Source of the DNA: Callorhinchus milii
Taxonomy: Eukaryota
DNA: 64,000 nucleotides
NCBI RefSeq assembly: GCF_018977255.1
Contig: NW_024704742.1
Span: 35,652,001-35,716,000, forward strand
Reading direction: 5' to 3'
Positions 1 to 64,000 of this stretch are shown piece after piece. A program made the translations under genes and the position numbers. The stretch's first letter is position 1. Every line of letters starts with the position of its first letter. The notes below the pieces were generated by a model. It did not search any database. It had not been told where the DNA came from and worked only from the letters and a program-made list of their open reading frames with translations.

Positions 1-1145
1 ATGAGATGTGAAATGTGAAAGGCGCTATTTCAAAAGCACAGATTATCATATTCTTATCAAAACCCAAAAGCTGATGGAATTATCACATATTCACTGAATC
101 TGCATCCCATCTCTATTTCAACGTTTGCGTTTCTGTTTATTTCTTAACTGTGGTGTTGTGAACGTCACTTGCAAATAGTTAGATCCTAATTATCACCAGT
201 TTTCTTGATTGTTTTTATTTCCAATCAGACTCTTCTGATAAACTATATGTCTACTATTTTCCTCTCTGATATTTTATGGAGTTTTGTTGCCTTTTCTCCT
301 TATTCAATGTGATCAGTTACAATTAGTGCTGATATCTGGCTCCCTACTGTATTAGTATTGTACTCTGCGTGTAATAATAGGGATGCATTGGAACTAATTT
401 GCAAATCTGCATATGTGTTTCAGTATTCAGAGACAGTCAAATTGATTTTTAAAAATGCAGATTAATCTTGTGAATTGTGATTTTAGTAGAAAGGGATTAA
501 TTTAAATGCAAACAATATTAGAAATTTGGTATTTATGAATATTTATCAACAATAAGTGACTAAGATCCCAAGTAACAAACATGTTTTGTTCAGGAAATAA
601 AAAATTCATTGGTTAAGAATAATCCTGAACTGTCAATTCAGCACTTTATTGAGTGCCATGGCATTGACAAAAAAGATGCATGTCACTTGCCTGGATAATA
701 GTATTGTATGCAATGATAAGTATACTCCTGGTGTAATTCCATTGTAAACTCTGCTTTTCCTTTCCAGTAGCAGCAATTCACATTTGCTGGTAACAGCAAC
801 AGACACAAACCCAGCATTAATCTTGTCTTGTCTTTGGGACATAATTTGATTGAGGAGTCTAGGCTGCTAGCAATTTTCTTAGCTCATAACACTTACACTG
901 CACACAAAAATGGCCTCCAGGCTTTTAGTCAATTCTGGGGGAAACAAAATCCTAGATGATGGATGGCCCATTCCCATCTTACACAGTTCATGGGTAACCT
1001 TATACAGTTTGTGGGTAATGCGTCCTGACAAAACATGTTCAAATCTACTACAGCAGCTAGACTTGAAGCGATCAGTATGAGGATGAATAGATCTCACAGG
1101 CGACTGTAATTGAGCAACTACTTGAAGGTATGGCCTTAAAAAAAA

Positions 1146-1330
1146 AGCAATAATAAACTGGTCATTTTCAATCCACAACTGTTTGTGGGACACTGCTGTG
1201 CGCAATTGGCTGCTGCGTTTCGCCCATAAATATACAGTCAATTCAATTTACAGCATATTCTGTGAAGCGCTTTGAGATGTCCAGAAGACGTGAAAAGCGC
1301 TATATTAAATGCAAGGATTATTATTATAAT
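1146..1330 (+). mobile_element. 5'-truncated SINE; similar pieces at about 9381-9490(-), 23075-23222(+), 34426-34606(-), 45517-45680(-), 53257-53439(+), 57850-58110(-)
   Basis: Shared body and tail gtgaagcgctttgagatgtccagaagacgtgaaaagcgc...aaatgcaaggattatt. Confidence 0.88.
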
Positions 1331-2407
1331 TAGAGACTGCAGCAAATGCCATTATATTCTGTCTGATGTTCTGCACTGAATCGTACCTGCAGTCCCATTT
1401 GTTTCCTCTAACACCTTTGAAATCAAGCTATTTAAAGGCGTGTTGACACTGCTATAAATTTAAACATTAACCAGTCAGTTATAAGCACAAAGGGAGCACA
1501 AATAACGGTTACCAACATCCAAACAATGCCAGTTAAGAATACACACATTGATAGTAATGTTATTTGTTCTTTGCCAGCCACCTTAGGTCAAAGTGTCCCA
1601 TTTACCACCATGATTATTATTATTATAGCTATAGTGGGCAGAGGCTATGACAACATATAACTTCAATGACAATAATTCAGTATCTCTTGTCAAAACTCCA
1701 AAATACCTATCAACCCATAAAATCTATATTATATATCCTTGCCCACTCACCTTTCTTAGCTTGACAATGTCATGGTCCCATTAGATCAGGAACCATTAGG
1801 TTGCAAATAGAGAACAAGTGTTCTATAACTAGTGATATTGCAGCTACCTAGTTCTTCTGATTTTCTAAGTGAACATAACTTTTTAAATTTTGCACAGCCT
1901 AACATCTGCTTAAGGTAATTTCTAAATGTTGAGGTCTTTTCCTAGTGTAAAGGTAATTTACCTCTTCAGAAATGATATTAGATATGGGCTGGATATAGAC
2001 TTTAGGAAGTTTTTTTCTCTGGTTATCTTGACTGAATAGGTAAATGAGAGAAGAAAAATATTTATCAGGTTTTTGTTTATTGATAGTACCTAAATTAATT
2101 TCAACACATTCCAGCATTCAGGCATTCCATCATACTATAAGTGGCAAGTTGTAAGTCAGATAATTTATGCAAATGTATTGAAAATTAATTTACTATGTAT
2201 GTTTTCATTTTTACTATATTAGCAAATATATTTATCTTATGCACATTTTCTAATACAGTATATGACTTCCCAAAGCCCTCGTGAAATTTTATTGGAACTT
2301 ACTCTACAGATACAATTGCATCCTTGCATATTTATTTGACAATTTTGACATTTTTTTGTTAGCAAGAAAAGTTAATGTATATATCCACTTATATAGAACC
2401 AGGCCAT

Positions 2408-2678
2408 TAAAAGTGAAATCAGGAAGCATTTTTTCACTCAAAGGGTGGTAGAAATCTAGAATTCTCTCCCCAAAGGGACGTGGATGCTGGATCCATCTAC
2501 ACCTTCAAGAGTGAGGTTAATAGATTGTTGGTCGGTCAGGAGATTACGGGATATGGGGAGAAAATGGGAAATTGGAATTGAAAGGATTAGGTGAGGTACA
2601 GATCAGCCATGGTCTAATTAAATGGCGGAACGAGCTCGAAGAGCTGAATGGCCTACTCCTGTTCTTACGTTCCTATGG
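2408..2678 (+). mobile_element. CR1 LINE 3' end; similar ends at about 47700-47912 and 58790-58900
   Basis: aggaagcattttttcactcaaagggtggtag and gctgaatggcctactcctgttc are typical of CR1 3' ends. Confidence 0.8.
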
Positions 2679-2679
2679 C

Positions 2680-3073
2680 ACTTCAAAGCACTTAAGTGTT
2701 TCACATAATTTACTGTAAAGTGTAGTGGTATGGTACATGCAGTAAACACAACAGCCAATTTGCCAATTTGTCCAGAGCAATGTGCCACAAACAGGTATGA
2801 AGTGAATGACCAATTTTATCTAGAGGATTGTGCCGAGGACACCAGGAGGAAATCCATTCTCTTTTTGAATCGTACCATGGAGTCATTAACTTTCACCTGA
2901 ACGGCAAGCTAATTCTTAGTTTACATCTTATCAGAAGGACAGGACCTCTGACAAGAGTTCCCCAGTAATGCATTTGAGTGTCACTCAAGACCACAAAGTC
3001 CTGACATAGAGATTAACTCCACAACCATGTGTCTCAGAGGTGAGGGTGTTACAAACTGAGCGAGGTTGACACC
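2680..3073 (-). mobile_element. Older tRNA-headed SINE (Deu-domain/SacSINE1-like); relatives at about 19990-20290, 21355-21700, 26555-26760, 32190-32352, 58322-58560, 59580-59900
   Basis: Head resembling gtcagcttggctcag...cactctcgcctctgagtcagaaggttgtgggttcaa and body ggatgagacgttaaaccgagg. Family name assigned from memory only. Confidence 0.65.
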
Positions 3074-3511
3074 TACGTCGAGATGACTCCCTTACTTCAG
3101 TAAAAAATGAAAAAAAAAGAGTAAATAATCATTATCAGAATTATATCAATCCCCATTATACATTGTGTATCTCAATTATATGTAATACTCACCAAGTGTT
3201 GAAAAGAAGATTGAAAGAATACTTTTACTATGGTTAAAAGTTAATAGGGTAGAATGTACAATTTTCCTTAAAGTTTTCTTTAAATATGATAAAAACTTCA
3301 TTTAGGAATATTGGTCATTTTACACTAATGTCACTTAGCTAATAGTTTTCTTGCATGTTTATTCAACGTTGTGTTTGCTCTTCTTCAGCATTGGTACTGT
3401 AATAACCTCTGAGGAGAAACAGGATTGCCTCATCTGTATGTCATGTCTATTAAATTTGAAAAAGTACACGATTAATCTTGATTGATCTCTTTCTTGATTA
3501 ATCTTGATTAA

Positions 3512-5100
3512 TCTCTTTCCTTTCCACCCATTCTCTTTTCGAACCCCTTCAGTCAGGTTTCCGTGCTGCCCATAGCACAGAAACTGCCCTGGTCAAGGTC
3601 ACCAATGATATCCTGACCATCTGTGACCAGGGCTCCCTCTGTCTCCTCGTCCTCCTCGACCTATCGGCAGCATTCGATACGGTCGACCACGCTATCCTAC
3701 TCCACCGCTTGTCCTCCCACCTCAACCTTCAAGGCACTGTCCTTGAATGGTTTAGGTCGTACCTTTCTCACCGTCTTCACTTCGTCTCGACGAATGGCTT
3801 CTCCTCCACCCCCCGCACTGTCTCATGTGGTGTCCCTCAGGGCTCTGTCCTCGGTCCCCTCCTCTTCACCCTCTATATGCTCCCCCTCGGTGACATCATC
3901 CGCAGACATGGAGTTAACTTCCACATGTATGCGGATGACACCCAACTCTACCTTTCCTCCTCTACTCTCAACTCCACGACCACCGATGTCCTGACAGCCT
4001 GCCTGTCCGACATCGAGTCCTGGACGAGAGACAACTTCCTTCAGCTCAACGTGCGAAAAACCGAGGCCCTCCTGATTGGCTCACGTCAGCGCCTCCGAAC
4101 CTCAGGCGCTGACACCATCAGCATCCAAGGCTGCACTCTCCACCTCTCAAAGCCAGTCAGGAACCTCGGCGTTTTGTTCGACCCTGAGCTGTCCTTTCTC
4201 CCTCACATCCGCACCACAACTGGCACCGCCTTCCATCACCTCCGGAACATCGCCAGACTACGGCACTACCTCACCCCTCACGCTGCTGAAACCCTAGTTC
4301 ATGCCTTTATCACCTCAAGGCTGGACTATGGGAACTCTCTCCTCGCCGGCCTTCCCGCCACCTCCCTCCACAAGCTGCAGGTCATTCAGAACTCTGCAGC
4401 TCGTGTACTGTCCCGCACCAGGCTTCGGGACCACATCACTCCCACCCTCGCTCGCCTCCACTGGCTCCCCATCCCCAGAGGATTGATTTCAAGATCCTCA
4501 TCCTCACCTACAAGGCCATTCACGGCCTTGCTCCCTCCTACCTCTCCAACCTACTATCCCCCTACCTACCTGTCCGTACCCTCCGTTCCTCTGGCTCCGG
4601 TCTGCTCCACGTCCCCCGCCCCAACCGCCCTACCATCGGTGGTCGGGCCTTCAGCCTCTCAGCCCCGAGGCTCTGGAACTCCATCCCCCAGTGCCTTCGC
4701 CTTGCTTCCTCCCTTTCCTCCTTCAAGGCCGGTCTCAAAACCTTTCTCTTTGACCGTGCCTTCAGCTCCCCTCTCGACTCTCTTCCCCCTCCTCGCTCCC
4801 TCCCTTCCTTCCCCTCACCCTGACCATTTCCCCCCTCCTCGCTCCCTCCCTCCCCTCACCCTGACCATTTCCCCCCTCCTCGCTCCCTCCCTTCCCTCCC
4901 CTCACCCTGACCATTTCCCCCTCCTTGCTCCCTCCCTCCCCTCACCCTGACCATTTCCCCCCTCCTCGCTCCCTCCCTTCCCTCCCCTCACCCTGACCAT
5001 TTCCCCCCTGCTCGGGTCATGACCCAACTGTGCAGCGCCTTGGGACGTCCTCCTGACGTGAAAGGCGCTTTATAAATGGAATCTTGTTGTTGTTGTTGTT
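3512..5100 (+). mobile_element. Young 5'-truncated L2-clade LINE (RT domain to 3' tail)
   Basis: [45 protein letters not shown] and LHWLPI motifs. One frameshift near 4478. 3' stem-loop and (TTG)n tail. Confidence 0.95.
4784..5010 (+). repeat. Polypyrimidine tandem repeat (about 40-46 bp, 5 units) in the L2 3' region
   Basis: Unit ccccctcctcgctccctcccttcctcccctcaccctgaccatttc; TGACCATTTC occurs five times. Confidence 0.9.
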
Positions 5101-8100
5101 GATCTGGTGAAATAAATAAAAATAAATAAGTCTACACATCAAAGAAATTATTTTTTACAACTTCTTTAAATTACTTAAATATAAATGCTGATTGAAGTGT
5201 TACAGGTAATGAGTTCTGAGCAGAGATTTGACTGTAATCCTGTTTCTAAATTTTGGATTTAATCTTGCAATAGGCTACTGAAAATTCACAAAGCTGTAAA
5301 ACCTGCATATCACTGAAAAACACAGCCACCTCATATATTCACCGTATAATATATATAGTTTATCAAGATCAAATCTTGAGGGTTGAGTTCTGTATTTTCT
5401 TCATAGTTGTAAAGTGCTCATAGCATTCATTAATTATTACGCAGACTTTGATAAGATTTTTAATGGTTTAGTGCTAATTTTTAAAGGCTCTAATATGCAT
5501 TCACCTACAAGATACACTGTCACTGCACTTTGGATTATATCCTATGAAGTGCTTTGAGAAATACTCCCAATGTGAAACATACAATATGAAATGCAAGAAT
5601 TGGTATTATTATTAATATTGAATTTATAACATACTCGACAGTAAAACTTTTCTTACGCTCTAGGTTGGAAATGTAGGAATCAACTTGCAAATTTGTAGAT
5701 CCTATTACAAGATCTAACAAACCCTTAAGTCTTGCGTTATAATTTTGGAAATACTTTTCCCCACATCGTACACCAGTTGTGTCATAAATAACATTTAAAT
5801 CTGCACTTGCATCTAATAAACTGTGCAGATTTACTGGGTTGTATATAAACACATATAGGATATATTATAAAAGATTAGAAATACCAGTAATTCAATTTAA
5901 GACAGTAATTGAATATTGATTTTCACTCTCCAGATTTATTGCGTTACCTGAACTTCTCAATTGGTTGCAATCAATTTACAGATAGCTAATATATTCCTTA
6001 TTAAATACACATTAATAGTTTCTGACTGTTCTGGAGCATAGAGAAACATGATGCAAGGTACTGTCGTTGATACGCTCATAACTATGTCTTTTTTTTAAAA
6101 AAAAGTAGCATTGAGGTTTTTGATGCTATTGTAAAACTATTATGTTCATTGGATAAATTGCATACATATAATATATAAAGTAATCCAGGCATAGATAAAT
6201 TATAGCACATCATTTAGCAGGACTGTCTTATTCAATTAAAAAATGTGAGCAGTCATTCAGCTATTAACAGATGTTCCAGTGATCAGTTTGTCAATAGTGA
6301 GGACTCTTGGTTTAGCCTGTGGGCATTTTGCTTCAAACATCAATACTTTGCCATTCAGACAGTCATTATCACTGGGCAGGTGTCTGATCATTCACACTGC
6401 GGATAAGAAAGCCTCCAGGGTTTGTCAGATCGACAGTGTCTTGTCACCAGTCAATATTTCGATTGACAGGTGCGTGTCAATGATCAGGCAACAGGTGCGG
6501 TTCATTTGTCCTGTCAATAGCCAAACGGGTATGGCAACTGGCTGTAAAACTGGGCACATAGAAGAGTTTGGAAAACACAAATAGAGGAACAGCTTTTGTG
6601 TTATAAACAGAGAACTCGTGCTGAAGCAACTGCAAAGTGCACGGTAGCTTGAGAAATGCCAGAGTGCACCTATATTAAATAGAATACATCAGGCATGTTA
6701 GGGTTAATACGAAGTAGCATGTTCTCAGCTTATCTGGCCTGCAGGTTCACAACTGCAACACGTCAGATTGCCTCAGGGTAGTATGATGGAGTCATTCTCC
6801 CCTTTCCTATCAGACGAAATGTGGCAGAGTTGTTGGACAATAAAACTCATCATAGAATTGGTCGCACTCCTAAGCATGAGGACAGCGAGACGTTCAGAAC
6901 CGCCACATCTCTGTGGGAAGGAAGACTGGAGGACACGAGAGGAGATGCTGTTGAGTGTTGATAACTGATATCTTTACTGTTCAGCTTTTGGCGAAGCAGA
7001 AGAGGAACTGCACAAACAGCCCTACACGCTATTTGGTAGTTGCAAATGAAGAAACCACTGAACGCCCAACCCTACTCGACTCTTAAGATGCAGTGAGTGA
7101 CTGCCCCAAGTATCCACAGGGGGCTCGTTTACATTCTACCTTAGTCCCAGCTATTTCTTTCCAATGTATTAAACAGTTACACGAAAACAGATGGTAGCCA
7201 TTCTTTCAACATTCTTGCCTTTTTTTATTGACTCATAAAAGTTAAATCGGGCATCACTCAGGCAGATTGGTTGTGTTGACTGACGTTATTTGACTGGAAT
7301 ATATATATATATATGTTTTGAAAACTACCAAATCTCCATCCTAACTGCAAGATATGCCATGTTCATTTATTGAAACAACCGCCACGTTACTTTCGACATG
7401 AAACGTGTCTCCACAATGAATGCATTATTTTGTGGCCGGCAATAAAACAGGGCAATAAAGCTCAGAATCGGGCAAAACTGCTCTGCTCTGGTTCATTCCG
7501 TGCATTCGAGAAAAAAGCGTTTCAACAATCTTCGATCAACAATTATCCATTTCGAAAGGATCTTCTTTATATCAGAAGCATTACAGCCTCGACCACTGTT
7601 ATGTCTCTCTGGGGTTGGGACAGATTGTCGGCGCTTACACGACAGGCATCTCAGGTCTGGATTGTGCATTCACCCCAACCGAGTGAAGTTTTATTTTTAT
7701 TCTCCTCAAACTGAAATGAAATGGTTCAGAAAACGACCGTGGACATCTTTTATTTGCAAAAAAAAAACAAAAAACCCCCACCAAACTGCTGAGTAGTAAA
7801 TTTTCAGGACAACTCGCTCTCTTTATCCCATCCATTGTGGCACATTATTGTGAGCAGATGCCGTATTGGCTCTGTCCTGTTATTGTATCTTTAAGTATGT
7901 CTGTGGGGGAGGGCAGTCCCTCTCCACAATGCAAGAAATGTTAGTGCAGGAGAACACTTCTCCAGTCTGAGCATCCAGTTTCAGCTTTAAGTACGCTTGG
8001 GTCACGTCTGGGCACTTCAGATGCAAAGTTAAGCTCTCTTTACCCGAGCAGTGCACCCAACCTCAACTCAACCTCAAATACACAGTCAACCGATTTCAAA

Positions 8101-9549
8101 TCTACTGTGTCCCTGTGCATTTCTCCACTTCCCACGCCAAGCATATCAAGCATATATCTTGGAGAGAGATTGCGACGTGAGTGGCCAATACAGTGTGTGG
8201 TTTCACCCCTGAAACCTCGGGCAAAAAAACCTCCCAAGGTATTTCAGGTAGAGGTCCCCAAAAGTAGCAAAGGGCTTTCGTAGCAGATGCTGTATTAGCT
8301 CTCCTTCTGTTATTGTATCTTTCATCTTCCATGGAAGCTGGGAAGGAAGCCGAGTCCCATGGCTGAAAAGATGCATCGGATGAGTTAATTCATATTACGA
8401 ACCATACGAAAAGCAAATAAATACAGTTCTGAAATGTGCTTAAAAAAATCAACCGCTGCCACTGACTGACAAATCCCCCAGAAAACAAGATCCTCTGGGA
8501 CATGTTTCTTCCGATCAGTCTGATTTACTGAAAAAAAAGTTCTACCCACTACACTAAACAACCTTTTCCATTCATATCAAACTTCTACTGAACTATCACA
8601 TCAAATAAAAGCCCCAAATCACTCTGCAGAAATAAGGTTATAAAAAATGCATTCACTATTCATCTGGATTGAGAAACACAAAGCTATTGCTGTTTATAAC
8701 AATCAATTTGTGCGATAGGTTAAATCAGATTCATGTTTCTTTTAAATGATAAATAAAACATACGTCTGATTAAAAACCAGAGCAAATGTAGCGTGACATT
8801 AGTGCGCGTACTTTATCTAAGTCGTTTCATTATGTTTGCTAATGAAAAATTCATTGGGGTCGATTCTTAAATGAACGTTTACAGAGACGAATAGACTAAG
8901 AGTCTTTGGAGGTGAAGCTAAAATAAAATGACGCACACAAAGGGAAATCCTCCTTCCTCAAGTTACTTAATGGTGAATTCAAGGTATCATGCCATTAATC
9001 ATTCTGTTATTCTTTTTATTTTTTTAGTTCAAATGTTAAACCGTGTCTGATGTAAAGTGCAATCCTCGGGTTACAGTGCTAAAGAACGGTCATATTGTTG
9101 AAATGACTTGATCCAATATAAGGAAGGAATGAAGATTGGAATGAGTTTGGGGTTATTTGTGTGCATTTCAACTGCTCTCTTAGTTTCCATTCTTATTTTG
9201 GGGGCAATCGTCCTACAACCAGGCGAAAACTGCTCATTTTTGACAAACGGTGCTAAATAAATTAAGATGAATAAAATCGATTTAAAAAATGAAAAATGTA
9301 TTTGATTAAAAAGCAGCAGGGATAAAACATAAATAAAACGCATAAACATATTTCAGTGGTGTAATCGTGTGGGCATGTTATATAATCCGTGCGTTTGATA
9401 CAACGCTTTGCACGTCTTCTAGGCGTCTCAAAGCGCTTCACAGAATAGATTGTAAAGTGAATTGACTGTATTATTTTGTGGGGGCGAAATGTTAACATAC
9501 AGCGTTACATACACAACTTCGCAAGCAAAACTCAAAATGTACACATGCG

Positions 9550-9590
<41 letters not shown>
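9550..9590. repeat. Compound (CT)n(CA)n microsatellite
   Basis: Directly visible; a poly-C run lies nearby at 9937-9951. Confidence 0.95.
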
Positions 9591-10614
9591 ATTATTACAT
9601 AAGATGCCAAGTGTTTTGATTATATTGTTTTGCTTTCAATTGTCATGTCCATCAATGGTTATACCTGTAAACTTGTAAACCAGTCATGGTTGTAAACTTG
9701 TAAACCATTTGATATATCAAATGCAAGGAGTATGGACCAATGATCTTAAAAACACGTGGAAAGCTGAAAATCTTGTCGCTTCAAAAACAAGCTGTGCTGT
9801 TTCTATAATCGCTGCAACACATCGCGGTTATCCAAACGGATTAATAAGCAGAACGTTATCGATTTCTTCTTATCATACTCTGAAACCTTTCTGCACTGAA
9901 ACAAACCTATTGTTTTCGTGGTGGTAAAAAGGCTGACCCCCCCCCCCCCCCTCTGCGCCTTTTACCTACATAGAGTTATATCTGCAAAACTGGAGCACTT
10001 ACTTAAATTGGCGACTTATAGTGCATGACCGATGGTGGTAGTGTTTAGCCCCTGTGGTTCGCTTCTTGCAAAGTGTTGCAAAGCGGTTCCTGACACTGTT
10101 CAAAGCTGTTGGTGACACTAAGTCTATATTACTGTTAATATAACTCCTAAATTTAGTTACATTACTCAGACCAATGTGAAAACTTTGCACATTGATCAAC
10201 TGCATAAAGTTACCTTAATCTGCGTTGCACTCTGCAGCCGTGTATATGTATTTCAACCCTCCAGGGAGCAGACGGGTCATTAGAGATCATTGTGGATCTT
10301 GGTTAAGAACCATTAGTTTACGGCAGCCTCGGATTTCGACATTAAATGACTCATTCGGTTGTCCCCTGTGAGACCCATTTCCGTTTGTTATAAATTATTT
10401 GTAGACTTCCCTCTACTATTAAAATTAGCCTCGTCGTGCGTGATGTCTGCGCAGATGGCGTCCTGGCATGTTTATTTAATGGCAACTCTTTCCAAACCAA
10501 TTCTCTTCGCCTTTCGCCCACTGGACACGATCATGTCCATTCTTTTGGCGACTGCAGGATGGGAGCTCGTCCTTCAGACCGCAGGCATGCATCTCGCAGT
10601 GAGATCATTTGTGT

Positions 10615-10622
10615 TATAAATA
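10615..10622 (+). promoter_or_regulatory. Candidate TATA box of FGF5
   Basis: TATAAATA about 150 nt upstream of the FGF5 ATG, in a visibly CpG-retaining region. Confidence 0.6.
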
Positions 10623-10656
10623 TCTCTGTGCCAGCAGCACTGGCTTTCGCGTGGAT

Positions 10657-10731
10657 ATGTCTGGTGGACACACCACACACAGCGGCTGGTGCATGGAGCA
10701 GAGAATCAGCAAAATGCGGACATTGCCCTAG
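10657..10731 (+). other. Upstream ORF in putative FGF5 5' leader (24 aa, [24 protein letters not shown])
   Basis: Three in-frame ATGs (10657, 10693, 10714) and TAG at 10729-10731, all between the TATA box and the main ATG. Confidence 0.55.
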
Positions 10732-10763
10732 CAGGGACCACTCGGGAAAGATCTGTTGGAATA

Positions 10764-11031
10764 ATGCGCCTTTTATGCTTCCTCCTCTTTCTGAAGCATC
10801 TCGCCTGCATTGCTTTTGGACACGGCGAGCAGGTGAAGTCTGCAGAGCCTCTCCAAGACACTACAAACAGCTCCTCTGCCTCCCAGAGCCGCAGATCACT
10901 GAGGAACATGTACCAGTGGAACAGATCCGGGCCCCGAACTGGACTACTCTATTGCAGAGTTGGAATTGGATTTCATTTGCAGATTCACCCCGATGGTAGA
11001 GTCAGTGGCTCACACGAAGCCAATCTGTTCA
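10764..11031 (+). CDS. FGF5: Fibroblast growth factor 5, coding exon 1
   Basis: ATG at 10764 opens a hydrophobic signal-peptide-like stretch ([19 protein letters not shown]) followed by the FGF5-type core [36 protein letters not shown]. Phase-1 donor A|GTAAGT at 11031/11032. Confidence 0.96.
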
Positions 11032-12655
11032 GTAAGTGTTTATTTCAAACAAACTCGCACGACAACGCCAAACGCTGTAACATCCACAAAGCCAATCATT
11101 ACCAACATAATATAGTCCACGGATAGTATTTTTTTTATGCGGGAAGTGTCTATATAGTTTATGAATGTGTACAGCATGTACAGTAAATGATAACTTCAGT
11201 TGCCTTTGGGGTACATTATATCAGCACGACTGTTTTTTTTTGTGTGCAAGTGAATTGCTTCTGTTACATCCGACACACAGCGCAAAACAGACCAAGATGC
11301 CAATGTGATGAAACTGTGCGAGAGATACGGTCCATCCAATAAAGTAACAGTCAGCTCGATGGTGACATTTCAATGACATTGTATTTGAGGACTGTATCCC
11401 CTGATCATGTCTCGGGGTGCTGTGGCTTACAGTATTTCCTTACTGTCGATGCATGTGATTGAACGATCAATGTGGACGTGACAGAAGAAAAAAAACAACG
11501 AAACGTTTCAGCTAAGAAACGGGAGGGCACAGAGCAAACAAATAATGTTTTTTTTTAAATGAACCGATTTTCCGCAAACCTTATCGCGGACGTTGCTGTA
11601 CCGAATGACTGCAAGGCTGCAAAGCGTGTTGTTTGCAAAGCTATTTTTAATAGAAATATTGATTTTGTGATGGGTGCATCAGAGGTCAGGTTGTGTGGCC
11701 CGCGTTCATTGTGTGGTCATGTTAAACTGCTAAGTATGTTGGTAACAGGTGCAGGCAATAGGGAACTGGATGCTTGGAGTGATTGGGTTAGTGCACAGTG
11801 CGGTTGTTTGGGCTCTAATATATTACATCAACGCATTCATTGCCAATTGCCTGTTATCAGGGAAATGCAGATATGTGTGATACTATCTCAATCTTGCGTG
11901 GATTTCTTCGGTTTAATGCCGAATTTGGATCCGACGGCCAATGCAAAAAACAGAAATCGAGTTTAACGTTGAATTGACTTATGTGCAATAATGACTCGCG
12001 TTAAATCCTACGGATAATCCATTCGCACTGAGAATGGTTATGTAAAAAGCACCGCATGCGAATCAATTTGTTGTTGGCCAAAAGCGAACAACAACAAAAA
12101 AAAAACACACAAATCTCGTCGTATGGGTGTGAAACGTGAAATTTTCCAACTGTTCATTTTAGAAGACAGTTTAAAGGTTTCTTGTCAAAACTAAATAAAA
12201 TAATTTAAAACGACACAATTCAAAATTTATGATTTGACTTGATTTTGCAAACGCATTCGAAAACTTCACGGAACAAAGATGGGAATAAACGATTTAGTGA
12301 TGTGAAAATTGTGTACTGACAGTGTCACTTGCAACGTGAAATGCGAGTATTTTAATGTCCTGCAGTTTACAAGTTTTGTCATTCAACAGCACCGTATTAG
12401 CGCAAAACTGGGGTACACCAAACAGATGAATAAATAGCCCATATAATGGCAGCCCCGCTATTTTTAGAAGGAACAACACAAGGTGCATATTTTTGCAATG
12501 AAAATCTTTGTAGTGATTCTAAGAATATGGTGCCATCTGCGACCAAAGGTGAATTATGCATTAACACAAGAAACTTGCATTGGGGCTCGTTCCTCCTCAG
12601 GCAGCGCATGTGAAACCCTCAGCAAACAGTTTTACTTGTAACATTTCAATTGCAG

Positions 12656-12759
12656 GTATTTTGGAAATATTCGCTGTGGCTCAGGGCACAGTGGGGATAC
12701 GAGGAATTTTTAGCGACAGATTCCTAGCGATGAATAAAAAAGGGAAAGTCTACGCAACG
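12656..12759 (+). CDS. FGF5: FGF5 coding exon 2 (104 nt)
   Basis: Acceptor ttgcAG|, encodes (S)[34 protein letters not shown], donor ACG|GTGAGT. The 104-nt length is typical of the FGF middle exon and the phases join exons 1 and 3 in frame. Confidence 0.97.
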
Positions 12760-15134
12760 GTGAGTATTACTGTGCTCACTGGTCACTTAAGGATCACACA
12801 ACAATTCTGTTCATTCACAGGAAGAAGCAGTATTTGGATAAAAGTCTTTATGCCTCACATGTTCAACGTGCTCATGTCCAACGCTGTTAGATGCATCTAA
12901 ATATTTACCAACTGAAATCTTTTTGAATATTAGTTAAATTGTGTATGGATAGGTTTGATTGTAAAATTAAAATAAAAGTACCCCCTGTGCTCAGAACCAC
13001 ATCTCACTATAATCCTGTTCCTTGTAACAGATTCTAATAACTTAACCACAAATCCTGCCAGAGTGACACGACTGTGCAATATAACTACTAGGGGATAGTT
13101 TTCGAAAGAAAGATATTGCAGTTTTACAGCACATTTTACGTCAAAACGTCTCAAAGTTCTTTACAGCGATTATTGTCAAGTGTAGTGACTGTTTCGAAGC
13201 CAAGCTAAATAAACTTTCGAAACAATGTTAACGTCCTCAGTCGTTCACAACAAATGCTGACATGATCTGAAATATTTAAAATATTTAAATATTTGAAATG
13301 CATATTGATAGAAGGGGCAAATGTTTTATTTTTTTTAAAAATCTAAGTGTTTAATTTATTTAGTATATAGCCAAATAGCCCATTTATCAATGGAGGGATA
13401 ACATAATTAGAAAACTTCGCATATGTAGAAATAGTTATAACGAATTAATATCATTATGAACAATTGTAGCTTTTGGAAAGACAACAGTGGAACGTATTGA
13501 ACAAACTTGAATAAAACTTCGCTTCAATTATAAGATATCCTGCTCATTTGACTTTCAGAATAAGGGACCCAAAGGCTGTTCAAGAATAGTTTTATCCCCA
13601 TTGTATATACCACCATTATTTTAACCACAAAGTGATAGGGTTTTGCTTCAAGCCCTTAAACTGAATATGGATTGAGTCTACTTGATGTTTAGGATTGCAA
13701 GAAATTGACGAGAAGAAGCACATCTATCAAAGCTAAAATTAAGTAATTGGATTTTGTTCCAAATCCCAAGCATATAAATTGGCATTTGATCTAAATTACC
13801 TTCTGTTGGTATGATTAAAATTAATGCAATTAACGTTAAATGCCATCTGACTCGCCTGGTCATGGCTGGGTGAAGTTCTGTGGTTGCTTAATAAGTTTTC
13901 GAAGTACAGTACTGAGAGAATCCTGTGCCTGCCACTTACTGCTGCGCTCTGATAGAACTCAATCTGTCCACTTCCAGCTCAAATGCAGATAAAAGTTAAT
14001 GGTAGAAATAATTCTGCAATCTACCAAACCTATTGGACTATTACGTTGTGATTGTGCTCCCGTCCTTCCTTTTCTTATCTTGACTCGTCTGCTGACAGTC
14101 TTTCCCCAAAATACAGATGGCTCCATAATTAAATCAGTAAGTGGGTTCGAAGGATATTGTATTGCAGCGTTTTACGTGTCCTAGCAATTATCAATCGTCG
14201 CCACACATGAGATTTTCCTTCAATTTCTCAAGAGAATTTGACATATTTTGCAATTCTGCATGTTTTACTTCAGGTTAATTGAGTTTCTCAGCCTTCTGAC
14301 TGCGCTGAAAGTGTGAATTGAGAGCCTACCGAACATAGATGACTTTTTGCAAAAGTAAATCCCTTGTATTTATTTACAAGTTTCTGTAAAAAATTTCATC
14401 TAAATTCTCGAAAACATCGCAATTTTCAATTCTTTGGAAGTGGATGCCACAGAATCAAATTGCAGAGGATCTTTTCCATTTTTATTGTTGCCTGGCCTGG
14501 CGGAATTTTATTACAAATTCTGGTCACTTCAAAAGCGTTGTGAGAGAGGTGCAAGAGGACGTTATGTAGATTCAGTTTCTGATAGCTATAAACATATTTT
14601 AGACTAAAGCTATAAAGTGTCGTCTCTCCTGAGACTGCCCGTTTTCTAAGTCAATTCCCTCATTTATAAAAAACCAAATAACCATATGGTAGCATTCAGA
14701 CCAATCTCTACATCAAATGCACTTAAAAAAGATTGGAGTTTAAAATAATGAACTCCGGATATCACACAGTAATGATTGCATTTTGGAGTTTTAATGCCTA
14801 AAGATGTTTGTGATTTGCCTTTTCACCCTCATTTTCCAAATTTTCACTAGATACCAGTTATGTGTAAAGAAACCATAATTAGTTTCCTTATTGAAGATTT
14901 TAACTTGCATCTGGGTTATCCATTGGCTCACAGCCCTGTCTCTTATCCAGCTTGGAGTCTCAGTACCCTGGGTGATTGACTCTGTTGTACACTGTTGTGT
15001 GAGTACAGAGTAGATTTCCAATCAGCTGCTTAATCAATAGAAAGTGTATACTGTACTTCAAGAAGAAGATTCAAACCAATAAGTAACTTTTATTTCAGAT
15101 TTCAGAATCTTACTCTCCAAAACAAAGGCATAAA

Positions 15135-17005
15135 AACAACAACAAATTACACTTGTACAGGCCCTTTACATTGGAAATACATCCCACTGCGCTGGACAAT
15201 CAGGTGTTTTGGACCCGAGCTGGGAGTTGGGGTCAGAAGAGGAGGAGGCCAGGGAGGATGGGTGTGGAAGGGTGTCTGAAGGCATGGTCCAAGAGGAAGG
15301 TCTGCAAATGGGATTTGAAGTAGGCAAGAGAGGGTGTGAGGCGGAGGGTTTGCGGGATAGAGTTCCAGAGTGTGGGGACAGAGATGCTGAATGACCGACC
15401 GTCAAAGGTGGGGTGGGAAATTCAGGGGACCTGAAGTCGGCCGGTGTCCGCCAAGCAGAGGGAGTAGACAGGCTGATATGGGGTTATGAGGTCGGAGATG
15501 TAGGAGGGAACAAGACTGTGGAGGACCTTGAAGATAAGAGCAAGGGTTTTGTATTTGATTCTCTGAGGAATGGGGAGCCAGTGAAGCCGGACAAGAACGG
15601 GGTTGATGGAGCTTGGTGTGGGAGAGGACATGAGCTGCAGAGTTCTGAATAATCTGCAGCTTGCGGAGGTTAAAGTCCAATGAGCAGGCAGTTGGCGTAG
15701 TCAAGCCGAGACAGAATGAAAGAGTGGATCAGGGTCTCTGCGGCCTACGGTAGGAGGCAGTGGCAGAGGCGGGCAATGTTATGGAGGTGTGGAAAGGCGG
15801 AATGGGTCACAGTACAAATGTGAAGTTTGAAGGATAGCTGAGGGTCGAAAAGGACACTGAGGTTTTGGAATGACTCGTTGAGGTGAAGAGTGCAGCCATG
15901 AATGATGATAGTGCCAGGGGCTGAGGTGAGGAGGCACTGCCTGGAGCCAAACAGGAGGGCCTCTGTCTTGCCAACATTGAGCTGGAGGAAGTTGGCTCCA
16001 GGACTTGATGTCAGACAGTCAATTAGTCAGGACATCAATGGTCCAGGAGTCGAGAGTGGAGGCAGTGAGACAGAGTTGCGGATAACATTGCTGAGCAGGA
16101 ACATGTACAGATTGAAGAGGAGGGAACTGAGGACAGAGCCCTGAGGGATGCCACATGTGAGTGCGGGAGCTAGAGGAAAACCTGTTGGTGGCCATGAAGT
16201 GCAGACGGTGGGAAAGGTAGGATTGCAAACGGACAAGAACAGAACCATTGAGGTGGAGGTGAGAAAAGAGGTGGTAGAGAAGAATAGAGTGGTCAACAGT
16301 ATCGAAAGTAGCTGAGAGGTCAAGAAGGAGGGGAGACAGAGAGAGCCCTGGTCGCAGGTGGACAGAATGTCATTTGTCATTTTGACCAGGGCTGTCTCTG
16401 TGCTGTGAGCAGCACGAGATCCAGATTGGAGGGATTCATGGAGGGAATGCAGGGAGAGGAGATCGAAGCTGGGAAGTGACGACTCGTTCCATGACCTTTG
16501 ATAGAAAAGGAAGGTTTGAAATGGAGCGGTAATTGGAGAGCAGAGATGGGTCAAGGGAAGATTTTTTGAGGGTAAGAGTGCTGACAGCTGTCTTTAGGGG
16601 GATGGGTACGGTGCCAGTGAACAGGGAGACGTTAACAAGATCTGTTAGTAGGGGGGCAAGGAGGTGGTGCTGGGGGCTGAGAAGAGGGGTAGGTCAAGGG
16701 AGCAATTGGTGAGTTTTGTACGGGAAATGATGGAGGTGAGCGAAGAGGGGGAGACAGGGTCAAAAGTGTGGAGGAAGGGATGGGGGGGCAGGAAGGGGAG
16801 CGGGAGGTGGGGACAGGGTCCTGGTAGAGGGGCTAGAGGCAGCAGAGCAGATACCTTGACTTTGGACTCGAGGAAATTCTTCATCTCCTCGCATTTGGTG
16901 TTGGAGGAGAGGATGGCAGAGACATGGGAGAGTGGATGGAGGAGTTGGTTTATGGTAGAAAATAGGAACCTGGGGTTGTCCTTAGCTTCCAAGATAATTT
17001 TGGAA
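15135..17005 (-). mobile_element. Decayed L2 LINE in FGF5 intron 2
   Basis: Minus-strand fragments [37 protein letters not shown] with many frameshifts; (CAA)n tail at the left end. A second isolated L2 3' tail lies at about 17009-17080. Confidence 0.9.
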
Positions 17006-18018
17006 TGCAACAACAACAGCAACAACGAAATTACATTTGCATAGCGCCTTTCACGTTGGGAGGATGTCCCAAAGCACTGGAATAAAAGGAGGATTTAGCT
17101 GAGGTGAGGATAGTGCGGTAGGTTTGACGGTGAACTGTTATTTTAAAAACAGCTTTAAAATATTTTGTTTATCTAAACCATAAATGAAATACATTTTGTG
17201 CAGAACTAATCTTTAATATACAACAAATCTAAAAATAATATACTGTTTTTCATACCCATGTATTGAATTTATGAAACTAGTTACCGCTTGTAGGAATTTA
17301 TCTAATGAATCTCTCTGATTATTGAAAGATATTTACATTTTAATTCTGTAAATGAGTTTTGAAGAAGCTATAGGAAAATATTGAGAAATTTCTGCGGCCT
17401 GGATATCTTCTATTTGGTATGAGGTACTTCACCCCGAATTAGACTTTGTTTCAAGAACAGAAAGATTGTATGCGCAAATATATTTATCCAGCATGCAAAA
17501 TCATTGTTTTATCCACTTTTACATTTGGGACAGATAGATATCTTCCCTTGAAGTGAGGATATTTTCTACAAAATTCCGAGACAAAACGTGGGGAAATTAA
17601 TTTGTCTGTACAGTTAACATGGAATGAATCCAACAATAAAATAAAAGGGAGTCTGCTGTGGATTCTTAGACCACAGGAATCGTTGGTGAAAATATATTTG
17701 AGTATAGACTCAGTAATTATCTTAATCCACGTAATTTATAACTGTACCTAAACTCACGGTATGGTGCCAATCTGTATGTGTGATACAAAAGTCTCTTATC
17801 GTTTTAATACAGTAAGCCCTCTCATTCCTCGCAACCTATCCAAACTCGGAGCCCAAGACTATGCCAGAACACAGGCCTTTGAATGAAGTTACTTCTTCCC
17901 TAGCCAATAATACACATAAATGTCAGGGTTAGATTGTTAACATGTTGGACCAAATCAAAGTGAAATGCCTGCTTTGAATGCGTTGTTCAAATGTTGATTT
18001 GGTTTTCTTATCTTACAG

Positions 18019-18369
18019 ACCAAGTTTACAAATGAATGCAAATTCAGGGAGAGATACCAAGAGAACAGCTACAACACTTATGCCTCAGCCACCTACAAAA
18101 ACTATCATAATGGTCGAGAATGGTATGTGGCTTTAAACAAACGTGGGAAAGCCAAAAAAGGGAATAGCCCTCGGGTGAAACCTCAGCACATTTCTACACA
18201 TTTCCTTCCCAGATTCAAACAGTCTGAGAAGGAGAAGACTTTTACCATCACAAAAAAAACTCCAGAGAGGATAACACCCCCTAAACCTCCCAAATTGCCT
18301 CCACCCGTCAAGGTCAGCAGGAAGAATACCAACACTGTTAAATACAGGCCTAAATTTCGATTTGGATAG
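18019..18369 (+). CDS. FGF5: FGF5 coding exon 3 to stop
   Basis: Acceptor tcttacAG|, encodes [68 protein letters not shown]...[28 protein letters not shown] and the KFRFG end are FGF5-diagnostic. Total CDS 723 nt = 240 aa. Confidence 0.97.
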
Positions 18370-19782
18370 TGGCAAATGGAACTTTTTCTATTGATTTGGG
18401 GGTCAAGTGACTGTTGAAAGCAGCTGTGGTGCACAGAGCTGACAAAAGACAAACATAAGGGTCGTCCCTTTGTCAAACAAAGAGCAATCCCATTCCCTCG
18501 TACACATGACCTGTGAGCAGTGTTTTTGGTAACCTGGTCATCTCCGAGTTATTTAAGTGGGTGCTGTGTCAGTATTGAAAATATATAAGGCATAAGTACA
18601 GAATAATACAAACTTTTACATTGTTTGTTTATAGACAACCCATGTTGGCTTGTTCTCAAGTGTGTCTTTGTTGAAAACCGTACTGTATCTTCTTAAAGAT
18701 ATATTCATTCAATTTCATTAGGGTCTTTTTCTCTCTCTCATTAGTCTACTTCTTTAAGGGAAATGTGCATTTTTTTTAAAAAAGTGACGCATGCAACCAT
18801 TTGTGGCAACATTAATGAATGGAATTTGAAACCGACTTAATTTTAAGAGAAAATGCTGGTTTCTAGAAAATGTACCATTTTCCCTTCTTTAAGAAAAATG
18901 TAGATGGGGATCGTGATTATACATTGACCTGCATTCATTCCTATTTGGAAAGCACTTGGAGTGAACCTTCTCTGGCAGTGCACGACCCCTGACTGAGCCC
19001 GCCTTTTTCTGGTGGAACAGCTGGAAGCATGGATTACAAACTGTCCATCAAACTATAACTTTGGAGTTTGAACGTTTAAAATATCCCTGCCAGGATCCTG
19101 GCATTCCGCGTCTTACAGATCTGCAGGGATAGAACTGATTTACAGGGAAAAAAACACACATGCTTCGACAGCCTGCTTCTGTCTCTAGATGTATCATATG
19201 GCAGGCATCAACGTCATGGCTCATTATCACACACTGTCATCAGATACGCTCAGTTAGTAACACTCCCTCCAGGGGCTTGTGTCACAAAGGTAATGATTCC
19301 TGTGATAGCGATTGTATTAAAACAAATACCTTGTTGTCTGTAAGGACACGTTGTGAGGGTTTGGGAATTGGCGTCTGCTGTATTAGTTCGTGACAAACAC
19401 ACACAGGTGACATTCATTTGTTTAGGCAGGCATTTGTTTAAATAAACATTTGGATTTTCTTCCCTAACTGATGTTTTTCGTATGTAACACATTTATTTGT
19501 GTTATGTTCACAATGTTGATACTCCATTATAAGATTGTGTAATTTACCAATGTTGTCGCTGTGAATGTTATCTGCTGCCTTGTCCCCAATGTCATGTTCA
19601 GAAGCTTGTGTATGCCTCATGTCTTAGTTGATCTTAAGGGTTTAATGCTGTATAAAGAATGGGTAACAATGTGCCAGAGTTTTAGTGAACTGTTGTTAAT
19701 ACATTTCTCAAGAGTCGGATTTTATTTTCATTTGATGCAGTGATGTGTACTATTTATTATTGAAAGTGATTATAATGGCTGC

Positions 19783-19788
19783 AATAAA
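19783..19788 (+). terminator. Candidate FGF5 polyadenylation signal
   Basis: AATAAA about 1.4 kb after the stop, preceded by AU-rich TATTTATT and followed by GT/T-rich sequence; interspersed repeats resume shortly after. Confidence 0.5.
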
Positions 19789-20456
19789 AAGATCATTTTC
19801 CTACTGGTGCATTGTGTAAAAAAAAATTCATTTGTTTTCTGCATTTTATTCGTATACTTCCAACAGAAAACAAAATGTACAGGAAACAATGTGTTTATAA
19901 CACTTCCTGTATTTCCAGAAAGCACTGGAACAAAACCGGTGCTTTTATAACACATTATACTTGAATATATCTCAAGGCATGTCACAGTGATTATTTATAA
20001 AGTGTAAACTGTTTTTGGAGGCAAACCCTGCAGCAATATTGCTAACAGCAAGGCTCCTCAAATAGCCATGAGGTGATTGAAGGATTAATCTGAAAGATTG
20101 TTGGGACCTTTAACATCTATCTGAACAGGGGGACAGTTTAAAGTCTCAACTGAAAGACTGCACGTCCAATAATGCAGTGTTCCCCATTACTGCACTGGAA
20201 TATAAGTCTAGTCTAGTTCAAAGACATGAACTAGGGCCTGAACTCCAATCATCTGATCCAGAGCCAACTGAGCTGAGCTAAGCTGACACTAAAATAAAAC
20301 CTGCAAGAACAATATGGAGCTGGTATTCTCTCAATTGGAAAGTTTTTAACTTGTTTTTCATATATGGCTGGTTTAGTACTTATAGCTAAGAAACAATATC
20401 CTTGTGGATGAAAATACCCATAGAGCAAACAATTTATGTGCCCAGTCCTTCAACAC

Positions 20457-20788
20457 TTAATAATAATAATAATAATAATAATCCTTGCATTTGATATAGC
20501 GCTTTTCACGTCAGGAGGACGTCCCAAAGCGCTTCACAGAACACATTGTAAAGTGAATTGACTGTATATTTGTGGGCGAACGCGGCAGCCAATTGCGCAC
20601 AGCAATGTCCCACAAACAGTCGTAGATTGAAAATGACCAATTTATTATTGTTGTTTTTTGGAGGGATTATTATTAGGCTCTGTGTGGAGTATGGAAACTT
20701 GCCCAAGGTTTCGCCCTCTGCCTGGGATTGAACTCAGGTCTCTCACTTACAAAGCGAGTGCTCTAACCACTGAGCTACAGGACTCCGC
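20457..20788 (-). mobile_element. Full-length tRNA-derived SINE with L2-type tail
   Basis: Minus-strand head GCGGAGTCCTGTAGCTCAGTGGTTAGAGC (A box) and GAGTTCAATCCC (B box), conserved body gctgtgcgcaattggctgccgcg, (ATT)n tail. Confidence 0.92.
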
Positions 20789-22334
20789 ATTAACAAAGAG
20801 TCCTCAAATGACCCCAGTACTAACAGTGTGTGTTCCTGAGGAACATCAGAAAAACCACCCACCACCCACATAACATCCACGTCACTTTCACTTCACTAAA
20901 AGCAACAGCCAGAATGACTTTGCTCTCTCTCTCTATCTGTCTGTCTGTCTGTCTGTCTCTCTTTCCCCTTGCCTCAGAGCTCAGAGTAACACCCAGTGAG
21001 ACCTACACAGCATAATTTTGTCAACCATATCAACCACAGGCCTGATATTCCATTTGCAAGTCATTTTGACTGAAAATGTAAGGTCACATAGAATTGTGGA
21101 AGATTGTTAAATTCAATCTAAATTTGGAAGCTAGTTTTCAGATATTCTTAAGCACCAACTTCTAAATTGAGGGAACTTTTAAAAAGACGAGAGCTCATTT
21201 AAAACGCACCCGATGTTAGAATTTAACTTACCTATCATTGGGGCACTTTGCCCTGTCAGTTTACCCCATCTTTGCAAAACTTTTGTGATAACATTTTTTG
21301 TTTCGGTTTTCTTTGACTGTTGTTGTTAAAAGTAAATCATAGAATATTATAATAATAATCCTTACATTTGATATTGTGCATTCCATATCAAGATGCACTT
21401 GACAGGATTTACTTGAAGTATTGTTACTGTAGACTTTGTAGGCAAATACAGCTCATTGTAACAGCAATGTGCATCAAGCAGCCATGAAATGAATGATCAA
21501 TTTTATATGGGGACTTGTTGGCCAGGACATCAAGAGAACCTTCCTACTTTTTCCAGTAATACAAAGGGATATTTAATGTCCACCTGAACAGGAAGAGGAA
21601 ACCTCAGTTAAATGTTTCATTTGAAGGATGGCACCCCTGAAATGGCATCACTGCATTGGAGTATCAGCCATGAACTCAACTATGAGCTCAAAGTTGATTA
21701 ACTGTCGTATGTACTGGTAGAATTAAGTCTGTCATATACTTCTCTATTTCTTCTAATAGCGAGAATTATGTTTTCCTTTTCTTATCCATCAAGAAAGCAA
21801 ATATATATTGAAGGATAATGGAGATGCATAAAACACAACAAAATAGATTATTCTTGCTTAGAAGTATAATGTTTTATGTAATACGCAGTGACTCACTACA
21901 CTGTCATATTAATACTATGTTCTAACCAGAAACTGAATCTGACACTAATTTGAGACTGGATTAAGATGGAGTTAAAGGCATAACAAAAATGTAAATGGAT
22001 TGTTTTAAACAATGGAAATATATATAACACATATCAAACCATAGATCTATCATATAATATGTATGAGTAATCTTGTACACATTTAGTTAAGATGTTGGGC
22101 ACAAATATTATTCATGAAGTTAACTCCTGTTTATAAAATATGTAAACATTATAATTTGATACTAAAATATTTATGCTGAACAATCTGACACAGGCTGTAT
22201 ATTTTTATCATTGTAATTGGCCTTTTCAGTAAATTAAATCTTATTAAGATTTTCTAAGTGGTGTAACTATTCATTAAAATATAAAACATGGCCATTGGAA
22301 AATGTATAAAATACAGTTCTGTGCTTTAATATTA

Positions 22335-22709
22335 GCGAGCCCTGTAGCTTAGTGGTTAGAGCACTCGCCTCGCAAGCAAGAGCTTTGATTCAACCTGGGT
22401 TTGATTCCTGGCGGGGGGAAAAGTTGGGCAAGTTTCCTTACTCCACATGCCTGTTTACCTAACAGTAAGTCGGAACCCTGTTGGCTTTTTCGATGGCTTT
22501 TCCGGGGGTAATAATTCCGTCGAAATAAAGAGAAATAATTTGGTCACTCAATCCACGACTGTTTGTGAGGCAATGCTGTGCATGATTGGTTGCCGCGTTT
22601 CGCCCACAAAATATAGTCAATTCACTTTACAGTATGTTCTGTGAAGCGCTTTGCGATTCCTCGAAGATGTGATTAGGCACTATATCAAATGCAAAGATTA
22701 TTATTATTA
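22335..22709 (+). mobile_element. Full-length tRNA-derived SINE, same family
   Basis: gagccctgtagcttagtggttagagcactcgc head, shared body, aaatgcaaagattattatta tail. Confidence 0.9.
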
Positions 22710-24188
22710 ATGTATCTATTACAGTTGAAATAAATGTATTCAACTGCAAATTCAACTGCAAATCACTGTACCTTACACTAAAAATTCCTGTGAAGCGCTG
22801 TGAGATGGTTCAACATGTGTTAAGGCCTTATATCAAATGCAAGGATCATTCTATTTATTATGAACACTGAGGACACTGAGGACACAAGATGGAAAAAATT
22901 AGAAGCAAAATGTTGAATTCCTGACGAGAAAGGGAAGATGATCAAATAATTGATCTTCCATTTTAACCCCAATTTCCTTAAACTGTTTACAATAGCACAA
23001 CAGTAAAACAGTGCAGTCTATCAACACAAAATATCCATTGTCAAAATGCCTTGGAGTACTGTGGATCTATCTGATTCACTGCTGAATGCAATTGACTGCC
23101 GCGTTTCGACCACAAAATAGTCAATTCACTTTACAGTATATTTTGTGAAGCACTTTGAGACATGTTGAAGACGTGATAAAGCGTTAAATGAAATGCAAGG
23201 ATTATTATTATTATTATTATTTTATGTTGAAATGTCTATGACTTAGAATTTACAATGGAAATCTGATTCACACTGAATATTTTCTCAGAGCAGAAGTATA
23301 TGAACTGAAGTTAACGTTATGTACAATGCCAGTTTAAATAATAATTCAGAATTTTACCCACTGTTTATTTGTTTACTGTGTTATGCCAAGAAGCAACATT
23401 GTGTGACATAACAAATTTAAAAGAGGAGGTAGATGAAGTTTCTTCAGCCTATTTGATCTTATTCCAACCTACTTTACTCCCATTACAGAATTAATCTGTT
23501 TCTTAAATGAGCTCAGTGTTCCAGCCATTAACATCTTTCCTGGTTTGTTGTTTTAAACTTTAAAGATATACAAAAACCACAAAATATTTACATTTCTACA
23601 GCATCTTTCAAATCAGAAAGATGTCCAAGGTGCTGGACAGTCCTGGATTTGCACCCAAGCTCGGGTGGGTCCCAAGATGGGGGAAGAGATGACCAAAGAT
23701 GTCGTCAAAGAGGAAGATCTTGTAAGACCTTGAGGGAGACGAGGGAAGGGGCGAGTCATAGGCAATCCATGAAATACAGTAGTTTGTGGTATCTGTCCTT
23801 AAAAATGCTGCAATACAGTTCAGTAGCAGCAGAGTATCAACTCTACATGACACGTTTTTCAAATAAGTGAATCCAACATGCTAATATCTTTCTCCTTTAC
23901 AGGCTAATTGATTTGCTCTACATTTTGAGCATTCAGTTTTTTATCTCTAACGACCTAATTTTTGGAATGTAAGGATTATCAATAGCAGGCAGAATAAACA
24001 TGCAAAAGTTATGCTGAAAAGACAATGATTCAATGGGTATCTGCAATAGAGGAAATCAATGCTGGAAGACCAGTTAGATTGTGAGGTACAAATTTACTCA
24101 TGCCCAGAGGCTGAGTGCAAGTAAAGTGTAATGCTCTACTGTGTGCATCATTGTGATTACGAAAATATTTGTGGAGATAGTTTATAAA

Positions 24189-24551
24189 ATAATAATCTTT
24201 GCATTTGATATAGCTTAGCTTTTCATGTCTTCTAGACGTCTCAAGATGCTTCACAGAATATACTGTAAAGTGAATTGACTGTATATTTGTGGGCAAAACG
24301 CGGCAACCAATTGCGCACAACAGTGTCCCACAGTCGTGGATTGAGTGGCCAATTTATTATTTGTTTTTGAGGGATTATAATCCCCAGAAAAGTGATCCGC
24401 CAATCGACTAACAACCAGGTTCCTACTTACTGCTAGTTAAAGAGAAGCATGTGGAGTAAGGAAACTCGCCCAACATTTTGCCCTGCTGGGACTAGAACCC
24501 AGGTCTCTCCCTTACGAGGTGAGTGCTCTAACCACTGAGCTACAGGGCTCC
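24189..24551 (-). mobile_element. Full-length tRNA-derived SINE, same family
   Basis: Reverse complement of head, body and tail. Confidence 0.9.
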
Positions 24552-24629
24552 TAAAATGTTGGTCAGTCAAAAATTTATTAATTAACTCTAAAGGATTATG
24601 TTTAATTTAATGTGGCTAAATGTTATAAT

Positions 24630-25505
24630 TGATTGTAACAAATAGTCATTCATCAAAAATAATCAGAATTTTAACTGTATAAGACTGTATAATTCACACT
24701 AAAATATCAGTTAAATCACTTAATTTAGAAGGTTACTAAAATCCATTTGCTTGTTTTTACTGTGTAACCCACCATTAGGAGGAATATGAGAATGAAATCC
24801 TGCTTTCCTTCATTCCACGGTGAAGGAAAATAATCCTTTATTTGGACACTTTGTTGAGTGTCCAACACAGGCACTCAACGTATAATACGGCTAAATGATT
24901 ATCTATTGTCATATTGATTTATTCATAGAAGTTGAATTCCTTCTGTGACCATTTTAAAGTTGAACATTTGACATGTACTACAAATTAAAGGAGACAAATA
25001 ATATTAGCAAAAAAAACTGTAAAAAAAAGGTGTCTAATTAATTGGTCTTGGGCATTTGACAAAACAATTGACATTGTTCCTACCTCCTGTGAACATTTCA
25101 TTAGAAGTGTTAAATTCAAAACACCAAATTTTAGTCATTGGTTTGAATCTCTCCCGTGGCTTAAAAGCACAACTTTTCCAAATGGAGAAAAGTTGGAGTA
25201 TTGACATCTCACATTGCTTGTCTGTTAAAGGATACTGATAGTCACAAACCATTTGGTTGATTTGGGCTCCAAAAGTGGGAATGAAGGCCCTCCAGTGGGT
25301 GAACTACTGAATGGTTGGATAGGTACCTGTCCACACAGAATGAAGGAAAACAGGATGTATTCTCATATTCCTCCTATTGGTGAGTTACACATAAAAAACA
25401 AGCAACTGGATTTTTAGTAAACCTCTCAGTTAAGTGATTTAACTGATATTTGTAGGAATAATAATAATTTGGCTATTTATTAGAGTTATTAGTTTGTTAC
25501 AAGTC
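24630..25505. mobile_element. Foldback/MITE-like element with long inverted arms
   Basis: 24702-24815 is an imperfect reverse complement of 25338-25451; weaker outer match TTGTAACAAA / TTTGTTACAA. Confidence 0.7.
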
Positions 25506-26777
25506 ATTGAATGATATTTATTGCTGGAGACATTTTGAATGGTATCTGTAGACTGACTGGTCCAGCCATAGACTTGTTGACAGAAAACGTATTATTGGTG
25601 TCATTTGATTTATTCTGAGTGAAACATATTGTAGGATTGCCTACCTCCCTGGCTAAAATCAAGGAATTTGCTGAATTTTTGTTCATTTAGTTTCTTCTGC
25701 TGAAAGAAATAAAATTGTGGATATTGATAATGAAAATTTTAAAATTTATAACATACATTAAACAGGGATCTGCTAGCAAAAACAACAAATTCAACTTTGT
25801 CTTTGATAGCTGCACTACCCTTAGGAGTAAGATAAATGGGGGGGGAGGGGGTGTGGTGAGGCCAGATCACTGGACTCATACAATAGTTTTGTAGTGGTGT
25901 GGGAAGTAGATATGTACTCTCCTGAAGTTACTGAAATTGAGTTGAGCTGCAAATGTTGGTGATTCATTTGTCATAAGACAGAATTTTTTATCCTGCTCCA
26001 TTGCGTTACTTCAAGTTCTGAAAACCCCAGCAAATTTACAACCAGAATTTTGCTTGCTTTTCAGGATAAACAAAATTCATCAGTTATCACATTCATCAGT
26101 TGAACTTGTGTCAGCAGCTTAATCTCAATCACAGAGAATAAAGCATTTCCATGTCACACACAAAAATTTAAATTGCCTTCATCCATGAAACCATGTTCAA
26201 TTTTCTGTTTTGTTATCTTTATTCCTCACATTTGATGGACATAAATTCACTGAAGCATGTCAAAAAATTTCCTGAAAGTAAGAAATACATAACACTTTTT
26301 TTTACATTCGTTGAGTTGAATTTTAAAGTGCTCTGGTTTTGTCAAAACTTGTGTTCAAAGATTACTATAGAAGCAAATTGAGTAACATAGTCAAAGAATA
26401 ATGACACTATTACCTTTCTATAGCATCTGGTACAGTATAAAAATAAAACACATTGATTCCATCTCTTACCCATTTTGGGCAAACGTAATGAAACATTAAA
26501 TACAATGTACAGTAATACAATCTTCCAATGCCAGTCTTTCCACCTTGGATCCAGTGGCTTAGTGATAGCACTCTCGCTTCTGAGTCAGAAGGTTGTAGGT
26601 TCAAGCGCCAGGTCAGGAATTGGAATCACATCGTCTAAGATGATGTTTCAATGCTGTGCTGGGGGAGTGTTTCATTGTCAGAGGTGCCGTCCTTTGGATA
26701 AGAGGTTAAACCGAGGACTAATATACCTGTTCAGGGGGATGTTAAAGATACCAAGGCAAACCACTTTACATTATAAA

Positions 26778-26876
26778 CAAAACACAAAATACTGCAGATG
26801 CTGGAAATCTGAAACAAAACAGAAGTCAGCAGGTCAGGCAGCATCTATGAAGAAAGGAAAGTGAGTCAACGTTACG
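26778..26876. mobile_element. Fragment of a common shark repeat, possibly Penelope-associated; weaker copy at about 40950-41040
   Basis: aaatactgcagatgctggaaatctgaaac...agcaggtcaggcagcatct recognised from memory of chondrichthyan repeats. Confidence 0.5.
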
Positions 26877-27009
26877 AGTCCTCGATTTAACATCTTATCC
26901 AAAAGACCAGATGCAAGGAACAAATGCAAGGATTATTGTTATTATTAACTCAGACCTAAAGAGAACTCCTCCCTTCTCTCCCTTTGGACCATCACTTAAT
27001 TTCCCTTAA

Positions 27010-28855
27010 TTCCTCAATCCCTCTCCCCACCGCCACCCAACCGACCTCCATCTCCTACTACCCCTGGAAAAAAATCTCCCCCCTCAGCTGCATTGGAGTC
27101 ATCTGAACTCCTTCCCCTCTGGGCGTCCTCCCGCAATGACCTATCCTCCTCTTCTCCACAACTCCCTCTCCTCCCAACCTGGCCCCTACCCATCCCTTCC
27201 TCCACATCTTTAAACCTGTCTCCCCCTCCTCTCTCATCACCACCATAGCCCATATGAAACCTACCACCTGCTCGCTCGACACCATCCCTACCCCTCTCCT
27301 TACCTCACAGCTCCACCTCCTTGCCCCTCTACTTACTAACATCGTAAACCTCTCCCTGTCCTCTGGTACTGTTCCCACACCATTAAAAAACGCTGTCATC
27401 AGTCCTATCCTTAAAAAATCCTCCGTGGCCCCTTCTCTACTCCCTAACTACCGTCCCATCTCCAACCTCCCCTTCCTCTCCAAGGTCCTGGAACGGGTTG
27501 TTGCTTCACAGCTTTGCTCCTTCCTCTCCCGCCACTCCCTTCTTGAACCCCTCCAATCGAGTTTCCGTGCTGCCCACAGCCCTGGTCAAAGTGACAAATG
27601 ACATTCTGTCTATCTGCGACCAGGGCTCCCTCTGCCTCCTGGTCCTCCTTGACTTCTCTGCTGCTTTTGATACCGTCGACCACTCTATCCTCATCCACCG
27701 CTTCTCCTCTCACCTGTCTCCATGGCGCTGATCTTGACTGGTTCAGATCGTACCTCTCACACCACCAGCACTTCATCTCCACAAACAGCTTCTCCTCTAG
27801 CCCCCGGACCATCTTGTGCGGGGTTCCTTAATGCTCTGTCCTTGGACCCCTCCTCTTCAACATCCATATGCTCCCTCTTGGTGACATCATCCGCAGACAT
27901 GGGGTCAACTTCCAAACGTATGCAGATGACACCCAACTCTACCTCTCTGCCTCCACACTTGACTCCAGGACCACTGCTGTGCTGACTGTCTGTCAGACAT
28001 CAAGTCGTGGATGAGAGCAAACTTTCCTCAGTTGAACGTCAACAAGACCGAGGCTCTCCTGATTGGGACCCGTCAGCGCCTCCACACCTCAGGCGCTGAC
28101 AGCATCACCATCCGTGGTTGAACACTGCACCTTACTAAGCCAGTCCGAAACTTTGGGGGTCTTGTTTGACCCTCAACTATCCTTTCTACCCCACATCTGC
28201 GCCATGACCCGCTCTGCCTTCCCCCACCTCCGCAACATTGTCCGGCTCCGACACTGTCTCACACCGCAGGCCACCGAAACCCTCATACATGCCTTCATTA
28301 CATCGAGGCTCGACTATGTAAACTCAATGCTTTGTCGGCTTCCCCAAGTCCTCCCTCCACAGGCTGCAGATCACCCAGAACTCTGCAGCCCGTGTCCTCT
28401 CCCACACCAGGCTCCGCGATCCCATCACCCCCATCCTCACCCGACTCCACTGGCTTCCCATCACACAGAGAATACAGTTCAAGATCCTGGTCCTCACCTT
28501 CAAAGCCCTCCAGTCTTGCTCCCCCCTACCTCTCTGACCTCCTAACCCCCTACCATCCTGTTCGCTCCCTCCGCTCAGCGGGCTCCGGCCTGCTTCACGT
28601 CTCACGCCTCGCTCGGCCCACTATCGGCGGACGGGCCTTCCGCCACTCTGCCCCCACTCTCTGGAACTCCATCCCCCAGTCCCTCCGTCTCGCCCCCTCC
28701 CTCGCAACCTTCAAGACCCACCTCAAGACGCTCCTCTTCGACCGTGCTTTTGATCTCCCTGCTTCCCCCCCACTGCCCTCCCCCACCCCGACCCCCGGCT
28801 CTGGTCCAGCGCCTTGGGATGTGAAAGGCACTTTACAAATGTAATTTGGTTGTTC
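27010..28855 (+). mobile_element. Decayed L2 LINE immediately upstream of the CFAP299 promoter
   Basis: [40 protein letters not shown] DNA, APTLWNSIP; 3' tail ends about 28854. Confidence 0.92.
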
Positions 28856-28879
28856 TCTCATTGTGAACCAGGGCTGTGG

Positions 28880-29195
28880 CCGGAAGTCACGGTTGCTACG
28901 GCAAACAGCTACTCAGTGACCGGAAGTCGCGGTTGCTACGGCAAACAGCCACGCACTGACCGGAAGTCACGGTTGCTATGGTAAACATCTGCTCACTCAT
29001 CGCGCCACGGTTGCTGTGGTAACAAGGGTGGTGACCCATCATCACACTTAACATGGTAAACAACGTGCACAGTGGCCGGAAGTAATGGTTGCTATGGTAA
29101 CAGCCTAGCCAATGGCCAGACGCCACGGTTGCTATAGTAAACAGACTGCCGGCGACCGGAAGTCACAGTTGCCAGGAGGCAGTAGTCGGGAAGTT
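28880..29195 (+). promoter_or_regulatory. CFAP299 promoter: tandem ETS (CCGGAAGT) and RFX X-box motifs plus CCAAT
   Basis: CCGGAAGT at 28880, 28920, 28960, 29076, 29156. GTTGCT...G(C/T)AA(A)C X-boxes at 28892, 28932, 28972, 29010, 29088, 29128. CCAAT at 29109. CpG-rich and directly upstream of a ciliary gene ATG. Confidence 0.85.
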
Positions 29196-29211
29196 TGTGG
29201 ATCTGTTAAAT

Positions 29212-29322
29212 ATGTTGGGCGACGCTTCAGGTTCGGCGGTGGACAATATTGTCACCGAGTTCGACACTTACGAGGATTTCTTGGACTCGCAGATCACGTC
29301 TCAGGATCTGTTCTATTTAGAG
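29212..29322 (+). CDS. CFAP299: Cilia- and flagella-associated protein 299 (C4orf22), coding exon 1
   Basis: MLGDASGSAVDNIVTEFDTYEDFLDSQITSQDLFYLE resembles the human N-terminus as I recall it (DNIVTQFNAYEDFLDSQITTVDLYYLE). Phase-0 donor GAG|GTCAGT. Syntenic with FGF5. Confidence 0.93.
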
Positions 29323-29386
29323 GTCAGTGGTCCTCACCCGAGCACCGCTCCCGCCCACAGCGGGTCAGCACCGGCACTGTCCCTCA

Positions 29387-30308
29387 CCTCTCACTGTGGT
29401 CAGTCTATACCTCTCACTGTGGTCAGTCTATACCTCTCACTGTGGTCAGTCTATACCTCTCACTGTGGTCAGTCTATACCTCTCACTGTGGTCAGTCTAT
29501 ACCTCTCACTGTGGTCAGTCTATACCTCTCACTGTGGTCAGTCTATACCTCTCACTGTGGTCAGTCTATACCTCTCACTGAGGTCAGTCTGTACATCTCA
29601 CTGTGGTTAGTCTATACCTCTCACTGTGGTCAGTCTATACCTCTCACTGTGGTCAGTCTATACCTCTCACTGTGGTCAGTCTATACCTCTCACTGTGGTC
29701 AGTCTATACCTCTCACTGAGGTCAGTCTGTACATCACCTCTCACTGTGGTCAGTCTATACCTCTCACTGTGGTCAGTCTATACCTCTCACTGTGGTCAGT
29801 CTATACCTCTCACTGTGGTCAGTCTATACCTCTCACTGAGGTCAGTCTGTACATCACCTCTCACTGTGGTCAGTCTATACCTCTCACTGTGGTCAGTCTG
29901 TACATCACCTCTCACTGGGGTCAGTCTGTACATCACCGCTCACTGTGGTCAGTCTATACCTCTCACTGTGGTCAGTCACTATCTCACCACTCACTGTGGT
30001 CAGTCTGTCCATCACTTCTCACTGTGGTCAGTCTGTATATCACCTCTCACTGTGGTCATTCTATACATCACCTCTCACTGTGGTCAGTCTGTGCGTCACC
30101 TCTCACTGTGGTCAGTCTTTACATCACCTCTCACTGTGGTCAGTCTGTACATCACCTCTCACTGTGGTCATTCTGTACATCACCTCTCACTGTGGTCAGT
30201 CTGTACCTCTCACTGTGGTCAGTCTGTACATCACCTCTCATTGTGGTCAGTCACTACCTCACCTCTCACTGTGGCCAGTCTGTGCATCACCTCTCACTGT
30301 GGTCAGTC
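29387..30308. repeat. Minisatellite, 23-bp unit CCTCTCACTGTGGTCAGTCTATA with a 28-bp variant (...CTGTACATCA)
   Basis: Roughly 35-40 tandem units starting 64 nt after the CFAP299 exon 1 donor; remnant units at 30489-30525. Confidence 0.97.
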
Positions 30309-30490
30309 AACAACAACAACAACAACAACAAGATTCCATTTATAGAGCGCCTTTCACGTCGGGAGGACGTCCCAAGGCACTGTACAGTTGGGTCAGGACC
30401 CGAGCAGGGGGGAAATGGTCAGGGTGAGGGGAGGGAAGGGAGGGAGCGAGGAGGGGGTAGAGAGTCGAGAGGGGAGCTGAAGGCACGGTC
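30309..30490 (-). mobile_element. Short young L2 3' end inserted in the minisatellite
   Basis: (CAA)n tail plus the reverse complement of the 3' end seen at 4750-5100; TCACTGTGGTCAGTC on both sides. Confidence 0.9.
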
Positions 30491-30604
30491 ACTGTGGTCA
30501 GTCTGTATCTCTCACTATGGCAGACAGGTAATCTTATTTGGTCAGATTCTCTTAACCGAACCTCTTACTGAAGTCAGATACTCTGTACAATACAATACAA
30601 AAGT

Positions 30605-31975
30605 ACATTTGTGTAACGTCTTTCACGTTGTGAGGATATCCCAAGGCACTGGACGGTCAGGGATTTGGACCCGGGCTAGGGTTCGAGATCGGGGAGGGTG
30701 GCTGAAGGTGTGGTCGAAGAGGAGGGTTTTGAGACGTGCCTTAAAGGAGGCAAGGGAGGGAGCGAGGCGAAGAGAATGTGGGATGGAGTTCCAAAGGGTG
30801 GGGGAAGAAATGCTAAAGTCCCGACTGCCGATGGTGGGTGGGCGGTCCGGATGGGGAACGTGGAGGAGGCCACATCCTGCTGAGCAGAGGGAGCGGACAG
30901 GTTGATATGTGGTTAGCAGATCGAGGAGGTAGGAAGGAGCAAGTCCGTGGAGGGCCTTGAAGGCGAGGGCGAGGATTTTGAACTCCATCCCCTGGGGAAT
31001 GGGGAGCCAGTGGAGCCGGGCGAGGGTGGGTGTGATGGGGCCACTGAGACCGGTGTGGGAGAGGACACGAGCTGCAGAGTTCTGGATGGACTGCAGCCTG
31101 TGGAGAGAAGAGAAGCCTCGATGTGATGAATGCGTGGATGAGGGTCCGGTGCCCTGAGGGGTGAGGCAGTGGCGGAGCCGGGGTGATGTTACAGAGGTGG
31201 GGGAAGGCAGAGCGGGTCATGGCGCGGACGTGGAGCAGAAAAGACAGTTGAGACTCAAACAGGACGCCAATGTCCCGGACTGGCTTAGTAAGGTGGAGTG
31301 AGCAACCATGGATGGTGAGGCTGTCAGCACCTGGGGTGAGGAGGCGCTGACGGGAGCCAATCAGTAGAGCCTCGGCCTTGTTGACGTTCAACTGAAGAAA
31401 GTTCGCTCTCATCCAGGACTTGATGTCTGACAGACATTCTGTCAGGACAGCAGTGGTCCTGGAATCGAGGGTGGAGGCAGAGAAGTACAGTTGGGTGTCA
31501 TCTACATACATGTGGAAATTGATCCCATGTCTGCGGATGATGTCACCAAGAGGGAGCATATAGATATTGAAAAAGAGGGGACTAAGGACAGCCCCGAAGA
31601 ACTCCGCACAAGATGGTGTGGGGGCTAGAGGAGGAGCCGTTTGTGGAGATGAAATGGACAGAACCGTGAAGGTTGAGGTGAGAGGAGAGGAGGTGAGATT
31701 CACATTTGCTTCAGTAAGAGATTCACATTTGTTTCAGTGGGTGCAAATCACAGTGGGCTTGCTTCCCTTGTGTGGTCCTTTGAAGGGAGTGTGGAGTGGG
31801 AGGGAGTCCTGTTTCAGTGCATTTGGCTCTTTAATAACATTCGGTGAACTGCAAAATCAAGTCTTGACAAAGGACATAGGACAGAGTCCTGAGAAATGCC
31901 GCACAAGATGGTGTGGGGGTGAGAGGAAACACCGTTTGTGGAGATGAAATGGAGATAGTGTGAGAGATAGGATCT
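30605..31975 (-). mobile_element. L2 LINE with an internal non-L2 segment (31698-31864) and duplicated L2 piece
   Basis: [32 protein letters not shown] motifs; non-L2 segment shared with about 55570-55724. Confidence 0.88.
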
Positions 31976-34900
31976 GTAGGTTACGGCTCGGCGTCATGCT
32001 CCCCCACTTTCAAGCACTCTGGGACACTACCCTGCTTGAGGAGCGCGATATAAATGCAAGTTGTTGTTGTAACATCTTTCACAGTTGTTAGATTCTCTGC
32101 ATCTAACCCTTCTCACTGTATGTTTAGATACTCTGAACACAGTCTCTCTCACTGTGTAGTTGGATATTCTGTACCCACCATCCCTCTTTAAAGACTCATC
32201 CGAAGGTTGGAGCCTTCAACAATACAAGCACCCCAGCACTGTGATCAAGTGTCACGCGAAGCTATGTTAGTTCAAAGTCCTCACATAGGGCTTGAACCCA
32301 CAAATGTCTGTCTCAGAGTCAACAGTACTGTCAACTGAGGAAGGCCGACACCAATATTTTGTTGCATTGAAAAGAAATGCTTTTTTGAAAGGTCAGCTAC
32401 TTTTGGGGCTGTTTCTGCTGCATTTTTGTATGTTTATGAAATTTTAAAATAAAAATGATTCCTTTGGCTTGCTTACAAAAGGCCAGAGGTTCACAGATTT
32501 TTCTTTAATTAAACCAAAATCAGGGCACATGACCTGCTATGTAAATATCAGCTTTTTCTCCAATCTGTGCACAAATCTGGGAGTATATAATATATGAATG
32601 GGCACAAGATCTGACCTGCTTCCATTAATCGCATTCAGCGTCTTTCTAGTAATTGAACTAACATTGTAATTAACATTTCAAGCTGATACAGAATTTTTCT
32701 GTGTTGGGTGTACCTAATATATGAAGGGAAATTTACTTTGCAGTATTGCATCTTATTTAATTCCTTTTTTTATGCTTCAAATTTGTAGAGAGCTGTAATT
32801 ACCAAATAAAGTCTAAAATTTCTAGAATATGACAAAGTGCTGTTTAATTAATTTTACAAAATCTTACATTTCATTTTGTGTACTAATGCAGTATTTCTTG
32901 CAACTTAGATGTACTTTTTAATTCAGCATTATAAAATATTCTCTTATCATAAATTCAATATTGCAACTTCATAATTGTTTTGAGAGCAATTCAATCTGTA
33001 ACTCACATCCTGGTTGATTTTTTTTAAGTCAGATGTGGGTCACATTGCTTTATGGCCCATGTATTGTATCATTACAATTTAAGTGGACTGTTGCTTCAAG
33101 CATCCATGTGGTGGTGGCTTTTATGGATGTCAAATATATGTATATTTTTTAATTTAATTGAGTTCTGCTGACAACATAATTTTATGCCAGTAAATGTTAA
33201 CCACTTCAGCCCTTATAAATTTTTAAGTTTGGTAATTATTACTGTGTGCATTTGCAGACTTGCCAGATATTACTTAGTTCAATAAAAGAGATCATAGTTA
33301 GAGTACTTACTAAATACTGCAAATTATAATCCAAAGAAATAGCATGGTAATTTTTCGATTTGTTTTAATTTTTGAAAATTGTTCTCATCTGCATCCTTAC
33401 TCACAGCCTTTATAGATCTCCTCACATATTCACTCCTTGCTGTGTGACAGATTACCACAATTCAGGCAGTACTTTGTATGTTTACATTTTTTTAAAAAGC
33501 GGTTTCAGTTTATTTGTAAACATTCAGAAGGAAACAATTTGCATTTGTATTCTGCCTCATTACATTGAAACATCTCACAGTGCTTTACAGGTAATTTTAT
33601 CAAACATAATAACTACTTTGGTTAGCAATTTCAGCAAACTTTTGATGGTAAATGTGGCAGTCATTTCTGCCATAATGGGAAAGAGTGTTATTAGAAATCT
33701 GATGCTGAAATACTGGCTTGGATGTACCAAAGTGCAGGAAATTGGAATTCAAATGGGCTTTCTTTGGGTACCCAAAAGCACAATGAAGTGGGTTAAACTC
33801 AATTTTGATAATCCTCGTTCAGATATTAGTCAAAATAGCAATTCTTGGATCACTGGACACGTCTGTGAAGTGTGAGTGATGCTAACCTCAACACATCTCT
33901 TCTTGCACACATTGCTAGCATGCAAGATAGATTGTGTACAGTATAGGAACTTTTAATTGGAACTTTTAATTATCCCCTCACGCAGGTGATTTTATGTAGA
34001 TATTCCTTATCCTGACATAAAGCCTTCAGGCTGCCCCCTATTTAATTAGCTTAGTTGGATGATAGAAAAAAAATCTAAAAACCTTCTAAAATAGTAAAAC
34101 ACAACAGATTTGGAGATAATAGAAGTCACTAGTTTTCCAAGGTAACTGGAGAGGTAAAGAAGTAATGGATCTAACTGTTTCTCCTGCAATGGATGTGCCA
34201 AATCCTGAAATACTAATCTTTTCTGAGCAGTTGATTCAGTAATTGCTAGAGAAAATGTTGCAGATAGCGGCTTTCCTATTTGAATCACTTCTGGATTCAT
34301 ACATAATACAATAATAACATTTACATTTATATGGTGCCTTTCACATCAGGAGCGTCATCAAAAGTGATTTTGCTGGCTGGGCACCCGAGCTGGCTGTGTA
34401 AGCTGAAGGGGATGATGAGGGGAAAGATAATAATAATAATAATCCTTGCATTTGATGTAGCACCTTATCACATTGTTGAGACGTGTCAAAGCGCTTCACA
34501 AGATACACTGTAAAGTGGAATGAGTTTGTATTTTGTACATGAAAAGCGGCAGCCAATTGCACACAGCAGTGTCCCACAAACAGTCGTGGATTGAGTGACC
34601 AAATTATCAGGTATAAATATTATATTATGTTATTTTCTCACAGAAATATATCTAATTTGCTTTAGAAAGAATTGACACTTTCTGCTTCCACCATCTCCCC
34701 AGGGAGCCTTTTCCATTCATTTACTACTCGCTCACTGAAATGAGACTTTCTCTCTCTTTCTCTTACAAAGAGGGCCTTGAATGAGGGGAACGAAGGAGCG
34801 AGTTGGAGGGACTCCGGAATGGAGAACCCAGAGAGTGGGACCAGAGTGGCTGAAAGCCGTCCGTCCATAGGGATGACACTAATGATGGGACAGGCCAGTG

Positions 34901-35037
34901 TTCACTGAGTGAAAGGAGTAGTTGGGTTGGTATGGTGAAGGAGGTTGCAGAAATAGGGTGGGACAAGAATGTGGAGGGATTTCAAAGTGAGAACAAGAAT
35001 CTTGAACTTCATGTGCTGGGGAATGGAGTTGAGTGGG

Positions 35038-35400
35038 GATAATAATAATAATAATAATCTTTGCATTTGATATAGCGCTTTTCACGTCTTATGAATATCT
35101 CAAAGCACCTCACGGAATATAATGTAAAGTAAACTGTATATTTGTAGGCAAAACACGGTAGCCAATTGCGCACTCCGACCAACAGCCGTGGATTGAGCTA
35201 CCAAATTATTATTGTTTTTTTTGAGGGATTATTATCTCTGGAAAAGCAATCCGCTAATCGATTAACAACCAGGTACCTACTTACTGCTAGGTAAACGGAG
35301 GCGTGTGGAGTAAGGAAACTTGCCCAACATTTCGGCCTGCCGTGAATAGAACCCAGGTCTCTCGCTTGCGAGGTGAGTGCTCTAACCACTGAGTTATAGA
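35038..35400 (-). mobile_element. Full-length SINE abutting an L2 fragment (about 34760-35037)
   Basis: Same family; (AAT)n tail at the left, tRNA head at the right. Confidence 0.88.
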
Positions 35401-36532
35401 TGGGAGTCAGACGAGATTATTATCACATTACCTTGGAGGAGACTATTCAGACATAATCAAGAAAGGCTTTGAACCAAAGCTAGTTAGACTCCAGCAGTAC
35501 CTCAGTGCAAGAGCCAACTCCTGGCTCTTGCCAATCTGCACCTAATACTCTCTGGAATTAGGTAAGCAGGATACATCTCTCCCGGGAGAGAGCATGTATT
35601 CCGTTCCAACAATCTATCTCCGGGATTTCCATGTGTAGGTGGGTGCAAATCTCAGCTTAGTTTGGATACTCTTAAGAATGGTGATTGATTCCACATGCGT
35701 CAAACACCCAGATGACCAAAAATATTTGTAGATTGATTTTTATTTATACCCATTCAAATATCTATTTTGAGGTTTTTTTTCATTCGTGCTTTTATTGAAC
35801 TGAACTTCAGCATTATTTGAAAATAACTCAATTCATCATCAACCAATATGTTGATTATTAAATTCAAAGGATGACAAAAGTGGATGCAATCATTTCTTCA
35901 ACAATTTCAGTGTGCTTTCAGTTGTCTGTGCTTTGGAGAGACCAAAAATGATGACAGTACTTTTTTCTACAGGCAACATTTGCAGTAACTTACTGTCTTT
36001 GATGTAGGCCAGTGAGGTAGTGTTGATGTAATGCTGCAAGATGCCAGCATTAACACCATGATTGTCAGTGTTAAAATTACCCAACCTAACATAAAGTGCC
36101 ACAAAATGCAGACTAGGCAAGAAGGAAGAAGCAAAAAACAAATGAATTTGTCCATTACTCAGTGTTAGAAAGGTAAAACACCAGAATCTCTAACATGTAA
36201 GAAGACTAGTTCTACTGCCTTGGTTAGATTTAGAATAAGTTTGAAGCCAACATAGTATTTCTTTTGGGTCAGCCAGGTGTCTGACCTATGCGGAAACCCA
36301 TCACCGTGCTTAGCTGGTAGCGCTCTCATATCTGAGTTAGAAAGTTGTGGACCTGAAACCCATATAGTCTATGCTGATACTCTAATGCAGTCCTGAGGGG
36401 GTGCTGCATTCTCCGAGGTGAGCCCGGAAAGATTCTGAACCAAAATCTGTCTGCCTGTCAAGATAGATGTTACAAATTCCATGGTACTATTCAAAAAGAG
36501 AAGGACGTTCTGGCCAACACCCTCCAAATATA

Positions 36533-36842
36533 GCGGAGTCCTGTAGCTCAGTGGTTAGAGCTTTGCAAGCGAGAGACCTGGGTTCGGTTCCCGGCAGGGT
36601 GAGACTTTGGACAAGTTTCCTTAGTCCACACGCCTGATAATAATCCCTCAAGAAAAAAACAATAATAAATTGGTAATTTTAAACCACGACTGTTTGTGGG
36701 ATACTGCTGTGCGCAATTGGCTGCCGCATTTCGCGCACAAATATACAGTCAATTCACTTTACAGTCTATTCTGTGAAGCGCTTTGAAATGTCTAGAAGAC
36801 GTGAAAAGCGCTGTATCAAATGCAATGATTATTATTATTATA
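36533..36842 (+). mobile_element. Full-length SINE adjoining an older SINE (about 36308-36530)
   Basis: gcggagtcctgtagctcagtggttagagc...ggttcggttccc head and ATT tail. Confidence 0.9.
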
Positions 36843-37204
36843 TTTTAAATATACTCTGTGTTTCAAATTGGAATGTACTCAGCAATTAACTCGTTTCTTT
36901 AGAAGAAAGCAAGTACAGTATATTTCAATGCAAATACAGGAATAGATATACTGCACATCACAAATATAGGTCTCGGTAAATTGCCCCTTTTTTTCTTTCA
37001 AGGCTCTCTTTTAACAATCGTTGCATTTAATATATAGCACCTTATGTTGTCGAGACATCTCAAAGCACTTGACAGGATTTTACTGTGAAGTATATTGACT
37101 GGGAATTTGTAGGCAATTAAACAAGATCAAGGCCTTCCTGCTTGATTCCTGTCAACACCTTCACAACCTATGCGCTAACCTGCATGGTGGTGCACTCTAC
37201 CTCA

Positions 37205-37890
37205 TGGAGCCAGTATAGAACCTTAGAGTCATGCTTGATTCCCAACCTCACATCCACGCTCTTATTTGCTCAGCTTTCTCTGTAACATTGCCCAACTCTG
37301 CTGAGACCTTCATCTATGCTTTCATCACATCCAGATTTGGCTAAGTTAATGCTCTCCTTGCCAGCTCTTCCCTAGACAAGCTGCAGAATCTAGAGCACAG
37401 TTTGTGTCCTCTCCTGCACCAGGCTCTGTGAGCTTAACATCCTTATCCTAGCTGTTTACTATTACAGTAAATTTGTCAACATGGTGCAGTTAATAGCACT
37501 CTCACCACTGAGTCAGAAGGTTATGTGTTCAAGCCCCATGTAGGGAGCTTGTTCTCACATTCAAATGCTTGCACTATCTCGACCCATCCTATCTCTGCAA
37601 CCTCCTTCAACCCTTCAGGTATGGCTGTTCCGTTTGCGCAGTGATCACTGCCTGCTTCATGTCGTCTTTCCCCCTCCCCCCCAATCCACCCACAATTGGT
37701 GAGTCACCTCTCAGCCATTCTGCCCTCACTCTCAAACTTCAACCGGGCGTTCCTCTGTCTCCCTCCCTCTCTCCCCTCACTTTGATTGCACTTTCAGTTT
37801 TGCCTGTTGGCTCACCCCCCAGCTTGGGTGCCCAGGTAGCACTGGCAAGCGCTTTGAGATGTCCTCCAGACCTGAGAGGTGCAATATAAA
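37205..37890 (+). mobile_element. Old L2 fragment with nested SINE head (about 37480-37550)
   Basis: Degenerate FITSR / LDPSYLCNLLQP remnants and L2-type tail. Confidence 0.65.
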
Positions 37891-38037
37891 TGGTATTGTA
37901 TTGAATTATACCCTACAGTTCAGATGAAAAGGAGACTAATTTTTTTAGAAATTATATCAAATAAGGAATATGGTCTTTAAGGTCAAATGGGTGTGAAGTT
38001 TGAATGTTTCGACAACTAGTGCTGAAGTCAACAATTG

Positions 38038-38371
38038 AACAACAACAACAAAATTAAATTTATAGAGCGCCTTTCACGTCAGGAGGACGTCCCAAGGCGC
38101 TGGACAGTCGTGGTCAGGACCCGAGCATGGGGGAGGGTTGGGGTACAGGTGAGGGAAGGCAGAGAGATGGGAGGGCGACCAAAGGCACGATCGTAGAGGG
38201 TCTTGAGACCAGCCTTGAAGGAGGCAAGGGAGGAAGCGAGGTGAAGGGACTGTGGGATGGAATTCCAGAGCGTGAAGGCAGAGGGGCTGAAAGCTCGGCC
38301 ACCGATGGTAGGGTGGGTCAGGCGGGAGACCTGGAGCAGGTTGATAGGGATTCAGCAGGTCAGAGAGGTAA
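38038..38371 (-). mobile_element. L2 3' fragment
   Basis: (CAA)n tail, stem-loop complement gcgcctttcacgtcaggaggacgtcccaaggcgc, G-rich body. Confidence 0.88.
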
Positions 38372-38423
38372 GAGTATTTATGAATAGTAGTTATGATGTC
38401 AAGTGTGACACTAAAACACCAAA

Positions 38424-38441
38424 TGACCACTAGATGGCAAT
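38424..38441 (+). promoter_or_regulatory. Candidate CTCF site
   Basis: TGACCACTAGATGGCAAT matches the core CCASYAGRKGGCR. Confidence 0.55.
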
Positions 38442-39522
38442 CCCCTCTCCCAAAGTGATTTCCCAACTCACACTGGGATTTCATTTCCATCTTTGAGTTG
38501 GATCCAGAGGATTTCTTACATATTAGTCACTGAACTTGCTTCTAAATTAATCTTTTGCATGTTTACCTTCTGATCAGGATTAACACTGGCCATAAATTGA
38601 CAATAGTCCATTATTTTTGTAAAATTCAGAGATAAAAAAATCATTCCACACTGAAGCCTGATGTTGTTTAGGTTATTATGAAGGTTAGCCTTATACAGGA
38701 CTATTGTCTTAAAATGTAAGATCATGCAAAATTTAAATTTAGGTTTAATTCAGATCCTATTTTTCAGGAGTTCTTTTTCCTGCAAAAAATCCTGCAAAAA
38801 GATTATAGCAGTCAAGAAAATCTTCCAGTACATTATAAGGTTCTTTGGTCATTGTTTGTTTAATTATTATTAAATGTGCATTGGAAATAGTTACTCTTCC
38901 ACCCACACTCCAGGTGACATTGGTTTATGGCCTTGAGTGATAATGACAAGAAAGGATTATTCTTGCATTTTATTAGTTTATTTCCTTGTTGAAAAGGGTT
39001 ATAATACTTGCTGATGCCCTTCAAAAAAGTACATTGCTGAGCACATTCCAATTTGAAAGACAAACTATATTCACACTTAACACACAGGATGCTTGTTATT
39101 AGCTGGCCTTGATGATTTCTCTCAATGCGAAAAAAGTTTTGATAGGTTGGTCAAAACCTTTCTGTTCACTTCTTGAAAAGATTAATGTGGGAGTTATGTT
39201 AATTTCCTCAGTTTCCTTCCTATTCAACTCCCTGGGGTAGAACAAGAGGCTCTGTTTTCATGCACTTCCAGGATGGAAAGGGAGTCCAATGAAATGTTAC
39301 CTTTTCCGCTCTGTGTGTTTTTTCTTTGTAGAGATCTTCACTAAACTAATTTGGTTAGTGCTCAGTATCATGTGTATGATGAGATTCCATCTTCTTATTT
39401 TGAAACAAACTGTATTTTATGAATCATTGATAAACACATCTCCTGAACAAAATCTAAAGTTAAAGTCGACCAACTGAAGGCCAATATCTTTAATCTCACC
39501 TTCTCTTCCATCATCTTGTTTT

Positions 39523-39858
39523 GTTCGCCCTGTTCGCTCCCTCCGCTCAGCGGGCTCCGGCCCACTTCGTGTCCCCCGCCTTGCTCCCCCCACTATCTGC
39601 GGGTGGGCCTTCTGCCACTCTGCACCCACCCTCTGGAGCTCCATCCTGCAGTCCCTCCGTCTCGCCCCCTCCTCCGCCACCTTCAAGACACACCTCAAAA
39701 CCCACCTCTTCGACCCTGCTTTCGATCTCCCTGCTTCCCCCCCTGCCCTTCCCCCTCCCACATCCAGACCCTCAGCTCAGCTCTGTAACTCTGTCCAGCG
39801 CCTTGGGACATCCTCCCGACATAAAAGGCGCGATACAAATGTAATTTTGTTGTTGTTA
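39523..39858 (+). mobile_element. L2 3' fragment
   Basis: Resembles 28555-28855; ends gcgccttgggac...aaaggcgc plus TTG tail. Confidence 0.88.
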
Positions 39859-40217
39859 TTCTTTCAAGAGAGTTGTGATCAGCTCTTAAAGTCAGGTATC
39901 TAGATAATTCTGTACTTTGATGTGTTTGAGATTTTCTACCCCAAACTAATTATCATTGTTAAAATAAAGTCACTCATTGGCACATACTCTTTTTTTTATA
40001 CTGGTTTTGACCTACAATATACACAATCACTGCACCTTTACATTAAAATCTGGTGAAGCATTTTGAGATATCTTCCCAAATATTGTTATATAAAATGCAA
40101 ATGCAGTATTATTATTTATCTTGTTAAATAATGTTATTAAAATTGCATTAGCCCACATTTAAATTGTGTGTTTGCAGAGTACACCACAAGACCCTTTTTA
40201 TCAGAATACCAATAAAG

Positions 40218-40928
40218 ACAACAACAACAACAAGATTCCATTTATAGAGCGCCTTTCACGTTGGAAGGACGTCCCAAGGCGCTGTACAGTTGGGTCAGGA
40301 CCCAAGCAGGGGGGAAATGGTCAGGGTGAGGGAAGGGAGGGAGCGAGGAGGGGGGAAATGGTCAGGGTGAGGGGAGGGAAGGGAGGGAGCGAGGAGAGGG
40401 TAGAGAGTCGAGAGGGGAGCTGAAGACACGGTCAAAGAGAAAGGTCTTGAGGTCGGCCTTGAAGGAGGAAAGGGAGGAGGCGGCGAAGGCACTGGGGGAT
40501 GGAGTTCCAGAACCTCGGGGCTGAGAGGCTGAAGGCCCGGGCACCGATGGTAGGGCGGTTGGGGCGGGGGATGTGGAGCAGACCGGAGCCAGAGGAACGG
40601 AGGGTACGGGCAGGTAGGTAGGGGGATAGTAGGTCGGGGAGGTAGGAGGGTGCAAGGCTGTTAATGGCCTTGTAAGTGAGGATGAGGATCTTGAATTCGA
40701 TCCTCTGGGGGATGGGGAGCCAGTGGAGGCGAGCGAGGGTGGGAGTGATGTGGTCGGGAAGCCTGGTGCGGGACAGTACACGAGCTGCAGAGTTCTGAAT
40801 GACCTGCAGCTTGTGGAGGGAGGTGGCGGGAAGGCCGGCGAGGAGAGAGTTCCCATAGTCCAGCCTTGAGGTGATAAAGGCGTGGACCAGAGTTTCAGCA
40901 GCGTGAGGGGTGAGGTAGTGCTGTAGTC
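40218..40928 (-). mobile_element. Young L2 3' fragment, same subfamily as 3512-5100
   Basis: Near-colinear reverse complement of about 4260-5100, with two copies of the 3' tandem unit. Confidence 0.93.
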
Positions 40929-41655
40929 CTGTGTGTGTGAAAGGTTAAAAGGAAAATGGTAAATGCTGGAAATCTGAATTCAAAGCAAAAAGTGCTGGTA
41001 ATCAGCTGCAAGTTAATTGGCATCTGCAAGAGAAAGGTGGTTCTGTATATAAAGCGATCTGACTCTCTGAATGTCCTTCCACAAAGTGCATGTTCACTCC
41101 CGTTGCTCCTCTGAGAACTTTCTCTCATCACCGTAACAAATTAAATATCTGCTTTTTTTGTCTCTTTCCACATCACTATTCATCATCTTAAACACTCTTT
41201 CCACGTCAGACAAAGATTTATACTACAGTATATGTTTTCCCATTAGATTCAACATTTGATGACCACAGTTCTGCTTGTTTGTTCTTATATAAATCGTAGA
41301 AATGGTGTGCAATTTTAACTTTTAGGGTTGCATCAATGGCAAATTGTTACAGTTTGGATAGTCCTTAACTAAAACTATAGTGAATTTACTGTTCATTTTT
41401 TCAAATTTGAACACATTTGACTCTTTGTGAACCTGTACGGGTGAACTGCTCATGTATTTGGGACAAGATTTACAGCAGGTTTTGAAGTCCTACAGTCACT
41501 ATATGTGACAATAATTACCCATGAGCACTTTGGGACATTTCAACATTACATTAAGCCACTATAAAAATCCTTAATTTCTTCATTCTTTCAGTGCATGTTA
41601 CCAACTGCTGAATACTGTACCTTCTATGTTGAATGTGTTGTACCTTTTAGCTATG

Positions 41656-41675
41656 CTGCCACAAGATGGCAGCGC
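41656..41675 (+). promoter_or_regulatory. Candidate CTCF site
   Basis: CTGCCACAAGATGGCAGCGC, one mismatch to the core consensus. Confidence 0.55.
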
Positions 41676-41764
41676 ATGCTCATAACATCATATTGAGGCA
41701 CTGTATCAGCTATTTTCAGCACAAGCATGACTTTATTCTGGCCAGCCTTTTGAAACAAATCTTC

Positions 41765-42212
41765 ATAATAGTAATCCTTGTTATGATATAGCGCCTTATC
41801 ACATCGTTGAGACATCTCAAACACTTCACAGGATATACTGATTGTTTTGTGGGTGAAACGTGGGAGCCAATTGCGCACAGCAATGTTCCATAAACAGCCA
41901 TGGAGTGCGAACGTAAGAATTTGCTCGGTGAAAGAAGACCAAGGTCTATCCAGTTCGCCTTCCACCATGCTGGCAGTCGTATATGCACGTGTCTTGTCCC
42001 AAACAAATGAGTGACCAATGTTTTGGTCACACAAACCATGTCCGCCAGAAATCAATCCGCCGATCGATTTAACAACCAGGTTCCTACTTACTGCCGGGTA
42101 AGCATTAATTTGGAGTATGGAATCTTGCCTAAAGTTTTCTCCTGCCTGGGAATCAAACCCAGGTCCTCTCGCTTGCAAGGCTCGTGCGCTAACCCCTACA
42201 CTACGGGACTCC
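41765..42212 (-). mobile_element. tRNA-derived SINE, longer variant
   Basis: Family head and tail with about 100 nt of extra internal sequence. Confidence 0.8.
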
Positions 42213-42749
42213 GATAATGAGTTAATGAGAAATGTAATCATTGCTTCTTACTCCAATATAACTTCAAAATATTCAGTTGAAGTGAGTTGCTGCTCTAATA
42301 AATTTGACTGAAAACAATATACCAGTCAGTGATTTAGCTAGCCCCCCTGGTGTAAACCAACTAAAGGAGACTAAAGCCCTGTTCTGAACATGTAGCTAGT
42401 AGTCCTGGTTAGGTTCAGCTTAGACTCCCCGTATAATACTCAAGGGTGATCATATCAGAATGTTCTTCTGGTTTTGGTTAAAGTTTAATAACATGCAGTG
42501 TTTTTTTTTGATCATTGATTTCCTTCAATCCGGTTTTAATTTAAATGTAGCTGTTGAATTCACCGAATCATATCTCATGCCAATAAAAAGTACTTTTTTG
42601 ATTTTTTTCTTTGCAATGAGATATAGATCATCTTCAAGTTAACTTGCAGATTCTGTCAATACAACGATATTGAGTAGTAATTATTTGAAATTAATACTTT
42701 TTCTTTAATACATTTTTTACTCCCTCCACTTTCCACTTCTTCTGGCATG

Positions 42750-43050
42750 AGCTGTATTCTGGTACACTCAGCCAAAGGGCCACTGATCACATATGTGAGC
42801 CCCAAGTGTCAACTCTCAGCACACCAGAGATTTATCCTGCCCTTTGCTTGATAAATGCACTTTCTAATGTGAGTCACCAGACGGCAATCAGGAATTGGAA
42901 CTGACTGATTTCCTTCCCCCCCCCACCTCCTGAGCTCAGAGTCACTAAAGTCAATTGTACCACTAACCCTGGTCTGGCTGAGCAGAACCAATTCTGCACA
43001 GGCCGTGGATCATCCATGAGACAATCTGGTCTGCATGGGTCAGATTGGTT
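42750..43050 (-). mobile_element. Ancient SINE-like repeat, unclassified
   Basis: The minus strand resembles a dispersed shark repeat (ctcagcc...tacaattg...ggaaatcag...cctgatt...ggctcacatatg). Recognition from memory. Confidence 0.4.
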
Positions 43051-43662
43051 TATGCAAATATCAACTGGTCCATCGACGATCACCGGAAGAGGAGGCAGCT
43101 TTAAGACATCACCAAAGTGGGGTTGGTAAATAATGAAGAAGAATGCAAGAACATATAAACAAACAGCCAGAATTAGCAGAGAGATGGCAAATGAAGTTTA
43201 ACATCGAAAAATATGAAATAATTGCCTTAGGTAGAAAAACTAAAAAAGTCAACTATAGTTTAAATGGTGGAAACCTAAGAGAAGTAGATTAGCAAAGAGT
43301 CATGAAGATTCAGATCCACAAATCTCTAAGAAAGCAACATCTTTAGATAAAGCCAAAAACAGTGCCAATTGAATCCTGGGGTTTATGTCCAGGGGATAGA
43401 ATATAAAATTGAGGAGGTACTGTGTCCATTCTGACCACCACACTGAGAAACAAGTATTTGGAAAGGTACAGTGTAGGTTTACTAGGATGATACCAGGGCC
43501 TGATGATACTAGGATGATACCAATGTCTCTTTTAAACCTTATTTTAATACACTTTCTGACATGACTAGTTCAAAGTTTCTACCATTTCTGTTAACATGAA
43601 ACAGACAATCAATGTATGCGTTTTAGCTTGGCCTTGATAAATCGTCTCCATTAATCCATTAG

Positions 43663-43793
43663 GATGAGGAGCTGGCTCGGCAGCTGGTGGAGCTGGGGTA
43701 CAGGGGAACTGGAGAGGTGCTGAAAAGAGAAGAGTTTGAAATGAGGAAGACAGCTGCTGAAGCTTCAAGAATTGCTAAGAGTAGCCAAAAAAA
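43663..43793 (+). CDS. CFAP299: CFAP299 coding exon 2 (131 nt; absent from the supplied ORF track in this frame)
   Basis: Acceptor ccattAG|, encodes [43 protein letters not shown](K/N), donor AA|GTGAGT. Continues exon 1 in frame and resembles human [29 protein letters not shown]. Confidence 0.94.
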
Positions 43794-46700
43794 GTGAGTA
43801 CATTTAAATTTATTGATAAAAGAAGATGTTTTGTAATTTAATGTTGGTCAAAGAAGCAAACCATAAATCTATTCTTTGGGGAATGTTAGTTGGACTGTGG
43901 AAAGGAAAGGGAGCTAATTTGAGGCTGGGGATTCAGGCTTTTTTCAATTCAGTTGGTTGCATAATATCATATTTCTATTTTTTTTTAGAATGTTTCTGTC
44001 ATCTCCAAGTGTTACATTTAGTACTTTGCAGTTACAATAAACAAACAAAAACCGATACAAAAGTACAACATTTTTGTGCCTGTTGATGGAATTTAGAAAA
44101 GCTGATCAAAGCTGCCTCTTGACAGTGTGACAACCCTCCTTAAACTGCAAGAGCAACAGGTTTGCTTTGTCAAATAGCTTCATTGTTCCTGCCTCCACAT
44201 TAACAGTGGTTAGCTTCCACGATTGTAGGCACCTGCATCTTTCAGTCATTTGTCTAATCATTTGGTTGTCAAGTTCACCAGGTTAAGGGTTTGTGATGGA
44301 CTCTCAGACTAAGTGTCTTGAGGGCAAACAAAGTACTTAACAGACCACCAGTTAAGCAAATTTAGTTAAAGTAAACAATGAGATGTACTTCAAGGCAGCT
44401 GAGGTCTAACGTTTGTATAACTGACCGGGTAATTCCTGATTCATTTTAATGACTTAAAATGTACCCAGCAAAAAGTCCACACTGTTCACATCTGAACGGT
44501 GCAGATTATAATGTAACATGGAGATTGTTGGGTCTTTGGCAACTTCACGTGGAAAAGCATTGAGCATTATATTGTTTGATAATAATGTACATTTCCCCTA
44601 AAATAGTTTAGGTAAATAATATGTGTGGGTATTATTTGCTGATGCTGAATATTGCTAGCCATTACGGATGTGTTTTCTTATCTTGGAAAATCCCCTGTAT
44701 ATATATTAATGAAATCTAATCTGTAAATAGACTTGCCTGGATTTGATAAAAATGTGTTTAAATTGATATTCATCAGTTTTTGAGGTGCTCTGCAATCTGA
44801 TGCAAATAAGTTTAACTGATTAAAAATGATTTTGTACAATGCTGGAAGACACAAAAATGATTAATTAAAACACGGCCAGACATTTGGGAACAGCATTTAG
44901 TTTCCAACAACCGTATCTGTAAAGTAGGTAAGAAGTGTTGTGGCTTGGCTGTGTTTAATGAAAAAAATGTTGATTTTTTTATTTCTGTACTTTTTGATTG
45001 TTGGACATCTTTACAAGCATGTTTGTGTAGGCTTGTAGACTTAAAATATTGATTTTTTTAATATGAAATCTTGACACTGAAGAGGCAAAATGAAATAATG
45101 TTTACAAATAAGTAAACTACAATGTGAGTGGTAGTTTTCACAGTGATATAAACATTCAGGGTGCAGTGTGACTACGCCCTTACTACTTTTTACTGTTAGT
45201 AGTTTGGATAATGCCTAGCAGAACCTGTTTAGCATCTGAAACTTAATTTCCCAACACACTCAATAAGAATTTTTGTATTTTTGCTTAGATTGAGAATATG
45301 CACTCCACACACTAAAATATTGTACCGTAAAGAGCTTGCGGTTCAAGTACAATTACATCACAGTTTTGTAGAGTGAAGCGTCTTCATGTAGAGTTGCTAA
45401 CATGGTGTTAGGTAGCGTCCAGTTTTACACTTATGTTTACATTAATGAATTGGGGGAATCTTGATATTTTAGGTCTTTATAGGATTGTGCATTGTTCATA
45501 GTTCATTTTTATTTCATAATAGTAATCCTTGCATTTGATATTGCGCCTTATCATGTCTTCTAGACGTCTCAAAGTGCTTCACAGAATGTACTGTAAAATG
45601 TATCAACTGTATATTTTGTGGGCGAAACGCGGCAGCCAATTGCGCACAGCAGTGTCCCACAAACAATTGTAGATTAAGCGATCAACAAGAGAAAGAATAA
45701 CACTACTTCCAGAGCAGTGAACCAGTCAGCAAACATCAAACACCTACAATCAACCCGAAATTAGAAAACAAAACAAAAGATGATTTTAAGAGAATACAAA
45801 GAAAAGTATACATGTCCATATCTCTCTACTTTGAAGTTCATCAGGAATCAAATGTATCTGGTTTTATTATGTTTTGGTAAATTGCTGATGAAGGTGAGGG
45901 ATGCCATGAAGGTGAAAATAGCTTAATTTTCCAGTAACTTTGGATGTTGCTACCATTATGAATAGTTGTTTAGGTTGTAGAATCACACTCATTGGGACTA
46001 GGTTTATACCCTAGGGTCTGTGCAGTCATCATAGAGAGATGCTTCCATGCTATTAATAGAGCTGAATTCAAACTCTGGCTTCAGAGGGGAGAGGCCAGTA
46101 ATGCCAATCTACCTTTCAGTTCCCTCAGTCCAATTCCTCTTGAAATGCTTCAGCTGAATCAACATTTACGTTATTTGGTGCTGATCTGCAGTGTAAGATA
46201 ACAAACTTTGAGAACTTTATCTTGAATTTACATTTAGAATGTGGATATTTCAGCTTGGGGTCCTGAAATAGCCTCAAGGGTTGGCTTTCACCAAACTGCA
46301 CCTAATACTTTCTGAAATTGGGTAAATAGGGAAATAATGTGCATTCCACTTCCAGATAAGAGAAGATTTCCAATGTGAATATGGCAAATATATGTGGAAC
46401 TCAGTCTGGTTTGGATACTCTTAAGCAGGGGTCTCCAACCAATTGCTGCTAGGTGGCCCTTTCACACATGATCAAAAAGGCAAGAAGAAGGAGCAATAGA
46501 ACTGTGTAGTTATTTAGTCCAATTGAAAATGAAGCCAGATGCATGCATCTTGGAATAAAAATATAAACTATTATTTAAACTGCAATAAATATCGCTCCTT
46601 CCTGTTGTCTTTATTGAGCATGCATGAGAGATCCCCTAGTTCCGTTCGATGGCTAGTTGGGTCCCATAGTTGCATTCCCTGCTCTTATGCATGGAGATGT

Positions 46701-47054
46701 ATACAGAGAGAAATACAGGTGTCCTTGATTTTGTAAGTAACAACTAACGAGAAAGATTTGATGTTAAATGTATGATTAACAATTCCTTATTATTGGTTAC
46801 TAATTCTGCAGTGTCAATAGTTGCCACTTGGTCTCCGTGAAATTCTTTGAGCTGTTTTCCTACATGAAAGGCACTATATATAGTGCAACTTGTTTTGGTT
46901 GTAATTACATAATTAAGGGTGCCTGTAATTTCCTATGTACACATGTGTTTGCACAAAACATTCAATGCAACTGTGTTTGCACATGGCTTATACATAGTTT
47001 ACACTTGGCACATAATAGATCCAATTTTCCTTTAAGTCCAGAAATATAATATCA

Positions 47055-47420
47055 ACCGTACTACCATCATCTATCAAATCCACAAAAAAATCCAACAAAT
47101 TTGTTAAGCACGATCTGCCTTTCATAAACTCGTGTTGGCTTGGAACTATTGCTTTTATGCTTGTTAAATCTGCTTGAATTGCTTCCTTTTATAATCGATG
47201 CCAGTACTTTTCCTACTATGGATGTCAAGCTAACATACCAGTGATTCCCAAGATCATACTTCTGACCTATTTTAAAGACTGGAATAACACTAGCTATTTT
47301 CCAATCTTCTGGTACCACCCCTGTATCTAATGAGCTGCGAAAAATTTCTGTCGAAGCTCCCCTACTTCTAACATCACTTATTTAAGTACTCTTGGATCCA
47401 GTCCAGCTGGTCCAGATGCC
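47055..47420 (-). mobile_element. CR1 RT fragment; other CR1 relics at about 43085-43500(+) and 52170-53160(-)
   Basis: VPEDWKIASVIPVFK...VSLTSIVGKVL motif. Confidence 0.82.
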
Positions 47421-48427
47421 TTACTTCTTACAACATATTGAACAGGTTTTTACATTTTCTTAGAACATCCTGTGGCTGAATTTTAGACAGATTTCCTCAG
47501 CTACTTCATTGGTATTAATACAGTACATTTTTGTCCACATAAGTTTTTTTTTGCAGTGTGGGCAGATTGCAGACTTAGAACTTTGGACATTAATCGTCTG
47601 TTTCCACTTGTTGGTGAGTGCAAAACAGAAGGTTATAAATATATACAATAGCCACTGGCAGATCTAGAAGGGAGTTTAAGTTGAGCTTTGCACAAGGGAT
47701 GTTGAGCTCACTATGGGGGATGTGGTTGAAAGGGAAGGCATCATGGTATTTAAGACGAACTTGATACAACCACAAGAGAGACAGGATTGGAGGGGTGTGG
47801 GATAAGGGGTTAGGAGGAGTGGAAGTGAATGTGTAGTACAAACAATGGAATGGACTACTTAGGCCGAATGGCCTGTTTCCGTGCTGATGACAGTCTATGT
47901 AATTCTATGTAACTGAACACGTTTTAAAGCCATCTTAAATCAATTTGAAATTTCCAATCAGCATTGTCAAATGAGAAAGTGCTTATGCCACCCAGTGTTA
48001 TTTTTACATGTTTTATTTGTATTGACTTTATTGTTTCATAGCTTTCTGTCATGCTTATTTGTTGAAAAGATGAATTCATATTTCTCAGTCATAAAATATG
48101 AAAATTACTGCATGTGTGAAATGATATTGTGATAGCTCTCTATTAATAAAATATATAAAAGATGAGTATATTGGTAGAAATATTTTTAAGATGGTTTAAC
48201 TTGATGAGTTTAAAGTCTCTTCTATTTCCGCAGTAATCAAATCAAAATAGATATGGTTGAAGAAAAGCAATTGGTACTTTTGATTTCATCTCTCCAGAAT
48301 ACCAGTTGTACGATTCTCCCATAACAGCGTCAACGTTTTCTTAATAAGTTTACTGGTAACTCATTCTTGGCATGTCTTGGTATCTCCCTTCATCTGAATT
48401 TATGATTCTTGTCCTGCTGCCTTGCAG

Positions 48428-49320
48428 CAACAACAACTTGCATTTATATAGCGCCCTTCATGCCTGTTAGGGTTCCAGAGTGCTTAACAGTGGCGGAGTC
48501 TTACCCCGAGCTGGGAGAGAGGGAAGGGGGTAGGTGACTCTAAGCACAATCAAAAAGGAAGGTCTTTAGGTGGGATTTGAAAGTGGGTAGGAAGCGGGCA
48601 AGGCAGAGAGATTGGGGGAAGAGTTCCAGAGCTTCGGGGCATAGTGACTGAAAGCACAGCCGCCAATGGTGGAGTGGAGGGGGCAAGACACGAACAGGAG
48701 GCCGGAACAGGCCGAGCGGAGGCAGCGGATGGTGGAGCGGGGCGTGAGTAAGTCAGAAAGGTCGGGAGATGCGAGGGCATGAAGTGATTTGATACTTGTA
48801 GTGTCTAAAAGAGTTTTATTTGCTCTGTTCAGTTATATTTAAACAACAACCAGAATTTGCATTTATATAGCGCTCATCACATTGGGCAGTGTCTAAGAGT
48901 ACTTAACAGTGGCAAAGCTTGACCCCCAGCCGAAGAAGTCAGGGCAAGGTCGGAGAGGAAGGTCTTCAGGTTTGAAACAAGGAGGGTATAAAGTGAAGGG
49001 ATTAAGACGAGGAATTCCAGACTTTTGAGGGGGGAAGTGGCTTAAACCATGGCTGCTGATAAGAGAGCAGAGGACACGAGGAATGTGCAGACGGCCAGAA
49101 GCAGTTGAGTGACAGGGTTGGGTAGAGAAGTGGGGTGTATGCAGGTCTGAGAGGTAGGGAGATGCTGTAGCATGAAGGGATTTTAAGTGAGTGAGGACCT
49201 TCATATCCATTCTACAACAGCAAACTTGTGCCAGTGGAGCATGGCAAGGATGGGAGTAATGGGGATGCCGACTTTAATATGGGTGAGGATAAGGACGGGG
49301 AAGTTCTGAATCAATTGGAC
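48428..49320 (-). mobile_element. Two tandem L2 3' fragments (about 48428-48790 and 48842-49320)
   Basis: Each starts with a CAA tail plus gcatttatatagcgc; remnants such as SPYLSDL. Confidence 0.8.
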
Positions 49321-52300
49321 TTTATATTCCTCTGTATATTTTCGTCTCCTATCTATTTCTAGGATGAAGGATTCTGATATTTATGACCTCCTATGTCATT
49401 CCTCTAACGCTAGCTTTCCTCTCCTCTTCACTGCCTGCAGCGTCTGGAAGCCCCCTTTATAACTTGATGATACAACTAGCATTGTGGTCTGACATTGCGC
49501 TACCCAGATTTAGCATGACTTCTAGTGATTTGAATTCAAATGATTTGCTTCACACTGTTTGACTATTTTCAGTGGAAGCCAACCTTTCCCACAAAGATCA
49601 GTCTTTCCAAAGACTGCCAGCCCATCTTTAGCTACATGTGGACACTTCCTGGTGGCAAACAATAGGCCTTGGAAGACGTCTGGGGTAGGCCTTCAGTTCT
49701 GTCTGTCACTTATGAAAGAATAAACAGATTGTAGGGAGAAACATTTTATTTAATGTTGTTCTACTATTTTACTGTCTTTTTAGAAAAAGCATCTTTACCA
49801 TGTTGATCTATGCCATGCTTTTTCCTTCTGTGATGTGTTTTAGCTTTTTCAAATCTTAATAGTAATATATTTTCATTCATGCTAAGTACAGTTAATTCAG
49901 AACTCCGCTGCCCGGATACTAACCTGCACAAAACTCTGGCCGCCCATCATATCAGTTCTAGCCAGGCTGCACTGGCTGCCAATTTCTGAACGGATCGACT
50001 TCAAGAACCTTTCACTCATTTTTGATTGCTTCATGCCCTTGCACCTCCCTACCCTTTGACTTTCTCACTTTCTTGTTCATGAATGAGGAGAAAGAACATT
50101 GAATCCCAGCAACATTGACATATTTCATCTTCATCCAGTCAGTATATAATAAAACTAATATATTGTACATAAATCAACACTTACTATTTTTTTACATTTG
50201 CTTTCAGTTTCTTTGCTTCATTTCACTACTTTACTAACTATTGCTCTTGTCACTTATGTGGTTCTATTTTCTCTTTGCTATTTTTCTGTTTGTTCTTGGC
50301 TTTCTGCTGCCCTTTCATATAAAAATGGCTGCCAAGACCCTCATATAAAACGTGCAGTGCACCACAGCATGCAACCAATAAACACTGCATATTTTGTGTA
50401 TCATCCAGGCAGGCGTTTAAGTAGTTCCCATGAATAATGATTGAAAATCTCTTAGATGAATAATTCTTAAACTTTTTGACTGCATCTACTTTTTGACAGG
50501 GCTTCCGTAAAACACTGAAATCTCCTTAAAGATGGCAGTATTGTACAACCAATAATTAGCAAGAAGAAAGTTGCAGCATTTCCTCCAAAACATAATCACT
50601 CATAAGAAATGTTGGAGACTCCCTTTGATTTGATTTTACTAATGGAAACAAAAGTGACTTTTAAAAAAAAATAGTATCAACAAATGACTTTTTAAAAAAA
50701 AAGTATCAACAAAGTGTTGTTCCTTGTTACACCTGCTTTTTAATAGTTTGTTTAGTGTGGTTGTCGGAAATGAGAAACCAGTGAAGTTTCTCTTTGACTT
50801 CAATGGAGGTCCAGTGTGAAATAGCCTACAAATACCTTACTAGCACCTGCATTTAAGGAAGTGATTCTGTGGTTGAGGTGGCTTTACAGTTCTTTAAGAA
50901 TTTGTCCCCTACCCCTCAAGGTTATGCATTTATTATAGCACTACCCTTGGTCAGCACATTGCAGTTTACTTGCCCTACATTGGCTTTCACATACCACTAG
51001 CATTCATCCTCTTTAGTACATGCAGGTGTATAAATAAAGCTGTTCTCAATTAGCACTGACCTCAGACATAGCATGCATCTGATCATTTTGTGCTGTGCAC
51101 CTGTGGTAATAAACACCAAGCTCACAGTGCTCCTTCACTGAATCTTAGTCAGATGATGCATTGTTACATGATTGTACTGGTAAAGCACACCATTATTGAT
51201 AGGTTACTTGGAAAAAAACTGTTACCAATTGAGCAGAGGGAGAGAAAGAAATGATTGTAGCCTCTCACGCAAAACAAAACAGACTCTCGCTTTTAATTGC
51301 TTGTTCGCAGTAACTGGGTCTATGTTTTGTTTGATGGCTTCAAGGTGAAATGCATGTGGGCATTCAAGAGGAAGTTCTGTGGAAACGTTAATGATAATAA
51401 TGTTTGCTTGCGGTTACCTTGCTACTCAAATTTCTACGAGTCTCCTGCAGGTAGTATGGAGGAAGAGCTGATTTATGAAATTGCTCATCTGTTGAGCCAG
51501 GAGAAAATCATTAAAAGCTGTAGCAATTCCACATACTGAACTAATCAGAATGAGGTATTTTAAATATAAAATGTTGATGAGCATTATGCTTAGCATTTCA
51601 TTTTTGTCTCACATCTGCAGACAATGTAAATTGGACAATATGAATTGAAGTGCTCTGGGACTCTACCCTGTATGAAGGGCGTTATATAAATGCAAGGTGT
51701 TGGCATTGTTGTTGACTTGTTTTAGAATGGCAAATGAGTTTCAAGTTTGGTCTTAGCTTCTGTGAAATAATTAAATGAAACCTGTGGTTAAAACATTGTT
51801 TTGACATTTATTATTTACTGTGAAAGTATGTAACTTATAATCAAAACTCTCTGCATCCTACTTAAAGTGGGATAAGGAAATCAAATCTGTCTAAAGCCCA
51901 ATTGCCATTTTCCACAATAAATGAGGAGAATTAACAGCTTCAGAAGAGATGTTAAACAGATTTCCCGTTTTGCCTGTTCAAGATCCCATTGTACAACTCA
52001 AAAAAGTCTTTGGTGTCCAGACCCAAAAGAGAAGACCTCATTCACTTCGTAGTTGTTTGTGGGCAAATTAGCTACCACGTTCACCTGAGAAATACACAGT
52101 CACTACACTTTATAGTAAACCCTGTGAAGTGCTTTGAGTTGTCTTCTTGATGCGAAAGGCTCAATATCAGATGCAGGAACAGGAGGATACCCAATTAGTC
52201 TGTTTCACCAGTTTATTAGATTTTATCAAATCTTAATCCCAATGACCTGCCCTTTTGCCCTTTATATGTCTACTACCAAAGTCTCTGTCTATCACTCTTT

Positions 52301-54442
52301 TAAACACCTCCATTAAATCTATTTTCACAGCGTTCTGCGGCAGTGCCATCCACATCTTCACAGCCCTCTGTGTGAAGAAATACTTCCTGACTTCAGTTCT
52401 TTGTGTCTTGTCTCTGATTTTAGACTATAACCCTTTGTGACAAATTCCAATAGGAAAATATATGCACCTTTCGTTATTTTAACTAGAATCAAATCACCTT
52501 TTAACTTACTGTACTCCAAGGACTATAACTCCAGTCTATCAATACTGTCATCATAGCCCAGGTATTTAGTCAACAGTTGCTGAACACTAGTATATTCTTC
52601 CAAAATCGAGTGCCCAAAACTGAGCAGTTTTCCAGATGAGGTCTGACCAGCAACAACAACAAAAAATTACATTTGCATAGCGACTTTCAGATAGGGAGGG
52701 CCTGGACAGTCAGGGATTTGGGGGGGTTGGGAGTTGGGATTAGGAGGGGTGGAGGGTAGGAGGGTGACAAAGAGAAGGGTCTTGAGATTGGCCTTGAAGG
52801 CGGCAAGAGAGGGAACAAGGCATGATTTGAAATATAAAATATACTATATAAAATGATAATATAGTTAAACATTTTATATTGAATAACTAATATAAAATGA
52901 CCAGTATGGCCCAAATTCATAGATTATATAACCGAAGAAGCACCTCTTATAGGACGTATTTTAGACCTCCTGTAATAAATGCCAGCATTCCACTTACTTT
53001 ATTGACTGCTTTCTCAAACTATGAAGTAGGTTTTAATAATCTATGAACTTGGGCCAGTAGATCTATCTCTTTGCTCATCCAAACCTACAAGTTCTTCCCC
53101 ATTTAGGAAATGCTTCAAAATACTATTCCACTCCCTCATACTTCGTAATGTTAAACTCCATTATTTTTACTTCAAATATTGTGCTGCAATACTCAAATCT
53201 TTTATACATCTTTTTTGCTAATTCACACCTCACACTAAATAAAACAATAATCCAAAAACAATAATAAAATTGGCATTTTCAATCTACGACTGTTTGTGGG
53301 ACATTGCTGTGCGCAATTGGCTGCCGCGTTCGCCCACAAATTTACAGTCAATTCACTTTACAGTGTGTTCTGTGAAGCGCTTTGGGACGTCCTTCCGACG
53401 TGAAAAGCGCTATATCAAATGCAAGGATTATTATTATTAAAACCACAGAATTGAAAATGATGTATACAGCTGCAGTGCACTGCCAACAAGTCTTATTAAA
53501 GATCAAGTGACATCCCTGAAAAGTATTACAATGCGAACGGTCCTATAAAATGAGCCTTTGTACTTATCAATTTGTTGCTCGTATACAAATTACATTTATA
53601 TAGTGCCTTACACATTGGGAGGATATCTTAACAATGCACTAGAATAGGCACCAGAGCTGGCGTGTGAGGGAGGGGAGGGGGGTATGTATTCAAATACTGA
53701 AATTGATAGTTTGTAGGACCAATATAGATAAATAATTCTGAACATATTATTAGTAAGAACTCTAATTGTTTGAGTAGCTTTAGCACGAGTCCCAATTATT
53801 GTAATGCGATAAAGACAGTTAAAGACCTCACTGGGGCAGTTTTCATTTTTATTATCTCACGGAAATCTGTGGTTAGGGATTAGCTCATAATGATATAGTC
53901 TTTGTGTAGTTAAGTGGAACTATTGGATGAACTGATGCTTTGCTCACACGGAACTGTTCCAGGTAACAGGCTGTCACTGTACTAGTTTAGAGGAACACAA
54001 AAATCTCACATATTAAACAAGCCAAACTGTTAGAGTGATAACTCCTTTTGGAATGGTTTGAAAGTAGAATAGAGAATATCAGTTAACAGCACACATCATA
54101 AGATTTTATAAAGAAAAACATTAGGAAATAGGACAGTTTACTTTTGAAATGCAAACAGTGAAATTTTGAGGAGTTAGCAGGTCGGTTTTATATTCTTATT
54201 ACCTTATATGAACCTAGCAGAAATTAGTTCATGGTATTTACTTTTTAAAGAATTTGTGAATAAAGGGAAGTTTTCCTCATACACTACGTACTTGGAGGAA
54301 CCAGGGATTATACATATTTATGTTACGCTTGCACTTATTGGTTGTGAATCATCACAAACATGGTGGAGGTTGAATTAGTGTGAATTGCATTAAAGGCTTA
54401 CTCCAAGGTACTGCCTAGAGGAAGTGGTAGCAAGAGCAGTGA

Positions 54443-55570
54443 ACAACAACAACAAAATTACATTTGTATAGCCCTTTCACGTTGGAAGGACGTCCCGAGG
54501 CACTGGACAATCAGTGTTTCGGACCCAAGCTGGGGGTCGGGATCGGGGAGGGTGGAGGATAGGGGTGGGGAAGAAGGTTGACCGAAGGCACAATGGTCTT
54601 GAGACTCATCTTGAAGGAGGAAAGGGAGGGGGGGGCGAGGTGGAGGGACTGTGGGATGGAGTTCCAGAGGGTGGGAGCAGAGTGGCAGAAGGTCCACCTG
54701 CCGATGGTGGGGCGGGCGAGGTGGCGTAGATGAAGCAGGCCGGAGCCCGCTGACCGGAGGGAACGGGCAGGTTGGTGGGGGTTAGGAGGTCGCAGAGAGG
54801 CCATGGAGGACTTTGAAGGTGAGGGCCAGGATCTCGAATTGTATCCTCTGTGATAGGAAGTCAGTGGATTGGGTGAGGATCAGGGTGATAGGTTTGCAGA
54901 GCCTGGTGCGAGAGAGGACAGGGCTGTAGAGTTCAGGATGATCTGCAGCCTATGGAGGGAGGAGTTGGGGAGGCCGACAAGCAGGGAATTTGCATAATCG
55001 AGCCTGGATGTTATGAATGAGTGTATGAGCATCTCTGTGGCCTGTGGTGTGAGACATTGGTGGAGCCGGGTGATGTTGCTGTGGTGGGGGAATGCAGAGT
55101 GGGACATGGCACGGATATGGGCTAGAAAAGTTAGTTGAGGGTCAAACAAGACACCAAGTTTGTGGACTGGCTTAGTAAGGTGGAGTGTGGATCATTGGAT
55201 GGTGATGCTGTCAGTGCCTGAGGTGTGGAGGCACTGACTGGAACCAATCAGGAGGGCCTTGGTCTTGTTGACGTTCAACTGAAGAAAGTTAGCTCTTATC
55301 CACGACTTGATGTCTGACAGATATTCTGTCAGGACAGCAGTGGTCCATGTCCATGACCCCATGTCTGTGGATGATGTCGCCAAGAGGGAACATATAGATA
55401 TTGAAAAGGAGGGGACCAAAAACAGAGCCCTGAGGAACTCCGCACAAGATGGTGTGGGGGCAAGAGGAGAAGCCGTTTGTGGAGATGAAGTGGACATGGT
55501 GTGAGAGATAGGATCTGAACCATTCAAGGACGGAACCATGAAGGTTGAGGTGAGAGGAGAGGCGGTGAGA
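54443..55570 (-). mobile_element. 5'-truncated L2 LINE
   Basis: [37 protein letters not shown]; (CAA)n tail at 54443. Confidence 0.9.
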
Positions 55571-58500
55571 TTCACATTTGCTTCAGTAAAAACTTTGTGG
55601 GTGCAAATCACAGTGGGCTTGCTTCCCTTGTGTGGTCCTTTGAAGGGGGTGTGGAGTTGGAGGGAGTCCTGTTTCAGTACATTAGGCTCTTTAATAACAT
55701 TGGGTGAACTGCAAAATCAAGTCTACTTTTAACATCCCAGTTTTTACATGATGTGAAGTGGCAAGTATAGCTCAGGCTTTCTGCTCCATATCCATATGCT
55801 GCTGGGAGTGAAGTGGCATTGCTCCCAGCAGTAAAAACACAGCATGTAACAAGTGAAAAAAATTGGAACGAGAACTCTTGTTGGAAAGGAATAAAGGCAG
55901 AACTGGAAAGTAAAACAGCTTAGGAAAATGGAATTCTTTTAAGAACATTTCAAGGGAACTGGAAAGAAAATACATTCCTTTGAGGAAAAGGAGAATCACA
56001 ATGGGACTAAAACCAAACTGGTGCCTAAGAAGAGCAAAATGTATTCCCTTTGGTATTCTGCTTGAGGATCTTCAGATGTATTCTGTCTTGTCTGGTTGCC
56101 TTGCAGACATTTAATTCTTTGTAAGTCTTCATAAAACATACTGTACTGCTATCTGAGGTATCAATCTGGCTTCTTTTGTGGTGTAGCCTTGCCTTTGCAG
56201 CAGAAGTTTGTGGATTCGAACAACAGATTGAGGCTGGAACTCATAACACAGTACTTGGAGAGCATGCATCGGTAGAATGAGACATTAAATCTCGGTCCAC
56301 CTGCCTGTTTTGGTGGATATTAAAGTATCCATGATCTTTTTTGCAAAGAAGAAATTTCTCCTGCTATACTGACTAACAGCCTTTCGGATAATTTACTCAT
56401 TCACTTCATGGCCCTTGCTGTGCCTAATTTAGCACACACTTGTTTACAAATATACAGGCATTTGATAGGAATTACCTTGATAGGAACAGTGAAGGACGTT
56501 ACCTGTTCTAAAGTGGCTTTAGATTATTCATATTATAAGTGCTATAATCAAATACAACTTGTGTTAAAAGATTTCTGAGGTAAAGCGAGCAGATCAAGAA
56601 TTCGACTATAATTTCATCTTTTACTTTAAGGCTAACTAAAAGATTATTACAGGAAATAAGAGGTCAATATAAAAGCAAATTGCAGTCAGCAGCAAGTGGG
56701 ATTCAACAATATATTTTGTTAACAAACATCTTGTTGGACTAGTGGCCCGAAATCCACTTAATCAAAATAATCGAAGTTGCCATTTACTCTTAAATATATT
56801 TATTCCAAATTTGATATGTATTTTAGTATTAGTAATTGAACAAAAATATTTGAATAAAAATGTCCTAAGTGCACTTTATTTTCAAACTACCCAAAAAGAT
56901 GAAAAAAGATCAAATAGATAGCTGCTTGATCTGTGATAGATGACCTGGAGGATAAAAAGTATCAGCATTCTGTTTGCTTTTTGTGCAGCAGATTTCCATT
57001 TTCATTTCATGTTTGATCTGTGGTCCGCTTATGTGCAAATGAAATGAAAATAACCATCAAAGTCAAATTTGTTGTGTATCTTGCTAACATACTTTTCAAA
57101 ACCAGCAGGCCATGGATATGGTTTTAAACATACTGCATGACGTTCCTCTGATTTGATCTGAATTTATGCATTTTACCTTTTAAGAATATCATTTTGAACC
57201 AGCTATTTGGGGAAAAGGAAGAATGTTACCATACTGTACCTTTTAATTTCATGCTGGTGTCTTTGATATACAGTTTTAAAAGGAATCATAGCAAAAGTAT
57301 TGTGACACTTAGTTATTAGTCTGCATGTAAATGTTAGTTACAACTAATAATTAAAGTCACATATTACTGTGTCATTATTACCCATTTGTTTTTTAAAAAA
57401 TCAGAAGCTTGAGAGGCCTCATGGTCATAATGCTTAGGCCATTGACTTAAAAATTAATATCATGCAAAATATTGGAAACTTTTAAAGTCAATCATAATTT
57501 CTTCATTTGAAGAAGATGGAAAACCAGCTTCAAAAGACGGAAAACCAGCTTCACAAGACTAAATTTAAGAATTTTCAATCTTCTACACCTACTTAATTTT
57601 AAGGTAATAGTCTATGATCATGGGGAATTTTGAGCCTCTGAACATTAAAATGAATATAAGGTCTGGCTTCTGCAATGGATTACAGCACAGTCCGTAAAGT
57701 TTTCGGACTCAAGTTTCAATTTCAGTGTGCCTCAGACTCAGATGAAAACTTTCCTTTTCTGCTGGTAGTGAGGGTCCTATGTGGAATGAATTTGAGCAGT
57801 TTGAATCAATGGTCACAGATCATCAGTGCAAACCTGCAGCTAAACTTAATAATAATATTAATCTTTGCATTTGATCTAACTCCTTATCATGTCTTCGAGA
57901 CTCTCAAAGCACTTCACAGAACAATAATAATCCTTGCATTTGATATAGCACCTTATTATGTCTTTGAGACATCTCAAAGAACTTCACAGAATATACTGTA
58001 AAGTGAATTGACCATATTTTGTGGGTGAAACGCGGTGGACGATTTCGCACAGTTGTCCTACAAACAGTCGTGGATTGAATGACCAATTAATTATTTTTTT
58101 TGAAGGGATTGTTTCTTGGCATACATTGAGAGAAAAGTTTCCCTGGCTGCAGGTCATATGATTTCAGTCAGTGAAACATAAGGAAGTGTTTGTAGGACAT
58201 GCAATGTGCAAGAAAATCTGAACTTAAAATATTTAACTGCAGATTCACAAAATAGAAATGAGTTACCCAGAGGTGGAAATTTTACCAAAAGAAATGTTTC
58301 ATATTGATTTTGCAAAATATATGTCAGCTTGGCTCAATGTTATCACTCTCGCCTCTGAGTTAGAAGGTTGTGGGTTCAAATCTCACGTAGGGACTTGAAC
58401 TCTATGTACAGCATTGGGAGTATGGTGCATTGTCAGAGCTGCCGTTCTACAGGTGAGACATTAAACCAAGGTCCTGCTGCCTGTTTAGGTGGACGTTAAA

Positions 58501-60242
58501 GATCGCATGACGCTTTTTGAAAAGTGAAGAGAGTTTCTCCTGGTGTCCTGACCAATAATCCGCATTTAATGTTTGTAGCCTGGTAAATGTGTAAGACAAC
58601 CCTCAAAGAGCCAGTACTGTAATGCCTGAAAGCATTACAGTACCTAATCATGGTAATACCTGATCATGTTAAGAGAACATTTGTATGACTTTGAATTCTC
58701 ACTTGCTAATATGAATAAATCTACTCCAATGTGTGTATTATTAATTTGAAGTACCCCGTACAGTTTAGCAGTGCATGTAAACTACAGGGGTATGGGGAAA
58801 GTGCAAGTAAATGGGATTGAACCAATTACTCTTAAAAAAAACAGCACAGACATGATGGGCTAAATGGCCTTCTTCTGTTCTGTAAATTTCTGTGGTTTTA
58901 TGTCCATAGACTGCAGGATCTTTGCTTAACCCTCTCCACAACTTGCATATTACCATTTCACCATTCTGCCAACTTTAAACAGTAACAGATTTTCCTATTT
59001 TTCTTTATCTAATTGTGCAGGAATTTGAACTTTACAGAGAGGATAACAGATGGTTGGATCTCTGCTATGATGAGAATAAACAATGACTAGGTGTAACATA
59101 CTTGTTTGTGTTTGAATGACATCCTAAACCATGAGCTGGTTATAGTTATCTGAACATCGAGATCATATTAAGGGCTTGTAACCCCCTTCCATCTATTGTT
59201 TTCTATATGATAATAACTTGTTAAAATATACTTTCCGTCCCATTAACCAGTGTAATTCACACATCTATCATGACTATTTGGCCAAGCTGCTTTGTACACA
59301 TCAATAGAATAGAGATCCAATTCTAGACCAGGATTTTAATTGGGTTAACTGACAGAACATGAAAGTTTCACTCAGAAAATAATTTTCCTGAAGCAGTACG
59401 CATAAGGGTATAATGAATATGAAATGTGATATTTCTGTATTATTTAAACCAGTGGAAGTTAATATCATTCAGTGGGTACATGCACCTGGTGTAGTACTAA
59501 GCCACGTGGATCAGGAGGTTGTGGGTTTGATGACTATTTTTGTTGGCAGCCAATATTAGTTGGGTGACAGCCAATCCTTACATTTGATAAAGTGTCTATA
59601 AAATCGAGAACATATCAAAGTGCTCCACATAGTTTCTGTAAAGTCCACTAATTGTGTTTTTATGTGAATACAGCAGTCAATTTGTGATCATCAATGTCCT
59701 ACAAACAGCCGTGAAGTAAATAACCATTTTATATCTGAGGAATTATTGGCTAGGACAATGGGAAACTCCCTCCTCTTTTCAAATACTGCCATGAGATCTT
59801 TAACATTCATTTGATCAGGTAGAAAGGACCTTGGTTTAATGAAGGATGGCATCTCCGACAATGCAGTGCTCCCACAGCAGAGCATTGGAGTTTCATCCCA
59901 GAATATGCTAAAAATCTGTACAATTGACCCCAGTCTTCTGAGGTTAATGAAGGGAAAGAAAACAAGCCAAGGCTTCCATTCTTGATCCTCATCCAGTGAC
60001 ATTTGCCAGAATGTGTGNTTTTTGTGCGTGTCAGTTAGTGGAAGCAACTAGTCAGTGCAAAGCTGTTTAAAGTTCACAAGATCAAGTAATCACAAGAGAT
60101 TCAGATGAATTCCCATTAGCTCATTTGATCCTATCCTTCCAGAATATTCACTCTACCTATGATCAAGCTGTTGCTGAATGGATCGAGCTTCATTGCTTCC
60201 ACCTCTCTTCCTGGTAACATTCCATCAAGTTGAAATCTTCTG

Positions 60243-60608
60243 TAATAATAATCCTTGCATTTGATATAACATCTTATCACGTCTTGAGACGTCTCAAAGC
60301 CCTTCGCAGAATATACTGTAAATTGAATTGACTGTATTTTGTGGGCAAAACGCGTTAGGCAATTGGGCATAGCAGTGTCCTACGAACAGTAGTGGATTGA
60401 GGGACAAAATTATTATTTTTTTACTGAAGGGATTATTACCCCCGGAAAGTGATCTTCCAATCGACTAAAACCGGGTTCCAACTTACTGCTAATTAAACAG
60501 AGGAACGTGAAGAAAGGAAACTTCCCTAAGGTTTTGCCCTGTCCGAGAATCGAACTTGGGTCCCCACACTTGGTGGAGAGTGCTCTAACCAATATGCTAA
60601 AGGACTCC
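60243..60608 (-). mobile_element. SINE inserted into a CR1 relic (about 60090-60240 and 60610-60800)
   Basis: Family head, body and tail; the flanks continue as CR1 3' sequence. Confidence 0.82.
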
Positions 60609-60889
60609 AAATCCTGTAGTGTAGGTAAATACTTCCTGAAATGTTTCCTCGAATTGCACAACTTGAACCTCATGCCTCTTGTCCTCCTACATTGGCATAT
60701 CTGGAAAATATTAGTTTTACTTTCACTGTCCCATTTAGCAACCTATTTAACTCTTCAAAATCCTCTCTGAGGTGTCTATTTTCAAAGCTGAAAAGTCCTA
60801 ATTTTTGTAATTCAGTTGTATTATTTAGAAATAAGGTCAGTTACTAACTTCAACAGGAACCTCCATGCCTTTTCTGTGTACAAAAGCAA

Positions 60890-61256
60890 TATAATATAAT
60901 CTACATTGATATAGTGCCTTTCACATCAGGAGGATCTCAAAATGCTGGGAGTGGGAGCCGAAGTGGGTGGGGAGGGAAAAGATGACCAATATTATGATCT
61001 TGAGACAGATCTGAACAATGTGAGGGAAGGAGCAAATCGTAGGGACTCTGGGATGGAGTTCCAGAGTGGGAGCAGAATGGCTGAAAACCTACTCACTGAT
61101 TGTGAGGTGGATAGTACGGGGGACATAAAGCAAGCTAATGTTTGCTGAGTGAAGGGAGTGGCCAGGTTGATAGGGTTGAAGGAGATCACAAGGTGCGAAT
61201 GGGGCAAGACCATGGAGGGATTTGTAAGTGAGAATGAGGATTTTGAATTCGAGCAA
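60890..61256 (-). mobile_element. L2 3' fragment
   Basis: [16 protein letters not shown] and LWNSIPESLR remnants. Confidence 0.8.
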
Positions 61257-61539
61257 GCCATAAATGTGTAGTGATGTAGAGCTGGATAGATATTTTAGAC
61301 TGCTTGCCACAGAGTATTCGAATATTTTTGAAAAACATTGTTCAGGAGATTAAATAGGTGAGATAGTCACTGCTAGTTTAGGTTGTAAGTGGTCTGTAGA
61401 AGGTTCATGCTTGGTAGGCTATATTCTGATATGTTCACCTGTACAAGGACCTTAAGAAAGCATGGGGAATAAATGCTGGCCCTACTTGTATTGGCCACAT
61501 CCCAAGAATACGTTGTTTTTTTAAATTGCCATTTTGAGT

Positions 61540-61935
61540 TCACTGGCTTCCCATCACACAGAGGATATAGTTCAAGATCTTGGTCGTCACCTTCAAAGCC
61601 CTCCATTGTCTTGCTCCTCCCTACATCTGTGACCTCCTAACCCCCTAACATCCTGCTCGCTCCCTCTGCTCAGTGGGCTCCGGCATGTTCACGTCCCCCA
61701 CCTCACCCGCCCCACCATTGGCGGGCAGGTCTTCTGCCACTCTGCCCCCATCCTCTGGAACTCCATCCCGCAGTCCCTCCGTCTCGCCTTCAAGACCCAT
61801 CTCATGATCCTCCTCTTCGACCATGCTTTTGATCACCCACTTCCCCCCTACCATCCCGTTTGCTCCATCCACTCAGCAGGCTCTGGCTGCTTCACATCCC
61901 CCGCCTTGCTCGCCCCACTATCGGCAGGCGGGCAA
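61540..61935 (+). mobile_element. L2 3' fragment with internal repeat
   Basis: cactggcttcccatcacacagagg... (HWLPI-encoding); the segment near 61642-61730 recurs near 61845-61933. Confidence 0.8.
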
Positions 61936-63195
61936 ACAGGAGGCTGGAACCAGACGAGCGGAGGCAGCAGGTGGTGGAGTGTGGGGGTAAGCAGATCGTA
62001 TAGGTATGGAGGTGCAAGAGCATGAAGGCTTTTGAAAATGAGTGAAAGGATCTTGAAATCGATCCGTTCAGTAATTGGGAACCAGTGGAGCCGGGCAAGG
62101 ACTGGTGTGATGGGGGTACAGAGTTTTGTGTGGGTGAGTATCTGGGTGGTGAAGTTTTGAATTAATTGAATATTGTGCACGGTGGAGCTGGGGAGACCAG
62201 CAAGGACGGCATTGGAATAGTCCAGCTGGGAAATGACAAAGGTGTGGACGAGGGTTTTGGCTGCATTGGTTGTGAAGTACAGACGGAGGTGGGCAATGTG
62301 ACGGAGGTGGAAAAAAGCGGTCCTGGTTAGGGAATGGATGTGGGGTCGAAATGAAAGCTGGGGATCGAACCTGATGCCTAGGTTGCACACGGATTTGGTG
62401 AGTCTGAGGGAGAGCCTGGGGAGGTTGAGGAGTTCAGACCCGCACGGGAGAAAATGTTGATGGGAGCCAAAGAGTATGGCTGTCCTTTTGCCAATATTCA
62501 GCTGCAGGAAATTTGCGCTCATCCAGGCCTTGATGTCCATCAAACAAACTGACAGGACATCAGCAAATTGGGGGTCACATCTGGAGGAGGAAAGATAGAT
62601 TTGGGTGTCATCCGCATACATGTGGAAGTTGTCTCCATGTCTGTGGGAGCATTTGGTAGCGTGTAGATAAGGAAAAGAAGGGGGCCAAGGATGAAGCCTT
62701 GGAGTACCCTGCAAGTTCCCGGGCAGGGGTAGGAGGAAAAAACATTCGCCGAGATGTATTGTTGGTGGTTTGTTAACTAAGACTCAAACCAAGCGTGTGC
62801 GGACCCACTAAGGTGGATGAGGGAGGAGAAGTGATGAAGGAGGATCTGTGAGCAGAGGGAGCCCTGCTCACAGAAAGAGTGGACATCATTTGTTAATTTG
62901 ATGAGAACTGTCTCTGTGCTGTGGGCAGGGTGAAAACCGGACTGGAGTTGATTTCCAATGAGTTTCAAAACTTTGGCCAGGAAAGGTAGGTTTGAGATGG
63001 GTCTGAAGTTTGTGAGGTTGGAGGGATCAAGCGTAGATTTTTTTAAGGAAAGGAATGATGGCAGTAGTTTTGAGGGAGAGCGAGACAGAGCCTGAGGAGA
63101 GGAACTGGTTGATTGTGTCAGCCAGCAGTGGGCAGAGGAGGGGAAGTTGAGTGACCAGAAGTTAGGTGGGGAGGGGGTCGAGGCAGCAGGTGGGC
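61936..63195 (-). mobile_element. L2 LINE fragment, distinct subfamily
   Basis: YADDTQIY, FLQLNIGK, LHWFPITERIDFKIL, QSGFHPAHSTETVL. A + strand relative lies at about 49885-50055. Confidence 0.92.
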
Positions 63196-64000
63196 TTTAC
63201 CTGGTGTCTGGAGTTAACCAGCATCCGGCTAAAGTGGATTCCACTGTAAATTTATTCTAGTTCTAGTTGAGTTGTAGACCTATCCTTATTACTGGAAAAC
63301 CTTTGTTCAGAAGCAACAGTAATCACGCACCTCCCATGAGCTGGTCGGTAAGATATGTTTTACTCACTTTAATTTCGCTTTTGTCACTGTGGCTTCATCT
63401 GAATGAGCACATGCGTTTGGTTGCCATCTGTATCCATGATATAATAATAATAATTCAGTGGTTGAGAATTTGGAATTTACTATACTGTTACAACAACAAC
63501 TTGGATTTATATAGCGCCCTCCACGCCGGACAGCGTCTCAGAGCGCTTAAGGATGCAATGATATCTTCTAACCAGTGGCTTTAAAGAATGCAACCATTGA
63601 AGTAAATTTTATATTCTGTGTAATAATCTGCGATGGAGCAACACGAATTTCAAGCCTGAACAAAAAGGTGTTATTTCATATGCTGTTATGCCACATTAAT
63701 CATGTTACTATGATAACATTTGCAGTTGAGTTTTCAAACTCATTTTTTGGAGCTTTTGTAATAGGGAGGAATATCTTTCCTATGGGATTTTATATTACTA
63801 AATATATATATTTTATAGGTAACAAAATGTACAAGTTCATGACCATTTAATAAGAAACAGTAAAGTCAGCACAGTGTCTTTTATTGGACCAGCAGAAATA
63901 ATCTTATGCGCACCATTAGCTGAAATCTTTTTGATGGCTATTTTTACAACTTAAATATCTACAGCAGCACTTGCTAGGCTTCCATTTATGTTATTTTCAC

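Follow-up and report, generated by a model that had tools for sequence, protein, structure and literature searches.

The window analysed here, a 64,000-nt stretch of Callorhinchus milii DNA, carries in front of the cilia gene CFAP299 an array of eight head-to-tail units with ETS sites and X-boxes. We consider it probable, with moderate confidence, that this array is a ciliary promoter driven by RFX and amplified as a minisatellite whose units carry the motifs; ETS would be a loosely spaced partner in it, and each binding step in this reading is a prediction from motif content.

A founding monomer of ~40 bp would have combined an ETS site, a CRCR flank and an X-box with a right half often doubling as a forkhead site. 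Tandem duplication of this monomer produced the array and a 196-bp block duplication followed; the copy number would still be changing by unequal exchange. As the proximal, TATA-less, CpG-rich promoter of a motile-cilia gene, the array would be bound by RFX2/3 at several X-boxes as a homotypic cluster, giving cilia-specific activation. Next to five of these X-boxes, ETS factors of class I (ELK/FLI/GABPA type) may hold open a promoter squeezed against a LINE and contribute activity of their own, and the GTAAACA cores may serve FOXJ1. The 4-nt distance (N4) between ETS site and X-box goes back to the founding unit; it would allow co-binding, is perhaps mildly favoured, and would not amount to a strict code.

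The array in front of CFAP299

The owner of the promoter was established by its coding exons. The exon 1 frame from 29212 matches Pfam PF14713 in a profile search (E 8e-7) and the solved CFAP299 chains (E 5e-10), and exons 1 and 2 are 100% identical in tblastn to the C. milii CFAP299 protein from UniRef (P0002). The gene 3′ of the array thus codes for a ciliary protein, and the original prediction was right to name CFAP299 and to place the array in promoter position before the ATG at 29212; all X-box sites of the array lie within 330 bp of this ATG. The main features of the locus are as follows.

27155..28854, + strand: 3′ part of a LINE, its tail abutting the array (similarity to other copies in the window, reverse-transcriptase-like ORF pieces, multicopy depth ending at ~28854-28860); we take it to be of L2/CR1 type
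28876..29191, + strand: complete array of eight units of ~40 bp at a single-copy locus; units 1-3 recur as units 6-8 (lag 196)
29107..29115, + strand: CCAAT box AGCCAATGG, fitting the NF-Y consensus; it lies in the linker that joins unit 6 to unit 7
29176..29322, + strand: exon 1 of CFAP299; contigs cover the leader from 29176 on, coding part 29212-29322, donor GT at 29323
43663..43794, + strand: CFAP299 coding exon 2; tblastn identity of 100% with P0002, AG/GT borders

The CpG observed/expected ratio is 0.75-0.93 across 28601-29400 versus 0.42 in the whole window, and no TATA box was found in 28861-29330. Contigs of two runs from two studies, which we guess to be RNA (no run with this stretch is recorded as RNA), cover 29176-29323 and 29186-29323 and then leave at the splice donor; contigs of this kind cannot fix a start site, and they give a weak hint that transcription starts near the end of the array. 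The stretch 28861-29159 is uncovered by both runs, which carries no weight on the start site.

An L2 tail ~25 bp upstream had been described, and the boundary was indeed located at ~28854, where multicopy depth and similarity stop, 26 bp 5′ of the first ETS site. CFAP299 intron 1 contains, from ~60 bp onwards, a 23-bp, CpG-free minisatellite of ~37 copies (29386-30308); the promoter and exon 1 are thus enclosed by this tandem array on one side and the LINE tail on the other. Several other observations were made in this neighbourhood. Two L2-type copies in opposite orientation (27155-28854 and ~30620-31950), ~79% alike, have their 3′ ends flanking the promoter and exon 1; an ETS-like GGGAAGT lies inside the leader at 29188-29194, 32 bp past the unit-8 ETS site; and exons coding for an FGF domain (Pfam PF00167) lie upstream on the + strand at 10620-18369. 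The human gene order is FGF5-CFAP299, and the FGF exons sit where human has FGF5.

The core of the original prediction, five CCGGAAGT-N4-GTTGC elements, reads as described: they start at 28880, 28920, 28960, 29076 and 29156, all on the + strand, with spacers CACG, CGCG, CACG, AATG and CACA. While the window contains five such elements, 100 dinucleotide shuffles contained 0.00 on average, and CCGGAAGT occurs nowhere else in the 64 kb. The units read as follows.

28880..28905, + strand: unit 1; ETS site CCGGAAGT, spacer CACG, X-box with three mismatches
28920..28945, + strand: unit 2; ETS site, spacer CGCG (CGCA in contigs of both DNA runs), X-box with three mismatches; place of the extra unit in run X1
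28960..28987, + strand: unit 3; ETS site, spacer CACG, X-box with two mismatches, its right half overlapping a forkhead core GTAAACA at 28981
28998..29023, + strand: unit 4; ETS slot lost (6/8 changed), spacer CACG, X-box with two mismatches
29047..29063, + strand: unit 5; degenerate X-box (three mismatches to GTTRCCATGGYAAC), no ETS site, full forkhead motif GTAAACAA at 29056; missed earlier
29076..29101, + strand: unit 6; ETS site, spacer AATG, best X-box (one mismatch)
29116..29143, + strand: unit 7; decayed ETS slot CCAGACGC in register (3/8 changed), spacer CACG, X-box with three mismatches, GTAAACA at 29137
29156..29176, + strand: unit 8; ETS site, spacer CACA, left half of an X-box only

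X-boxes had also been reported at 29010 and 29128, each preceded by CGCCACG, and both are present with this flank (at 29003 and 29121). The list of X-boxes was correct as far as it went, but a seventh X-box-like 14-mer, at 29047, had been passed over; likewise the X-boxes called full are there, but those of units 1, 2 and 7 each carry three mismatches. In total, seven 14-mers of the array are within one to three mismatches of the X-box consensus GTTRCCATGGYAAC, out of 10 such 14-mers in the window, giving seven X-box-like sites and one half site within ~290 bp. Every unit retains at least half an X-box, while the ETS site was lost in three of the eight.

Duplication history and divergence of the units

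The anchors of the X-boxes are at 28892, 28932, 28972, 29010, 29047, 29088, 29128 and 29168, with steps of 40, 40, 38, 37, 41, 40 and 40. An exact 40-bp period had been noticed for the first three units and is recovered by TRF (period 40 at 28876-28995); given the two steps of 40 at the 3′ end, the last three units too are exactly 40 apart. Self-similarity is strongest at lag 196 (identity 0.615) and next strongest at lag 40, and units 1-3 align with units 6-8, as expected from a 196-bp block duplication. Tandem duplication, the origin already suggested for the array, is borne out by the eight units in register together with this block duplication. Units 1-3 are mutually alike at 32-36 of 40 positions; in unit 8, no more than 2-5 of 14 linker positions agree with the other units, yet its ETS site and GTTGC are retained.

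Depth over the array in DNA runs was 6-8, compared with ~200,000 on the L2 tail. Given this single-copy depth we reject the view that the array came from a transposon. A similarity search found no array-like stretch elsewhere in the 64-kb window, and we saw no displaced array units 5′ of the L2 copy; a lone X-box-like 14-mer with three mismatches at 26747 corresponds to the background rate (three outside the array in 64 kb). Head-to-tail units of ~40 bp at a single-copy locus fit the definition of a promoter minisatellite (VNTR) with units of 10-60 bp.

Four runs contain most of the stretch, and two of them, both DNA, were compared; one (X4) has the unit number seen in the window. In the other (X1) a contig runs over 28825-28950 and then restarts at 28911, which adds one 40-bp unit. 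Its junction joins letters specific to unit 2 and letters specific to unit 1 within <31 bases; since an assembly graph of two alleles of normal length would not produce such a junction, we infer that the allele with an extra unit is real. Provisionally, as the extra unit comes from one contig and not from reads, copy number of the array likely varies via unequal exchange. Both runs have G>A at 28931, which alters a spacer letter and keeps spacer length; X4 also has A>G at 29060, within the forkhead core of unit 5 and a short way 3′ of the left half of the unit-5 X-box.

Divergence was counted against the consensus in the seven units with a GTTGC anchor (unit 5, which lacks the anchor, was left out). 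The tests treat related units as independent in an alignment anchored on GTTGC, so that, with relatedness and gene conversion ignored, the p-values are indicative: linkers departed from the consensus at 34 of 84 positions; the ETS slot did so at 9/56 (p=0.003), the spacer at 4/28 (p=0.012) and the remaining X-box positions at 14/63 (p=0.02). When units 1-3 were collapsed to one, the probability of at least three intact ETS 8-mers in five was 5e-4 at the linker rate. The claim that motifs hold while linkers differ thus stands, linkers having proved less conserved than motifs (34/84 versus 9/56 departures in the ETS slot). The 4-nt spacer is as conserved as the motifs and is not free to vary. 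Being less divergent than the linkers, the ETS, spacer and X-box columns look selected, though short-tract gene conversion could mimic selection on motif columns.

These counts bear on the possibility that the array is mostly a neutral promoter minisatellite, with one or two proximal units (within units 6-8) doing the work and the rest being by-products of slippage or gene conversion in a repeat-prone, CpG-rich region. The likely variation in copy number, the close likeness of units 1-3 and the 37-copy minisatellite nearby in intron 1 are what one would expect of such turnover. Still, the columns of motifs and spacer are better conserved than the linkers even with units 1-3 collapsed, and units 4, 5 and 7 keep X-box or forkhead sites in spite of diverged linkers. 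The substitutions at 28931, in the spacer, and at 29060 were also weighed against neutrality; as A>G at 29060 alters the unit-5 forkhead core, it lends no support to constraint at unit 5. We judge mostly neutral turnover decidedly unlikely.

Overlooked in the first reading of the sequence were the likely variation in copy number and the forkhead core GTAAACA in the right halves of three X-boxes (28981, 29056 and 29137; three in the array versus 0.08 expected from the window rate). The extra A that spoils several X-box right halves is what creates these cores. Among FOXJ1 peaks of human airway cells, GTAAACAA occurs with RFX motifs 1-9 bp upstream (PMC13720309, in the part available). CAP-SELEX for FOXK1-RFX3 gave a single count for the overlapping geometry of X-box and forkhead site, which makes simultaneous binding of RFX and FOX to one unit doubtful; RFX dimers and forkhead proteins may instead alternate on a unit.

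Conservation of the spacer bases even in units 4 and 7, which lack an ETS site, raises the question of a third factor, with the unit acting as an RFX/forkhead toggle and CACG belonging to a site of its own, either an ETS-bHLH composite or an extended RFX flank, so that the spacer itself would be a motif. In agreement with this, CCGGAAGTCACG matches the core of NRCCGGAARTCACGMN, the composite seed of BHLHB2-FLI1; what remains of unit 5 is close to a plain GTAAACAA; and a CRCR/CGCG flank 5′ of the X-box is common to the chimaera units and to two groups of CFAP299 loci described below, one with ETS sites and one without. Yet the next position of the composite seed (M) is not matched, being G here, and AATG stands in unit 6, the unit whose X-box is best. 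RFX ordinarily prefers a CG flank 5′ of GTTGC (SGTTGC seeds), which makes a third factor unnecessary. RFX proteins prefer a longer CG flank as well. A third factor seems to us very improbable.

Spacing between ETS site and X-box

The original prediction took the invariant N4 as a sign of cooperative binding. The array itself does not support this argument: the five elements are copies of one ancestral unit, and so the spacing represents one event rather than five. Moreover, the chance that none of 3-5 indel events in the array hits the spacer is 0.51-0.67, and with a common monomer this makes N4 invariance weak evidence. In its strong form the idea would be that class I ETS factors and RFX bind cooperatively only at N4, that this spacing is selected and that the multimer amplifies a cooperative module. 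That all five intact ETS sites keep N4 agrees with it as far as a single event can.

Independent evidence on spacing came from published CAP-SELEX data (PMC12119339), where the available part of Table S7 lists the orientation of the window for five ETS-RFX pairs. N4 is ~2.2-2.6-fold enriched for two of the five. For ELK3-RFX3, with ACCGGA followed by GTTGCC, gap 7 (equal to N4) has a count of 26, the maximum for this orientation, against an expected 10-14 (p 2e-5 to 2e-3 depending on the baseline); for RFX5-FLI1 it has 35, the third highest, against 16-21. These raised counts favour the strict-spacing view. On the other side, gap 7 is not raised for RFX5-ELK3, ELF2-RFX3 and ELF4-RFX3, the peak is broad (gaps 5-7), and both positive pairs score higher in other geometries (ELK3-RFX3 reaches 38 in another orientation). 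The only ETS-RFX composite motif in the portion of the 2025 screen available to us, NMGGAAGNGTTGYYAN for ETV4-RFX3, has N0 (MGGAAGN followed directly by GTTGYY); the array, with four extra bases, does not match it. An older RFX3-ETV7 seed has a different layout.

Mammalian conservation also tells against a strict code. In the conservation table of the same study, ELK3-RFX3 tail-to-tail at gap 7, a row whose correspondence to the window orientation we inferred from k-mers, shows no excess conservation over controls (q=0.60), and for RFX5-FLI1 at gap 7 the q values are 0.48-0.82 in the three orientations available; since this table is noisy, with scattered zeros, it is weak evidence. The available parts of PMC7504069, PMC13216069, PMC5838959 and PMC13017510 contain nothing on ETS-RFX spacing.

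We also scanned metagenome contigs with the exon-1 alignment and obtained 59 CFAP299 loci, including intronless and protist-like records; none of them has similarity to the array. An X-box is present within 400 nt upstream in 27 of the 59, and more than two X-boxes in none. Orthologous promoters thus manage with two X-boxes at most, a point in favour of neutral turnover in the chimaera array. In 15 of the 27 (11 distinct loci from one clade, with third-codon identities of 0.50-0.92) an ETS site lies just 5′ of the X-box in the same orientation, while the other X-box-bearing locus groups of the scan lack an adjacent ETS site. A protein matching this clade (P0164) falls outside vertebrates in a protein tree (97/99), which left its phylum unplaced; we refer to it as the invertebrate clade. 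Its promoters have, in order, a conserved forkhead-like TTACTTATTTAC, an ETS-type CCGGA(A/T)GC (with single variants), six bases and the X-box. The gap between ETS site and X-box is 6 in 10 of the 11 loci and 10 in one; neighbouring gaps vary while this one holds, the distance from X-box to ATG ranging over 4-44 nt. A further ETS-like site, in tandem, is present in three of the 11.

The promoter of this clade, at L023:640-720 and in 14 related loci (L004, L006, L026-L029, L032-L037, L040 and L050), is sharply footprinted, with a double TTACTTATTTAC and a 15-bp X-box. A second group (L002, L014, L015, L018, L020, L021 and L024) has a single X-box, GTTTCTAAGCAAC, after GCGCG, ~50 nt before the exon-1 match, and is the group without ETS sites mentioned above. 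Searching with the upstream read-through frame yielded exon-1 matches only, and a profile search of representatives confirmed the CFAP299 family and nothing further. In mammal-like exon-1 read-through ORFs (P0242, P0258, P0199 and P0276) upstream residues fit X-box codons, twice in P0242 and P0258; the repeats in these two are a hint, given that back-translation is ambiguous, of a short duplication in another lineage.

With regard to strict spacing, the invertebrate clade speaks both ways: its gap is fixed where the adjacent one is not, but it is fixed at N6, a spacing not enriched in vitro. The same spacing was not found in an independent lineage, as the only other lineage with the pair uses N6 and mammals give q=0.60 (one non-vertebrate clade and the mammalian table being the material compared). 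For N4 as a cooperative geometry the evidence is mixed: it is favoured in vitro for ELK3-RFX3 and FLI1-RFX5, but three of five pairs show no preference, ELK3-RFX3 pairs at N4 are not conserved above controls in mammals, and the invertebrate clade uses N6. We regard a strict ETS-RFX spacing code as unlikely, although a serious contender, and retain the RFX-driven minisatellite promoter as the preferred reading. Nevertheless, the in vitro peak at N4 for two pairs and the fixed gap of the invertebrate clade point to more constraint on spacing than this preferred reading assumes.

To judge by motif order, the three factor classes and the arrangement of ETS site before X-box recur in a distant animal at another spacing; this is one lineage, and either descent or convergence could account for it. 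One may go further and suppose that the CFAP299 promoter follows a grammar of ancient animal origin, in which forkhead input joins an ETS site just 5′ of the X-box. The invertebrate clade would have it as a single forkhead/ETS-N6-X-box module and the chimaera as an amplified unit, ETS-N4-X-box/forkhead. In the chimaera, ETS and RFX would bind cooperatively at a distance preferred in vitro by human ELK3/FLI1-RFX pairs, and expression of this motile-cilia gene would be tuned by a copy-number variant that segregates. In this full form the supposition is quite unlikely.

The locus is a natural series of units with and without an ETS site and with and without forkhead overlap, and alleles of both eight and nine units probably exist. 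Here one could test directly whether an authentic ciliary promoter makes use of an ETS-RFX spacing preference seen in vitro. Should spacing turn out not to matter, what is left is an unusually dense X-box cluster from ordinary repeat turnover, of modest interest.

Comparison with known systems

The MNS16A promoter VNTR at TERT, as far as the available source describes it, resembles the array in its head-to-tail units, a site in each unit and variable copy number. The INS and HRAS1 VNTRs are also promoter minisatellites with factor sites. The array differs from such VNTRs in being the core promoter itself, in being old enough for diverged linkers and in having two or three factor classes per unit.

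What the array has in common with promoters driven by RFX1-3 (PMC7498320; Quigley and Kintner, 10.1101/085571; both as far as available) is the presence of X-boxes near the beginning of a motile-cilia gene. The bound regions described in the available part of PMC7498320 have mostly one site, or 2-3 closely spaced ones, whereas the array has seven X-box-like sites and a half site in tandem. No linked motif that could point to the partners giving RFX its target specificity was found de novo in RFX-bound regions, according to the same part of that study. More than one X-box per ciliary gene is known from C. elegans (Chu et al., PMC3245922), where non-additive effects were demonstrated; the gene tested there has two X-boxes, and the available text mentions no tandem repeat or ETS partner, unlike the array.

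The CAP-SELEX pairs of PMC12119339 share with the array an ETS site followed head-to-tail by GTTGY and the N4 enrichment for ELK3-RFX3 and FLI1-RFX5. They differ in that the named composite has N0, N4 is not the best geometry overall and is not conserved above controls in mammals, and no natural multimer is mentioned in the material available from that study. At human airway cilia genes (PMC13720309) an RFX motif lies directly 5′ of GTAAACA(A), as in the array; here, though, the forkhead core replaces the right half of the X-box and is repeated, and the available text of that paper nowhere contains 'ETS'. An ETS factor, ETS1, has been implicated at regulatory regions of cilia genes (PMC10359609), but according to the accessible part of that report it acts apart from RFX and FOXJ1 and no composite element is proposed, unlike the arrangement in the array.

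Among titles and the beginnings of abstracts, with poor coverage of subscription papers, we found no description of a CFAP299 promoter of this kind or of a tandem ETS-X-box array, and a search turned up no RFX ChIP or knock-down data for C. milii. Taken singly, multiple X-boxes, an ETS input at cilia genes and in vitro spacing preferences of ETS-RFX pairs are already known. Compared with these systems, the array does not clearly fit a composite with strict spacing; it would work like an RFX ciliary promoter and is built as a promoter VNTR.
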